Positions 1-64,000 of a stretch of DNA of 64,000 nt are shown here, piece after piece. This DNA is from an uncultured delta proteobacterium (lineage in GTDB: Bacteria; Myxococcota_A; Polyangia; Polyangiales; B10-G4). Where the stretch lies: contig CAVSGI010000010.1 of NCBI GenBank assembly GCA_963727445.1, forward strand, positions 1,120,001 to 1,184,000, read 5' to 3'. The notes beneath the pieces are model-generated. The model was not told the DNA's origin. It saw only the letters and a program-made list of their open reading frames with translations, and made no database searches. A program made the translations under genes and the position numbers. Each line of letters opens with the position of its first letter. Within the stretch, counting starts at the first letter, position 1.

Positions 1-77
1 ACCGGAACGCTCCATCCCAGGACCGCGATCGCACACGCCGACCAGGTGAGCAGGTGGCGCTCGACCTGCCGCCCCAT
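1..77 (-). CDS. Possible 5' end of a secreted protein running off the window
   Basis: ATG at 77 reads MGRQVERHLLTWSACAIAVLGWSVP, signal-peptide-like; truncated by the window edge. Confidence 0.35.
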   Translation of the reverse strand, partial: MGRQVERHLLTWSACAIAVLGWSVP

Positions 78-194
78 ACTGACGAGTGTGACACGAATCC
101 GTCCGGGCGGGCGCGGCGAGTGGTTTCACGACCTCGTACGGTTCTACATCGGCTCACTGCGCTGGGCCGCGTTCGCGCGCTCCTCGGGCCTCCG

Positions 195-1091
195 TTAGCC
201 GTCCGTCACCGCTGCTCGCAGGGCGTGGATGAAGGCCTCTGGCTGATCGCGCGGCGGATCGTCCGCCGCTTCCTCGACAACGTGTAGCGGCCATCCATAG
301 GCGGCGCTCGCGCGCTCTGCGATGCTCAGGCGCAGCGCCCGATCGTGGCGTCCCCAGATCAGTGAAGCCGGCACGTCGATGCGCGCGAGGTCCTCGGGTG
401 GGATCCGCGGGATGCCGAGCTTCTTGAACAGCTGTCCCGCCGCCTTCGCCTTGGGGGAACGGGCCAGCTCGAGGTTGTAGGCGGCGAATGTGTCCCAATC
501 GTCCATGTTGGAGCGCAGCGACTCGAGGTCGTAGGCGCATTGATCCATGAAGCGCGTGTAAGAAAGCTCGGTGGGCCGAGTTGCGAACGCGATGAGCCCG
601 AACGCGAAGCGCATCGACGGTCGGAAGGGACCGAGGCCCAGCGAGTCGACCAGCACGACCCGTCGAACGCGACCCCCGTGGCTGACGGCGAAGCGCGCGG
701 CAATCGCTCCGCCGAGCACTTGGCCGACGAGCACGGGAGGCGCATCGCAGGTCTGCGCGATCAACTCGCCGAGCCACGCAGAGATGCGATCGGCGTCCAG
801 ATCACCGGACCCGACATCGGAGGAGCCATGCGCCGGAAGATCCGGCGCGATGACGCGATACTCCCGCACGAGCTCGGGGATCACCCAACGCCAGTTGACG
901 GAGCTCTCGCCCGGCCCATGAAGGAGCACCATCGGCGGCCCGTCGCCACCCGTGAGGAAAGCCGTCGAGATTCCCGCGAAGGTGCCTCGCCTCTCTGTCA
1001 CCGGTACGCCGGTCAGGAGAAGGCGCCGAAGGCTCTCACCCCCGGCAGGCTCGGGGATCGCTTGCTGCGCTCGTGCGCTCGAAGACGTCAT
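195..1091 (-). CDS. Alpha/beta fold hydrolase
   Basis: LLHGPG motif, VIAPDLPAHGSS, LIWGRHDR. The nucleophile elbow reads GQVLGG, so the canonical Ser is absent. AAGGA RBS upstream. Confidence 0.85.
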   Translation of the reverse strand: MTSSSARAQQAIPEPAGGESLRRLLLTGVPVTERRGTFAGISTAFLTGGDGPPMVLLHGPGESSVNWRWVIPELVREYRVIAPDLPAHGSSDVGSGDLDADRISAWLGELIAQTCDAPPVLVGQVLGGAIAARFAVSHGGRVRRVVLVDSLGLGPFRPSMRFAFGLIAFATRPTELSYTRFMDQCAYDLESLRSNMDDWDTFAAYNLELARSPKAKAAGQLFKKLGIPRIPPEDLARIDVPASLIWGRHDRALRLSIAERASAAYGWPLHVVEEAADDPPRDQPEAFIHALRAAVTDG

Positions 1092-1109
1092 GACTCGTCC
1101 TTTCTTTCC

Positions 1110-2319
1110 TCAGCTGGCCACCGCGACGGCGGCGGTCGCGTGGTGACGCGCGGCGATGGCGCCGCTGAGGCGGCGCGCGTCGCGGCCGACGCCGTGGACC
1201 ATGTCGGACGACATCGAGTGAAGGAAGTGCAGGCCGAGGAAGTAGAGGCCGGGCGCCTCGTCGACGATCCCGCTGTGGTGACGCGGGTGGCTGGGGTCGT
1301 CGAAGATCGGCAGAATCGATCCAGGAGAAGGCCGAGTGGAAGCCGCTGCACCAGATGACGTTGGCGACGTCGAGCACTCGACCGTCGTCGAGGCGCGGCT
1401 TACCGGCTGTGACCCCGATGGTGCGACCGACGCGCTCGACGCCCATGCGGCGGAGGTCCTTGGGAAGCACGCGGATCAGCGGCCCCGCGCCCAGGAGCTT
1501 GGGCCGCGCCTTGCGGCCGATCGGGTTGCTCACGCTCAGGACGCGCATGAACAAGACCTTCAAGACGAGGGGGACTCCGATCAGGCGGCCGAACAGGCCG
1601 GCGACGCGGAACGGCAGCTTGCCGGTCGACGGCCCGGACATCCAGATGTGGTGGTGGGGCGACAGCTCCCTGGCCAGCTCGGCGGCCGAGTTGCCGGCGC
1701 CGACCAATAACACCGGCCCGTCCTGCAGCTGTGACGGGTTGCGGTAGTCGGCCGAGTGCAGCTGGGCGATGTCGTCCGATAGCTCGCCGGCAAAATCCGG
1801 GATGGTCGGGCGCTGGCAGTGGGCCGTGGCGACAACGACCTGATCGGCCTCCAGGCGGCGCTCACCGGCGTCGACGACGTAGCGATCTCCGCGTCGCGAC
1901 AACCGCTCGACGCGGACGCCGGTCACGACTGGTAGCGAGAAATGCTCGGCGTAGGACTCGAGGTAATCGGCCATCTCGTCCTTGGTCGGGAAATAGTGGG
2001 GGGGCGCCGGGAATGGCATGCCGTCGAGGCCGTCGTAGCGGGCTGGCGTGAACAACCGCAGCGAGTCCCACCGCTTGCGCCAGGCGTCACCGATCCGCGG
2101 GTTGGCGTCGAGGATGACGAAGCGCAAGTCCTGTTGCGCCAGGTAGTAGCCGATCGACAGACCGGCCTGGCCGGCGCCGATTACGATGACGTGGTAGCGA
2201 TCCGTGCCGCCGGATCCGATCGCGCGCGGCGGGGTCGGTTCGGACAGCTCGGCGAAGGCGGCGCCCGGCTCGACGAGGCGGGCACCCGTATTGCGTTCGG
2301 GGTCGGTGCGTGTGTCCAT
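1110..2319 (-). CDS. Flavin-containing monooxygenase / FAD-NAD(P)H oxidoreductase (one frameshift near 1314)
   Basis: GAGQAG, WRKRWDSLRLFTP, HSADY, GAGNSA. Removing one base at ~1314 restores IDLPIFDD...GLYFLGLHFLHSMSS...GVGRDA, ending at a TGA at 1110. Confidence 0.85.
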
Positions 2320-2390
2320 GTCGACACCGTAGGTCGCCGCACCCGGGCCCCGCTTCGGCACAATCCCCCAATTTTCATGAGGATTGGCAA

Positions 2391-2406
2391 TGGGTAGTTG
2401 TACCCA
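2391..2406. promoter_or_regulatory. Inverted repeat TGGGTA-GTTG-TACCCA, candidate LuxR-type operator
   Basis: Perfect 6-bp arms between the regulator stop codon and the monooxygenase start. Confidence 0.55.
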
Positions 2407-2419
2407 GCGGCATCCCCCG

Positions 2420-4040
2420 TCAGACCAGAGCGTGCTCGTAGGCGAACGCGGTGGCGGCGGCCCGGGTCGACACGTCCAGCTTGGCGAAGATGTCGCTCAC
2501 GTGGCGGTCGACGGTCCGCTCGCTGACGCCCAGCTGCCGCGCGATCGCCTTGTTGGTCTTGCCCTGGGCGACCAGGCGCAAGACCTCGAGCTGGCGCGGC
2601 GACAGCCCATGGGTGGCTGATCCCGTCGCGCTGGCGTCCAGGGCGGCGAGGTCTGGAGCGGCGCCGAGCTCCTCGAAGACCCGGCGCGCTGCCTGGCGCT
2701 CGAGCTCAGCGCCGTCGCGATCGCCCAGCGCCTCGCAGGCGCGACCAAGGAGCACGCGGATGCGGGCGGCGATGTAGGGCGCGCCGATGGTCTGCCAGCG
2801 GCGGAATGCGCGACGCAGCGGCTCGACGGCGGCGCCGGCGTCGCCGTCGGCGATCAGCACGGCACCGCGCGCCTGCGCGGCCAGGGCGTCCAGGATCTCG
2901 GTGTTGAACCGGTCGGCGAGCTCTGCCAGCTCGCGGCTCGCGGCTCGGGCCTCGTCGATCTCGCCAACCGCGAGGAGGATCTCCACCCATGCTGGCAGGA
3001 ACTGCGGTCGCTGCCACGCGCCGGAGGTCGTGGCTAGCACGCGTCTCATCGAGCTGACGGCATCGTCGCGGCGACCTTGGGCCAGGCGTAGCAGCGCCAG
3101 GCCGGGCTGAGGCTCTCGACCGGCCTCGCTGGCGTGGCGATATGCCTCCTCGGCGGCGGCCAGCTCACCACGCAGGCGGTGCAGCTCGGCGCGTTCGTAA
3201 CAGGCATCGCCCAAGGCCTGCGGATCCTTGTCCGTCACCAGCTCGCACGCCCGCTTCGCCTCCTCGAACGCCCCCGACCAGTCGCCGGTCATCTGCAGGA
3301 TCTGCGACCGGTGCACCAGACACGAGCCAGTGAACGGGGTCATTTGTGGCTCGTCCGTGCACCAGCTCGCCAGCGCCAACGTCCACTCGCGCGCGTGGTC
3401 GAGCGCCAGCGATTGCTGGCAGCTGGAGATGGCGCTGCAGTAGACCAGCCCCGTGACGAACGGCGACAGCTCGCCCGAGGTGACGGCCACCATCGACTCG
3501 TCGACGAGAGCGATGCCGCGCTCGGTGTCGCCGCGGCGGAGCAGCGCGCGCCCTTGATACTGGCGGGCGAGCGCGATCAGAATCCGGGTTGGCGAAGCGC
3601 TCGCCGATCTCCGCCGCCTGCGCTGCCACATCGTGTGCGGCGTCGAGGTCACCGGCGCCGAGGAAGCGAAGAGCTGTTGGCAGCATGAGGTAGCCGTGCT
3701 CGGCGCAGGCGCCGTCGACGCGCTCGGCCGACCGCTGCGCGCGCGCTAGCCAGCCGGCGCCGCGCGCGGTCTCGGTCATGGTCATCAGCCGCATGCCGAT
3801 CCAGAACGCCCAGCGGGCGGCGAGCGCGTGGGCCCCGGCGGCGTCGTGGGCGTGGTAGACGCGCTCGGACACCGACAGGTAGACGTCCTCTTGCCCGCAC
3901 AGCCCCGCCGACCAGGCGAGAAGCTGGAGGTCCTCGACCGACAGCGGCGATTCGGCGTCGGCTCGCGACAGCGCTTCGAACGCGTCGGCCCACTCGTGCC
4001 GCCGATAACAGGCGCGCCCGCGTTCGAGCCCCTCGACCAT
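2420..4040 (-). CDS. LuxR-family transcriptional regulator, TPR-like body plus C-terminal HTH (frameshift near 3581)
   Basis: C-terminus LSPRQLEVLRLVAQGKTNKAIARQLGVSERTVDRHVSDIFAKL. ORFs 3165-4040 and 2420-3652 join as ERFANPDLIALAR after removing one base. Confidence 0.85.
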
Positions 4041-4130
4041 ACGCCAATAGTATCAACGCTCAGCGAGACGCAACCACAGGGGAACGGGAGCGGGCACGGG
4101 CAGAAGAGCGTGCGCCTCGCCCGCTGAGGC

Positions 4131-4796
4131 TCAGGGCTCTTCGCCCCCGCGGCCGATCGCGATCACGAAGGTCTGATCGTCGACCATGGGAAAGCCGTTC
4201 CACGTCGGGTCGTCCTGCTTCTTCTCGTCGTAGAACGCGCGGTAGCCACGCCCGCTCGTGACGTCCCAGCCGGTGGCTTCGAGCGCGCCGAGGAAGGCGT
4301 TCACGTGATCCGGCGGATCATCGTCCGCGGCCATGAAATAGATGCCTGGGCGGATCGGGAAGCGCGCCACTGTGATCTCCTGCACGGCGAAGCCGGCGCG
4401 CGCGAAGACCTCACCGAGCGCGATGGCGAACTGCGCGGCGTCGGGATCGCCGAAGGTCACCGTGAGCCACACGCGGCGATCGACGTCGGGCTCGATGAAG
4501 CCGAGCTGCGACGCGAGGGTCGCGCGCTCCGTCGGCCCGAGGGTCATCGCGCCGAGGGTGAGGGTCTCGTTCTCCGCGGGCGTCGGGGCCTGGGCGTCGG
4601 CCGATGGCGTCGTGCCCTCTTCGGTCTCGAGAGCCTCGGGAACGATCTCCGCGTCCCCTCCCCCCGCCGTCAAGCGCGCGCGTAGCTCCTCGTTCTCGCT
4701 GCGCAGCGTCGCTGCATAAGCGAATAGCCCCACGATCACCACGAAGCAGAGAACGAATCCGGTCACGACGCTCGGCGGCAGCTTTCCCGTCATCAT
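4131..4796 (-). CDS. Hypothetical membrane-anchored protein
   Basis: N-terminal hydrophobic helix, short coiled segment, globular C-terminus, normal amino-acid composition. Confidence 0.7.
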   Translation of the reverse strand: MMTGKLPPSVVTGFVLCFVVIVGLFAYAATLRSENEELRARLTAGGGDAEIVPEALETEEGTTPSADAQAPTPAENETLTLGAMTLGPTERATLASQLGFIEPDVDRRVWLTVTFGDPDAAQFAIALGEVFARAGFAVQEITVARFPIRPGIYFMAADDDPPDHVNAFLGALEATGWDVTSGRGYRAFYDEKKQDDPTWNGFPMVDDQTFVIAIGRGGEEP

Positions 4797-4926
4797 TTCA
4801 CTCGTCCATCAGCCCGTGTGGTCGAAGCGGCCGGTAGACGCTCTTGCGGTGAAGGCCCACGTGCCCGGCCATCGCCGCCGGAGACACAGCACGTGGTGAG
4901 ATCGTCCCAGGCCATCGACGCGGCGC

Positions 4927-5232
4927 TTACTCGGCGACTGGACCGCGGATCGCGGCGCCCTCGACGGGATCGGCGTCGAGGCCTTCCACCACGAGCGTGA
5001 GCGGTGGGCTCTCCGCGTGGAAGGCGCTGCCCCAGGCAACGGTGGCGACCTGCACCCGCGCCGGACCGTCGGGCATGGTCACCTCGAGCGCATCGCCGGC
5101 CTCCACGTCGCCTTCGTACCCCTCCTGGAGGATGAGCACGCGCTTGCCCTCGAGAGGGTATGCCCGCCGGACCCTGGCCTTGAATGCGTCTGCCACGGCG
5201 GGGAGCTTAGAGCGCTGGACGCTGTCATTCAA
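4927..5232 (-). CDS. Small hypothetical protein
   Basis: 101 aa ATG-started ORF with protein-like composition. Confidence 0.6.
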   Translation of the reverse strand: MNDSVQRSKLPAVADAFKARVRRAYPLEGKRVLILQEGYEGDVEAGDALEVTMPDGPARVQVATVAWGSAFHAESPPLTLVVEGLDADPVEGAAIRGPVAE

Positions 5233-5250
5233 ACCGGATACGAGGGCGTC

Positions 5251-5586
5251 TTGGAAACAGTCGATTACGAGCTACTCCGGTTCATCGGATACGCGCGCAG
5301 CTGCGGCTTCATGTTGGTTGTCCTCTTCGTGGCGATCTCGGCCGCTGTCGCTGGCGTACGCCTGAAGAAGGTCGTCGGCGTGTGGGTGTTCTCGGTCGCC
5401 ATGTTCCTCTTCTTCGGGGTGGAAGCCGTGTCGACCTTGCTCGATCTGGCCGAGCTGGACGTCGACGTGATGAGCTGGTTCTACGCCCTCACCTCGATCG
5501 TGACCCTCCTGCTCTCGGCCGCCATGCTCGTCGGCGTCGCGCTCCTCGAGCCGCCGCCAGCCTCTGGTAGCGAGGAGACGAGCTGA
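5251..5586 (+). CDS. Small membrane protein
   Basis: GAGGG followed by a probable TTG start, three hydrophobic segments, stop overlaps the next ATG. Confidence 0.6.
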   Translation: METVDYELLRFIGYARSCGFMLVVLFVAISAAVAGVRLKKVVGVWVFSVAMFLFFGVEAVSTLLDLAELDVDVMSWFYALTSIVTLLLSAAMLVGVALLEPPPASGSEETS

Positions 5587-5951
5587 TGGACGGCCAGATC
5601 TTTCAGTACTTCTTCCAGTGTACCGGGTGGCTGTCCTCGTTCATCGACCTGGCGATTGGCATCGCCGCCTTCGTGCGCTTGAAGAGCAGCCCCTCGGGCC
5701 TCTTGATCGGCGGCGGCTTCACGCTGATGTCCCTCTTCGGCATCGTCATGCGCGTGGTGCGCATGATCATGGAGCCCGATTTCGCCGGCGCGATCGACGT
5801 CGACTACGACGCGTGGATGATGCAGTCGCAGGCCATCGGTACCGTGACCACCTGCGGCCTGATGCTCTTCATGCTGGTGATCGGCATCGGCTTCCTGCTC
5901 CTGCCGAAGAGCCTCGCGAAGATCGCGGGCGGCGACGCTCCTACGGAGTGA
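5586..5951 (+). CDS. Small membrane protein
   Basis: Three hydrophobic segments, TGATG coupling to the upstream gene. Confidence 0.7.
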   Translation: MDGQIFQYFFQCTGWLSSFIDLAIGIAAFVRLKSSPSGLLIGGGFTLMSLFGIVMRVVRMIMEPDFAGAIDVDYDAWMMQSQAIGTVTTCGLMLFMLVIGIGFLLLPKSLAKIAGGDAPTE

Positions 5952-7479
5952 TCGCCGGCGGGTTGGTGGTGCCCATCAGGGTGTCGGCGCGGATGGAGAT
6001 GCGCCCCGCGCCGCCTGCCCCCCCGACGAGTCCCACACAGGCGCTGACCCCGCTCGTGGGGCCGGCCGGCCCGCCCGCCGCCGTGACCAGGGCGTCGCCG
6101 ACCATCACCGTCTCGGCGTCGACGAAGATGGAGCCACCCCCGCCGCCACCGCCGGGGCCGCCGCAGCTGGAGAAGAACACGAGCACCGCCGGCCCGCCTC
6201 CACTGCCGCCGGCTGTGACGGCCCCTTCGACCGACACGGATTGCGCGAAGATGATGACGATGCCGCCGCCGGTCCCGCCTGCCGCGCGGCGAAAGGGGCC
6301 GCCGTTGCCTCCGCCACCTCCCAACATCGGCGACGCGTCGCCACCTGCCGTGACACCTCCGATGGACGCCGGACTGCAAACCCCCATCCCGTCCGCACCG
6401 TCCATCCCGCCAGCGCCGCCGCCGCCCCCCGCGGATCGATTGCATCCGCCAAAGACGGCACCGCCCCCGCCGCTCCCGTTGGCTTCGGGCAGACGCATGC
6501 CGACGCCGAGGTGACCCTCGCCTTGAAGGCCCGGGGTGTTGCTGGAAGCGCCGTCCATCGGCGGTCCGCGAAAACCGCGACCGGTCACGTCGATGCTGCC
6601 GCCCATCTCGATGGTGACCGCGCCCGTGGCGGCGACGGCGACGATGCCGCCGCGCGTCCCATCCCAGGCCGGCGCGACGACTCGGCCGCCCGCCGCGACG
6701 GTCAGGCTCGCATACTGGGGAACGACGATCGCCTGCGCCACCGAGCCGGCGCCAGTCCCGAAGGATCCCGTGAGAGGTGGGCTCACCGTCGCCACCCCCA
6801 TGGCGACGGATTCGATGCGGTGGAGCTCGTAGTGTCCCGCATCTGGTCCCTGGGTCTGATGAAGGAGCAGGAGCTGGCCGGCGGCGAAGCCCGTCGCGTC
6901 GCCCAGGATCACCCCGTCGCGGCCGGCGCCGCCGTTGGCGGTGGTCACCACCGTGTTGAGCACCGCCTCGGCGTCGACGCGGAAGTCGCCGGCCGACCCG
7001 TCTCCGCGCGGGCTGAGCAGGCACGTGGACCCCACGCAGCTCCCGCCCGCGCAGCTCATCCCACACGCGCCGCAATTCGCGTCGTCGCCCGCGAGGTCGG
7101 TCTCACATCCGTTCGAGGGGTCACCGTCGCAATCGTCGAAGCCGTCGTCGCAAGCCGTGACACACGCGGAGGCAACACAGCTGATGGTGGCGCCGGGAGC
7201 GTCACCGCAGTCCATGCCACAGCCCCCGCAGTTCTGGGCGTCGGTGCGCGTGTCCACGCAGCTGTCGCCGCACATCACCCGACTCGGATCACAGCCAGCG
7301 TCCATGACGCCGCTGTCCACCGGGGGCGCGGGCATACAGACACCGCTCACGCAGATCACACCGGCGCCGCAGTCGGCGTCCGTCTCGCACGTCTCCACCG
7401 TCGCGTCGGTCGACGCGTCGTCACCGCCGCATGCGACGAGACCGAAGATCAGGAAAAGCGAGGCGGGGATGATCCGCAT
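5941..7479 (-). CDS. Cys-rich lipoprotein with Gly-rich C-terminal domain
   Basis: Lipobox LVAC, myxobacterial CVDTRTDAQNCGGCG and DCDGDPSNGCE repeats, Gly-rich tail. Confidence 0.8.
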   Translation of the reverse strand: MRIIPASLFLIFGLVACGGDDASTDATVETCETDADCGAGVICVSGVCMPAPPVDSGVMDAGCDPSRVMCGDSCVDTRTDAQNCGGCGMDCGDAPGATISCVASACVTACDDGFDDCDGDPSNGCETDLAGDDANCGACGMSCAGGSCVGSTCLLSPRGDGSAGDFRVDAEAVLNTVVTTANGGAGRDGVILGDATGFAAGQLLLLHQTQGPDAGHYELHRIESVAMGVATVSPPLTGSFGTGAGSVAQAIVVPQYASLTVAAGGRVVAPAWDGTRGGIVAVAATGAVTIEMGGSIDVTGRGFRGPPMDGASSNTPGLQGEGHLGVGMRLPEANGSGGGGAVFGGCNRSAGGGGGAGGMDGADGMGVCSPASIGGVTAGGDASPMLGGGGGNGGPFRRAAGGTGGGIVIIFAQSVSVEGAVTAGGSGGGPAVLVFFSSCGGPGGGGGGGSIFVDAETVMVGDALVTAAGGPAGPTSGVSACVGLVGGAGGAGRISIRADTLMGTTNPPAITP

Positions 7480-7513
7480 CCGCTGCGCATTATGGCACGC
7501 TCACCGGCGGCAC

Positions 7514-8071
7514 GTGGAAGATCAGGCCAAATGCGGAGCTCACCCGGAAGTCGTCGCCGACGCGGGCACTTGCGGGCGCTGCGGCGCCTACATGTGCACG
7601 GCCTGCGCATCGGAGATCCGCGACGGCAAGTTGTGCAAGCGCTGCGAGGCGGTGCTCCTCGAGCGAGGGATGATCAAGCACGTCCCACGGCTCGCGGTGG
7701 CCGTGGGCTCCTACGGTGTGGTGCTCCTGGTGATCTCGCTGGGGTACTGCGGCTTCCTCGGTCTCGCGGGCGTGGGGATGACGGACCCCGGTTACACGCT
7801 CGGTGAGGACGACTATCTCGGTCTCGGCGTGTTCTTCCTCGCCGGACTTCCCGAGCTGCCCGTGGGCCTCCTTCACATCGCCGCGGGCGCGGCCCTCCGC
7901 CAGCGGCGCGGGCGACTGCTCACCTACTTCGCGGTGGCCAGCGGCTTCGCCGCAATCGGCGCCGCGTGCTTCATCCCGGTGAGCATCGCGCTCCTGATCT
8001 ACGCGGCCCTGGTGCTCGGCGACGTCGACGTGCGCGATCTCTTCGACGCCGAAGAAGAATCACGAAGCTGA
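7514..8071 (+). CDS. B-box-like zinc-finger membrane protein
   Basis: CGAHPE..CGRCGAYMCTAC..CKRC followed by 3-4 transmembrane segments; GTG start assumed. Confidence 0.7.
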   Translation: MEDQAKCGAHPEVVADAGTCGRCGAYMCTACASEIRDGKLCKRCEAVLLERGMIKHVPRLAVAVGSYGVVLLVISLGYCGFLGLAGVGMTDPGYTLGEDDYLGLGVFFLAGLPELPVGLLHIAAGAALRQRRGRLLTYFAVASGFAAIGAACFIPVSIALLIYAALVLGDVDVRDLFDAEEESRS

Positions 8072-8074
8072 ATG

Positions 8075-9331
8075 TCAGCGGCGCGTGCGGCGGCGCCGCA
8101 CGAAGAGCGCGACGATCAGCGCCAGCATCGACACCCCGGCGCTCCGCCCGAGCCGGCTGGTGCTGCACCCGCCGTCGTCCGCACCGCCCGCCGTGGTCCC
8201 GCCATCGGCGCCCGAGCTCGAGGCGACGGGCACGCACTCGTACATCATGCACTCCTGACCGGCAGGGCAGACGTCCTCGTCGATCGGTCCGTCGCAGTCG
8301 TCGTCGAGCAGATTGCACATCTCGACCTGCGGCGTGCCGGGGTCGCAGTCCTCCGCGTCGCAGGAGTTGGCGTCGCGGCGACACCACCCGATTCCGCACT
8401 GGGGTCGCACGCGCTCGTCCGCACGCCCGTCGCAGTCGTCGTCGAGGAGGTTGCATATCTCCATCGCACCCGGATTGATGTCGGGGTCGTCGGGCGCGCA
8501 GTCGCCGCCCAGGCTGGCCCAACGCCCACTGGCGGGACACCCTTCGATCATCTCCCCGCTATCCCGCTCCTCCCGGCTGTAGTACCCGTCGCCGTCCGCG
8601 TCGGGATAATGGGTCACGGGCTCGATGTTCTCGTCGACCAGATCGTCGCAGTCGTCGTCGCGAAGATTGCAGAGCTCTTCCGCTCCGGTGAAGGTCGTCA
8701 CACGCGAGTCGTCACAATCGTCAGGTGCGGTTGCGTAGCGCTCCGGCGTCATCCCCGCGCACGCCTCGCGCGTCGCGTCGGGCGTCCCATGACCGTCACC
8801 GTCCCGATCTCGGTAATACGTCTGACTCTCGCAGCCGAAGACGCGATCGTATTCGTCGATCGCCGCGCCGTCCGCGGAGTTGCGTCGCCCGTCCCCGTCG
8901 GCTGCCACCGTCGACAGGGTGAAACGGACGGCCCCCGCCGTGTCGGGCGCGACCCACCGGCCGCGGAACTCGGCCACGCCACCGCTGAAGGGAACGGGCG
9001 CGTCGTGCGTCAGCTCGAGCCCCACCGTGTGGAGGCCGCCGCCCGAAGTCGTGCGAAGCATGCCGGAGTCGACGTGCACGTTGATGCCCGCCACCGCGGC
9101 CGTGGAGCGGATGCGCACCGTGAAGTCGACGACGTCCCCAGGGCTGACGCTCGTGGGCGTGGTGAGGAGCTCGACCGTCTGCGTGCCGACGCCTCCGTGA
9201 CATCCGCTGCAGTCGGGCCCGCTGATGCCGTCTCGGTAGGCATGCGCCGCCGGGACGTCCATGGCCGCGCCCCCGAGACCGAAGAGCGACGCGAGACCCA
9301 GGACTGCCAACGGTCTTCGCACCTGCACCAT
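8075..9331 (-). CDS. MYXO-CTERM surface protein: CxxCH/Reeler-like N-domain plus metal-binding Cys/Asp repeats
   Basis: Signal peptide, CSGCH, ELTHDAP, repeated EICNLLDDDCDG, GGCS + TM + RRRRTRR tail. Confidence 0.8.
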   Translation of the reverse strand: MVQVRRPLAVLGLASLFGLGGAAMDVPAAHAYRDGISGPDCSGCHGGVGTQTVELLTTPTSVSPGDVVDFTVRIRSTAAVAGINVHVDSGMLRTTSGGGLHTVGLELTHDAPVPFSGGVAEFRGRWVAPDTAGAVRFTLSTVAADGDGRRNSADGAAIDEYDRVFGCESQTYYRDRDGDGHGTPDATREACAGMTPERYATAPDDCDDSRVTTFTGAEELCNLRDDDCDDLVDENIEPVTHYPDADGDGYYSREERDSGEMIEGCPASGRWASLGGDCAPDDPDINPGAMEICNLLDDDCDGRADERVRPQCGIGWCRRDANSCDAEDCDPGTPQVEMCNLLDDDCDGPIDEDVCPAGQECMMYECVPVASSSGADGGTTAGGADDGGCSTSRLGRSAGVSMLALIVALFVRRRRTRR

Positions 9332-9374
9332 GATAGCGAAACTCGGGCGGTCAGGCCCGCGCCCCGACCGAGTA

Positions 9375-12053
9375 TCAGCGATACGCCCAGAGCACCTGAT
9401 CGACGCCCACCGCGCCACGGTCGACGACGAGGTGCTGGTAGGCCGCCGCGAGCTGGATGTCCGTCGCGTGCGAGCCGAACTGCGTGTAGACGTGATGGGT
9501 CAGCTCGCCGACGGTGAGCACGTGGTCGCGCGGGTTCATGTCGGCGTCGCCCTGCATCGCCATGCGCAGGAAATAGCTCAAGTAGCCGCCCGCCTGGAAC
9601 TGGCCGGCCACCGCCGACAGGACGTCCTCCTCCGAGGAGAAGAGCCCGACCCGACCCGGGCGCGTGATGATGTCCTTGGCGAAGCCGCCCGAGTGACAGG
9701 CGTCGATGGCGACGAGAGAGATGCGCGCCGGCATCGCGTCGAAGAGCCGACCCAGCTCGTCGTCCACCAACTGCCCGTCGTAGAGCACGAGATACTCGTC
9801 CTTGCCGTCGATCTCGCGTGTGTCGTTGCTCGAAGCGGTCTGACCGCCGTGTCCGGAGTAGAAGAAGACGAAGACGTCGTCCGGCCCCAGCTCGCGGCTG
9901 AGTCGCTGCATGTTCTGGCGAATGTTCGTCGTGGTCGCCTGCGAATCGGTGAGCACCACCTGCCGCTCGCTCGGCAGCAAGCCCTCGTTGTGCAGCGTCT
10001 CGGCGAGACGGGTCGCGTCGTTGGCGCACTCCGGCAGATCGTTGGCGCCACCGGGATAATCGCTGATGCCCGCGAAGAGGCCGAAGACCCGGCCACCCGA
10101 GCCACCAGCGCCGCCACCACCGCCACCGCCGTCGGGGTGGGGAACCGACGCGCCGGCGCTCTGCACCAGGCTCCACGCGCCGGTCTCCCCCGGCTGGTAG
10201 CTCGTGACGAGGAGCTGGTAGGCGCCGGCTTCGGCCGAAGGGATGTCGACGCCCGAGTTCGTCGACCCCGCCTCGAAGTCGTCGTTGTCGAGCTGGCGCC
10301 CGCTCGGCGTGCGCACGATCAGGTAGGTGTCGAACTGTGTGGAGGTGAGCCGAAGCTGCACCGACGCGCCAGGGTTGAAGCTCATGGTGAGCGCGTCCGC
10401 GTACTCGCCGCTCGGCAGCTGCCGGTCACCCTGCGCGAGGTTGCCGCGCTGGGTCGCCCCCGACGCGGAAGGCGGAGGCGTCGGCGCCCCTCCGCTGCCA
10501 CCCGTGCCGCCGCTGCCGCCGCCGGCACCGGTCACGACCAGCTCGTAGTCTCCGGACTCGCCCGGCTCGTAGCTGGTCACGAGGACGCGGTACTCGCCGC
10601 CGATGGACACCAGGTCGACCTGCGCGTCGGTCCCGCCGCCCGGGCCGTCGTCGTTGTCCTGCTGGTCACCCGAAGGCGGCTGGACGATCAGATAGGTGTC
10701 GAACTGCGAAGAGCGCGCCCGGATGCTCACGCTCTGGCCGGCCGGAATGGTGAGCCGATGCGTGTCGTAGAGCTCGCCGCTGTCGAGCTGCTCATCGCCG
10801 TTCTGAAGCGAGCCGCGGATAGTCTGCACGTCGCCGCCCGCGCTCGGCGCACCCGATGCCCCCGTCCCACCGATGACCGAGGTCACGTTGGTGAGGTCGA
10901 CGGTTCGCGCGCCCCCGCGCGAGACCGCCAGCTGATAGGCGCCGCGATCGGTGTTGCGATACCCGGTGGCGACCACGCGATAGGCGCCGGCGGTGGGGGC
11001 CGTCATCTCGAGTCGGCTGTTCCGCGTCCCGCCGTAGTCGTCGTTCTCCCAGTACTGGCCCGTCGGTCCGACCACCATCAGGTAGGGGTCGAAAGCCTCC
11101 GAATCGAGCTGCACCGCGAGGGGCACGTTGGCTTCGGCGACCGTCAGCGTGAAGATGTCGGCCAGCTCGCCGCTGGGAAGCGCCCCGTCGCCATCGGCGA
11201 GCGCGCCTTCGAGCGCGCGTCCCACGGTGATCGGCGCTGCGCCCGGTCCCGTGGGGAGCTGATGGTGTCCGCGCGCGAGCGTCGGTGTCGGCGGACCGTT
11301 CGGGGCCGCGAGCGAGACTTGATAGCTCGCGAGTTGATTGGCGCTCGGCGCCATGATCTGGACGCGATGGTTACCGGGCGTGACCAGCGTCCACGTGCCG
11401 TCCTGGCCCTGCCATACGGGATTGCCCGCCGGGTCCACCACGGCCACCTGTGGCAGCACCTGTCCCTGCGCCTCGACCCGGAGGCTCCCCGGACCGGTCG
11501 CCATCACCGTGTCGTAAGCCCGCCCATCGGGGAGCTTCGCGTCCTCTGCCGAGAGCTCTCCGCTGACGCGCCCACCCGCCACCAACGTCTCCTGTGCAGC
11601 CGTGCCCCCACCCACGCGACGCACCAGGAGGCGGTAGCGACCGGTTCCGTCGCCGCGGTGGCTCGTCACCGCGACCTTGATGGTGCTCGCCTGGTGCAGA
11701 TCGATCGAGAGCTGCGAGTGCTCGTGGCTGCCCTGGAAGTCGTCGTTGCTGAGGGTGAAGCCTTCCGGCGTCGTCACGTGCACCAGCGGGTCGAAGGCGC
11801 TCGAGCTGAGCGTCACCAGGTAGGTGCCCGGGGCCTGGAGGTTCACGTCGAAGCGCTGGACCAGTGCCGTGCCGATGTGCTCGCTCGCGCGGGTGAGCTC
11901 CCCCTCCTCGGAGAAGACGATGTTGGCGTCGGCCGTGTTGTTCGTCGCCGACCCGGACTGCTGTCCGGCCCCCTGCTGGCAGCTGCCGCAGCTGGTGGCG
12001 AAGAGGAGGAGGAAGGTCGTGGCGGAGAGGCGGAAGCGGGGCGAAGGGCTCAC
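9375..12053 (-). CDS. Lipoprotein with about five PPC-like domains and a C-terminal caspase-like (C14) peptidase
   Basis: Lipobox FATSC, repeated S..FDTYL..NDD..NS modules, catalytic YSGHG and DACHSG motifs. Confidence 0.85.
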   Translation of the reverse strand: MSPSPRFRLSATTFLLLFATSCGSCQQGAGQQSGSATNNTADANIVFSEEGELTRASEHIGTALVQRFDVNLQAPGTYLVTLSSSAFDPLVHVTTPEGFTLSNDDFQGSHEHSQLSIDLHQASTIKVAVTSHRGDGTGRYRLLVRRVGGGTAAQETLVAGGRVSGELSAEDAKLPDGRAYDTVMATGPGSLRVEAQGQVLPQVAVVDPAGNPVWQGQDGTWTLVTPGNHRVQIMAPSANQLASYQVSLAAPNGPPTPTLARGHHQLPTGPGAAPITVGRALEGALADGDGALPSGELADIFTLTVAEANVPLAVQLDSEAFDPYLMVVGPTGQYWENDDYGGTRNSRLEMTAPTAGAYRVVATGYRNTDRGAYQLAVSRGGARTVDLTNVTSVIGGTGASGAPSAGGDVQTIRGSLQNGDEQLDSGELYDTHRLTIPAGQSVSIRARSSQFDTYLIVQPPSGDQQDNDDGPGGGTDAQVDLVSIGGEYRVLVTSYEPGESGDYELVVTGAGGGSGGTGGSGGAPTPPPSASGATQRGNLAQGDRQLPSGEYADALTMSFNPGASVQLRLTSTQFDTYLIVRTPSGRQLDNDDFEAGSTNSGVDIPSAEAGAYQLLVTSYQPGETGAWSLVQSAGASVPHPDGGGGGGGAGGSGGRVFGLFAGISDYPGGANDLPECANDATRLAETLHNEGLLPSERQVVLTDSQATTTNIRQNMQRLSRELGPDDVFVFFYSGHGGQTASSNDTREIDGKDEYLVLYDGQLVDDELGRLFDAMPARISLVAIDACHSGGFAKDIITRPGRVGLFSSEEDVLSAVAGQFQAGGYLSYFLRMAMQGDADMNPRDHVLTVGELTHHVYTQFGSHATDIQLAAAYQHLVVDRGAVGVDQVLWAYR

Positions 12054-12276
12054 GGAGACCTCGGGTGGGAGTGTGAACTCAGTACAGAGTAGTACGGGCG
12101 GTGCGTGAGGGGTCCAACATCACGGTGGAATCCGGCCCCCACGCTACCCGAGGCTCGCCCGGGGCGGCCACGGGCGGTCGAGACAGGTAGGCGATTTGTC
12201 TGGCATTGTGAGCGTTCGGGCTTGCGGGCCTGGCGTCCCTAACGTAGAGCCCTTCCACTCGACACGAGGCCATCCG

Positions 12277-14127
12277 ATGCCCGACACCAACGCTACGGCG
12301 GCTGCCCGCGAGTCTGTCGACTCGGTCGTCATTCGATTCGCCGGTGATTCCGGCGACGGGATGCAGCTGACCGGGACCCAGTTCACGACAACCAGCGCCC
12401 TCGCTGGCAACGACCTCGCGACCTTCCCCGACTACCCCGCCGAGATCCGCGCTCCCGCGGGTACGCTCCCGGGTGTCTCGGGCTTCCAGGTCCACTTCTC
12501 GAGCCACGACGTGTTCACGCCGGGCGACGTGGTCGACGTGCTCGTCGCGATGAACCCCGCCGCGCTCAAGCGGAATCTCGGGGACGTGAGGCCGGGCGGG
12601 ACGGTGATCCTGGACACCGCGGGCTTCAGCAAGAAGAACCTCGAGAAGGCGCACTACGAGGACGACCCGCGCGAGAACGGGAGCCTCAAGGGCTACGACC
12701 TGATCGAGGTCGACATCACGGAGCTCACGCTCAAGGCCGTCGAGGACATGAAGATGAACAATCGGGCGGCGGTTCGCTCGAAGAACATGTTCGCCCTCGG
12801 CCTCGTGTACTGGATGTTCGATCGGAAGATCGAGCACACCCTCGACTTCCTCCAGAAGAAGTTCGAGAAGAAGCCGACCATTCTCGAAGCGAACCAGCGG
12901 GCGCTCAAGGCCGGCTATCACTACGGCGAGACCCACGAGCTCTTCCGCCACGTCTACGAGGTGAAGGCGGCGAGCCACGCCCCTGGCCTCTACCGCAACA
13001 TCTCCGGCAACGAGGCGCTCGCCTTCGGGCTCTGCGCGGCGTCGCAGCTGAGCGGCCTCGAGCTCTTCTACGCGAGCTACCCGATCACCCCGGCCTCACC
13101 GATCCTCCACTACCTCGCCCGCCAGAAGGCGCTGGGTGTCGCCACCTTCCAGGCCGAGGACGAGATCGCCGCCATGTGCGCCGCGATCGGCGCGAGCTAC
13201 GCCGGGGCCCTCGGCGTCACCGCCACCAGCGGCCCGGGCATCGCGCTCAAGGGTGAGGCCATCGGCCTCGCGCTGATCTACGAGCTTCCCGCCGTCGTCG
13301 TGAACGTGCAGCGCGCCGGGCCCAGCACCGGCATGCCCACCAAGACCGAGCAGGCCGATCTGCTGCAGGCGCTCTACGGGCGCCACGGCGAATCGCCGAT
13401 GCCGGTGATCGCTGCGCGCAGCCCCGGCGACTGCTTCTTCGCCGCCATCGAAGCGGCGCGGGTCGCCGTGAAGTACATGACGCCGGTCATCCTCCTCTCC
13501 GACGGCTACATCGCCAACGGCGCCGAGCCCTGGCCGATCCCGCAGGTGAGCGACATCCCGAAGATCGAGGTCGCCTTCCGCACCGAGCCCGAGGGCTTTC
13601 AGCCCTACATGCGCAACGACCACCTCGCGCGGCCCTGGGCCCTGCCCGGCACGCCCGGTCTCGAGCACCGCCTCGGCGGCCTCGAGAAGCAGGACGTCAC
13701 CGGCAACGTCAGCTACGACCCGGCGAACCACCAGCGCATGAGCGAGCTCCGCCGCGACAAAGTGCTCAAGGTCGCCGACGACCTGCCGCAAACCGAGATC
13801 TTCGGCGACGAAGAAGGCGACCTGGTGGTCGTCGGCTGGGGCGGCACCTACGGCGCCATCCACCAGGGTGTGGCGGAGGCGCGCGAGCGCGGGCACAAGG
13901 TCGGTCACGTGCACCTGCGCTGGCTGAGCCCGCTGCCCAAGGACCTGCCCGACATCCTCCGCCGCTACCGCAAGGTGCTGGTCCCGGAGCTCAACCTCGG
14001 GCAGCTCTCGAAGGTGCTGCGCGCCGAGTACCTGATCGACGCGCGCCCCTACTGCAAGATCCAGGGACAGCCGTTCCGAGTCAGCGAGATCGTCGACGCG
14101 ATCCGCGCCCAGCTGGAGGCCCACTGA
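12277..14127 (+). CDS. korA: 2-oxoacid:ferredoxin oxidoreductase subunit alpha
   Basis: RFAGDSGDGMQ, YPITP, QAEDEIAA, TSGPG, QRAGPSTGMPTKTEQADL. Confidence 0.93.
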   Translation: MPDTNATAAARESVDSVVIRFAGDSGDGMQLTGTQFTTTSALAGNDLATFPDYPAEIRAPAGTLPGVSGFQVHFSSHDVFTPGDVVDVLVAMNPAALKRNLGDVRPGGTVILDTAGFSKKNLEKAHYEDDPRENGSLKGYDLIEVDITELTLKAVEDMKMNNRAAVRSKNMFALGLVYWMFDRKIEHTLDFLQKKFEKKPTILEANQRALKAGYHYGETHELFRHVYEVKAASHAPGLYRNISGNEALAFGLCAASQLSGLELFYASYPITPASPILHYLARQKALGVATFQAEDEIAAMCAAIGASYAGALGVTATSGPGIALKGEAIGLALIYELPAVVVNVQRAGPSTGMPTKTEQADLLQALYGRHGESPMPVIAARSPGDCFFAAIEAARVAVKYMTPVILLSDGYIANGAEPWPIPQVSDIPKIEVAFRTEPEGFQPYMRNDHLARPWALPGTPGLEHRLGGLEKQDVTGNVSYDPANHQRMSELRRDKVLKVADDLPQTEIFGDEEGDLVVVGWGGTYGAIHQGVAEARERGHKVGHVHLRWLSPLPKDLPDILRRYRKVLVPELNLGQLSKVLRAEYLIDARPYCKIQGQPFRVSEIVDAIRAQLEAH

Positions 14128-15137
14128 TGGACGCCAAGGCCGCCGAAGCCCCGAAGCTCACCCGCAAAGACTTCGCCTCCGATCAGGAGGTGCGTTGGTG
14201 CCCGGGCTGTGGTGACTACTCGATCCTCGCCCAGGTGCAGCGGACGCTGCCCGAGCTGGGGCTGCCGAAGGAGAAGTACGTGGTGGTCGCCGGGATCGGC
14301 TGCTCGAGCCGCTTCCCCTATTACATGAACACCTATGGCATCCACACGATCCACGGTCGAGCGCCGGCCTTCGCGACGGGCATCAAGGGCGCCAACCCGG
14401 ATCTGTCGGTGTGGCTCATCACCGGTGACGGCGACGGCCTGTCGATCGGCGGCAACCACCTGTTGCACGTGCTCCGGCGCAACGTCGAGGTGCGGATCCT
14501 CCTCTTCAACAACCGCATCTACGGCCTCACCAAGGGCCAGTACAGCCCGACCTCGCCGGTCGGCAAGCGCACCGGCTCCACGCCCTTCGGCTCGATCGAT
14601 CATCCGATCGATCCGCTGCGCTTCGCCCTCGGCGCGGACGCGAGCTTCGTGGCACGTGTCATCGACGTCGACGCCAAGAACTTCCAGAAGATCCTGCGGC
14701 GCGCGGCGATGCACCGCGGCGCGACCTTCGTCGAGATCTACCAGAACTGCCCCATCTTCAACGACGACGCCTTCATCCAGCTCTCGGACAAGAAGCAGCG
14801 CCCCGAAAACGCGCTCTACCTCGAGCACGGCGAGAAGATGCTCTTCGGCCCGGACAACGAGCACGGCATCGCTTACGACGACGTCATGCTCCCGCGCATC
14901 GTCGCCGCCGACGACCCCGACGTTCTCGTCCACGACGAGACCAACCTGATGATGGCGCAGATGCTGGCTCTGATGGAGCAGATGCCCGGCATGCCCACCC
15001 CCCTCGGCGTCTTCCGCGCCGTCGATCGCCCCACCTACGAGCGTCAGCTCAACGAACAGCTCGAAGCCCAGAAGGCCGCAAAGACGCTCACCATCCAGCA
15101 GGTGCTCGAGTCCGGCGAAACCTGGACCGTCGAGTAG
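14127..15137 (+). CDS. korB: 2-oxoacid:ferredoxin oxidoreductase subunit beta
   Basis: WCPGCGD, GIGCSSR, TPP-binding GDGD...NN, YGLTKGQYSPT. Confidence 0.93.
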   Translation: MDAKAAEAPKLTRKDFASDQEVRWCPGCGDYSILAQVQRTLPELGLPKEKYVVVAGIGCSSRFPYYMNTYGIHTIHGRAPAFATGIKGANPDLSVWLITGDGDGLSIGGNHLLHVLRRNVEVRILLFNNRIYGLTKGQYSPTSPVGKRTGSTPFGSIDHPIDPLRFALGADASFVARVIDVDAKNFQKILRRAAMHRGATFVEIYQNCPIFNDDAFIQLSDKKQRPENALYLEHGEKMLFGPDNEHGIAYDDVMLPRIVAADDPDVLVHDETNLMMAQMLALMEQMPGMPTPLGVFRAVDRPTYERQLNEQLEAQKAAKTLTIQQVLESGETWTVE

Positions 15138-15334
15138 CCCCGGGGACGGTCTACACTTTTCAACTTTCGCCCCGAGCAGGAGTAGCCCCGGGGACGGTCT
15201 ACACTTTTCAACTTTCGCCCAGCCATTTCCCCGCGATTTCGGGCGCCGAAAGTTGAAAAGTGTAGACCGTCCCCGAAGCGGGCGAGGGCGGCTTGGAGCG
15301 GGGCGCCGAAAGTTGAAAAGTGTAGACCGTCCCC
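15132..15334. repeat. Four-copy 28-bp repeat cluster (two direct, then two inverted), REP/BIME- or MITE-like
   Basis: Core GGGGACGGTCTACACTTTTCAACTTTCG within 15132-15172 and 15180-15220; reverse complement within 15241-15274 and 15301-15334. Confidence 0.9.
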
Positions 15335-15408
15335 AAAGCGGGGGCTGGGTGGGTGGTCTGAGCGGCACCGGCCGGGTGTATGCTCCGCGGCCAGGGAGGG
15401 ACCCGACC

Positions 15409-17346
15409 ATGCGCAAACTCGCGCTTCTAGTGCTCACGTTCATCATCGCTCTGCCCGCGACGGCGAGCGCGTTCTGCGGTTTCTACGTCACCGGCGCCGA
15501 CGCCCCGCTGGTGAACAACGCCACGATGGTGGTGATGATGCGCGATGGGACGCGCACCGTCCTGTCGATGGAGAACAACTACCAGGGGCCGCCCTCGGAC
15601 TTCGCGATGGTGGTGCCGGTCCCGGTGGTGCTGCAGGAGGACAACGTGAAGACCCTCGAGAAGGCGGTCTTCACCCAGGTCGATCGCCTCGCGGCGCCCC
15701 GCCTCGTCGAGTACTGGGAGCAGGACCCGTGCTACGAGGAGCCGGAGGCGGAAGAGGAGGCGGACTTCGCGATGCGCGCCGAGGCCATGCCGGCGCCTTC
15801 CCCCGAAGCCAGCGCGGACGACCTCGGCGTCACCATCGAAGCGCAGTTCACCGTCGGCGAATACGAGATCGTGATCCTCAGCGCCCGTGACTCCTCGGGC
15901 CTCGACACCTGGCTGCGGCAGAACGAGTACAACATCCCCGAAGGCGCCGAGGAGATCCTCCGCCCCTACGTCGAGGGCGGCATGAAGTTCTTCGTCGCCA
16001 AGGTCGACGTGGAAAAGGTCACCTTCGCGGGCGACCAGCTGATGCTCTCACCGCTCCGCTTCCACTACGACACCGATCAGTTCAGCCTCCCGATCCGCCT
16101 GGGCCTGTTGAACAGCGCCGGCAAGCAGGACCTGATCGTCCACATCCTCGCCGAGAACCAGCGCTACGAGGTCGCCAACTACGAAAACGTCACGGTGCCG
16201 ACCAACGTCGACGTCGCAGACGACGTGCGGGAGCGCTTCGGCGAGTTCTACGCGGCGATGTTCGACGCGACCCTCGAGCGCAATCCCCGCTCCGTGGTCA
16301 CCGAATACGCATGGCAGGCATCGAACTGCGACCCCTGCCCCGGCCCGGTCCTCGACGCCTCGATCCTGATGACCCTCGGCGCCGACGTACTGCCCGGGAT
16401 GAGCGGAAGCCGCCGCGGCGACGCCTCCTTCGGCACACCCACCGTGGCCGGCGACATCGACGCCGCGGTGGCCGGCGCGGTGGTGGGCACGCGAAAGAAC
16501 GCGATCATCGCCTGCTACCAAGGCGCCCTCGACCGCAGCTCGTCCATCCAGGGCGGCGCGTCGGTGCGCGTGACGATCGGCACCGACGGCTCGGTCAGCG
16601 GCCAGCCGCGCCTCACGGTCAACGGCGGACGCGACGCCGAAATGGAAGCGTGCATCCAGTCGCAGATCTCGTCGCTCCGCTTCCCCGCGCCCCAGAACGG
16701 CGCCGCCGCCACCCTCACCATCCCCTTCACCCTCGTGGCCGCACCCGTCGATCAGTGGCAGGTGCAGCAGCGCCTCACCAACTTCGTGCTGACCCGCTTG
16801 CACGCGCGTTACGCGAAGGAGGGAATCGACGAGGACCTGGTCTTCCGCCCGGCCGATCCCATCGTCGGCGGCCGCGAGTTCGTTCAGAACGATGGCAAGC
16901 TGGAGGAAGGCTCGCAGCCCTCGTCGGTGAACAACTTCCAGGCGCGCTACGCCATCCGTCACCCGTGGGAAGGACCGATCACCTGCGACAATCCGCGCCG
17001 CGGCATCTGGGGCGGGCCTCCTTCGGGCGTGGGTGCGAACCAGCAGGTTCGGCCAGCGCTCGATCTCGCCTTCGCGCCACGTGGTCAGATGACCCTCTCG
17101 GACATGCTTCGCCAGAACGTGCCCGAGCTCTCCATCGAGCCGCCCACCACGACCTCCGCCCTCCTCAGCGGTGCGACGCAGGCGGCCGCCGCGGCGGCGA
17201 CGGGAGCGGCCGCGACTACCGGGGAGAGCGACGGTGGCTGCGGATCGTGCACCACCGCCGGAAACCAGGAAGGGGAGCCGCTCATGGGGCTGCTCTTCGC
17301 TCTTTTGGGCCTCGCGGGCTTCGGCTTCCTTCGCAAGCGCCGGTGA
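15409..17346 (+). CDS. DUF2330-family protein with an inserted AgmX/PglI C-terminal-like domain and MYXO-CTERM
   Basis: AFCGFYV, DFAMVVPVP, VTEYAW..CDPC, LTRLHARY; insert IIACYQGAL...CIQSQISSLRFPAP; GGCGSC + TM + RKRR. Confidence 0.85.
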   Translation: MRKLALLVLTFIIALPATASAFCGFYVTGADAPLVNNATMVVMMRDGTRTVLSMENNYQGPPSDFAMVVPVPVVLQEDNVKTLEKAVFTQVDRLAAPRLVEYWEQDPCYEEPEAEEEADFAMRAEAMPAPSPEASADDLGVTIEAQFTVGEYEIVILSARDSSGLDTWLRQNEYNIPEGAEEILRPYVEGGMKFFVAKVDVEKVTFAGDQLMLSPLRFHYDTDQFSLPIRLGLLNSAGKQDLIVHILAENQRYEVANYENVTVPTNVDVADDVRERFGEFYAAMFDATLERNPRSVVTEYAWQASNCDPCPGPVLDASILMTLGADVLPGMSGSRRGDASFGTPTVAGDIDAAVAGAVVGTRKNAIIACYQGALDRSSSIQGGASVRVTIGTDGSVSGQPRLTVNGGRDAEMEACIQSQISSLRFPAPQNGAAATLTIPFTLVAAPVDQWQVQQRLTNFVLTRLHARYAKEGIDEDLVFRPADPIVGGREFVQNDGKLEEGSQPSSVNNFQARYAIRHPWEGPITCDNPRRGIWGGPPSGVGANQQVRPALDLAFAPRGQMTLSDMLRQNVPELSIEPPTTTSALLSGATQAAAAAATGAAATTGESDGGCGSCTTAGNQEGEPLMGLLFALLGLAGFGFLRKRR

Positions 17347-17429
17347 TCGATTGTATCATTCGTGACCAGTACTTGATTTGACTCCAGCGGATGTTTACAC
17401 AATAAGACTCCGCTCTCTCCTCTGGGGGA

Positions 17430-18497
17430 ATGGAAGTGATGCCGAGCGAAGAGGATCCACCACCGCGCTACTCCGATCCTGGTGAGCGAATCAGCCTCAC
17501 CGATCTCGAGGAGATCAAACCGCTGGGCACCACGCCGCCGCCGGTTCCCAACGAAGCGGCGGAGCACTTCGATCTCGACGAAGCCATGTCGCGCGCCCTG
17601 TCGTCCGTGGCCGCGCCCCCCGCGCCGACCATCGATGTGGAGCGGCGAAGCACCCCCGACAAGAAGCCGACGCAGTCGAAGAACCTACGGCCGGTGCAGG
17701 CCGCCGTCGCCATCACCATCGGGGCGGCCATCGCCTGGTTCGTCCAGCGACCGGCAGAGCCGACCGAGTCGGTCGCCCAGAACGATCCTCCTGCGGAGAC
17801 CTCGACGAACATCGCGCAAGTGCGCCCCGAGAACGACGCGCCTTCCATCCCGGAGATGGCAGCCGCCGAACCGATTTCCTCCGTGATGAGCGAGCCCGGC
17901 GCGATGCCGACCGGGCCGACGCCGACAGAGCCAATCGTCGCTCAGCGCCCGGAGGCCGCCGACGAGCCCCAGGCCGACGAGCCCCAGAACGAACACGCCG
18001 CGGAGCCCACGGTCGCCGCTCATCACGCCGAGGCCCAACAGGCCCAGCATTCGACCTCGCCCACCCAGGCCGCCGAGGCGGAATCCGACGACAACCCGCA
18101 CCTCCCCGCCGACTACGACACCCCCGAGGCCCAAGCTGCCCGAGAGGCACACCGACAGGAGGTTCGTGAAGCGGAAGCCGCCGCCCAGGCCGCGCGCGAA
18201 GCCGAAGCCGCCGCCGAAGCCGCGCGCGCCGAGCTCCCACCGGAGCCCGACCGCGACTCGGTGCGCGACGCGATGGAGGCTGTCCGCGGCGCCATCACAC
18301 AGTGCGCCGGGGGGGCGCACGGCACCGCCACCATGCGCATCACGGTCCACCACTCCGGCCGGGTGCAGGGGGCGCTCGTCGAGGGCACTTTCGCCGGCAC
18401 CCCGGAGGGGTCCTGCATGGCCCTGGCCGCCCGCCGCGCCCGCTTCCCGGCGTTCAGCAACGACCGCTTCGCGGTCACCTATCCGTTCACGTTCTGA
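17430..18497 (+). CDS. Membrane-anchored protein with Pro/Glu-rich linker and AgmX/PglI (TonB-C-like) C-terminal domain
   Basis: One TM helix, low-complexity linker, ITQC...SGRV...GSCMALAARRARFPAF. Confidence 0.75.
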   Translation: MEVMPSEEDPPPRYSDPGERISLTDLEEIKPLGTTPPPVPNEAAEHFDLDEAMSRALSSVAAPPAPTIDVERRSTPDKKPTQSKNLRPVQAAVAITIGAAIAWFVQRPAEPTESVAQNDPPAETSTNIAQVRPENDAPSIPEMAAAEPISSVMSEPGAMPTGPTPTEPIVAQRPEAADEPQADEPQNEHAAEPTVAAHHAEAQQAQHSTSPTQAAEAESDDNPHLPADYDTPEAQAAREAHRQEVREAEAAAQAAREAEAAAEAARAELPPEPDRDSVRDAMEAVRGAITQCAGGAHGTATMRITVHHSGRVQGALVEGTFAGTPEGSCMALAARRARFPAFSNDRFAVTYPFTF

Positions 18498-18579
18498 GCC
18501 GCCTCGCGGTCGCGCCATCCCCCCGATCCAGCATGGCTTGCCGGGATCGGGGCTGGGCCGGTAGGCTCCCGACTCGAGC

Positions 18580-19401
18580 ATGGGATTCTGGGTGAGATTC
18601 TGGGGGGTGCGCGGGTCGATCGCCTGCCCGACGCCCCGCCACATCGCCTTCGGCGGAAACACGAGCTGCATCGAGATCGAAGCGGATGCGCAGCGCATCG
18701 TGTTGGACGCCGGCACGGGCATCCGCGAGCTCGGCCACTCCTTCATGAAGCGCGGCATCGACCACGCGAACATCCTTCTGACCCACACCCACTGGGACCA
18801 CATCAACGGCTTCCCGTTCTTCGGTCCCGGCTACGATCCGAACTGCAAGTTCGACGTGATGGCCGGCCACCTCGCCGACCACGGCGGCGTGCGCCAGGTG
18901 CTCGCCGGTCAGATGGCGACGCCCATGTTCCCGGTGCCCCTCGAGACGCTACGCGCAGAGATGACGTTCCAGGATTTCCGCGCGGGCGAGTCCTTCGAGA
19001 TCGGAACCGTCAAGGTCCGCACCGCCATGCTCAATCATCCGCAGGGCGCCACCGGCTACCGCATCGAGTCGGGCGGAAAGTCGGTCTGCTACGTGACGGA
19101 CACCGAGCACGTCCTCGGCACGCACGACGAGAACATCCTGGCGCTGATCGACGGGGCCGACCTGGTCATCTACGACAGCACCTACACCGACGCGGAGTTC
19201 CCCGAGAAGATCGGCTGGGGCCACTCCACCTGGCAGGAGGGCGTTCGCCTCTGCCAGCGCGCGAACGTGAAGCAGCTCGCCATCTTCCACCACGACCCCG
19301 AGCACGAGGACGCCTTCATGGAGAACCTCGAGCGCGAGGCTCAGGACATGTGGGACGGCTCGCTCGTGGCGCGCGAGCACATGCGGTTGACGCTCGTCTA
19401 G
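18580..19401 (+). CDS. MBL-fold metallo-hydrolase
   Basis: FWGVRGS, GGNTSC, LDAGTG, THTHWDH, WGHST, FHHDP. Confidence 0.9.
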   Translation: MGFWVRFWGVRGSIACPTPRHIAFGGNTSCIEIEADAQRIVLDAGTGIRELGHSFMKRGIDHANILLTHTHWDHINGFPFFGPGYDPNCKFDVMAGHLADHGGVRQVLAGQMATPMFPVPLETLRAEMTFQDFRAGESFEIGTVKVRTAMLNHPQGATGYRIESGGKSVCYVTDTEHVLGTHDENILALIDGADLVIYDSTYTDAEFPEKIGWGHSTWQEGVRLCQRANVKQLAIFHHDPEHEDAFMENLEREAQDMWDGSLVAREHMRLTLV

Positions 19402-19459
19402 TGCCTGGCGAGAACCCTTCTACGTCATTGGACCAGGCACTGGGGGCGCGCTCGCGCCC

Positions 19460-20296
19460 TCACTGGGCTACTTGCGTCCCACCGGTGGTGGTCGTCGTCG
19501 TCTGCTGCTGCTGGGTGCTACCGGCCGGGGCCATCACCGGCTGGGAGCCGCCGCTCGTCTGCTGCTGTTGCTGTTGCGGCTGCGAGCCGCCGCTGGTCGA
19601 CGCCACGGACTGCGAGGTCGTGCCCGTGAAGTCCCACTGGTAGGTGAGGCGCGTCGGTCCGGCCGGGGCCCCGCCGGAGTTGCGTCCCGCGTTGAGGCGG
19701 AGCGCGACCGCCGTGGTGTCGAGGGTGAGGTGTTGGGTGTTGGCGAAGCAGATCTGACCGCCACCTGTCGCGACCTCCACCGGGCCGGGAACCCACTGCG
19801 TCGCGTAGACGGCGCGCTGAGACCAGCGGCGGCAGTTGTTGTACTGGTCCACCTCGGTGCAGACGTTCTCGGTGCCTACCTGGACGTCCTGCGGCACCAG
19901 GCCGTCATAGACCTGGGTCTGCACGGGAACCAGCTCGATGTTGGGCGACTGGTCCTCGACCGGCTCGGCTTGACCGGCCTGAGAGCGGAAGACCACGGTC
20001 CAGTTGCGGAGATCGGGGTAGCGCCGGTCGAGACCACGCAGTGTCACCGCGATGCAGAGGTTCTGGGGATCGGCTTGAACGATCTGCGCGTCCTGAGCCA
20101 GGGACCCCGGCGGCAGACCTCGCTGTTGCTCCACGCGGTTGTTCTCGTACATCAGGATCGGCACCTGTCCGACGCCCCCCTTTGCGGGATGCTGGGCAGT
20201 GGCGAGTTGGGGCCGGCCCCCAGCGAAGAGGTAACGGGAGCCACAACCAGTCGTGAGAATCGCGAGCGCAAGAAGCGAAAAGAGGAGCTTGGGCAT
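19460..20296 (-). CDS. Hypothetical lipoprotein
   Basis: Lipobox TTGC, Gln/Thr-rich tail. Confidence 0.75.
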   Translation of the reverse strand: MPKLLFSLLALAILTTGCGSRYLFAGGRPQLATAQHPAKGGVGQVPILMYENNRVEQQRGLPPGSLAQDAQIVQADPQNLCIAVTLRGLDRRYPDLRNWTVVFRSQAGQAEPVEDQSPNIELVPVQTQVYDGLVPQDVQVGTENVCTEVDQYNNCRRWSQRAVYATQWVPGPVEVATGGGQICFANTQHLTLDTTAVALRLNAGRNSGGAPAGPTRLTYQWDFTGTTSQSVASTSGGSQPQQQQQQTSGGSQPVMAPAGSTQQQQTTTTTTGGTQVAQ

Positions 20297-20433
20297 CGAG
20301 CAAGAGCCTTTCCGAGGCTGTGTACGCGTTGTCTGACGGAGAATTCCCGATTCGATTCGAGCCGGTGGAGAAGAATTCCAGGTTTACGCGGGCCCGTCCC
20401 GTATCCGGCCGGGCCATGATATGAGAAGGCGCC

Positions 20434-21756
20434 ATGATGGGGGGACGCATCTTCTTCGCCTTTTTCCTCTGTGTCTTCGTCGCGGGCTGCGACGACGAGC
20501 CGGCAGAGCCCGAGCTCAGCGAAGCCGAGATCGAAGCCCAGGAGCGCGAGCGTGCAGACCAAGAGGTGCTCGAGTCCATTCGATCCGGGGACATCCAGGC
20601 GATAGCGGTCTATCTGGAGGACTACCCGGATGGCGCGCACGTCGCCGAGGCGCGACAGGCCATCAGCGGCAAGGTCCCAGAGCAGATCCTCGCCTACCGC
20701 CGACAGGCCGCGCGGCTGGGCGCCGACCCGCTCCTGGTGTTGGCGGCGGCGGACGTCTTCGAGGCCTACGCCGACCAGGCTCCCGCAGCGCTCCGCTTCG
20801 AGACCGTCAGCAACAACGCGTCACCGCCCGAAGACATGGCCGAGCCGAACACCCCGGCCTCCGCCCTCCGCGACGCCCTGTCCGCTCAGCGCCTCGCCCA
20901 ATACACCAGCGAGAACGAGGCCTACTCGGGCTTGAGCGCGGCGACCCGCCGGCTCTTCCATGCGGGCGACACCATCGCCGACCAGAGGATCCTCGGTGAC
21001 GGTCCGGTGTTCCGCATCGAGCGAGGGGTCGCGCCTGCGGACCTGATGATCACCGCCGACGACGGCACGCCGTATCAATCCCTGGTCGCGAACGTGCGCG
21101 TCGAGGTGCACGTGCCCGCCCACGACGGCGAGCCGGCGCGCGTCACCTACCGCAACGACGCGTTCGCGCCGGCCAACTTCTCCGTGGACGTCACCCAGGT
21201 GGAGGGACACACCTCGGCGAACGCCGGAACGCGCCACCGCGCCGTCTACGACGCGTTGCTCAGCGCGGTGGGCCGCCGCGTGACCCACGGCCCCGCCGGG
21301 CGGCTCGCCTTCTATCTCCGGCCGCAGGACTACGCGGCCGCGGTGGACCTCGCCATCCCCGAGCAGAGTCGCGCCCTCGACGCCGTCGTGACGAAGCTCG
21401 AGGGGACCATCCCCGGCGTGGCGGTAGGCACCCGCTGCCGACTGCAGGTGGGGCGCGGCAACGACAGCGAGGACCAGCACTGCCGCGTGGGTCTGGTGTG
21501 CAGCGGCCAGGAGCTCTACGGGAGCGAGATCAGCGGCTTCGTGCCCTGCGCCCCGCCGCCGGTGATCGTGAACGACGAAAACCCCGCGGATGGCGATCCG
21601 GCGCTTCGCATCGACACCACCGAAAGGAAGCTCACTCTCCACGACGCCGAGTCCGGCCGCTTCGGCGAGGTGAGCCTCGAAGCGCGCCTGATCGCCATCG
21701 ACGAGCCCACGCCACGGCGGCCCGCTGCGCCGGCGGAGGAGGACACCGCCGAATGA
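20434..21756 (+). CDS. Hypothetical lipoprotein
   Basis: Lipobox VAGC, YLEDYPDGAH motif, 440 aa. Confidence 0.75.
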   Translation: MMGGRIFFAFFLCVFVAGCDDEPAEPELSEAEIEAQERERADQEVLESIRSGDIQAIAVYLEDYPDGAHVAEARQAISGKVPEQILAYRRQAARLGADPLLVLAAADVFEAYADQAPAALRFETVSNNASPPEDMAEPNTPASALRDALSAQRLAQYTSENEAYSGLSAATRRLFHAGDTIADQRILGDGPVFRIERGVAPADLMITADDGTPYQSLVANVRVEVHVPAHDGEPARVTYRNDAFAPANFSVDVTQVEGHTSANAGTRHRAVYDALLSAVGRRVTHGPAGRLAFYLRPQDYAAAVDLAIPEQSRALDAVVTKLEGTIPGVAVGTRCRLQVGRGNDSEDQHCRVGLVCSGQELYGSEISGFVPCAPPPVIVNDENPADGDPALRIDTTERKLTLHDAESGRFGEVSLEARLIAIDEPTPRRPAAPAEEDTAE

Positions 21757-22412
21757 GCGCGACGCGCGTCGCACCCCTCGCGCTGTTGTTGCTCGCGTTC
21801 CCCAGCATCGCGCAAGCGCGCCCACCGCTCCTCGAAGCGCGGCAGGGATGCGAGCTCTGGCTCGGTCAGGCCCACGGCAACGACCCTTCGGTCCGCGTGA
21901 ACCTGCGCCTCTGCCCCGCCGAGGGCGGGGGCCTCTCGGGCGAGCTCCAATGGTCGAGCCTCGAGAGTGGACACAACGTGCGCGCGGTCGAAGGCCACCG
22001 CCAGGGCAACGCGATCATCCTTGGCGACGTGCGCATCGTCGAAGAGCAGCCCGAGCCCGGCTGGCGCTTCTGCAACATCGACCGCTACGAGCTCACGCAG
22101 AGCGGCGACCACCTCCGCGGCACCTACCGCTCCAGCGCGTGCGACGACTCGGCGACGTTGGAGCTCGAACGCGTGGCGGAGACCGGGACGGCCGCCGGCA
22201 GAGGCGCGGAGACGGAGACAGGGACGCAGACGGAGACGGAGACCGCGACGCAGACGGAGACCGCGACGCAGACGGAGACCGCGACGCAGACGGAGACCCC
22301 TTCGGACGCGTCAACCGCCTCGGGCTGCGGCTGCACGACCGCCTCCCCGCGCACGAGCCTCGCCTTTCTCCTCGTCCTCTTGCCCCTCGTCCTGCGTCGC
22401 CCTCGGACCTGA
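21753..22412 (+). CDS. MYXO-CTERM secreted protein
   Basis: ATGA overlap with upstream gene, signal peptide, TQTETA linker repeats, SGCGC + TM + RRPR. Confidence 0.75.
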   Translation: MSATRVAPLALLLLAFPSIAQARPPLLEARQGCELWLGQAHGNDPSVRVNLRLCPAEGGGLSGELQWSSLESGHNVRAVEGHRQGNAIILGDVRIVEEQPEPGWRFCNIDRYELTQSGDHLRGTYRSSACDDSATLELERVAETGTAAGRGAETETGTQTETETATQTETATQTETATQTETPSDASTASGCGCTTASPRTSLAFLLVLLPLVLRRPRT

Positions 22413-22419
22413 GCGGCCG

Positions 22420-23484
22420 CTACTCCATGCACCGTCCCCACGAGCCGGCCGACCAGTCGCAGGTCGAGCCCGAGGGGCAGTCCGTGTAGGGCCAGCAGGG
22501 ATCGTTGCCGCCGCAGCCATAGCCCGGGTCGGTGCAGTAGACACCGGCGAAGGTGCCGCCGCTCGTGCTGGGTGTGCTTCCGGAATCGCTGCCGGAGTCG
22601 CCGCTCGGGATCGGCGCCATCGAGCTCGAGCTGCAGTCGGGGTCGGTCCACTGGCAGCCGCAGTCGCAGCCGTCGCCGGTGCCGCGATAGGAGTCGGGAC
22701 ACGCATTTTCGACAGACGTTCCACACCAGCAGTACCCGCACGCTCCGTCGCACGTGCATGCCCCTGCCCCCGTGCCCGTGCCCGTGCCCGTGCCCGTGCC
22801 CGAATCGGAGCCCGAATCAGACCCAGGCGCCGGATCGGAGCTCGGCGCCGGATCGGAGCTCGGCGCCGGATCGGAGCTCGGCGCCGGGTCACTGCTCGGC
22901 GCCGGGTCACTGCTCGGCGCCGGATCGGCCCCGCCGTCGCTCGAGGAATCGGCGGGCGCGTCGGCACCGCACGGTGACACCGTCACCCACGCGCCGCCCG
23001 AGCCGCTACAAGACGAGCCGCTGTCGGTGTGCGCGAGGCCCAGCGCGTCGAAGAGCGCGATGTTGCCTTCGATGCCCGCGTCGGTGATGGAGTTGTCCCA
23101 AACGGTCGCGTTCGTACAGTTGCTCGTCCCCCGCTCGCAGACGCGTACGCACTCGCCGCACGAGTAGGCGGAGTCGCGGTTCGGCCGTGCGATCCACGGC
23201 GTGGAATCACTGCACCCCGTCCCGCATGCGCCGGTCACGGCCGAAGCCGAGAGGCTGCAGTCGTGCTTCGCGCAGCAGGCCAGGAAATGGCAGCTCCCCT
23301 CGAAGTACATGTACCGGTCCTCGCGCGAGGTGAGCGACAGAGGCGTCGTCCAGTCGTGCTCGGCCGCGTGCTCCTCGTCCTTCTCCGAGAGGTTGCCCGG
23401 CAGCGCGGCGCAGCCCGCGAGCCCGAGGATCGCGAGCGAGACCAGCAGGTGAAGGAGCGCCGCGCGTTGATCTTCGTGTCCCAT
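22420..23484 (-). CDS. Cys-rich lipoprotein with an expansin/RlpA-like (DPBB) domain candidate
   Basis: Lipobox LAGC, GACG...CGECVRV...VWD...LFDALG pattern, PAPSSD and GT linker repeats. Confidence 0.7.
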   Translation of the reverse strand: MGHEDQRAALLHLLVSLAILGLAGCAALPGNLSEKDEEHAAEHDWTTPLSLTSREDRYMYFEGSCHFLACCAKHDCSLSASAVTGACGTGCSDSTPWIARPNRDSAYSCGECVRVCERGTSNCTNATVWDNSITDAGIEGNIALFDALGLAHTDSGSSCSGSGGAWVTVSPCGADAPADSSSDGGADPAPSSDPAPSSDPAPSSDPAPSSDPAPSSDPAPGSDSGSDSGTGTGTGTGTGAGACTCDGACGYCWCGTSVENACPDSYRGTGDGCDCGCQWTDPDCSSSSMAPIPSGDSGSDSGSTPSTSGGTFAGVYCTDPGYGCGGNDPCWPYTDCPSGSTCDWSAGSWGRCME

Positions 23485-23712
23485 CTGTCCTCGCCGAGGG
23501 AGCTGTGCAAGGGAGAGACCAGCCGAATTTCGGCCGATTAATCCCTGACTCTCGGCGCGAGGTGGAACCTGCTCCGCTCAATCTGGGGACCCAGAACCCC
23601 GCCCCGAGACCCCATCACCACGGGATCGCCGGCGTCGGTCGCGCCCTGTGCAGGTCGCTGCCCGTGAAATCCTTGCGGCATCGCGTGCGATCGGCGCACG
23701 CTGCCCCCGCGC

Positions 23713-25743
23713 ATGGCGGAGCAGGTCGGTTTCAAGCGGAACATCGGGCTCTTCCTCGCGACGATGATCGGCATCGGCGCGATGATGGGACCCGGGATCT
23801 TCGCGCTCCCGAGCGAGCTCGCGCACATGGTCGGCCCCCTCGGGACGCTGACCTATCTCGTGATGGGGGGCGTCACCATCTTCACGGCGCTGAACTACAG
23901 CGAGCTCGGCGCGGCGATCCCCCTCGCCGGGGGTGGCTACTCCTTCGTGAGCCGCACCCTCTCCCGCCCGGTGGCCTTCTTCACGGGCTGGTTCTTCTGG
24001 ATAGGGAACACCCTCGCGTGCGCGATGTACGCCGTGATCTTCGCGCTGACGATCCGCGCCTACTTCTGGCCCGGGGCGAGCGTACCCCTGATCGTCCTCG
24101 GCACGACCGTGGTCTTCGGTCTCATCAACCTCCGCAGCATGTCGGAGGCGATCAAGCTGATCACGATCATGAACCTGATCGAGCTCGCCGTCCTTCTCGG
24201 CATCGGCGTCCTCGGGCTCTTTCACGTTCAAGCGCCGAACCTCGAGGTCCTCACGCCGTATGGATGGGGTGAGTTCGTCCCTTCCATGGCGCTCATCTAC
24301 ATCTCCTTCGTCGGCTTCGAGCTGATCACCGTGGCCGCCGAGGAGATCATCGATCCCGGCAAGAACATCCCACGCTCGATTCTGCTGACGCTCGGGATCG
24401 GCGTGGCCATCTACATCTTCGTCGTCGGCGTGATGTTCGCCACCGTGAGCTACGAAGAGCTCGGCGACTCGGACGTGCCCTTCATCCTGGTCGCCGAGCG
24501 GGTGTTCGGAGACTGGGGCCGCTGGGCGGGGATCGTCGCCACGATCATGGCCAGCCTCTCCGCGTTCAGCGTCACCCTGGGCGCGAGCGCGCGAGTCCTC
24601 TACGCGTTGGGGCGCGACCGGCACTTCCCCCCGCTCCTCGCGCGCCTCCACACCCGCTACCAGACCCCGCACGTCGCGCTCGCCATCTGCATGGTGATGG
24701 TCGTCGTCTTCGGCTCGACCGGCGTCGTGAAGTTCGTCGCGTCGGTCTCCGACTTCGGCTACCTGATGGGCCTCGGCATCGTGAACTGGGCGGTGGTCTC
24801 ACTGCGCAAGAAGATGCCGGCGCTGCGCCGGCCTTTCGACGTGGGTTGGTTCCCCTTCGTGCCGATCGCCGGCGTCATTTCCTGCTGGATCTTCGTCCCC
24901 TTTCTCGAGTGGATGAGCTTTCTGCTGGGCGGCGCGCTCACCGTGGTCGGGGGCGCGGTCTATCTGACGCGCCCCTCGAACAGAGCCGTGCTGCGCCAGG
25001 TGGGCGAGCCGATCTCCCGACTCAAAGACTGGTACAAATCTCTGAGGAGTCCGCGCATGCGAGTACTGATCATCGATGGTGGCAAGCTGGGGCAGAACAT
25101 CGCGACCCGGCTCTTGGCGAAAGACGAGCACCGGATGGTGTTCCGTTCGCACGAGCATCAGATCACGTTCGTCGAGCAGGACGAAGCGACCTGTCAGCTC
25201 CTCGAGAAACGCTACGCGTGTCCCATCTACCAGGGGGACGGAACCAAGACCGAGGTTCTGCAGCAGGTCGGGGTCGACAACGTCGACGTCGCCATCGCGG
25301 CGTCCCAGGACGACGGCAAGAACGTCATCGCCGCGCTTCAGGCGAAGTCGCTCGGGATGAAGCAGGTGATCGCCGTCGTGCAGGATCCCGACTACATGCA
25401 CCTGCTCGAGGACGCCGGGGTCATGGGCGTGAGCGCACCGTGGGCGACCGCGGGCCACATCGAGAACTACCTCGACCGCCCGGGTGTGGCGAACCTCTTC
25501 GAGATCGGCAAGGGCATCGCGAGCCTGGTGGGCGTCAAGGTCCCCGACGAGGCGCAGGTCATCGGCAAGGCGATCAAGGACATCGAGATCCCCGCCGCGT
25601 GCGTGGTCGCGGCGATCATCCGAGGCAACGAATTCGTCGTGCCCCGCGGCAACACCGAGATCGAAGCTGGAGACGAGGTCGTCTTCATCGGGCCCAACGA
25701 GGCGATCATCGAAGCGCAGGACCACTTCTCGATCGTCACCTGA
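23713..25743 (+). CDS. APC amino-acid permease fused to TrkA-like RCK_N/RCK_C domains
   Basis: GAMMGPGIF, GGGYSFV, about 12 TM segments, then IIDGGKLG, GDGT and VPRGNTEIEAGD. Confidence 0.88.
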   Translation: MAEQVGFKRNIGLFLATMIGIGAMMGPGIFALPSELAHMVGPLGTLTYLVMGGVTIFTALNYSELGAAIPLAGGGYSFVSRTLSRPVAFFTGWFFWIGNTLACAMYAVIFALTIRAYFWPGASVPLIVLGTTVVFGLINLRSMSEAIKLITIMNLIELAVLLGIGVLGLFHVQAPNLEVLTPYGWGEFVPSMALIYISFVGFELITVAAEEIIDPGKNIPRSILLTLGIGVAIYIFVVGVMFATVSYEELGDSDVPFILVAERVFGDWGRWAGIVATIMASLSAFSVTLGASARVLYALGRDRHFPPLLARLHTRYQTPHVALAICMVMVVVFGSTGVVKFVASVSDFGYLMGLGIVNWAVVSLRKKMPALRRPFDVGWFPFVPIAGVISCWIFVPFLEWMSFLLGGALTVVGGAVYLTRPSNRAVLRQVGEPISRLKDWYKSLRSPRMRVLIIDGGKLGQNIATRLLAKDEHRMVFRSHEHQITFVEQDEATCQLLEKRYACPIYQGDGTKTEVLQQVGVDNVDVAIAASQDDGKNVIAALQAKSLGMKQVIAVVQDPDYMHLLEDAGVMGVSAPWATAGHIENYLDRPGVANLFEIGKGIASLVGVKVPDEAQVIGKAIKDIEIPAACVVAAIIRGNEFVVPRGNTEIEAGDEVVFIGPNEAIIEAQDHFSIVT

Positions 25744-25749
25744 GACCGC

Positions 25750-25800
25750 GGTCCGTGGCCCCCGCTCTGAAAAGGTTGCGGGGGGTGTGACCCACGGACC
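25750..25800. terminator. Stem-loop after the permease gene
   Basis: GGTCCGTGG/CCACGGACC outer stem and CCCCCGC/GCGGGGG inner stem; no U-tract. Confidence 0.4.
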
Positions 25801-25898
25801 CTGGCCGATCGTGAACGCGCGGCCCCAGTCATCACTGACCTTTCACGAGATCATTACGGGAACGTGAATGGTGCGATTCGTGCTTCGTCTACTGGCTC

Positions 25899-26330
25899 AT
25901 GGAGTCGCTTGACCTGGATCTCAACCCATTCGACGGGGACGAGGTCACACCTTTCGGTACGCCTGACTACCGATACTTCACGCCAACCAAGGGGGAGTCG
26001 GCGCCCTCGATGCTTCGCCGGCTGCACGAGCTCACCCCCGAGCTACCGATCCTGGTGATCGAGCGCGCCTCGAATGGCGACGTGGTGCTTCGCGCGGGGG
26101 TGCTGCGCACACCGCTCGAGAAGCGCGGCACGACGCCCGATGATCTGATCGTCGCGCTCAACCAATTGCTTTCGAAGTCCCAGATCGCGAACCGCTACGT
26201 CGAGCTCGCATGGCACGGGACGGAGCGCGCCTTTGCCTTCACTTCCATGGACGAGTCTCTCGACCTGCTGAACGAGGGCGAGCTCGCGGTCTCCGATCTC
26301 AGCGAGTTGATGGACGTCACCGCGTGGTGA
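25899..26330 (+). CDS. Hypothetical protein
   Basis: 143 aa ORF, start uncertain. Confidence 0.5.
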   Translation: MESLDLDLNPFDGDEVTPFGTPDYRYFTPTKGESAPSMLRRLHELTPELPILVIERASNGDVVLRAGVLRTPLEKRGTTPDDLIVALNQLLSKSQIANRYVELAWHGTERAFAFTSMDESLDLLNEGELAVSDLSELMDVTAW

Positions 26331-26425
26331 TGGCGCACGATCACGCGACGGCAGTCGCCTGATCTCCGCGTAATCCAATCGTTTCTCGACACTTTCAGGC
26401 CCCCCGGGGTATCAATTCAGCCGGG

Positions 26426-28417
26426 ATGGCAGGTACCGAGCACGATCCTCCGGGCCCCGAGCCGACCCTCATCGTCGCGGAACCGAAGACCATCGCCGGC
26501 AAGTACAAGCTCGGGCGCATGCTCGGCGAAGGCGGGATGGGCTCCGTCTACGAAGCGGAGCACCTCGGCCTCGCCAAGCGGGTAGCCATCAAGCTCCTCG
26601 CCGAGAACTACGCGGAGGACGAGGTCTTCGTGAAGCGCTTTCGCCGTGAAGCGAAGGCGATGGCCGCGGTGGCACACGAGAACATCGTCCAGGTCACCGA
26701 CAACGGCGAGGACGACGAGGGGATCCCCTTCATCGTCATGGAGCTCCTCGATGGGGAGTCTCTGGCTTCGGTCATTCGCCGCGAGCGCGTCATCCCGGCG
26801 GCGCAGGCGGCCGACATCGCGGGCCAGGTGCTGGCGGGGCTCGCCGCGCTGCACAAGAAGGGGATCGTTCATCGCGATCTGAAGCCCGCCAACGTCTTCA
26901 TCGCGCGCACCGAGGATGGTCAGACGCGCGCGAAGATCCTGGACTTCGGGATCTCGAAGTTCGCCGCGGACCTCACGAACATGAACGTCACCGCCGAGGG
27001 CGCGGTGATCGGCACCCCGGCGTACATGTCCCCCGAGCAAGTCAAGGGCCGGGCCGACGTCGACGAGCAGACCGACATCTACGCGGTCGGGGTGATGCTC
27101 TACCGAATGGTGACCGGGCGCCTCCCCTTCGCCGGCAAGAAGCCGCGCCAGATCTACGACAAGATCCTGCGCGGCGCGGCGACGCATCCGCAGGAACACC
27201 GCGGTGAGATCAGCGACGAGCTCTGCGAGGTCATCCTCAAGGCGATGAGCCGGCGCAAGAAGGATCGCTACCGGTCGGCGCAGGAGTTCTTCGAAGCGCT
27301 CAAGGAAGCGGTCCCGGACATGGAGGCGACCGGCCCCATGCCCATCATCACCCGCTCTTCGCAGCATTCACTCTCCGCCATCGAGACCGCGCCCACGCTC
27401 CGATCGGGTCGCGGCGCCTCCTCCACCGCCACCACGGGCAAGCTCGCGCCCCGCCCCAGCGGGCGCAGCGCCATCGTTCTGGGGCTGGTGGCGGTGGGGC
27501 TGCTCGGCGTGGGGATCGCGCTCATCTCGAGCGCCGAGCCGAGCGACGGCGGGCAGACGACGCAGGCCGGGGACGCCAACACCGAGAGCGCGGACGCCAG
27601 CGGCACCACGACCGCCCCGGTGTTCGAGGGGACGCCGATCCGCTACGGCGTCACCCATTACGGCGACGAAGACGCCATCCACGCCACCCACGACCCGCTC
27701 TGCGCCTATCTACAGACCCGCCTCGAGCGACCGGTCGAGCTGGAGATCGTCAACGACCACGAGCTCTCAGCGGCCCTCGGCGACGGCGGGCTCACCTTCG
27801 CCGCCCTCTCCCCCAAGCGCTACGTCGAGCAGAAGAACGAGCACCCGCAGCTGCGCGTGGTCGCCATGGCTGCCAACCCCGGCGGCACGTCGTACGCTGG
27901 GCAGCTCCTCGTGCGCTCCGACGAGGACGCTCGCGCGATCGAGGATCTGCGCGGCAAGAAGATCTGCTTTCCCAGCGCCGACTCCACGAGCGGTTACCTC
28001 TATCCGCTGGCGCTCCTGCGTGAAGCGGGCATCACCAACATCCACGACTTCTTCCACGGCGTCGTCTACTACGACGGCGATCACGCGACCACGCTGCGCG
28101 CGCTCCATGCGGGCGACTGCGACGTGGCCGCGGTGGCCCAGAACACGGTGCAGGAAGCGGGCTTCGCGCCGCAGCAGTTCCGGCCCATCGCCACCACCGC
28201 CCCCATCCCCTACGACGCCTACGTGATCGCCCCGGGCGTCGAGCCCGAGCTCGCCCATCAGATCACCGACGCCCTGCTCTCCCTGTCGCCCGGGAGCCGG
28301 GAGGCCACCACCATCTTCCCGGAGGGGAGCCAGCTCACCGGATTCGTCGAAGCCAGCGACGCCGACTACGACGAGGCCCGCGAGATCATTGGGGACGTGG
28401 ACGCCGCGGAGAACTGA
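26426..28417 (+). CDS. Transmembrane Ser/Thr kinase with a PhnD-like phosphate/phosphonate-binding domain
   Basis: GEGGMG, VAIK, HRDLKPAN, DFG, GTPAYMSPE; TM helix; DLRGKKICF...STSGYLYP...IPYD. Confidence 0.88.
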   Translation: MAGTEHDPPGPEPTLIVAEPKTIAGKYKLGRMLGEGGMGSVYEAEHLGLAKRVAIKLLAENYAEDEVFVKRFRREAKAMAAVAHENIVQVTDNGEDDEGIPFIVMELLDGESLASVIRRERVIPAAQAADIAGQVLAGLAALHKKGIVHRDLKPANVFIARTEDGQTRAKILDFGISKFAADLTNMNVTAEGAVIGTPAYMSPEQVKGRADVDEQTDIYAVGVMLYRMVTGRLPFAGKKPRQIYDKILRGAATHPQEHRGEISDELCEVILKAMSRRKKDRYRSAQEFFEALKEAVPDMEATGPMPIITRSSQHSLSAIETAPTLRSGRGASSTATTGKLAPRPSGRSAIVLGLVAVGLLGVGIALISSAEPSDGGQTTQAGDANTESADASGTTTAPVFEGTPIRYGVTHYGDEDAIHATHDPLCAYLQTRLERPVELEIVNDHELSAALGDGGLTFAALSPKRYVEQKNEHPQLRVVAMAANPGGTSYAGQLLVRSDEDARAIEDLRGKKICFPSADSTSGYLYPLALLREAGITNIHDFFHGVVYYDGDHATTLRALHAGDCDVAAVAQNTVQEAGFAPQQFRPIATTAPIPYDAYVIAPGVEPELAHQITDALLSLSPGSREATTIFPEGSQLTGFVEASDADYDEAREIIGDVDAAEN

Positions 28418-28477
28418 CGCCGCTCCGTTGCTTTCGCCTCGCCATCGGAGGCCACATAATTCCGCCGTAGCCATGCG

Positions 28478-29500
28478 TTGCAGGTGCATGTGAAGGCCTG
28501 GGCTTTCAAAGCCGCGCTGGGTGCCGCCCTCTGCGGGGTGCTGGTGTTCGTCCCGGAGAACGCGCCGATCTCCGCCACGCCGGAGGTGCCGATCCAGCGG
28601 CTCGCCATCTCCGGCGGCCCCGAGCTCTCGGAGGCCGAGCTCTCCGGCCTCGCCTGGTTCGACGACCAGCTGGTGCTCCTGCCGCAGTACCCCAGCCGCT
28701 TCCCCACCGCCGACGGCGGCGGCGTCTTCGTGGTGCCGGAACGCGACGTGGAAAAGGCGATCGATGAGCAAGCCGAGGTGCACGCGCGCCTGATCCCCTT
28801 CGTCGCCGAGGGCGTCGAGGAGGCGATCGACGGCTTCGAAGGCTTCGAGGCCATCGCCTTCGAGGGCTCGGAGGTCTTCGTGACTGTCGAGCGCGACCTC
28901 CCGGGAGATACGCGCGGCTACATTCTGCGCGGCCGGGTTCGCCCCGGCCTCAGCGGCATCGACCTCGACGTCGAAGGCCGCGCCGTCCTCGAGCCTCAGT
29001 CGGACATCGGCAACCTCGCCTACGAAGCCCTCGCGATCCATCACGGCCGGGTCTACGTCTTCTACGAAGCCAACGGCGCCGCCAACCCTCACCCCGAGGT
29101 CCTCGTCTTCGACACGGAGCTGAACCGCCTCGACTCGGTTCCGCTCGGACACGTCGAGTACCGCATCACCGACGCCACCTCGGTCGATCGCAATGGGCGC
29201 TTCTGGGCGGCGAACTACTACTACGAAGGCGACTGCTGGAAGACCGAGAGCTGCCCCATGCGCGAACGCTACGGCGTCGGCCGAACCCATCAGGGTCGTC
29301 GCGGCGTCGAGCGCCTGGTCGAGCTACAGATCACCAGCGCCGGGGTCCAGTACACCGATGCGCCCCCCATCGAGCTCGAGCTGGCGCGCGGCCCCGGGCG
29401 CAACTGGGAGGGCATCGTGCGCCTCGAAGGTCGGGGCTTTCTGGTGGTGACCGACCAGCACCCCGAGTCGATGCTCGCCTTCGTGCCCAAGCCCGAGTGA
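28478..29500 (+). CDS. Secreted beta-propeller protein, phytase-like/SdiA-regulated-like
   Basis: Repeated ELSGLAW, FEAIAF, YEALAI, NWEGIV blade motifs. Confidence 0.6.
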   Translation: MQVHVKAWAFKAALGAALCGVLVFVPENAPISATPEVPIQRLAISGGPELSEAELSGLAWFDDQLVLLPQYPSRFPTADGGGVFVVPERDVEKAIDEQAEVHARLIPFVAEGVEEAIDGFEGFEAIAFEGSEVFVTVERDLPGDTRGYILRGRVRPGLSGIDLDVEGRAVLEPQSDIGNLAYEALAIHHGRVYVFYEANGAANPHPEVLVFDTELNRLDSVPLGHVEYRITDATSVDRNGRFWAANYYYEGDCWKTESCPMRERYGVGRTHQGRRGVERLVELQITSAGVQYTDAPPIELELARGPGRNWEGIVRLEGRGFLVVTDQHPESMLAFVPKPE

Positions 29501-31957
29501 TCAGCGCTTCGCGAGGAGCCGCATCAGCGCCGGCAGCGCGACGACGGCGGCGGCGACGCAGGTGATCTCGCTGATCGCCATCGCGGCGCCGAAGGAGTTG
29601 AGCGCGCGATTGCTGCTCACGTAGAGCGAGATGTAGCCGACGATGGTCGTGAGGGAGCAGAGCACCACCGCGCCGCCGGTGGCCCGGATGGCGCGCCCGA
29701 TGGCGGCGCTCGCGTCCTGCCCTTCGCGGCGCTCGAGCACGTAGCGCTGCATGTAGTTGACGCTGTAGTCGACGCCGTTGCCGAAGGTGATGGGGAAGGC
29801 GACGAAGTTGAGGAAGTTCAGCTTGATCGACAAGAGCGCCATCGCGCCCGCCATCCAGAGGATGCCGGCCAGGAGGCTGCCGAGAGTGAGGAGCCGCTCG
29901 CGCATCTTGCGGAACGCCACCAGCACCAGGAGCACCGTGACCGCGAAGGCGGCGCCTACCGCCTTGGGCCCGTCGTTCATGATCGCGGAGAGCAGGTCCG
30001 CGAAGACCGGCGCGTGCCCGGAGAGCGGCGGGCGCGTCCCGTCGGGCAGGCGCAGCTCGCGCATCGCCGACGTCCACTTCACCAGATACTGGCCGTCCCA
30101 GGAGTTCTCGCCGAAGGCGTGCTCGACGAAGAGGATGCGGCCGAGCCGGCCGTCCACCTCGCGGAACATGCGCGTCGCCTGCTCGGGCAGATCGCTGATC
30201 GCGACGGGCGCCGGATGCTCGGGCGGCAGGTGCTCGTCGATCTTCGCTCGCGCTTCGGCGTCGGCGTGTTCGCGGAGCTCGAGCATGTCGCGACGGATCT
30301 CGGCGAGGATGGCGAGCTTGTCTTCTTGCTGTTCTGGTAAGAGATCCTCGATCCCGCGCGTGGGCCCGAGGACGCCCTCGCGCCGCTGCCGCACCTCGTC
30401 GATCGCGTCGATCATGTACGGCGTGAGCGCGCGGTCGGGAAAGATCACCGCGATGGAGCTCCCGGTCGCCGCCTGGTTCACGACCTGCCCCTGCACGCGG
30501 TTGACCCAGACGGTGCGACTGTCGGGATCGCGCTCGGACTGGAGCTCCCGGAAGTCGTACTCGAGAGGGTCGGCCTCCACGAAGCGATAGACGAGCACCG
30601 CCGAGGCGACGGTGACGAGGGCGGCACCGATCACGATCGCCCGCGGCGCGCGCAACGTCATCCACGCGAAGATCAGGCCATAGACGTTGTCCTTCTTCCG
30701 GCCGTCGACCTTCATCGGCCTCAGGCGCTCGAGGAGCACCGCGAGGGCGGGCAGGAGCGTGAGCGCCGACGCCCAGCAGAGGAGCATGCCGATGGCGCCG
30801 ATGATCCCGAAGTCGCGGAAGCCCCGAAACTCGGTGATCATGAGCGATCCGTAGGCGAGCCCCGCCGCCGCCGAGGCGGTGAGGGTCGCAGCCCAGGTGC
30901 TCCGATGGGAGATCGCGAGGGCCTCCTGGAGGTCGTGACCGTCGCGGCGCGCCTCGAAGAAGCGCGCCAGCCAGATGACGTTCGGATTGATGCCGTTGCC
31001 GATGACGATGCTTCCGAGGAAGGCGGTGGAGGTGTTCAGGAAACCGACCAGGATCTCGGCGCAGCCGAAGGTCACGAGCACCGGCGGCACGAGCGCGAGC
31101 CCGAGCAGCGGGATGGCCCGGAGCTCGCGAAAGAAGACGTAGACGGCGAGCAGGACCAGGACGATGGTGACGCCCACGGCCAGCGCCACCTCGGACACCA
31201 GCGCGCGCACCTCCTCCATGATGTCCATCAGGTCGCCGCCGTAGTCGACGCGGATCCCGTCGAGCATCCCCTCGCCGCGCAGGTCCGCCACGTGCTCCTT
31301 CACGTGATCGAGGAGCGCTTCGCCGCCCACCGCGCCGCCGGTGCCGAGGGTGGTGCGAATGAAGACGACGACCAGCGGATCGCGTGGGTGGAGGAAGAAG
31401 CCGTCGGGATCGCGCACCCGCCGCGCGCGCTCCTCCTCGGCGCGCTCCTCGAGCTCCTCGCTGAGCTCGCCGATGTCCGAGGGCGGCTCACCCTCGAGGT
31501 CGACGTAGAACGGATTGGCGCGCGCGCGCTCGTACTCGAGGCGCTCGTCGAGTGCGTCGCGGATCTCCACCAGGTCGTCGTAGGGCGCGTAGAGGTGGCG
31601 ATGCGCTTCGACGAAGTCGACCATCTCCCGCACGTTCCAGTCGACCGAGGAGATCGCCGGATCGTCGTCGGCCTCGAGCTTCAACGCCAACGCCTCCGCT
31701 GCGGCCTTGAGCGCGGGGATCTTCTCCGGATCCTCGGAGTGAAAGACCACGCTGAGGGTGGTCTTGCCTCCGAAGCGGCCTTCGATGGCGTTCTTGTCCA
31801 TCACCGCCGGCTGGTTGTCGGGCAAGAGGGCCGTGAGGTCGCCCCGCATCCCGAGGTTGGCGATGAAGGGGATGGCGAGGAGGCCGAAGAGGAACGCGCC
31901 GGCCGTGATCCGGCCCGGATGGCGAGTCTGCAGATCGGCGAGTCGCTCCCAGTCCAT
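29501..31957 (-). CDS. MMPL/RND family transporter
   Basis: Two repeats of TM bundle plus large loop; GNGINP and GNGVDY; SLTTIVGY. Confidence 0.88.
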   Translation of the reverse strand: MDWERLADLQTRHPGRITAGAFLFGLLAIPFIANLGMRGDLTALLPDNQPAVMDKNAIEGRFGGKTTLSVVFHSEDPEKIPALKAAAEALALKLEADDDPAISSVDWNVREMVDFVEAHRHLYAPYDDLVEIRDALDERLEYERARANPFYVDLEGEPPSDIGELSEELEERAEEERARRVRDPDGFFLHPRDPLVVVFIRTTLGTGGAVGGEALLDHVKEHVADLRGEGMLDGIRVDYGGDLMDIMEEVRALVSEVALAVGVTIVLVLLAVYVFFRELRAIPLLGLALVPPVLVTFGCAEILVGFLNTSTAFLGSIVIGNGINPNVIWLARFFEARRDGHDLQEALAISHRSTWAATLTASAAAGLAYGSLMITEFRGFRDFGIIGAIGMLLCWASALTLLPALAVLLERLRPMKVDGRKKDNVYGLIFAWMTLRAPRAIVIGAALVTVASAVLVYRFVEADPLEYDFRELQSERDPDSRTVWVNRVQGQVVNQAATGSSIAVIFPDRALTPYMIDAIDEVRQRREGVLGPTRGIEDLLPEQQEDKLAILAEIRRDMLELREHADAEARAKIDEHLPPEHPAPVAISDLPEQATRMFREVDGRLGRILFVEHAFGENSWDGQYLVKWTSAMRELRLPDGTRPPLSGHAPVFADLLSAIMNDGPKAVGAAFAVTVLLVLVAFRKMRERLLTLGSLLAGILWMAGAMALLSIKLNFLNFVAFPITFGNGVDYSVNYMQRYVLERREGQDASAAIGRAIRATGGAVVLCSLTTIVGYISLYVSSNRALNSFGAAMAISEITCVAAAVVALPALMRLLAKR

Positions 31958-32025
31958 CGTCGCGGGGCGGGTCTACCGCGCCCGCGCCCCGACGTCGACC
32001 GGTGGAAGCCGCCGTAGCCCGCTAT

Positions 32026-33171
32026 TCAGTTCAGCCCGTCGACGCTGAGCGAGTAATCGTCGGTGCAGCTGTGGCCGCGGAAGCGGGTGACGCGGATGTA
32101 GTAGGTCCCGCTGTCGTCGAGGGCGAAGCGCTCGCCCCAGAAGAGGTGCTCGTCCTCGTTGAGCGAGTTGACGCCCGAGACCAGCGCGTTGCGAGCGACG
32201 CAGTCGTCGTAGTTGCGGTAGAGGAAGACGTCGTAGTCGTGCCCGCTCGGGATGTTGGTGAGGTCCACCTGGATGTTCTCGCCCGCGAAGGAATCGTCGG
32301 CGAGGAAGCGGTAGCAGTCGACGCGATCCGAAACCGAATCGAAGCGCGCGTTGATGGTGATCATCGGGTCGGTCATCATGCTCAAGAGCGCGCAGGTGTC
32401 GCAGGTGTCGTTGGGCTCGAACTCGTCGGGGTTGGTGGGGTCGACGCCGTCGCAATCCTGATCGATGCCGTCGCCGCAGATCTCCATCTCGCCCGAGCCG
32501 CCCTCACACGCGCCCCAGGTCCCGGCTCCGTCACAGGTCTCGACGCCGGGCCCGCACATGCCCATGCAGGGCCGGGTCGCATCCATGCAGTCGGGGTCGT
32601 CGCAGTCGATCATCCCGTCGCAGTCGTCGTCGAGCATGTCGGTGCACTCGGTCTCCCGCGCGCCCGCAGCGCAGGTGCACATGCCCATGCTGCAGATCTG
32701 ATCCGCGTCGCAGGTGCGGCCGCACACGCCGCAGTTCCCTGGATCGCTGTCCGGATTGATGCAGGCCCCATCGCAGCGCGTGTACCCCTCGGGACAGGTG
32801 CAGGAGCCGCCGCGGCAGTCTTCGTCGGCGGCGCAGGGGTTGTCGCACATGCCGCAGTGACTGCGATCGGTCGCGAGGTCGGCGCAGGAGCCGCCGCACG
32901 CGACGGTCCCCGAGGGACAGGTGCGCGAGCACATGCCCGCGCTGCAAAAGCTACCCGCTGCGCACTCCATGCCGCACGACCCGCAGTTGCGGCCGTCGTT
33001 CTGCGTGTTGACGCAGCGGGTCCCGCACAGCTCGGTGGGCACCTCGCACTCGCCAACCCGGCCGTCGGTGGAGGCGTCCATGCCGCCGCCATCACCTGGG
33101 CCGCCGCCGCCGTCGTCCCCACAGCTCGCGAGCGCCAAGAGGGTTGGAAACAGCAAAGCCAAGAAGCGCAT
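32026..33171 (-). CDS. Cys-rich lipoprotein with C-terminal PPC-like domain
   Basis: Lipobox LASC, CVNTQNDGRNCGSCG repeats, EICGDGIDQDCDG, FEPND, DYDVFLY. Confidence 0.8.
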   Translation of the reverse strand: MRFLALLFPTLLALASCGDDGGGGPGDGGGMDASTDGRVGECEVPTELCGTRCVNTQNDGRNCGSCGMECAAGSFCSAGMCSRTCPSGTVACGGSCADLATDRSHCGMCDNPCAADEDCRGGSCTCPEGYTRCDGACINPDSDPGNCGVCGRTCDADQICSMGMCTCAAGARETECTDMLDDDCDGMIDCDDPDCMDATRPCMGMCGPGVETCDGAGTWGACEGGSGEMEICGDGIDQDCDGVDPTNPDEFEPNDTCDTCALLSMMTDPMITINARFDSVSDRVDCYRFLADDSFAGENIQVDLTNIPSGHDYDVFLYRNYDDCVARNALVSGVNSLNEDEHLFWGERFALDDSGTYYIRVTRFRGHSCTDDYSLSVDGLN

Positions 33172-33346
33172 CACGGACGAGCCTATCAGCAACGGGCGAG
33201 CGACCGTGAGCTTGCCGGGAGGAGGGCCCAGGCCATTGGCGCGCGTAATCGTTTGAAATGACTGCAGGTACGGGGAGGCACCGACAACGCGCCGCGGGCC
33301 GCCCCCGAAGAATCGAGGGCGATCCTCTTGCGCAGGCGGTCCCAAT

Positions 33347-33372
33347 AGCGTAACTCAGGTCAGCGTTACGCT
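33347..33372. promoter_or_regulatory. Inverted repeat AGCGTAAC-N10-GTTACGCT, candidate operator
   Basis: Perfect 8-bp arms immediately before the GGAGGT RBS of the first operon gene. Confidence 0.6.
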
Positions 33373-33383
33373 TTGGAGGTCCG

Positions 33384-35585
33384 ATGGCGGGTTGGCGCTG
33401 GCGAGCGTTCGGACAGGCAGTCGTGAGCCTCGCGCTCCTCTGGGGAGGATGCGCAGAGGGCGACGCGGGCCCAGACGCGGGAAGGCCCGACGTCTCGCAC
33501 CTGGACGGCGGGGCAATCTACGCAGCTCAGTGCGCGTCGTGTCATGGCGAGGTGGGTGAAGGCGGCCTCGGGCCGTCGCTCGTCGATTGGTCGCGCGGCG
33601 AAGACGCGCTCATCGACATCATCGACGTCCGGATGCCTCAGACCAATCCGGCGGCTTGCGACGAAGCCTGCGCCACCGCGGTCGGACGCTACGTCATCGC
33701 GACCTTCACCAGCGAAGCGCTCGCATGCGACGAGATCACACCAGGCCCACGGCAGCTTCGACTGCTCACCCGCCGCGAGTATCGGAACACGATCTACGAC
33801 CTCTTCCCGACGCTGGCGCCGGGCGCGGAGGCCGCGGCGGATCCGGGCGCCACCGAGCCCTGCGGCCTGACGCACTTCCGCTACGACCCCGGCGGAAGGT
33901 CGCTCTCGAGCGTGAGCGTCGCCGGCAGCTTCAACGCGTGGTCTCCCACGGCCTGGCCGATGAGCCTCGACGCGAGCGGCGTCTGGGTCCTCGACCAGAC
34001 GCTGGCCGAGGGCACCCACCAGTACAAGCTGGTGCTCGACGGAAGCGAGTGGGTGACGGATCCCTCGAACTCGGATCACGCCGCGGATGGCTTTGGCGGG
34101 CAGAACTCGGTCATCGTCGTCTCCTGCAGCAGCACCAGCCCGGCGCCCTCGACGACCGCGGGTCTCACCGACCCAGCCGACGGCTTCCCGGTGGAGACGC
34201 GGCCCGACGGATTCCCCTTCGACGACCACGCCGAGTCGGGGCGTGTCACCCCGGTTCACGCGGAGGAGCAGCTCCGCGCGGCCGCGCGCGTGGCGACCGC
34301 CCTGGGCGACGGCATCGCCGACCTCGCCCCCTGCGACCTCGCCGAGGGCGCGAGCTGCGCCGAAGCCTTCGCCCGCGACTTCGGCGCGCGCGTCTTCCGC
34401 CGCCCCCTCGAGGACCGCGAGGTCACGCGCTACGCGGCGCTCGTCACCGGCGCCGCCACGCCGGCCGAAGGCCTCGGGATTCCCCTTCGCGCCATGCTGG
34501 TCTCGCCCGCCTTCCTCTATCGCAGCGAGGTGGGGGAGGCGCAGGACGACGGCACCTTCGCCCTCACCGGCTGGGAGATCGCCAGCGCCCTGTCCTACGG
34601 CATCTGGGGGACCATGCCCGACGAGGCGCTCTTCGATGCCGCGGCCGACGGAAGCCTCGAAACTGACGAAGGCATCACCCGCGAGGCCCAGCGTCTCCTC
34701 GCCGACCCGCGCGCCGGCGCGCTCCTCGGCGAGGTCGGCATCCAGTGGCTCGGCGTGGAGGCCATCGCCGACAAGCCGAAGTCGAACGTGCTCTTCCCCG
34801 ACTTCGACGATGCGCTCCGCGCGTCGATGCTCGAAGAGACGCGCCGCTTCGTCGCGCACGTGGTGCTCGAAGGAAGCGGCCGCTTCGACGAGCTCCTCAC
34901 CGCCGACTACACCTTCGCCGACGCGCGCCTCGCCCGTCACTACGGCATCGGCGGCGTGGACGGCGACACCCCCACGCTGACGCCCACCGCGCCCGAGCGC
35001 GCTGCCGGCGTCCTCGGCCACGCGTCGGTCCTCGCCCGCTACGCGCACTCGGACCAGAGCTCGCCCATCCAGCGCGGCGTCTTCGTCCGCCGCCGCATCC
35101 TCTGCCAGGACTTCGCGCCGCCGCCGCCCAACGCGGGCGGCGTCCCCGACGTCGACCCGGAGGCCACCACCCGCGAGCGCTTCGCGCAGCACACCGCGGA
35201 CACGGTCTGCCGCGGCTGTCATCAGTACATCGACGAGGTGGGCTTCGGCTTCGAGAGCTTCGACGCGGTCGGCGCGTTCCGCACCACGGATCAAGGCCGC
35301 CCGGTCGACAGCCACGGCGACATGGGCGACGTCGAAGGCATGGGAACGAACACCTCGGCGCCGTTCTCGACCCTGCCCGAGCTCGGCCAGATCCTCGCCG
35401 AGAGCGACGCCGCCGAGGCCTGCTTCGTGCGGCAGTACACGCGCTACGCGCGCGGCATGCGCGAGCGGGCCGAGGACCGATGCGCTCTCCTCGACCTGGC
35501 GGAGCGCTTCAGCGCGAGCGGCGGCGACATTCGCACGCTCATCGTCGACACCTACCTCTCCCCAGCCTTTCGGAGGAGAAAGTGA
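33384..35585 (+). CDS. DUF1592/DUF1588/DUF1595/DUF1585-family lipoprotein with cytochrome c domain and inserted CBM48-like module
   Basis: CASCH; RLLTRREYRNTIYDL; AGSFNAW...HQYKLVLDGSEWVTDP; SPAFLYRSE; SSPIQRG; CRGCH; GFGFESFDAVG. Confidence 0.88.
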   Translation: MAGWRWRAFGQAVVSLALLWGGCAEGDAGPDAGRPDVSHLDGGAIYAAQCASCHGEVGEGGLGPSLVDWSRGEDALIDIIDVRMPQTNPAACDEACATAVGRYVIATFTSEALACDEITPGPRQLRLLTRREYRNTIYDLFPTLAPGAEAAADPGATEPCGLTHFRYDPGGRSLSSVSVAGSFNAWSPTAWPMSLDASGVWVLDQTLAEGTHQYKLVLDGSEWVTDPSNSDHAADGFGGQNSVIVVSCSSTSPAPSTTAGLTDPADGFPVETRPDGFPFDDHAESGRVTPVHAEEQLRAAARVATALGDGIADLAPCDLAEGASCAEAFARDFGARVFRRPLEDREVTRYAALVTGAATPAEGLGIPLRAMLVSPAFLYRSEVGEAQDDGTFALTGWEIASALSYGIWGTMPDEALFDAAADGSLETDEGITREAQRLLADPRAGALLGEVGIQWLGVEAIADKPKSNVLFPDFDDALRASMLEETRRFVAHVVLEGSGRFDELLTADYTFADARLARHYGIGGVDGDTPTLTPTAPERAAGVLGHASVLARYAHSDQSSPIQRGVFVRRRILCQDFAPPPPNAGGVPDVDPEATTRERFAQHTADTVCRGCHQYIDEVGFGFESFDAVGAFRTTDQGRPVDSHGDMGDVEGMGTNTSAPFSTLPELGQILAESDAAEACFVRQYTRYARGMRERAEDRCALLDLAERFSASGGDIRTLIVDTYLSPAFRRRK

Positions 35586-36951
35586 TGTGGAGTAAGCAGA
35601 CCCGACGCCGCTTTCTGCGCGGCATGCTGGGAGCCGCGGCGGCGGCGCCTCTGGGCCTCGCCATCGGCCACGCCGCGCGCGCCCTCGATCCTTCGGGCCG
35701 CGCCCAACGCGTCATCTTCTTCTACTTCCCCGACGGTGTCGGCGGCGTCTCCGAGAGCGGCGAGGCCTCTCTCTTCGACGCGCGGCTCGAGGGGGGCGCG
35801 GTGCAGCTGAGCGAGATCCTCGAGCCCCTCGGCGATCGAAAGCGCCACTGCGTGTTCCTCAACGGGCTGTCGATGGGCTCGGTGGACGAGGGCTCGCATC
35901 CCGGCGGCGCCAAGAAGCTCCTCACGGGCACCGACGGCGGCTACGGCATGAGCATCGACCAGTTCCTCGCCGGCAGCGCGGGCGCCGACGCGCCGCATCG
36001 CCATCTCTATCTGGGCGCGATGGCGAACGCCGACGGCGCGAGCGGCGACAAGCACATCAGCTATCCCTCGGCGGGCTTCACCACGCCGCCCGAGGACGAC
36101 CCCCGCGAAGCCTTCCGGCGCGTCTTCGGCGCGGCGCTCCCGCGCGCCCGGCCCCGGCATGCCCGACACCGGCGCGGCGGCCACGCGCAGCATCATCGAC
36201 ACCGCCATCGCCGACATCACGGACCTGCGCGTGCGCCTCGGCGACCTCGAGCGGAGCCGCCTCGACCTGCATCTGGACGCGCTGCGCGAGGTGGAGGGTC
36301 GCATCGATGCGCTGCCGCCGCCGATGGCCGCGAGCTGCGACGAGCCGGCCGGTCCCGACGACTTCGGCGCGCGCCTCTACGACCCCGAGCTCTTCCCCGA
36401 CATCCTGCGCGCCCAGATGGATCTCATGGTCCAGGCGATGGCGTGCGGCCTGACCCGCGTCGGCGTGATCGCAGGCCTCGCACCACACCAGCGAGCTCAT
36501 CATGAGCCGCTTCCCCGGCACGGCGATGTACGACCCGGGCTTCGACATGCGCAGCCATCAGGCCTCGCACTACGGCGCGCGCCACGACCGCTCGAATCGG
36601 CTCTTCGTCGACTTCCTCGCCCAGCGCCGCTGGTTCGTGCAGCAGCTCGGCTACCTGATCAATCAGCTGGCCGCGCGGCCCGAGGGCGCCTCCGGGGAGA
36701 CCATGCTAGACCACTCTCTCGTCCTGGTGAGCAGCGAGGTCTCGGACGGGAACACCCACAGTCATCACGACATGCCCTTCGTCCTCGCGGGCCACGCCGG
36801 TGGCTCGCTCAGCGGCGAACGGGTGCTCGAGTTCGGAGGCCGCCGCCACGGCGACCTCCTCGCCTCGATCGCGCACGCGATGGGGCAGCCGGTGATGGGC
36901 TACGGCACGGACAGCCACGGGCCCCTCGACGGTCTCCTCTCCGGAAGTTGA
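35585..36951 (+). CDS. DUF1552-family protein, Tat-exported (frameshifts near 36141 and 36471)
   Basis: TRRRFLRG Tat motif, FFYFPDG, SIDQFLA, RLDLHLDALREVE, MACGLTRV, MLDHSLV, GNTHSHHDMP, spread over three frames. Confidence 0.85.
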
Positions 36952-36955
36952 AGAC

Positions 36956-37846
36956 ATGGCAGAATCGGACGTCGTCGATGCCCTGGTAGAGCTGGGCTTC
37001 ACCATCAACGAGAGCCGCGCTTACGCCGCGCTCCTCGTCGCGGGACCTTCGACCGGCTACGAGGTGCACCAGCGCGCAGGCGTCCCGCGCTCCGCCGTCT
37101 ACGGCTCGCTCCGGCGCCTCGTCTCCCACGGGGCGGCGCGCTCGGTGGCGGGCTCACCCGAGCGCTTCGTCGCCGTCGCGCCCGAAGAGCTGATGGTGCT
37201 GCTTCGCAAGCGCCACGACGCACAGCAAGCCGGCCTCGAGCGGGCCATCTCCACCCTCGACGTCCAGCCCGACGTGCCCGAGGCCTTCACCGTCGAAGGC
37301 TACGAGCGCATCATGGAAGAGGTGGAGCGGCTGGTGCGCACCGCGGAGGATCAGCTGGTGATCAGCGGTTGGCCGCGCGAGCTCGCGCGCCTCGAGTCGG
37401 AGCTCGCCGCCGCGAGCCGGCGTGGCGTGTACACCGTCCTGTTCTCCCACGCGTCGCTGCCACGCGACCTCGCGGGCATCCATTTCAGCTACGGCCGAAA
37501 CGAGGCGGACCTCGAGGACTTCTGGGAACACCGCCTGACCATCGTCGCCGACGACAAGCGGACGCTGATCGGCGCGGTCGAGGGGCGAGCCAGCGACGCC
37601 GCCGTGCTCAGCGAGACCCAGGCCATCGCCGAGGTGGCGACCAGCCAGATCGCGCTGGACATCACGCTGCTCGCGCAGCGCCACGGTCACGACGTCGAGA
37701 AGGTGATGGCGCGCATCCTGGGCGACCGGGTCGGGCGCCTCGACACCCTGGAAGGCAAGGGCGAAGGCGCGGTGGTCGGCAAGCGGCGAAGCGCGCCGAA
37801 GAAGCAGGGCGGCAAGGCCGCCGCCACCGAGGAGGTGGCGTCGTGA
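36956..37846 (+). CDS. TrmB-family transcriptional regulator
   Basis: LGFTINESRAYAALL...TGYEV...GVPRSAVYGSLRRL winged HTH plus C-terminal effector domain. Confidence 0.88.
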   Translation: MAESDVVDALVELGFTINESRAYAALLVAGPSTGYEVHQRAGVPRSAVYGSLRRLVSHGAARSVAGSPERFVAVAPEELMVLLRKRHDAQQAGLERAISTLDVQPDVPEAFTVEGYERIMEEVERLVRTAEDQLVISGWPRELARLESELAAASRRGVYTVLFSHASLPRDLAGIHFSYGRNEADLEDFWEHRLTIVADDKRTLIGAVEGRASDAAVLSETQAIAEVATSQIALDITLLAQRHGHDVEKVMARILGDRVGRLDTLEGKGEGAVVGKRRSAPKKQGGKAAATEEVAS

Positions 37847-39930
37847 TCCGTTTCTTCCTCGCGTCGTCGCTCGTGCTCGCGGCGTTCGGCTGCGCCGAGC
37901 CCGGCACCTCGGCGCCGGACTCGGGTTATCCGGATCGCGCCGACGGCGGACCGATCCCCGGCTACGGCCAGCCGTGCAGCAGCGGCTATGGCAGCGGCCT
38001 CAGCTGCACCGACAGCGGCGTCACCACCATGCCCGACACCGGGCCCCCGCCCCCGCCGTGCAACCAGCACACCTTCACGTACGTCGACGCGATGGCGTCC
38101 ACCGTCTGGGTCACCGGCAGCTTCACCGACTGGGCGACCACGCCGGCAGAGGGCGCCATCGAGCTGATGGACGACGGCACCGGCACCTGGTCCGTCACCT
38201 TCCTGGTCGAGCCGCCGGGTGAGCATCAGTACAAGTTCATCATCGACGGCACGACGTGGATCCCCGATCCCGAAAACCCCGACAGCGTCGACGACGGCTT
38301 CGGCAGCACCAACAGCGTCATCACCCTGTGCTTCACCAGCTGCGGCAACGCCGACGACTACGACTGGCGCGACGCCGTGATGTATTTCGCGATGGTCGAC
38401 CGCTTCAGCGATTCGGACGGGCGGAGCGATCCGGTGGCCGGCGTGAGCGGGGGCGACGCGCGGACCGGGCCCAGCGGGCAATACGCGGGCGGCGATCTGC
38501 GCGGCGTGATGAACCAGCTCGAGTACCTCGCCAACCTCGGCGTGACCGCGCTCTGGCTCTCGGCTCCTTACGAAAACCGCAACTCCGCGGGCGCGGCGAT
38601 CGACCCCTTCTCGGATTCACACACCTACTCGGCCTATCACGGCTATTGGCCCTCGCCGCCGGCCGTCGACTACTCGGCGGCGGGCGGCCCGTCGCCGCGG
38701 CCTCGGGTCGAGTCGCGCATCGGCACCGAGTCCGATCTGCGCGCGCTGGTCGACGAGGCGCACGCCACCATGGGCGCCGACGGCCACGGCATGAAGGTGC
38801 TCTTCGACTACGTGATGAACCACGTGGACATCGAGAGCGGGCTCTACGGCGCGCATCCCGACTGGTTCGCCCGGCGCGACGGGCGCTTCCCCCTCTGCGG
38901 TCCCGAAAACCTCTGGGACGACCCCTACTGGGGCATCCGCTGCGCCTTCACCGACTACCTGCCGGCCTTCGATTTCGACAACGACGCAGCACGCGGCTGG
39001 TCGGTGAGCGACGCCCTGTGGTGGGCCGAGGAGTATGGCATCGACGGCTACCGCCTCGACGCGATCAAGCAGGTGCCCGAGTCGTGGCTCATGGACCTTC
39101 GAGCGCGGCTGAACACCGAGATCACCAGCCCCGAGGGCGACCGCTTCTATCTGGTCGGCGAGACCTTCAGCTACGACGATCCGGGACTGCTCCGGCGCTA
39201 TGTCGACCCCTCCACCATGCTCGACGGCCAGTTCGACTTCCCCTTCAAGGCGCGCGCCTGCGAGGCGCTCTTCACGCCTGGCGGACGCCTCGACACCCTC
39301 TCGGGGTGGATGGATGACAACGATCGCTTCTACGGACCGGACGCGATCATGAGCACCTGGATCGGCAACCACGACATCCCGCGCGCCATCCACTTCGCGA
39401 GCCGGGAGATCACCGACTGCCGCCAGGGCAGCAATCCCGGCAACGGCTGGGACTGGCGCCCGGCGCAGCCCACCGACGCCGCCGCTTACGAGCGGCTCTC
39501 CCTCGCCTTCGCCGTGATGTTCACCAACCCTGGCATCCCCCTCATCTACTACGGCGACGAGATCGGCCTGGCCGGCGGGGGCGATCCGGACAATCGCCGG
39601 ATGATGAACTGGAACGACTCTTCGCTGAGCCCGGCCCAGCTCACGCTCCGCGAGCGGGTGGGCGAGCTCGCGCGGGCGCGCGCGGTCAACAAGGTCCTGT
39701 CGCGCGGCCGCCGCATGACCATCTCCGCCGACCAGGACACCTGGGTGTACCGGATGACCGGCTGCGGCGCGGACATCCCGGACGCGGTGGTCGCGATCAA
39801 CCGCGCCGACTCGGGCCGCTCGGTCGACATCCCTGCCGGCTCCTGGGTGAACCTCATCACCGACGCGCCCGTCGCCGGGGGCCGGGTCGACCTCGGCCCC
39901 AGAAGCTACCTCCTGCTCGGACAACCCTGA
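37843..39930 (+). CDS. GH13 alpha-amylase-family lipoprotein with N-terminal CBM48-like domain
   Basis: Lipobox AFGC, DRF, YHGYW, DYVMNH, GYRLDA, VGE, GNHD, YYGDE. Confidence 0.9.
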   Translation: MIRFFLASSLVLAAFGCAEPGTSAPDSGYPDRADGGPIPGYGQPCSSGYGSGLSCTDSGVTTMPDTGPPPPPCNQHTFTYVDAMASTVWVTGSFTDWATTPAEGAIELMDDGTGTWSVTFLVEPPGEHQYKFIIDGTTWIPDPENPDSVDDGFGSTNSVITLCFTSCGNADDYDWRDAVMYFAMVDRFSDSDGRSDPVAGVSGGDARTGPSGQYAGGDLRGVMNQLEYLANLGVTALWLSAPYENRNSAGAAIDPFSDSHTYSAYHGYWPSPPAVDYSAAGGPSPRPRVESRIGTESDLRALVDEAHATMGADGHGMKVLFDYVMNHVDIESGLYGAHPDWFARRDGRFPLCGPENLWDDPYWGIRCAFTDYLPAFDFDNDAARGWSVSDALWWAEEYGIDGYRLDAIKQVPESWLMDLRARLNTEITSPEGDRFYLVGETFSYDDPGLLRRYVDPSTMLDGQFDFPFKARACEALFTPGGRLDTLSGWMDDNDRFYGPDAIMSTWIGNHDIPRAIHFASREITDCRQGSNPGNGWDWRPAQPTDAAAYERLSLAFAVMFTNPGIPLIYYGDEIGLAGGGDPDNRRMMNWNDSSLSPAQLTLRERVGELARARAVNKVLSRGRRMTISADQDTWVYRMTGCGADIPDAVVAINRADSGRSVDIPAGSWVNLITDAPVAGGRVDLGPRSYLLLGQP

Positions 39931-39937
39931 GGCGTTC

Positions 39938-41638
39938 GTGAAGCAGTACCCGCGAGCGCTCTTCGGCCTGCTCCTGCTCGTGGGGTGTGGGACCGAGAGC
40001 GAGCCGCGGCCGGCCGTCGCCACACACGTGGACGATTGGCGCGACGAGGTCATCTACGAGGTGCTCACCGACCGCTTCGAGAACGGCGACACCGGCAACG
40101 ACGATGTCGACGGCGTGTCCATCGTCCCCGGCGATCTGTCTCGGCATCAGGGCGGCGACTGGGCGGGCATGCGCGCGCGCCTTCCCTATCTCGAGCATCT
40201 GGGGATCACCACGCTCTGGATCTCGCCCATCGTGAAGAACCTGCCGCGGACCGAGACCGAGGACGGCTATCACGGCTACTGGGCGTCGGACTTCACGGAG
40301 ATCAACGACCGCTTCGGCAGCGTGGAGGACCTGCGCGGGCTCGTCGACGACGCCCACGACCGCGGCATGAAGGTGATCATCGACGTGGTGATGAATCACG
40401 CCGGGCGCGTGTTCTCCTACGACCTCGACCGCGACGGAGTGTCGGACCCGGACGAGTGGGAGCCGCCCTACTCGCCCACGCCCATCGACGCGCCTCTCGT
40501 GTGGGTCACCGATCCGCCGCGGATGTGGACGCCGAGCGCCCTGCTCTCGAGCGACCCCTTCGCGGACCCGGACATCTTCACCCTGGACGAATCGCACTTC
40601 CACCGCCGCGGCGCCAACAATTGGGAGAGCGTCGACGAGGTGCTCTTCGGGGACTTTCCGACGGGCCTCAGGGATCTGGCGACCGAGCGCGACGACATCC
40701 AGAGCGCGTTGGTCGAGACCTACGCGCAGTGGGTGCGGATCACCGACGTCGACGGTTTCCGCCTCGACGCCGTGCCGCACATCGCCCCGAGCGAATGGGC
40801 GATCCTGGCGAGCCGCCTCCGGGAGCGCCTGGCCGCGATGGGAAAACACGACTTCCTGCTCCTCGGCGAGGTCTTCAGCCCCGACGCAGAGGAGCTCTCA
40901 CGCTATGTGGAGCCGGGGATGCTCGACACGGTCTTCGACTTCACCTTCCGCGAGTACGTCATCGACCAGGTGATCCTCGCCGGGTTGCCCCCCACCTACG
41001 CGCGCCCCGCCTTCGACCCCCTCGAAAACGCGCTCCCGCGAACGCCACAGCCCATGGGCATCGGGCTCACGCCGCACCAGGCCCGCGTCGCTTTTGCCGA
41101 CAATCACGACACCCAGCGGATCCGGAACATCCTCGACGATCCCTACGCGGTGGAGATGGCCATGACCGCGGTCTTCACCATCGACGGCATCCCATCGGTC
41201 TACTACGGCACCGAGCAGGGCATGAGCGGCGGCGGCCACCACGCCTCCCGCGAGGTGCTCTGGGAGACGGGCTTCGACGAAACGCATCCCACCTACGAGC
41301 TCATCGCGCGCCTCGCGGCGCTCAGGCGCGCACATCCCGCGCTTCGCTATGGCGCGCTCTACGTCCGCTTCTTGAGCCCGAGCGGGGGTCTGTCGACCGA
41401 AGACGACGCCTCCCTCTTCGCCTGGGAGCGCGCCCACGGAGATGACCGCACCCTCAGCGTCTTCAACGCGCACGCCTACAAGGAGAGCGAAGCGACGATC
41501 CCGACGGGCTTCGCGCCGGGCACTGTTCTGAGGGACGAGATCTACGACCTGATCCCACCCGTGACGGTGAACGGCGACGGCAGCGTCCAGGTGCGGCTGC
41601 CGCCGCGCAGCGCGGTCCTGCTCGCTGTGAGCTCGTGA
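39938..41638 (+). CDS. GH13 alpha-amylase-family lipoprotein
   Basis: Lipobox LVGC, TDRF, YHGYW, DVVMNH, GFRLDA, LGEVF, DNHD, YYGTEQ. Confidence 0.9.
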   Translation: MKQYPRALFGLLLLVGCGTESEPRPAVATHVDDWRDEVIYEVLTDRFENGDTGNDDVDGVSIVPGDLSRHQGGDWAGMRARLPYLEHLGITTLWISPIVKNLPRTETEDGYHGYWASDFTEINDRFGSVEDLRGLVDDAHDRGMKVIIDVVMNHAGRVFSYDLDRDGVSDPDEWEPPYSPTPIDAPLVWVTDPPRMWTPSALLSSDPFADPDIFTLDESHFHRRGANNWESVDEVLFGDFPTGLRDLATERDDIQSALVETYAQWVRITDVDGFRLDAVPHIAPSEWAILASRLRERLAAMGKHDFLLLGEVFSPDAEELSRYVEPGMLDTVFDFTFREYVIDQVILAGLPPTYARPAFDPLENALPRTPQPMGIGLTPHQARVAFADNHDTQRIRNILDDPYAVEMAMTAVFTIDGIPSVYYGTEQGMSGGGHHASREVLWETGFDETHPTYELIARLAALRRAHPALRYGALYVRFLSPSGGLSTEDDASLFAWERAHGDDRTLSVFNAHAYKESEATIPTGFAPGTVLRDEIYDLIPPVTVNGDGSVQVRLPPRSAVLLAVSS

Positions 41639-41716
41639 CGCGCGCCGCGCGCCCCACGAGAGGGCGACGCGCGCGATCACCTTGACCCGCGGGTTTCTCC
41701 GTGAGGTCATCGCACC

Positions 41717-42970
41717 ATGCGCGCAGACCTCGCCTCCATCGCCGCTCTCATCGTCACCGCCGCCGCGCTCGCCGGCTGCGCTTCGAACGGCCGCCGGCCC
41801 ACCGGGGACACCGGGGTTGGGGTGGGCGACGCAGGCGTGGACACGAGCCCCCCCTCGGACACCGGTCCCGGACCAGACGCCACGCCGGATACGGGTCGCG
41901 TGGACACGGGCGCCGCGGACACCGGCACGATGGACACCGGCACGGTGGACACCGGCACGGTGGACACCGGCACGATGGACACGGGGCCGGGAGGCTGCGC
42001 CGCCGTGACCTGCGCGACGAACGCGACCTGCGCCGACGACACCGGCACGCCGATCTGCACCTGCGACGCGGGATACAGCGGCGACGGCACCACCAGCTGC
42101 ACGGACGTGGACGAGTGCACACCGTCCGATCCCTGCGGTATGGGCATGTGCGTGAACGCGCCGGGCAGCTACAGCTGCAGCTGCGATCCCGGATACACCT
42201 TCGACGGGACGACCTGCGCCGACGTGAACGAATGCGTGCCCACCGATCCCTGCGGCATGGGCACCTGCACCAACGAGGCCGGCAGCTACACCTGCGCGTG
42301 TCCCATGGGCTATCGCTTCGATGGAACGACCTGCGTCGTCGCCTCCGGCACCGTGCTCGTCTTCCGCGGATCGACCCGCACGACCGACACGACCGCGGCG
42401 GACGCCGTCACCGCCCTCGGCCTCACGCTGATCGACACAACCACCGACACCGCGTTCAACGCGGCGTTCGATGCCGGAGGCTTCGACGTGATCGTCTGGA
42501 CATCCCCGTCGGGCGTCGCTTCGAGCTCGCTGACCTCGGCCGTCGAATCACGACTCAGCACCTGGGTCTCCGGCGGCGGCGCGCTCATCTTCGCGTACTG
42601 GGACCTCGACACGCGCACCACCTTCAGGGCGGTGCTCGGCGTGAGCACCTCGGAGCGCACCACCTGGGTGAACCTCCAGCCGGCGATGGGCGATCCCTTC
42701 GGCTTCTTCGCGGGGGTGCCCAACCCGCTCACCGGGACGGACTCGGGCTGGGCGGACAACGGCGACTACCTCGCCCTCACCGGCGCGGGCTCCATCGCCG
42801 CCACTTTCGTCTCCGGAAGCCCCTCCGGCGCCATCGCCGTCACGCAGAGCAACCGCGTCATCACCAACGGCTTCCTCTTCTCCGACTGCCTCACCGAGGA
42901 CGTCGACACCGACGGCGTCCCCGACTGCCAGGAGCTGGCGCAGAACGAGATCAGCTACCTGCTACCCTGA
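41717..42970 (+). CDS. Lipoprotein with calcium-binding EGF-like repeats
   Basis: Lipobox LAGC, DTGT linker repeats, DVDEC...CVNAPGSYSCSCDPGY and DVNEC...GSYTCACPMGY. Confidence 0.85.
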   Translation: MRADLASIAALIVTAAALAGCASNGRRPTGDTGVGVGDAGVDTSPPSDTGPGPDATPDTGRVDTGAADTGTMDTGTVDTGTVDTGTMDTGPGGCAAVTCATNATCADDTGTPICTCDAGYSGDGTTSCTDVDECTPSDPCGMGMCVNAPGSYSCSCDPGYTFDGTTCADVNECVPTDPCGMGTCTNEAGSYTCACPMGYRFDGTTCVVASGTVLVFRGSTRTTDTTAADAVTALGLTLIDTTTDTAFNAAFDAGGFDVIVWTSPSGVASSSLTSAVESRLSTWVSGGGALIFAYWDLDTRTTFRAVLGVSTSERTTWVNLQPAMGDPFGFFAGVPNPLTGTDSGWADNGDYLALTGAGSIAATFVSGSPSGAIAVTQSNRVITNGFLFSDCLTEDVDTDGVPDCQELAQNEISYLLP

Positions 42971-42990
42971 CGCCGGGGTTTTCGGCACGG

Positions 42991-43395
42991 TCACTCGGCG
43001 TCGGGCCGTTGCTGAAGCGGACGACCTTCCGCCTCCCAACCCTTCACGCCACCTTCCAGGTGCGCGACGTCCCGAAATCCGAGCTCTTGGAGCGTCTTGG
43101 CACCGAGCGCCGAGCGCGAGCCGGCAGCGCAGTACAGGATCACGCGACGTCCGGGATCGAGCGCGTCGTGGTGCTGGGGCATGGTGGGATCCGCTCGAAA
43201 CTCGAGCATTCCGCGCGGGACCACCAACGCCCCCTCGATCACGCCGCACTTCGTCTCGTGCGGCTCCCGAATGTCGACGAGCACGACCCCGCCTCCCTTC
43301 AGCTCCGCCTCGACCTCCGAGGGTGTGAGGTTCTCGATGCCGGCCTTGGCCGCGGTGACCATCTCGCTTGCAGTCATTCGTTCCTCCTGGTCCAC
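42991..43395 (-). CDS. Rhodanese-like protein
   Basis: LVDIREPHE, PRGMLEF, active-site loop YCAAGSRS, LEGGVKGW. Confidence 0.9.
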   Translation of the reverse strand: MDQEERMTASEMVTAAKAGIENLTPSEVEAELKGGGVVLVDIREPHETKCGVIEGALVVPRGMLEFRADPTMPQHHDALDPGRRVILYCAAGSRSALGAKTLQELGFRDVAHLEGGVKGWEAEGRPLQQRPDAE

Positions 43396-43449
43396 GATCG
43401 ATTCGGGTTGGACAGGAGCCTGGCGGAGGGTGCGTTCCCGAAACGTTCC

Positions 43450-46400
43450 TCAGCCGCGAAGCGCCCGGCATCTCGCCTCGTCGAGGGGCTGCCCCGCGAG
43501 GCGATAGGCTTCGGCGGCGGCGCCGAAGCGCTCGGCGGCCGTGGGGGGATCCGCACCGGCGAGCGCCAGGTGGCCGCGAACCTCCTCGACCGCTGCGCGC
43601 CACGCGGGCAGGGGCACGATCACCTCGGCGAGCTGTTCGGCGGTCGCGGCGTGCCGGGTCGCGCGCTCGAGGTCACCCGCGCGGGCCGCGCCGATCGCCG
43701 CCGGCACGACAAGTGTGATCCGGCACGCCGGGCACGACTCGAGGGGACCGCGCACCGCGTGCTCCGCCTCTTCCACCCTGGCCAGTGAGTCGGCGGGGTC
43801 GTCCGCGACGGCGATCCGACATCCGTAGATCCGATCGAGGAGGTGGTGACAGAGATAGGAGTCGCGCGCCACGGTGAGCGCGTGGTCCAACAGAGCCGCC
43901 GCCTCCTCGCGATGGCCGCGGTGGAGTGCGACCTCGGCCCGCCGCTGGAGCGAGAGGGCCTGCCCAGCGGTCGCGCCGAGACGGCCGTGAAGCCGCGCCC
44001 CCTCGTCCAGGCTGCGCTGCGCTTCGTCGAGCGATCCGGCGAGGAGCTCCGCTTCTCCGCGGAGCGTCACCGCGAAGGCGAGTCCCCGCGCGGCACCGAT
44101 GCGCTCCGCCTCCTCCGCCAGGGACGTCGCGAAGGCGATGACCTCGTCGTAGGGGCGCGCTCCGTAGAGCATCCGCTCGGTGGCGCAGAGGTGAGCGTCG
44201 AAGACGCGCGTCGCGAGATCGGGAAGCTCCCGCGTCGCCGCCAGCTCGGCGCGCAGCTGCGCCGGCAGGTCCCCGCGTGCGTGGGCGGCGAGCGACTGCG
44301 CCCACGACGCCTCCAGGATCGCCCCCGAGTCCCCCGTCTCGAGCGCCAGGCGGCGGGCTTCGGACGCGGCGTCGTGAGCTTCGGTGGGATCGCAGTAGCC
44401 CACGGCAGCGGCACCGCTCAGGGTGAGCGCTCTCGAGATCAGCGCCGCAGTGGTGGAAGGAGCGGCCTGGGCGAGCGTCTCGAGGGCGCCCCCGGGATCT
44501 CCCGACTTGAGCTGGGCGAGCGCCTGGCGTGTGCGAACGTCCTGAGCCTCCGCTTCGGAGAGCCGCGTCGCGGCGACCGACATAGGCTGCCAGTGCGCGG
44601 CTGTCTCCCAGCGCGTCGAGGACGTCGGCGCGAAGGACGAGCGCCTCCGGGTGATCGGGCGCATGCTCGAGCACGGAGTCCAACTGGCGCAACGCATCGG
44701 CGAGCGCGCCGAGCCGAATGGCCCGCCGCGCCGCCGCCAAGAGCCACGGAACCGCCTCGGAAGGACGGGCCCCCGAAAGCCAGTGGTGCGCGATCCGGAC
44801 CGGCGAGCCGCCGGCACCTGCCAGTCGCCGAGCCGCGTCCCGATGAATCGCGATGCGGCGATGCGGCGGCACGCGCTCCACGAGCGCCTCCCGCACCAGG
44901 GAGTGGCGAAATCGGTACCGCGCGTTCGCGACGACCAGGACTCCCCGGCCGAGCGCCGCGTCGAGCAGGGCGAAGGCTTCCGATTCCGAGAGGCCGGTCA
45001 AGGCCACGATCTCCATCGTGTCCAGGTCGTCGCCCGCCAGAGCGATGCGTTCGAGCATCGCCAGAGATCCCGTGTCGAGGTCCACGAAGTCGGCGCGGAT
45101 CGCATCCCAGAGGGTCGGGGTGATCGCGATCGTCCCGTCGCGCACGTGACATCGCGCGAGCTCGCGAGCAAAAAGCGGATGACCCTCCGCCAGCGCGACG
45201 ATTCGGTCGGTGACCATGGGCGGGGGTCGCGTTTCCGCCTGTGCAGCGACAATCGCGATCACGTCCTCGGGGGACAGGGGACCCAATGCGATCTCGACGA
45301 GCCCACGAGCGCGCTCGAGCCGCGCGAGGCCGGAGACGAGCCCCGGCGACAGCTGCCCCTCGCGATGAGCGAGCACCACCAGGAACGCGTCGCTCGCGTG
45401 CGCACCGACCTCGAGCAAGACCTCCGCGCTGGCTTCGTCGGCGAGATGGGTGTCGTCGACGATCAAGACGAGCCTCCCTGCACCGACGGACGCCCGCAAC
45501 AGCTGCATGAAAGCGCCGGAGACACGATGACGCGTCAGGGCGCCGTCGATGGAGGAAGCCGGGCCCGCCAGCGGCGCGAGCTGCGCGAGCGTCGCGCGCG
45601 CACCCGGGGACAGCGACGCGAGCCGCCCTGGATCTTCGCGGACCAGTCGGTCGATCACCGCGCCGAGCGTCCCGTACGCGTCCGGCTGCGAGGCGCTCCG
45701 CACGGTGACGGCGCGAAAACCGGCCTCCTCGGCCATCGCGGACACTTGGCGACACAGGAGCGACTTTCCGATGCCGGCCGGCCCCCGAATCGCGAGCACG
45801 CCCACCTCACGGGGCAGGTCGGCGCGCAGCAGCGCCGCGCAACGAGCCAGCTCCACCTGCCGCCCGACGAAGGCCGGCTGGACGCGATCGATCCCTTCGA
45901 GGCATCGCTGGTACAGCACCTCGGTCTCGGGACTGGGCGCAATTCCGAGCTCCGCTGCGAGAACCGTCCGCAACCGGCCATACCAACGGATGGCGCGTGG
46001 GAGATCGTTTGCGTCCAGCGCGTCCTCGATCATCGCACGGTAGGGCGCCTCGTCCGTGGGCTCGAGCTCGACGAGGCGCTCCCAACGACCGCTGAGGCGT
46101 AGGAGCTCCGCGTAGCGGTCGCGCAGGTTCCGGCGGGTGGGCTCGGTCCAGTCCTCGTAGAGCGATTCGGGAAGGAGCTCGCCGCGATAGAGGGAAGCCG
46201 CCTCGAGCGCGAGCGCCGGGTCCTCGCGACCGAGCGCCTCCTCCGCCCTCGCCTCGAAGCGCTCGACGTCGACGTCGATGGCGCCCACGTTCAGCGCGAC
46301 CATCCCGCCGCGAAGCGCGATCGCGTCCTTGTCGCCCAGCGCTCGTCGCGCGTGGTGGGCCGCCTTGCGGAGGTTGGCAAAGCCGGCCTTGGCGCCGAGG

Positions 46401-46573
46401 TGCGGCCAGAGACTCTCCACCGCCTGGTCCCGGGTGAGGCGGTGAGAAGGCGAAAGTGCCAGGAGCTGAACGAGCTCGGCCGAGCGCCGGCTGGGCCATC
46501 GCTCGTTGGCCACTTCTTCCCCGTCCACAAAGACTCGAAAGCCCCCCAGGAGCTGGATGCGAAGAGACTCCAC
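43450..46573 (-). CDS. SARP/BTAD + AAA ATPase + TPR transcriptional regulator (frameshift near 44578)
   Basis: IQLLGGF, LYRGELLP, Walker A GPAGIGKS, LIVDDTHLAD, YRFRHSLVRE; continues in ORF 43450-44817. Confidence 0.82.
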
Positions 46574-46634
46574 GCTCCGAGGATACGCCCCCGACCGTCG
46601 ACCTTCGCGTCGGGTTCGGAGACACTCTGCGGGC

Positions 46635-47186
46635 ATGGACAGTGTCATCGACGCGCTGATCGGCGGAGGAAATCCGAGCCTCGAAGACGCGACGCGGGTC
46701 TTCGACTCGCTCGAGCCCGTAGCGCTCGAATTCATCTTGGGCAGATGGCGCGGACGAGAGATCGCCACCGGCCATCGCATGGAAGGCATCCTCGAGGCCT
46801 CCGGCTGGTACGGCAAGCTCTTCCTGAGCGAAGAAGAGGTGCACCCGCTGCTCTACTACACGCGCGACAGGAAGGGTCTCTTCGCCTGCGATCCGAAGCA
46901 CATTCGCATGGACGTCGACGTCGCGAAGATCAAGCCGCTCGGCAGCCTCGCGGGGATCGGCATGAAGCTGCTTCGAACCACGCGCAGCAAGGCGCGCCTC
47001 AGGATGGTCGAGCATCGCGGCCGGGTGACGGCGACGATGATCTACGACGAAAAGCCCATCTTCGACTTCTTCCGGCGGATCGACGACCATCGCGTGTTGG
47101 GTTGGATGGACCTCAAGGGCGATGTGCGCCCCTACTTCTTCATGCTCGAACGCGACGACGAGAGCGATCTTTCGCTCGAGCTCTGA
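46635..47186 (+). CDS. GXWXG/DUF4334 protein
   Basis: FDSLEPV, GRWRG, GWYGK, ARLRMVEHRG..TATMIYD. Confidence 0.85.
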   Translation: MDSVIDALIGGGNPSLEDATRVFDSLEPVALEFILGRWRGREIATGHRMEGILEASGWYGKLFLSEEEVHPLLYYTRDRKGLFACDPKHIRMDVDVAKIKPLGSLAGIGMKLLRTTRSKARLRMVEHRGRVTATMIYDEKPIFDFFRRIDDHRVLGWMDLKGDVRPYFFMLERDDESDLSLEL

Positions 47187-47959
47187 ATGGGCCCGCTCAA
47201 GCAGCACCTGCTCGCCCTCGGCGGCGTCGTGATCGTCGGCATGCCGATCCTGGCGATCGACATGATCTTCTTCGGCCCCAGCCATCAGGGGGTCCTGGGC
47301 GGGCTCGACTTTCGCGGCTGGGTCACCGGGATGTACTTCGCCGTCGCGGCGCTCTTCTGGATCCTCTCCGGCGTGGTCGCGTTCGCGATCAAGCCGCGCA
47401 CCCTCGGCTGCCTCGGCTACGCGGGCGCCCTGCTGGTCTATCTCGTCCTGCTCGTCGGCAGCGTGAGCGCGTTCTACGCCGTCACGGATCTGAGCATGGA
47501 TTGCGAGCTCGCCGCCGAGGAGGAGGCCATGCTCGAGGAGACGCGCGCGCTCGAGAGGGACGTCTCACTCGAGGGCTGGTCGGTCCGCGATGGCGAGGTC
47601 GTGCTCAGCATTCGGTCGGCGGGGCGGGCGCGCGCGCTCTGCTCCTGGCGGGTTCAGGGCTACGTCGACGAGTACCAGGTCGGCGTGCGCGCCGAAGACG
47701 GCATCGACGAGTTCACATGCGGCACGCCCGGTCCGCATCAGACCTTGCCCGCGGGCACCTCGGAGCTGCGCCGCGCCTATCAGCTCGAGGCCGGGGATTT
47801 CCCGAAACGGTCTCGAGATGGCACGTCGAGCTGTGGATCGAGGAGGCGACCGGGATGACCCGGCTCATCTGGGAGACCAACAGGGAACAGGAGGTTTTTG
47901 CGGGCGAAAGCTACCGGCCCCTTCCCCCACCCAGCGCCGAATCCAGCACCGGGAATTGA
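47187..47959 (+). CDS. Membrane protein (probable frameshift near 47800)
   Basis: Three TM segments. The annotated frame stops at 47858, while an alternative frame FPETVSRWHVELWIEE continues to 47959. Confidence 0.6.
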
Positions 47960-48117
47960 GAAGACCTGACACAAGTGCCCGGAAGGTGGCAGATCCAGTA
48001 GCCAGGTCGTTTGACCACTGATCGTCACGACTCTGAGATCATTGGTGAAACTTTGCGCACCAGTGAGCGTTCTCACCTTCAATCGCCGGTATGGGTCGTG
48101 CAATCATGAGGGACGTC

Positions 48118-49677
48118 ATGCGGAATCCCCTCCACTTCGCCGTCTCCCTCGTCGCTCTCAGCTCCCTTCTCTCCGCCGCCGCCGTGGGCTGCGCGGCCAA
48201 CACCACAGACCCCGGTTCCGGCGGAAGTGCCCTCGTCGCCCCCGAGGTGGTGGCGCTCTCCACCTACGAGGCGAGCATCGGCACTTTGGTCGAGGTCTAC
48301 GGGGAGAACTTCCCTTACCGCTCCTCGGGACGGGTGATGCTCGCCTTCCAGGGCAACTTCGAGGCGGACGACGGCACGGTCTACCCGGTCGACGACGAGT
48401 TCGATGCCACGGTGGTCGACCGCGGCACCCTCCGCTGGGACAGCTTCGGCCCCTACCGCGTCCCCTTCAGCCCCACCGGCAACGAGACCGGTGAGTTCGT
48501 GGGCATCGTCTTCGCGCGCGTCGTCGACGACGACGGCAACGTGACCGAGGGCACCGAGCCGTTGGAGGCCACCTTCCGGGTCAAGCCCTCCCTCCTGGTG
48601 CACGAGCTCCAGCCGCTCAGCGCGAGCTGCGGCGCGCCGGTGCAGCGTGCCCTCGGCGGCGCGTCCTATCGCATGCGCGTCGAGGCCCTCGGCTTCGAGC
48701 CCGAGTCCTTCACCTACACGATCGCGGCCCCGGCCGCGAACGTCGCGCCCGTCTCCATTCGCCACCCGGCGACCGGTCGCTTCGATACGGTGGGCGACAA
48801 TGGCGACCTCATCTTCCCGAACGTCCCCGACGACCAGCTCTCCTACGGCGCGGTCCTCACGGTCACCGCGACCGATGTGACCGGCCAGATCCACGGCTCG
48901 ACCTTCGCCATCGGCGTGCACCGCCCCCTCGAGTTCTTCTACAACGGCAACGTCACCGTGGCCGAGGTGATGAGCCCGGTGCCGGTCAGCGCCTGCATCC
49001 CCGGCGGCACCAACGGCCGCAGCGCCAGCTACAACGAGGCGATGAGCGAGACCCGCGACCGCTCCTACTCGACCAGCTGGGACGAGACCTGGCTCTCGAG
49101 CCACACGGTGGCGGCGAGCTCCTCGCAGACCGTGGGCCTCTCCGAGACCAACGGCGTGGGCTTCGCGACCACCGACGGCGAGTCCTTCTCCTGGCGCCTG
49201 GGCGGCGAGGTCGGTGGCACGATCGGCCTGTCCAAGGTCGTGTCCCTGGGCCTCAAGGCCACCTTCGGCGTCGAGAGCACGACCAGCCGCCAGGTCCAGA
49301 ACTCCGCGAACCGCACCTCCGGCCTGAACGAGGCCAGCACCACCACCGACACCGAGTCGGCGACCGAGACCGCGGGCGGCAGCACGGGTGAGACCTTCGC
49401 GTGGTCGGTGAGCAGCACCGACACCGTGAGCCGCGACTTCGGCGGCGAGGTCATCGCCGGCACCTTCGGCGTCTTCTACCGCCAGACGCTTCGCCTGCTG
49501 CGTCGCGGCGCTCTGGTCGCCTACAACCAGTGTGGCTCCGCCGAGGTGGTGGGCGACATCGACTTCACCGACTGGACCTGGTCTCCGGACCTCGCCCTCG
49601 GGCAGTCCTGCCCCCCGCTCCCGGAGAGCAACCTTCCCGCTTACGAATGCCTCGTCTCGCCCTGCTCGGGCGAGTGA
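48118..49677 (+). CDS. Lipoprotein with IPT-like domain and long Ser/Thr-rich beta-hairpin (beta-pore-former-like)
   Basis: Lipobox AVGC, GTLVEVYGENF, alternating-residue segment at 49021-49440, Cys-containing C-terminus. Confidence 0.75.
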   Translation: MRNPLHFAVSLVALSSLLSAAAVGCAANTTDPGSGGSALVAPEVVALSTYEASIGTLVEVYGENFPYRSSGRVMLAFQGNFEADDGTVYPVDDEFDATVVDRGTLRWDSFGPYRVPFSPTGNETGEFVGIVFARVVDDDGNVTEGTEPLEATFRVKPSLLVHELQPLSASCGAPVQRALGGASYRMRVEALGFEPESFTYTIAAPAANVAPVSIRHPATGRFDTVGDNGDLIFPNVPDDQLSYGAVLTVTATDVTGQIHGSTFAIGVHRPLEFFYNGNVTVAEVMSPVPVSACIPGGTNGRSASYNEAMSETRDRSYSTSWDETWLSSHTVAASSSQTVGLSETNGVGFATTDGESFSWRLGGEVGGTIGLSKVVSLGLKATFGVESTTSRQVQNSANRTSGLNEASTTTDTESATETAGGSTGETFAWSVSSTDTVSRDFGGEVIAGTFGVFYRQTLRLLRRGALVAYNQCGSAEVVGDIDFTDWTWSPDLALGQSCPPLPESNLPAYECLVSPCSGE

Positions 49678-49695
49678 TCGCGGTATAGTGAGGAA

Positions 49696-50565
49696 GTGAC
49701 GGCCCGACCCATTCTGGGAGCGCTGCTCCTCGCGGCCACCATCTCGGCCGTGGGATGTGGACCGGACGTGATGGTAGCCGACAGCGGGATCGGCCCGGCG
49801 GACGGCGGCGCACCACCCTCGATTCCCTCGATCGACAACGCCTTCACGCCGGTTCCCTACCCCGTCACCAAGCTCGAAGGGCGCGCGCCCGACAGCCGGC
49901 GCATCATCGTGCGCGGCGGCGACAATCCGGTGGCGAAGGCGGTCCTTCCCGACGGCAGCTTCTGCATCGACGTGCCGATGCCCGACCCGGGCACCTACGA
50001 CTTCGAGATCGTCGGCCAGAGCATGGACGGCGTGTTCTCGGAGCCCGCCATGGTTCAGATCGTCTTCGATCCCGCGTCGGCGCCGATCCCCGGACTGACC
50101 CTCTGCAGCGGGCAAGACCCCGCGGGATGCGCGGGCTCGAGCGAGATCTGCGATGACGGTCGCGACAACGACTGCAACGGCCTCGCCGACATGCGCGACC
50201 CCGCGTGCTCGGACTGCGTGGACGACGTCTTCGAGCCGAACGACGACGTGAACGCACCCCGTGCGGACCCGGGTCGCTACGAGGGGCTCACCATCTGCCC
50301 CGGAAACTCCGACTACTACGGCATCTACGCCAACGCGGGCGACACCATCCGGGCGACGATCTATTTCTCGCAGGCGAGCGGCGATCTCGACCTGGAGCTG
50401 CTGGGTATCGATCACACGACGGTGCTGGCGACCTCGGCAACGATGACCGACGACGAGGTGGTCAGCTACGACGCGACGGATACCGGCGAATACAAGCTGC
50501 TTGTTTGGGGCCCCGACGGCTCCATGAACGGGTACACTCTCGTCGTCGATGTGACCTCCCCGTAG
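49696..50565 (+). CDS. Lipoprotein with metal-binding Cys repeat and PPC-like domain
   Basis: Lipobox AVGC, EICDDGRDNDCNG, FEPND, GDLDLEL. Confidence 0.8.
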   Translation: MTARPILGALLLAATISAVGCGPDVMVADSGIGPADGGAPPSIPSIDNAFTPVPYPVTKLEGRAPDSRRIIVRGGDNPVAKAVLPDGSFCIDVPMPDPGTYDFEIVGQSMDGVFSEPAMVQIVFDPASAPIPGLTLCSGQDPAGCAGSSEICDDGRDNDCNGLADMRDPACSDCVDDVFEPNDDVNAPRADPGRYEGLTICPGNSDYYGIYANAGDTIRATIYFSQASGDLDLELLGIDHTTVLATSATMTDDEVVSYDATDTGEYKLLVWGPDGSMNGYTLVVDVTSP

Positions 50566-50595
50566 TTCAGGGGCCCAGCCCGAGCCACCCGAGAG

Positions 50596-52840
50596 GTGAT
50601 CCGTCAACGAGAAATCGTGAGGGGCTGCTCGCTCTCCTCACCGTCCCCTCGAATCGCGGCGCTGGCGCTGATCGCTGCGCTGTCGGTAAGTGCGGTCGCG
50701 CGCGCACAGCAGCCCTGGTGGGAGCAACCGCAGTCGCCGCCGGATGCGGGGGCGGGAACGGGAACGGGAACGGGAACGGGAACGGAAACGGGAACGGGAA
50801 CGGGAGCGGAAGCGGAAGCGGGAAGCGGGAACGGGAGCGGGAACGGGAGCCGGAGCGGGAACGGGAGCCGGAACGGGAGCGGGGGCGGCTGAGGGGGAGG
50901 TTCCCGATCTCGACCCGGATGCGTTCGACAATCCGCAGGGGATGAACCTGGGCGACTTGACCGGGGCGCCGGTGCTCGGCGGGCTCGACACCACGTGGCG
51001 ATGGCAGCAGGTGATGGCCTCGCCGCGCATCGGCGCGGTCCTGACCGCCATCGGGGTGGACCCCAACAATCCCAACCGCATCTTCGTCGGCACGGAGGAG
51101 GGGACCATCCTGCGTTCGCAGGACGGCGGCATCACCTGGCGCGAGCTCGAGATGGATCCGGTGGTCACCACCAACCGGAGCCTCGCCATCCAGACGCCCG
51201 GGCTGCCGCAGCTCGGCTCGCGTGTCCTCGGCGGACTGACGCTGGTCGCGCTGCCACCCGGGCAGACAAAGCCGATCAACATCCCGACCTTTCCCTTCGT
51301 GCGCCAGCCGCAGTTCGAGACGCTCTCGACCAACTTCGCCGGGCGTCGCTACATCCGGCCCTTCGTCATCAGCCCGCCCGGCGCCGGCGTCACGCTCCTC
51401 GCCGACGCGGTTCGCGGCCGGCCCACGGCGCCCATTCGCCGCATCGCGGTGTGCACGGGCGCAGAGTTTCCGCTCCTCGTCGCGAGCCAGAACGAGCTGA
51501 TGGGCTCGAACGACGGCGGCCTCACCTACGTCCGCCTCCTCCGGCTCCCCGGGCGGGTGACCGTGCGCAACATCGCCTGCTCGCCGCGCAACCCCCGCCA
51601 CATCATGGTCGCCACCAGCTTCGGCATGTTTCGAAGCACCGACGGCGGCGTCAGCTACGACCCGGATCTGACGGCGGAGCCTGGAAACTCGACCTATGGT
51701 GCGGCCTTCGGGCCGGGCCGGGAGGGCGGCGAGCGCGCCTACGTCGCCAGCGGCTCGCGCGTCTACGCGGGTGATCCCGACTCGGATGAGGGTCTGAGCT
51801 TCGTCTATCCCGACTTCAACAACTCCTCGACCGCGCCCTGGGCGGAGATCTACTGGATCGAGGCCACGGCCGACGGTCACGTGTGGATCGCCACCCGCGA
51901 CGGTGTTCGCGCGTCTTTCGACTACGGCGACAACTGGGAGACGGTCGCGCGCACGCTCCTCAGCCGCCAGCAGTCGTGGCAGGTCACGGTCGGCGTGAAC
52001 GAAAGAGGCGGTCGCCGGGTGGTGGTGCTGGCGCGCGACTGCCCGTCGCGCTGTCGGGGCAGCCTGCTCTACGCGAGCGACGACAACGGCCAGACCTGGT
52101 TCCCCTACTTTCAAGGCGCCACGCGACGCAACCTGAACTACGTCGCGGCCGCCCCCGCGGCACCGGGGATCCCGCCCCGCTGGTGGGTGGTGGCGGGCGG
52201 CGAGCTCTGGGCGACCGTTCCCGGCGCGACGCGCTCCGGGGGCGACGTGGACCAGCGTTCGGCGACCTGGGCGCGGCGGCTCCTCCGCCAGAGCCCGGAC
52301 ATGGACACGGTGATCAACGCCGTGCTCGACGAGCTCGAGCTGAACCGGCGGCAGATCGACGGAATGTTCAACGCGATCCGCTTCCGCAACTTCGCCCCGC
52401 GGCTGCAGATCGAAGCGATCTGGCAGCGGCGGCAGTTCACCCGCCGCGAGCAATGTATCCCCATATGCATGGAACCGGACGGCATGGGGGGCACTCGGCA
52501 GGTCCAGTTCTGGAACGAGAACTGGGCGCGCGAAGACTTCGTGGTCCGCGGATGGCTCGAGTGGCGCTTCCGCGACATGGCGTACTCCACCAACGAGCTG
52601 TCGCCGCGGCGCAACGAGCTCTACACGCTGCGCCTGCAGGTGGCCTACGTGACCGAGGACGCCTGGCACGAGCGCACGCTGCACCTGCAGCGTATCGCCC
52701 GCGGGATGAGCGACCGACTGCAGGTGGAGATCTTGAAGGAACGCATCACGGCCCTCGAAGCCGTGATCGAGACGTGGCTCGGTCGGCCTATCACCACCCT
52801 GCCGCGTGGCGGCATGAGAATTCGCGGGGGCAGCGAGTAG
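50596..52840 (+). CDS. Secreted BNR/VPS10-like beta-propeller with C-terminal half-TolC-like domain (frameshift near 50821)
   Basis: Signal peptide in ORF 50596-50892 joins ORF 50690-52840 inside a GGAACG repeat; Asp-boxes SQDGGITW, SNDGGLTY, STDGGVSY, SFDYGDNW, SDDNGQTW. Confidence 0.75.
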
Positions 52841-52874
52841 CCCCCCAGAACAGAAGACGGGAAGTACTGAGGAG

Positions 52875-53528
52875 ATGCAAACGATGACGAAAACGACGAT
52901 GAGGATCGCGAGCGCGCTGCTCGCGTGGGCGCTCTTACCCACGCTGGCGTCGGCGCAGAACGACGCCGCGGTTTCGGCGGCGCGCGAGCAGATGCGCCAC
53001 GAGCCCACGGTCGCCGAGACGGTGCGGGTGTGCCTCGAGTACTTCCGTGTCGACCCGAGCAACTTCGACGGCCTGAGGACCGCGGCCAAGACCCGCGCGC
53101 TCCTGCCGACCCTCGCCGGTGGTTACGCCTACGACGACAACGCCTTCGCGCGCGTCGAGGACACGCTCCCCGGCGGCGGTCCCACCGTCAATCCGCGAAA
53201 CGTCGAGGACACGAACGCCATCACCAACACCTTCACCATCGGCGCCATCTGGGACTTGCGAGAGCTCGTCTTCAACGCCTCCGAGGTGCAGGTCTACGGT
53301 CTGATCGGCGTGCAGCGCGACCTCATGCTGGAGGTCACGCGGACGTATTACCTCCGGCGCCAGCTGCTGCTGCGCCTGCTCCTGCGTCCGCCGGAAGATC
53401 CCCTCGCCTACGCCGCTCTCGAGATGCGCGTGGACGAGTTCACCGCGATCCTGGACGTCCTCACCGACGGATGGTTCACGACCGAGACCGAGGCGCGTCG
53501 CTCCGGCCGAGGCCGAGACGACGACTGA
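52875..53528 (+). CDS. Secreted single-repeat outer-membrane-efflux (half-TolC)-like protein
   Basis: Signal peptide; LLPTL...IGAIWDL...LEVTRTYY...LDVLTDG pattern; similar to the C-terminus of the upstream protein. Confidence 0.7.
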   Translation: MQTMTKTTMRIASALLAWALLPTLASAQNDAAVSAAREQMRHEPTVAETVRVCLEYFRVDPSNFDGLRTAAKTRALLPTLAGGYAYDDNAFARVEDTLPGGGPTVNPRNVEDTNAITNTFTIGAIWDLRELVFNASEVQVYGLIGVQRDLMLEVTRTYYLRRQLLLRLLLRPPEDPLAYAALEMRVDEFTAILDVLTDGWFTTETEARRSGRGRDDD

Positions 53529-53582
53529 GCGGGTGCGCCGGCGGGGCTTGCCCTCGCATCACGGCGTAGCCATATCCAACCG

Positions 53583-55343
53583 GTGAGCACGCGCCCCAAG
53601 CTCGACCGCGCGGTGACGAGGCGTCTCCTCGGCCTCGCCCGCGCGGAGTGGAAGCGGCTCGCCGCCGGGACCTTCTTCCTCGCCCTGGGAAGCGGCGCCG
53701 GCCTGCTCTACCCCCAGGGGATCCGCGTCATCATCGACGACGCGCTGGGCACCGGTGACCCCGACATCGTCGACAAGGCGGCGATCGTCCTCCTCTTCGT
53801 CTTCCTGGTGCAGGCCATCGCGGTGGCACTGCGCTCGATACTCTTCACCGTCGCTGGCGAACGCATCGTCGCCAACCTGCGCAGTCAGCTCTACCGCGTG
53901 ATCATGGATCAGGAGATCGCCTTCTTCGACGGGAGCCGCACCGGCGAGCTGATCAATCGGCTCAGCGCCGACACGCAGGTGCTGCAGAACACGGTGAGCG
54001 TGAACGTGTCGATGGCGCTCCGAAACGCCGCGGCCGCCGTCGGAGGCATCGCCTTCCTCTTCTGGACCTCGGTGAAGCTCACCGGGCTGATGCTCGTGGT
54101 CGTCCCGCCCGTCGCCATCGGAGCGGTGATCTACGGCCGCTACGTGCGCCGGATGAGTCGCGAGGTGCAGGATGCCCTCGCCTCCGCGAGCGAAGTGGCC
54201 GAAGAGACCATCGCCGGCATCCGCACCGTGCGCGCCTTCGCCGCGGAAAAGGCCGAGGTCGCCCGCTACGACGCCGCGGTGGACCAGAGCTTCGAGCTCG
54301 CTCGGCGCCGCGCGCATCTGGTCGGGCGCTTCATGGGCGCGACCTCCTTCGCCGCCTACGTGGCGGCGGCAGCCGTCGTGTGGTGGGGCGGCCACATGGT
54401 GATCGACGGCGAGATGAGCGTCGGAGAGCTCTCCGCGTTCCTCCTCTACACGATCATCGTCGCCGTGAGCCTGGGCACGCTCAGCAGCTTGTGGGCCGAT
54501 CTGATGCGCGCCTCCGGCTCCGCCGAGCGGATCTACGAGATCATCGATCGAGAGCCGGCGATGGCGGCGCGTGGAGGCGAGACCCTCGACGGCCTCGAGG
54601 GCGCGCTCTGCCTCGAAGAGGTCACCTTCCACTACCCGACGCGACCCGATGTCGACGTCCTCGTCGACGTGAAGCTCGACGTCGCCGCCGGCGAGATCGT
54701 GGCCCTCGTCGGGCCGAGCGGCTCGGGAAAGACGACGATCGCGTCGCTGGTTACGCGCCTCTACGACCCACCCACGGGTCGCGTGACCCTCGACGGGCAC
54801 GATCTGTCGGCCCTCGATCCCGAGTGGCTGCGAAAGCAGATCGGGGTCGTCGCCCAGGAGCCCATCCTCTTCAGCGCCACCATCGCCGAGAACATCCGCT
54901 ACGCGCGGCCCGAGGCGACCGAAGAGGAGGTGATCGCCGCCGCGCGCGCCGCCAACGCCCACGACTTCGTGGTGGGCTTCCCCGACGGCTACGACACCCA
55001 CGTGGGAGAGCGGGGCGTCCAGCTCTCGGGCGGTCAAAAACAGCGCGTGGCCATCGCCCGCGCCGTGCTGAAGGATCCGAAGATCCTCGTCCTCGACGAG
55101 GCGACGAGCGCCCTCGACGCCGAGAGCGAGCACCTCGTCAAAGAAGCGCTCGACCGCCTGATGCACGGGCGCACCACCTTGATCATCGCGCACCGCCTCT
55201 CGACGGTGCGCGACGCCGATCGGGTGGTGGTGCTCGAACGCGGACGCATCGTGCAGTCGGGCGCGCACGCAGAGCTCCTCGAGGAAGAGGACGGCCTGTA
55301 CCATCGCCTCGTGGCGCGGCAGCTCGCCGAGCCCGCGGCGTGA
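53583..55343 (+). CDS. ABC exporter, fused TMD-NBD (MsbA/ABCB-like)
   Basis: About six TM segments, GPSGSGKT, LSGGQKQR, LDEATSALD, AHRLST. Confidence 0.93.
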   Translation: MSTRPKLDRAVTRRLLGLARAEWKRLAAGTFFLALGSGAGLLYPQGIRVIIDDALGTGDPDIVDKAAIVLLFVFLVQAIAVALRSILFTVAGERIVANLRSQLYRVIMDQEIAFFDGSRTGELINRLSADTQVLQNTVSVNVSMALRNAAAAVGGIAFLFWTSVKLTGLMLVVVPPVAIGAVIYGRYVRRMSREVQDALASASEVAEETIAGIRTVRAFAAEKAEVARYDAAVDQSFELARRRAHLVGRFMGATSFAAYVAAAAVVWWGGHMVIDGEMSVGELSAFLLYTIIVAVSLGTLSSLWADLMRASGSAERIYEIIDREPAMAARGGETLDGLEGALCLEEVTFHYPTRPDVDVLVDVKLDVAAGEIVALVGPSGSGKTTIASLVTRLYDPPTGRVTLDGHDLSALDPEWLRKQIGVVAQEPILFSATIAENIRYARPEATEEEVIAAARAANAHDFVVGFPDGYDTHVGERGVQLSGGQKQRVAIARAVLKDPKILVLDEATSALDAESEHLVKEALDRLMHGRTTLIIAHRLSTVRDADRVVVLERGRIVQSGAHAELLEEEDGLYHRLVARQLAEPAA

Positions 55344-55350
55344 GCCCGCG

Positions 55351-56091
55351 ATGAACCAGCTCCTGCTCTACGACGAGGACTTCGTGGGCGACGACACGGT
55401 GCGGATCGATGGCGCGCGCGCGGACGGCGTCCGGCGCATCCTCGCGGACAAAGAGCGCGAGGGTGGGGGCGAAGGGCTCCGGGTTGGAAGGCTCGATGGC
55501 AATCGGGGTCACGCAGAGGTGCGCGAGGATCGAGCCGACGAGCTGCTGCTCCGCGTCACGCTGAACGAGGCGCCTCCGCCCCGTCCCGGGATCGACCTTC
55601 TCCTCGCTGCGCCGCGGCCAAAGCAGCTCAAGCGGATCCTGCCCGCGCTCGCGTCGATGGGCGTCGACGAGATCGTCCTGATGAACGCGGCGCGGGTAGA
55701 GAAGAGCTACTTCGACTCGAAGGCCCTCGAGACCGCGAGCATCCATCGCCTCTTCGACCTCGGCCTCGAACAGGGATGCGACACGATCCGCCCGAGGCTT
55801 CGGATCGCGCGCCGCTTTCGGCCTTTCGTGGAGGACGAGCTCGACAGCTTCAGAGCGAAGGGGGCTCGGATCGTCGCGCATCCCGGCGGCGCAGACGACG
55901 CGCTCCACGCCGCGCGAAGCGAGACGCGCTTGATCCTGGCCGTGGGGCCCGAGGGTGGCTGGGTACCCTTCGAGCTCGAGCTGCTCCAATCGCGTGGGTT
56001 TTCCGTCGCGTCTCTCGGCTCTCGTCCGCTCCGAACGGAGATTGCTGTCGCCGCGCTGATCGGTGCTTCGGGACGGCTCCAGCGCCCCTGA
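55351..56091 (+). CDS. rsmE: 16S rRNA m3U1498 methyltransferase
   Basis: PRPK, RVEKSY, GLEQ, AVGPEGGW, LGSRPLRTEIA. Confidence 0.88.
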   Translation: MNQLLLYDEDFVGDDTVRIDGARADGVRRILADKEREGGGEGLRVGRLDGNRGHAEVREDRADELLLRVTLNEAPPPRPGIDLLLAAPRPKQLKRILPALASMGVDEIVLMNAARVEKSYFDSKALETASIHRLFDLGLEQGCDTIRPRLRIARRFRPFVEDELDSFRAKGARIVAHPGGADDALHAARSETRLILAVGPEGGWVPFELELLQSRGFSVASLGSRPLRTEIAVAALIGASGRLQRP

Positions 56092-56148
56092 ACAGGCTTG
56101 CGCACCCGAGGATCTGCGGCATGCTCCCGGCCCTTTTGGAGCCCCCTC

Positions 56149-58023
56149 ATGTCCCGATCCATCGCCCTTCTCGCTTGCCTCACCTTCCTCCTCGCCGCCT
56201 GCAACAACGACAGCCGCGTCTTCACCGACGCCAGCTTCGACACCGGCACCTCTGACACCAGCACCTCTGACACCAGCACGCCCGACACCGGCACGCCGGA
56301 CACCAGCACCATGATGGACGGCGGGATGGGTGACAGCAGCACCGGCGACGGCAGCACCGGCGACGGCAGCACCGGCGACGCCTCGATGGACGGCGGCGGT
56401 GACGCCACCACCGGCGACGGCTCGATGGACGCGACAGCCGACGCGACGATGGACGCGACAGCCGACGCGATGATGGACGCGGCGGCGAGCTGCATCGACA
56501 TGGACCTCGCGATGGCTACCGGTGACGCCGTGGCTTCTGGCGACCTCACCGGGGCCGGCGACGACGGGATGGGCAGCTGCGGGAGCACCGGCGGCGAGGA
56601 CATGGCCTACACCTGGACGGCCCCCTCCACCGCCGAGTGGACCTTCGACACCTTCGGCTCGGACGCCGACACGGTCCTGCACATCCACACCGGCGCGGAG
56701 TGCTCGGCCGCCGAGCTCGCGTGCATCGACGACGCCAGCTTCGTTCTGCAGTCGCGCGTCGACCTGATGGTGACGGCCGGGACGATGATCACCATCGTCG
56801 TCGACTCGTACGACGCCTTCAGCGCCGACCTCTTCGAGCTCAGCATCACCGAGACCTCCACCATCCCGACCTCCGAGGCCGGCTCCTGTGGTGATGGGGT
56901 GGACAACGACCGCGACGGCGACGTCGACTGCTTCGACGCGGACTGCATCAGCGCCTCCACCTGCTTCGAAATCGGCGCGGCCTGCGGCGACGGGATCGAC
57001 AACGACGGTGACAGCGACGTGGACTGCGCCGACTCGGACTGCGACGGCTACAGCGCGTGCATCGAGAGCATCTGCGACGACAGCCTGGACGACGATGGCG
57101 ACGGCGACGTGGACTGCGCCGACTCCGACTGCTTCACCGACCCGGCCTGTGACACCTGCCCCGATGCGGACCTGGGCATGACCCTCGGCACCACCACCGG
57201 CACCACCACCGGCGGGACCGACCGCCGCGCGGGCTCCTGTGGCGGCGGCGGCGAGGATCGAACCCTCCTCTTCACGGCGCCGGCGGAAGGCACCTACACC
57301 ATCAGCACCGCGGGCAGCGCCTTCGACACCGTGCTCTACGTGCTCGACGCCGGGTGCGACGGGCTCGAGCTCGCGTGCAACGACGACAGCGGCGGCAGCT
57401 CCCAGTCCGAGGTCGTCGTCGACCTCGGCGCGGGCCAGCAGGTCATCATCGTGGTCGACGGCTACAGCGGCGCGGGTGACTACACCCTGGACATCTCCGA
57501 CGCCGCGATGTCCTTCGGCGCACCGGGCACGGCCGGGGATCTGGTGATCACCGAGATCATGCAAAACCCGCGCACGCCCGACACTTCGAACGAGTGGTTC
57601 GAGATCACCAACACCACCAGCAGCACGCTGAACCTCAACGGCTGCAACATCAGCGACACGGGCGTCGACTCCTCGGACATCACGACCGACCTGTTGATCG
57701 CTCCGGGCGAGTATCTGGTCCTGGGCCGCACGGACGACGTCGGCTTCCGGCCGAACTACACCTGGTCGGGTCGCCTCTCGTTGGCCAATGGTGACGACGA
57801 GCTGATCATCACCTGCGGCAGCACCGAGATCGACCGCGTGGAGTGGGACGGCGGTCCGACCTTCCCCGACCCGGACGGAGCCTCCATGAGCCTGGACGAT
57901 GGGGCGACCACCGCCACCATGAACGACACCGGCTCCAACTGGTGCGAAGCCCCGCTCTACCTCGCGCCCTACGACGGCGTGGACCGCGCGACGCCCGGCG
58001 AAGCCAACCCGACCTGCCCCTGA
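56149..58023 (+). CDS. Lipoprotein with PPC-like domains, Asp/Cys repeats and a lamin-tail domain
   Basis: Lipobox LAAC, three CxDGxDNDxDGDVDCADSDC-type repeats, LVITEIMQNP...EWFEI...TPGEAN. Confidence 0.82.
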   Translation: MSRSIALLACLTFLLAACNNDSRVFTDASFDTGTSDTSTSDTSTPDTGTPDTSTMMDGGMGDSSTGDGSTGDGSTGDASMDGGGDATTGDGSMDATADATMDATADAMMDAAASCIDMDLAMATGDAVASGDLTGAGDDGMGSCGSTGGEDMAYTWTAPSTAEWTFDTFGSDADTVLHIHTGAECSAAELACIDDASFVLQSRVDLMVTAGTMITIVVDSYDAFSADLFELSITETSTIPTSEAGSCGDGVDNDRDGDVDCFDADCISASTCFEIGAACGDGIDNDGDSDVDCADSDCDGYSACIESICDDSLDDDGDGDVDCADSDCFTDPACDTCPDADLGMTLGTTTGTTTGGTDRRAGSCGGGGEDRTLLFTAPAEGTYTISTAGSAFDTVLYVLDAGCDGLELACNDDSGGSSQSEVVVDLGAGQQVIIVVDGYSGAGDYTLDISDAAMSFGAPGTAGDLVITEIMQNPRTPDTSNEWFEITNTTSSTLNLNGCNISDTGVDSSDITTDLLIAPGEYLVLGRTDDVGFRPNYTWSGRLSLANGDDELIITCGSTEIDRVEWDGGPTFPDPDGASMSLDDGATTATMNDTGSNWCEAPLYLAPYDGVDRATPGEANPTCP

Positions 58024-58037
58024 CCAGGATCGGAGGA

Positions 58038-58063
58038 GAGCGGCGCCCCGAAGGGCGCCGCTC
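58038..58063. terminator. Hairpin between convergent genes
   Basis: Perfect 11-bp stem GAGCGGCGCCC/GGGCGCCGCTC with CGAA loop. Confidence 0.6.
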
Positions 58064-58089
58064 GTGGGGCTACTCAGTCGCTCCTTCGC

Positions 58090-58992
58090 TCAGTCACAGT
58101 GTCCGGGTCCGGTGAACCCGTTGTTGTAGGCGTCGAGGGTGTCGGCGAGGGCCGTGGCCGTGCCGCGGTCGGCCGTGCTCTTGCCGAAGGGCAGCATCCC
58201 GTCCGCGTCGGCATTCGCCGCGAGCCATGCATCCGCGTCTGCGATGGTGCTGCTGACGCCGGCATCCGAAGCGCCATCCAGGACGTTCAGCTTCGCCGTG
58301 ATCAGCTGGTGGGCGAGGATGATGCTCGCGTCACCTCGAGGCGCCATGTTCAGGAGCGTCTCCAGCTGACCCGCGTCGTAGTAGACGAAGCCGAGCATCA
58401 GGCCCGACGCAGGCCATGCGTCGGTGTGGTTCTTCCAATAACCCATGGTGTACGTACACCCCTCGTCGACCGGCGGCGGAGTGCAGCTGTCGATGCAGCC
58501 CGCGTAGTAATCGTAAGGAATGTTGCCGTCCCAGTAGATGTAGTCGGGGTTGTCGCTGTAGGCCCAACCGATGGAGCCATCCTCGAAATAGAGCTTGGCG
58601 ACGACCTTGACGTCCGTACCGCATTCGACGCCGATGTCCGTGAAGGGCACGTCGTAAGTCCGGCTGGTGGTCACGGGGAACGACTCTTCGATGGTGGACA
58701 GGGCGAGGTCGCCGTCCGCGAAGGGCACGGGCGGCGGCGGCGGTCCGAGGTAGATCTTCACGCCGGTGAAGCCGGACGCGAGATCGATCTGTACCTGCAT
58801 GCTGTCGAAATCGTTCGACAAGTGGAGCGTTCCCACCGCGGTGCCGGCGTCATCCTCGATGACGTCGTCCTTGGGGCCACAAACGAGTAGCGCGTTCGAA
58901 TTGGAATCCACGACTTGTCCGGTACATCCGATGGACGCTCCGCCGATCAGCGCTCCGAGCAAGACGAGTGAGCGAATATGTTTGTTTGTCAT
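58090..58992 (-). CDS. Hypothetical lipoprotein
   Basis: GGAGG RBS, lipobox SIGC, GCTYTMGYWKNH and QLITAKLN motifs. Confidence 0.8.
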   Translation of the reverse strand: MTNKHIRSLVLLGALIGGASIGCTGQVVDSNSNALLVCGPKDDVIEDDAGTAVGTLHLSNDFDSMQVQIDLASGFTGVKIYLGPPPPPVPFADGDLALSTIEESFPVTTSRTYDVPFTDIGVECGTDVKVVAKLYFEDGSIGWAYSDNPDYIYWDGNIPYDYYAGCIDSCTPPPVDEGCTYTMGYWKNHTDAWPASGLMLGFVYYDAGQLETLLNMAPRGDASIILAHQLITAKLNVLDGASDAGVSSTIADADAWLAANADADGMLPFGKSTADRGTATALADTLDAYNNGFTGPGHCD

Positions 58993-59199
58993 GGCAGCCT
59001 CCTCCGTCGAGAACCTCCAGAAGCAGGTTCCTTACCAAGTCACGTAACTGCCGACCGACGTGTGGAAAGGTGTGAATTGAGCGAAGAGGGGCGAACGGTG
59101 CGACGCGGTGGCCTCGCACCCTTTGCTCTTCGCGCGCCGCAACGCGCAGGTTCTGCGGCGCCTCGGAAGCGCGCCTGGAAGCTCGAGAAACGGCGACTA

Positions 59200-59757
59200 T
59201 CAGAAGCAGCGCGGGCGGTCGTGGAGCGATTCGGGAGCGCTCCGATCGGGCGCCACGAGTCCCTCGGCTTCCTTGCCGCCGGTGACGCCCTGAACGGCGA
59301 CCACCGCGCGGAAGTCGGTGGGCGTGTCCACCAACGCACTGGCGAGCGCCCCATCGACGATGCCGACGCGACCGAACTGGACGATCTGCGAGGTCGGCAA
59401 GCCGGCTTCGGGCTTGAGGTAGTCGTCGAAGATCGAGCCCTGATCATCCAGGCGGGAACGGATCGACAAGCCGAGGGAGGTGTAGACGAAGTCGGGGTCC
59501 GTCGTCACGAGCGTCCCGTCATAGGTGATCAGCGCGTCGCCGCTCCCATCCCCGGCGGGCTCGAGGCGAAACTGCACCTCACCCACGACGTCCGAAGTCG
59601 TACTGTCCTCGAGGATCGCGTGCAGGCTCGAGAGGCACCTCGGGTCGGAGAGCGCGCCAGCGCTCGCGCCAGGGTCGTCGCTCGTGGTCTCGAACGCGCA
59701 ACCCGAGCCGAAGAAGCCGAAAACGCAGATGAGTGCCGTGATCGTCGGTCGAAGCAT
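59200..59757 (-). CDS. Hypothetical lipoprotein
   Basis: MLRPTITALICVFGFFGSGC lipoprotein signal. Confidence 0.6.
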   Translation of the reverse strand: MLRPTITALICVFGFFGSGCAFETTSDDPGASAGALSDPRCLSSLHAILEDSTTSDVVGEVQFRLEPAGDGSGDALITYDGTLVTTDPDFVYTSLGLSIRSRLDDQGSIFDDYLKPEAGLPTSQIVQFGRVGIVDGALASALVDTPTDFRAVVAVQGVTGGKEAEGLVAPDRSAPESLHDRPRCF

Positions 59758-59815
59758 GGCGGGGGTATGAAGTGCGCGGGCGGACCGTGCCAGCGCTTTG
59801 TCCCGCTCTGGTGAT

Positions 59816-61849
59816 ATGATGAGCCCGATGTTCTGGCTCCGAGCGGTGGCGATCCCCCTCCTGTGGATGGTCGTCACGTCGTGCTCGCCGGGCGAAAAGG
59901 AGCTCTTCGTCGAGCTCAAGACCGACTTCGTGCCAGGTGCGGAGTTCGCTCGGGCGCGAACCGTCGTCCGAGCCGCAGACGGTCCCGGAGCCTCCTGGGA
60001 GGGGGACAGCCCAGCGATGGTGGATGCGGACTACATCGCGGGACAGCGCGTCGCCGAGCTCTCGGGCATCACCCCCGGGGATCTGGTGGTTCGCGTCGAG
60101 CTCTTCGCACCGGACGGCCGGCAGTTCATCGAGCGCACCGTGCGGGTGGTCTTCCGCGAGTCGAGCGGCGTAACCGTCATCATCACCCGCAACTGTCAGG
60201 GTGTGGTCTGCCCCGAAGAGGCGAGCCCCGCCTCCTACACCGAGTGCCTGGGCGGCTCGTGCGTGAGCCCCGAGTGCATGCACGGCGACGAGGAGGCATG
60301 CGGCGAACCCCAGTGCGCCGACCCGGGAGACTGCGTGACGCCAGCCTCGTGCGCGGCCGCGGTGTGTGATCGCGGTGTGTGCTTCGCCCGCGCGCTCCTC
60401 GATGGATGCCCGGCGGGACAGTACTGCGACGCCGCGGTGGGATGCCTCGACCTCCCCGATGTGCCCGATGGCGGCACGGATGCCGATGCTGGCGTGGACG
60501 TGGACGCCGACGCGGGAGGCGGATGCACGACCGACGCGGACTGTGACGACGCCATCGACTGCACGACCGACACCTGCGAGGCCGACGCCTGCGTCCACGC
60601 ACCCGACGACTCGGTATGCACCGACGGGAGCGGCGGCACCTGCATCGATGGATTCGGCTGCCAGTACGATGGATGCACCGCCGAGACGTGCGTCGCGGGC
60701 GCATGCGAGACCGCGCGCTGTGACGGCGATTCCTGCGTGATCGAGACGTCCTGCACCAGTGGCGACGAGATGTGCTGCGGCGACGCCTGCGTCCCGCTCG
60801 GCTGTGACGACGGAAATCCCTGCACGGACGACTCGTGTGGGAGCAGCGGCTGTGTGCATGCGCCGAACGCTGCGATGTGTGACGACGGCACCTTCTGCAA
60901 CGGCACCGATCGGTGTAGCGGGGGGAGCTGCGGCGCCCACTCCGGCAACCCTTGCAGCAGTGGGACCACCTGCGACGAAGCCGGCTCGAGCTGCGTCGGC
61001 TGCCTGTCCAACGCCGATTGCCCCGACGACATCGTGGGCCCCTGGGGCACTTGCGGGGGGTTCTCCGGGACCTGCGACGAAACCGGCACCCGCTCGCGGA
61101 CGGTCACCAGCTTCGCCTGCTCCTCGGGAACCTGCGTGCCCACCGACGCGAGCGAGACCGAGGCGTGCATGCGCAGCACCACCAGTCTGACCTGTGGGAC
61201 CACGACCTTCGGCACCTGGAGCGCCTGCGGCGGTTACGCCGACGCCTGTGACGAGACCGGCACCCGCTCGCGGAGCCGCACCGACCGCGTGTGCATGAGC
61301 GGGTCCTGCTCCGATCGCAGCAGCATCGACACCGGCAGCTGCTCACGTGACACCGACACGACCACCTGCGGCACGACCACCTACGGCACGTGGGGCGCCT
61401 GCGGCGGCTACGCCGACACCTGCGACGAGACCGGCACCCGCTCGCGCGCGCAGACCGAACACGTCTGCGTCACGGGCACCTGCCAGGATCGAGTGAGCAT
61501 CGACACGGGCGCGTGCAGCCGAACCACCGGAGGAACGACCTGTGGCGCGACGAGCTACGGAACCTGGGGACCCTGCACGAGCTTCAGCAGCGTGTGCGAC
61601 GAGACGGGCATGCGCTCGCGCACCAACATCGACCGAGTCTGCGTCTCGGGCGCCTGCTCCGACCAGATGAACAGCGAGTCCGAGGCCTGCGGCCGGACCA
61701 CTGACGGAGCCAATTGCGACGACTTCGCGTCGTGCCGGCGCGGCACCTGCAACGGGGGGTCCTGCTCACTGACGGGCAGCGGTTGCTCGGGCTCGCAGCG
61801 CTGCTGTGAGCCTGGAATCTGTGTCTGCACCGCTTGCGCCTGCCCCTGA
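59816..61849 (+). CDS. Large Cys-rich lipoprotein with four thrombospondin-1-like repeats
   Basis: VTSC lipobox, CDDGNPCTDDSC repeats, four 174-bp units GxWxxC...CDETGxRSR...C. Confidence 0.8.
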   Translation: MMSPMFWLRAVAIPLLWMVVTSCSPGEKELFVELKTDFVPGAEFARARTVVRAADGPGASWEGDSPAMVDADYIAGQRVAELSGITPGDLVVRVELFAPDGRQFIERTVRVVFRESSGVTVIITRNCQGVVCPEEASPASYTECLGGSCVSPECMHGDEEACGEPQCADPGDCVTPASCAAAVCDRGVCFARALLDGCPAGQYCDAAVGCLDLPDVPDGGTDADAGVDVDADAGGGCTTDADCDDAIDCTTDTCEADACVHAPDDSVCTDGSGGTCIDGFGCQYDGCTAETCVAGACETARCDGDSCVIETSCTSGDEMCCGDACVPLGCDDGNPCTDDSCGSSGCVHAPNAAMCDDGTFCNGTDRCSGGSCGAHSGNPCSSGTTCDEAGSSCVGCLSNADCPDDIVGPWGTCGGFSGTCDETGTRSRTVTSFACSSGTCVPTDASETEACMRSTTSLTCGTTTFGTWSACGGYADACDETGTRSRSRTDRVCMSGSCSDRSSIDTGSCSRDTDTTTCGTTTYGTWGACGGYADTCDETGTRSRAQTEHVCVTGTCQDRVSIDTGACSRTTGGTTCGATSYGTWGPCTSFSSVCDETGMRSRTNIDRVCVSGACSDQMNSESEACGRTTDGANCDDFASCRRGTCNGGSCSLTGSGCSGSQRCCEPGICVCTACACP

Positions 61850-61912
61850 GGGTGGGCCCAGGGGAAGATGGCGGCGGCGCACGCGTACTTCCACGACAAG
61901 GAGACCATCGCC

Positions 61913-62209
61913 ATGAACACCCTCGCTCGCACGGCTCTCGGGGCCGCCCTCACCGCATCCATCGTCCTGGGCCTCGCCGCCGCCGCGTCGGCCAACTGCC
62001 GCATCCACAACGACACTGGGGTGAGCTTCACCATCCAGTCCGGCAACGTCTCGAATCAGCGCGTCGGCGGGCACACCACCACGTCCATCGACGACGGTCG
62101 CATCGTCGCCGAGGGGGATGACGGCCGCACCGTGGGCGGCATGTGTGAAGACGGGGGCTCGGTCGAGATTCGCGAGGAGCACGGCACTCTGGTGATCGTG
62201 CCGAACTGA
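61913..62209 (+). CDS. Small secreted protein
   Basis: AAGGAG RBS, signal peptide ending ASA, two Cys. Confidence 0.7.
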   Translation: MNTLARTALGAALTASIVLGLAAAASANCRIHNDTGVSFTIQSGNVSNQRVGGHTTTSIDDGRIVAEGDDGRTVGGMCEDGGSVEIREEHGTLVIVPN

Positions 62210-62218
62210 TCGAGGAAC

Positions 62219-62689
62219 CTACTCCGGTAGACCGGCGTCGATCCAGGCCACGAGGCGCTGGCGCTCGGTGTCGGTCGGATGGGGGCCGGTCCCGATGGGG
62301 AACTGCATCGGCGCCGGAGACGCGCCGCAGCCCGTGGCGGGCACGTCCGAGACACCGCAGCGGATGATCTCCGCGTCGCGCTGCACGTCGGTGATGGTGC
62401 GGTAGTCCCGCGGCGACGTCCCGCCGCTGTGACATTCGACGCAGTACGTCGCGAAGAAGTCCATCGCGAAGCTGGCCCAGGTATCGGCGGCCGCCGCGTC
62501 GGGCGCCGCGTCCACGGTGGCATCCCCGCTCGCATCGGCGGTCGCATCGGCGGTCGCGCCGTCGGCCGCCCCATCGGCGGTCCCACTGTCGGCGGGGGCA
62601 CCGGTGTCGGTCGGTCGTGAATCCTCGACGCAAGCGGCGGCAGCGAGGACGAGCGCGAAGAGTGTCGCCGAAAGCTCGAGTCTAGTCAT
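62219..62689 (-). CDS. Lipoprotein with a c-type heme motif
   Basis: Lipobox AAAC, CVECH, C-terminal LVAWIDAG. Confidence 0.75.
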   Translation of the reverse strand: MTRLELSATLFALVLAAAACVEDSRPTDTGAPADSGTADGAADGATADATADASGDATVDAAPDAAAADTWASFAMDFFATYCVECHSGGTSPRDYRTITDVQRDAEIIRCGVSDVPATGCGASPAPMQFPIGTGPHPTDTERQRLVAWIDAGLPE

Positions 62690-62737
62690 GGCTCGGGACT
62701 AGCACGCGGGTGGCTTGGCCGCACGTGCGACCCGACC

Positions 62738-64000
<1,263 letters not shown>

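Follow-up and report, generated by a model that had tools for sequence, protein, structure and literature searches.

Planctomycetes, Verrucomicrobia and myxobacteria carry dozens of gene pairs encoding PSCyt3 and DUF1552 proteins, and we know of no reaction established for these pairs. In the portions of the report available to us, He et al. (2017, PMC5615132) describe Group III 'planctomycete-specific cytochrome' genes (PSCyt3+PSD2-5) that adjoin DUF1552, record CBMs on some members and suggest carbohydrate-linked redox roles. The pair and the CBM link are hence already published; no description of a CBM48 subfamily, or of a myxobacterial TrmB regulon or operator, was found in those portions or in the literature outside subscription journals.

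A second group of relatives is built around X183, a demonstrated electron-transfer cytochrome (PMC8981238, in excerpt). According to the available sections of three reports (PMC8981238, PMC10916295, PMC12542752), Cbp2D of Cellvibrio japonicus has the architecture [CBM2][X158][FN3][X183][DUF1587][X132], related X183 proteins include TERTU_2913/3803 of T. turnerae, versions of the form [CBM26]n[X183][X132] exist, and cbp26A is up on starch and also on mannans, xyloglucan and cellulose; those sections do not discuss a DUF1552 partner. Cbp26A is presumably the CBM26 entry, and X132 would correspond to the PSD5/4/PSCyt3/2 core, judging from architecture and not from direct alignment to Cbp2D. The statement in the original prediction that DUF1592/DUF1552 proteins have no assigned function is strictly correct, but a knockout of Cbp2D, a relative on the same chassis, shows that growth on insoluble cellulose depends on this protein, by a mechanism left unexplained in the sections available (PMC12542752). 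CJA_2617 and CJA_2614 are induced together with cbp2D.

Here we analyse a DUF1592/DUF1552 pair within a 64,000-nucleotide stretch of DNA (the window) from a member of the Polyangia. We tentatively favour the explanation that the products of genes A and B form one exported, lipid-anchored haem/metal redox enzyme aimed at alpha-glucans, within a TrmB-repressed starch/glycogen regulon of Polyangia. The features considered are the following:

33350..33369, no strand assigned: candidate palindromic operator, GTAACTCA-N4-TGAGTTAC (matrix scan, TrmB co-occurrence)
33384..35585, + strand: gene A, DUF1592-type lipoprotein of 733 aa (Pfam, AlphaFold model, homologue alignment)
33504..33695, + strand: N-terminal class I cytochrome c domain of gene A, C50xxC53H54 and M84 (profile and fold search)
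33861..34127, + strand: CBM48/AMPK-type predicted glycogen-binding module within PSD3 of gene A (PF16561, AMPK CBM alignment)
35208..35222, + strand: core haem motif C609xxC612H613 in PSCyt3 of gene A (homologue alignment)
35585..36951, + strand: gene B, Tat-exported DUF1552 protein (Pfam, frame inspection, orthologue model)
36956..37846, + strand: TrmB-family regulator (PF01978, partial PF11495)
37843..39930, + strand: gene D, CBM48-GH13 lipoprotein with catalytic D/E/D motifs (Pfam, alignment to solved amylases)
39938..41638, + strand: gene E, GH13 lipoprotein with catalytic D/E/D motifs (Pfam, alignment to solved amylases)

The original prediction of five tightly spaced same-strand genes is borne out, with junctions formed by TGATG (35583-35587), a 4-nt gap, GTGA (37843-37846) and a 7-nt gap. 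Its account of the gene contents agrees with Pfam at the level of domains, including GH13 catalytic motifs in genes D and E that align with those of solved amylases; the DUF1552 gene, which it had treated as one open frame, lies in three. A lipobox Cys can be read from the translations of genes A, D and E, and a twin-Arg leader from that of the DUF1552 gene; gene D has an AMPK1_CBM (CBM48-type) domain besides GH13. The first reading had missed the frameshifts of gene B, the CBM48 domains of genes A and D, the operator, and a LamB-like porin and ABC transporter encoded elsewhere.

Gene A comprises, in order and all above the Pfam cut-off, an X183-like cytochrome c, PSD3 split by CBM48, PSD5, PSD4, PSCyt3 and PSD2; no fewer than 90% of the 95 homologues retain Cys23, and the AlphaFold model (pLDDT 91.8) is helical, with no barrel. 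Two CxxCH motifs, both of c-type haem, support a redox function; the layout in common with Cbp2D, with its cellulose phenotype, and the occurrence of CBM26-bearing versions were also counted in favour. The closest solved relatives of the N-terminal cytochrome are TtX183A/B and CjX183 of Cbp2D (profile search: 8q1v, E 9e-16; 8q1w, 3.5e-12; 7b21, 2.5e-8), with a fold match to 8q1v at Z 10.7 and rmsd 2.6 over 72 aligned residues. The core haem motif is invariant in all 95 homologues and present in 65/67 related loci, the two misses being one contig end and one mis-scored read-through ORF. Several observations were counted against a redox function: the N-terminal cytochrome, found in 58 related loci, is missing from 9/67; profile and fold searches found no solved relative of the DUF1592 core, the search with the whole gene A model matching CBM and cytochrome domains only; and the available part of PMC10916295 reports that TtX183 domains did not reduce their cognate LPMO.

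The insert in PSD3 (AMPK1_CBM at aa 164-247, PF16561 E 1.7e-8) is flanked by conserved C160 and C248. Alignment to the AMPK CBM places W186, K215 and W223 at beta1 W100, K126 and W133, whose roles are taken from an excerpt of PMC6274970, and W186/K215/W223/N241 are invariant in 95/95 homologues and 66/67 related loci. We accordingly describe the insert as a predicted glycogen/alpha-glucan-binding module. The same source notes that AMPK-type CBMs act as glycogen sensors, and kinases are found near several orthologues; the pair might be a glucan sensor, passing a CBM-induced change at the haem or metal on to a signalling system. We regard this as very unlikely, given that kinases are abundant throughout these genomes and that no conserved neighbour of the pair is a transmembrane or signalling protein.

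The local copy of gene B is broken into three frames. A model of an intact orthologue (L026) adopts an alkaline-phosphatase/sulfatase fold (5udy: Z 17.1, rmsd 3.2, 236 aligned); among 68 chains with Z of at least 8, the best 50 all belong to the alkaline phosphatase/sulfatase superfamily. Searches with the gene B sequence yielded nothing significant among solved structures and no usable match in the ESM Atlas. Taken alone, the modelled fold would point to hydrolysis, which was counted against a redox function, and A and B might then be a glucan phosphatase or phosphodiesterase resembling plant SEX4 or laforin, stripping phosphate from starch or glycogen so that the amylases can proceed. SEX4 likewise uses a CBM48, and a profile alignment confined to the C-terminal part (probability 72%) pairs E376 and H383 of gene B with the DHG Asp and a later His in sulfatase-like proteins. 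Against this, a His precedes the G of LTG by ten residues, the spacing of the Ser/Thr/Cys nucleophile, in 31/32 aligned proteins and 26/26 paralogues; CSEV replaces the ADHG of the superfamily; the DHG-motif His is missing; and the first-strand Asp is often Asn, His or Gln in paralogues. This mapping follows motif spacing and partial profile alignment, not superposition. A canonical hydrolase is disfavoured because of the His at the nucleophile spacing and the missing DHG His, and hydrolysis leaves two haems without explanation; we judge the phosphatase alternative improbable. Four His (H101/H318/H322/H383), one of them at the nucleophile position, are conserved in gene B and common to all its paralogues.

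The two frameshifts of gene B are both +1, at ~36141-36158 and at 36471. They are probably assembly errors, because 59 of 877 loci tested in this genome are shifted and relatives' copies are intact, gene B forming one frame in 69/69 related loci that reach it. It is improbable, though slightly less so than glucan phosphatase activity, that this strain carries gene B as a genuine pseudogene, a dead copy within a functional family. LamB and a GH13 gene on contig C2 are likewise shifted and no sequencing run contains reads of this strain, but the shifts across the genome are mostly +1 (54/75), 15 loci carry at least two, and the shifted loci include paralogues of genes that we take to encode EF-Tu, GroEL and RecA. 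The three segments of gene B contain no in-frame stops, and a related contig has one base fewer at 36471. Four DNA sequencing runs with small shares gave no informative coverage of the first frameshift, and no RNA sequencing run was listed.

Gene B lies directly 3' of gene A in 69/70 related loci, the remaining one stopping at a contig edge. Removal of three duplicates left 67 loci, in which the synteny with GH13 and TrmB that the original prediction had offered as its own refutation test is absent: GH13 adjoins the pair in 1/67, TrmB in 1/67 and both in 0/67. These counts are lower bounds, because the flanks examined ranged from <100 nt to 10 kb and GH57 was outside the query set. A conserved five-gene operon is rejected on these counts. 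A MalE-F query around the related loci returned no matches.

Neighbours of orthologues are mostly unrelated genes, and this genome holds 25 DUF1592 genes in varied contexts, 24 with an adjoining DUF1552. Together with the four His shared by all paralogues, this would suit a pair that does the same envelope job as its 24 paralogues (e.g. electron supply or peroxide/metal handling), with the CBM48 and operator only placing and timing it and glucan not being the substrate. We consider this unlikely, if less so than the other alternatives: the CBM sits inside a core domain with binding residues invariant across orthologues, and gene B orthologues group closely, sharing 48-63% identity with L026 (87% for one sister) against 26-39% for paralogues. 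The CBM insert, second haem motif and operator were found in none of the other 24 DUF1592 genes of this genome. The link to alpha-glucans proposed originally is thus supported as one specific to this pair, as the conserved CBM48 residues and the association of operator with TrmB also indicate.

The TrmB-family protein has a TrmB DNA-binding domain (PF01978, E 8.8e-18, 64.4 bits); of the sugar-binding effector domain, PF11495, positions 3-59 of 233 only are matched, and the score lies below all NCBIfam TrmB cut-offs. The candidate operator ends 14 nt before the gene A start, just ahead of a GGAGG ribosome-binding site, and would be a TrmB site in repressor position; a sigma-70 promoter scan found none. 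Under a matrix trained on six relatives' sites only, it scores 24.4 bits, the best match across the 9.47 Mb genome, and none of 10 column-permuted matrices reached 24. An 18.6-bit site before a GH13 gene on contig C21 is within the permuted-matrix range and is put forward for its position only. In a fixed window upstream of gene A, an operator scoring at least 18 precedes the pair in 12/13 genomes with TrmB (five of these 12 being training sites) versus 2/39 without, counts that are not independent because the genomes are related. Scores are bimodal (at least 19.8 versus at most 10.2), and in the thirteenth TrmB-bearing genome the site precedes the LamB gene heading LamB-GH13-A-B. On sequence grounds, predicted regulation of the pair is conserved where operon order is not, and the candidate operator co-occurs with TrmB.

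The exact palindrome occurs at 35 sites in five TrmB-bearing genomes (control 3) and at none in five lacking TrmB; the match in our window holds by construction and was left out of the counts. It is also found before genes for amylases, LamB, phosphorylase and PFK, with 18 of the 31 sites not preceding gene A lying before alpha-glucan or glycolytic genes. We counted as adverse to the redox explanation the other 13, before unrelated or unknown genes, together with the 37/52 genomes in which the pair lacks both TrmB and operator and the absence of the operator before LamB, MalK, two GH15 genes and one GH31 gene of this genome.

The original prediction had noted that the cluster contains no transporter, which is confirmed, and had proposed a glycan capture, oxidation or uptake module playing a part like that of SusC/D. 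On such an uptake reading the pair would replace a transporter, and gene A could serve in surface capture (SusD/E-like), because it is a lipoprotein with a putative glucan-binding module. The predicted folds, however, are helical for gene A and an alpha/beta enzyme fold for gene B, with no barrel; a LamB-like porin and a MalK/MalE-F/MalG ABC transporter are encoded on another contig of this genome, the operator precedes LamB in three relatives, and at the related locus L027 LamB and MalG share one operon with the pair. The uptake analogy is largely refuted and was rejected, its probability now being remote; of the three activities named, oxidation is the best supported.

In the haem/metal redox enzyme that we favour, TrmB would bind the operator until released by a maltodextrin-derived sugar. 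Gene B would be exported folded and dock its His-rich metal site on the DUF1592 core, while the CBM48 holds glycogen or maltodextrin chains whose ends are supplied by the GH13 lipoproteins. Substrate would be oxidised at the metal site of B or at the core haem, the electrons moving on by way of the N-terminal X183 haem where one is present. LamB and the ABC transporter would handle uptake, and the five-gene operon would be a local assembly of regulon members. More doubtfully, DUF1592/DUF1552 pairs might form a new class of two-subunit oxidoreductases, with haem and a four-histidine metal site on a repurposed alkaline-phosphatase fold, of which this subfamily would oxidise or oxidatively open starch or glycogen under a TrmBL1-like bacterial regulon; Cbp2D-type proteins would be orphaned halves missing the catalytic DUF1552 partner.

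Because this single-copy subfamily combines a conserved predicted glycogen-binding module with a conserved candidate operator that amylase genes also have, it points to a substrate that is soluble and cheap and to a condition for induction, which makes PSCyt3/DUF1552 chemistry directly testable. Polyangia are thought of mainly as predators, and their TrmB regulon would provide a usable marker of sugar catabolism.

Among described systems, Group III shares the domains and the adjacency of the pair; in the available portions of PMC5615132 the Fig. 8 legend lists CBMs without the CBM48/AMPK type, whereas the CBM48 examined here interrupts PSD3 and belongs to a myxobacterial subfamily that is single-copy and has a defined candidate operator. 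Cbp2D-type proteins resemble gene A in combining an X183 cytochrome, DUF1587 and a C-terminal CxxCH domain, in that order, with a polysaccharide-binding module; gene A differs in being a lipoprotein, in having its CBM inserted and not appended, and in lacking X158 and FN3. Like SusC/SusD, the locus sets a lipoprotein of putative glucan-binding capacity (gene A) beside amylases, but the pair has neither a beta-barrel transporter nor a SusD fold, and LamB/ABC uptake is separate. The archaeal TrmBL1/Tgr regulons, as described in the available part of PMC4158304, match the putative Polyangia regulon in a TrmB-family repressor, a palindrome downstream of the promoter and a scope of maltodextrin uptake, amylases and glycolysis; the regulon predicted here differs in its bacterial host, in a palindrome of the form GTAACTCA-N4-TGAGTTAC instead of TATCAC-N5-GTGATA, and in a shorter predicted regulator that scores below the NCBIfam cut-offs.

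Re-examination of the sequence upheld the gene number, strand and junctions originally described for this cluster, and a Pfam scan confirmed the families assigned to its five genes, which follow a palindromic site:

33350-33369, operator, putative TrmB site, just upstream of gene A
33384-35585 (+), gene A, DUF1592-type haem lipoprotein
35585-36951 (+), gene B, Tat-exported DUF1552 protein
36956-37846 (+), TrmB
37843-39930 (+), gene D, GH13 lipoprotein
39938-41638 (+), gene E, GH13 lipoprotein

The catalytic Asp/Glu/Asp reported in both GH13 proteins align with those of solved amylases. Two G+C-rich hairpins without a U tract lie 3′ of gene E (41635-41710), and the next gene, encoding an EGF-repeat lipoprotein (41717), is probably a separate unit. 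Elsewhere in the window, 26426-28417 encodes a fusion of a Ser/Thr kinase with a periplasmic phosphonate-binding domain (PF12974).

The family of gene A stands, but the original prediction overlooked an AMPK1_CBM domain, of CBM48 type, that splits PSD3 (aa 164-247). W186, K215 and W223 of this insert align with W100, K126 and W133 of AMPK, mutation of which abolished or weakened glycogen binding according to PMC6274970, and they are invariant in 95/95 homologues and in 66/67 related loci. Across the class, at least 48 of 401 genomes, counting the own one, have a single copy of the CBM48-insert subfamily, a lower bound given that eight candidates were scored per genome; in the own genome, the remaining 24 DUF1592 genes all lack this CBM, a second CxxCH motif and the operator. 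A rival reading grants the CBM a localising role and assigns the pair (A+B) a generic envelope function. In a profile of 95 homologues, drawn from 107 PSD4-bearing proteins among 120 listed (12 shorter ones omitted), the N-terminal cytochrome best matches TtX183A/B and CjX183, and fold comparison of the predicted model (pLDDT 91.8) is consistent with this match. The X183 haem is absent in 9/67 related loci. Loci L117, L120, L129-L131 and L133-L135 lack an N-terminal cytochrome c yet retain both the DUF1552 partner and the CBM48 insert; L117:2199-4655, some 3 kb downstream of A+B, encodes a product whose N-terminus we take, by motif, to resemble GH57/DUF3536.

Gene B likewise belongs to the named family, but its DUF1552 frame is broken, as had gone unnoticed, running through three reading frames owing to one +1 shift near 36150 and another near 36471. 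It is the one frameshifted gene among 47 of the own genome tested against relatives' references; larger paralogue-based tests gave 29/479 in the own genome and, at their largest, 59/877 loci (54 of 75 shifts +1; 15 loci with at least two), some of them, going by N-termini, presumably paralogues of EF-Tu, GroEL and RecA. Gene B is single-frame in every one of the 69 related loci whose sequence extends to it, one related contig has one base fewer at 36471, and assembly error is the likelier cause. A transcriptional activator/ATPase-like gene (43450-46816, minus strand) is seemingly split over several frames, probably by another assembly frameshift.

The predicted model of an intact gene B orthologue (pLDDT 84.3) falls in the alkaline-phosphatase/sulfatase superfamily (Z 17.1, rmsd 3.2, 236 aligned), the context in which the pair might be read as a glucan phosphatase. 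Four His are conserved in orthologues and paralogues alike. H101 lies ten residues ahead of the G of LTG, where same-genome sulfatase-like proteins have Thr/Ser, and CSEV stands where they have ADHG, a comparison that is motif-based rather than by superposition, the profile aligning only the C-terminal part. At the level of sequence motifs, this spacing and substitution make a canonical hydrolase less likely and favour a metal site rich in His.

The expected synteny of the pair with TrmB and GH13 is not kept in relatives and therefore fails: in the fetched flanks of 67 distinct related loci, GH13 occurs once (L027, order MalG, LamB, GH13, A, B, one strand), TrmB once (L092, divergent), both together never, GH31 twice and GH15 once. 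One relative retains the TrmB-D-E block without the pair, and two more retain D-E. The proposed SusC/D analogy, which would make the pair an uptake module, loses its premise to a LamB and MalK/MalE-F/MalG system on contig C2 of the own genome:

G000:C2:43014-46314 (L090), LamB-like maltoporin, then GH13; both frameshifted in the assembly, operator absent upstream
G000:C2:85239-89271 (L091), sugar ABC transporter; binding protein fused to first permease (MalE-MalF fusion, 726 aa)

The inverted repeat at 33350-33369 was used as seed for a search of relatives, and a matrix built from six relatives' sites, own site left out, gives it the top score of the 9.47 Mb genome (24.4 bits; best scores of ten permuted matrices, 16-21). 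The second-best match (18.6 bits) lies just upstream of a CBM-GH13 lipoprotein gene (G000:C21:398616-400991). When the 1300 nt ahead of the CBM were scanned as a fixed window, operators scoring at least 18 were present in 12/13 TrmB-bearing genomes (5 training sites, 7 held out) versus 2/39 TrmB-lacking ones, TrmB presence being taken from separate genome searches. In the 13th, the operator precedes the LamB gene with which the operon begins; both TrmB-lacking genomes that score are fragmented assemblies, and TrmB is present in their congeners. The contrast holds within three families, whose members are related and do not count as independent. A search for the exact pattern yields 35 sites across five genomes with TrmB (control 3) and none in five without it. 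Of the 31 sites located elsewhere than before gene A, 18 lie ahead of genes for alpha-glucan use or glycolysis (GH13, GH15, GH31, GH57/LamB, CBM21 proteins, phosphorylase, PFK, aldolase, pyruvate dehydrogenase; one assignment scoring under its Pfam threshold), one lies ahead of a PEP-synthase regulator, and the positions of the remaining 12 are other, unknown or intragenic. On the opposing side, LamB, MalK, both GH15 and GH31 of the own genome, checked for the operator, have no site, and in 37/52 genomes the pair is retained where TrmB and the operator are both missing. Operators occur as tandem doublets, 22-27 nt apart, upstream of gene A at L026:12845-12891, L034, L092 and L095. Sites at L168, L158, L153 and L171 precede uncharacterised exported proteins (one DUF6209), candidates for new alpha-glucan proteins.

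Substrate targeting and co-regulation of the pair are well supported, and A+B most likely constitute an exported, lipid-anchored redox enzyme, for which we infer A-B binding, metal, location and reaction; a sensor role is one rival reading. In such an enzyme, glucan chains would be held by the CBM48 of gene A, chemistry would proceed at the His site of B and the core haem, electrons would be relayed via the optional X183 haem, and TrmB would free the regulon once maltodextrin-derived sugar appears.

PMC5615132 already describes the pair, the adjacency of its two genes and a link to CBMs. A literature search, with subscription journals and some supplements outside it, turned up no description of the subfamily with an inserted CBM48 or of the pair's operator, nor any DUF1552 partner reported for proteins of the Cbp2D type. 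Archaeal TrmBL1/Tgr (PMC4158304) follows a parallel regulatory logic, but its motif differs from the Polyangia operator. Cellvibrio Cbp2D has the layout [CBM2][X158][FN3][X183][DUF1587][X132], and [CBM26]n[X183][X132] proteins are also catalogued, in Branch et al. (PMC8981238); X132 would correspond to the DUF1592 core, Cbp2D being set beside gene A by layout, not by alignment. Growth on insoluble cellulose needs cbp2D, and cbp26A is reported upregulated on starch, among other glycans, in PMC12542752.
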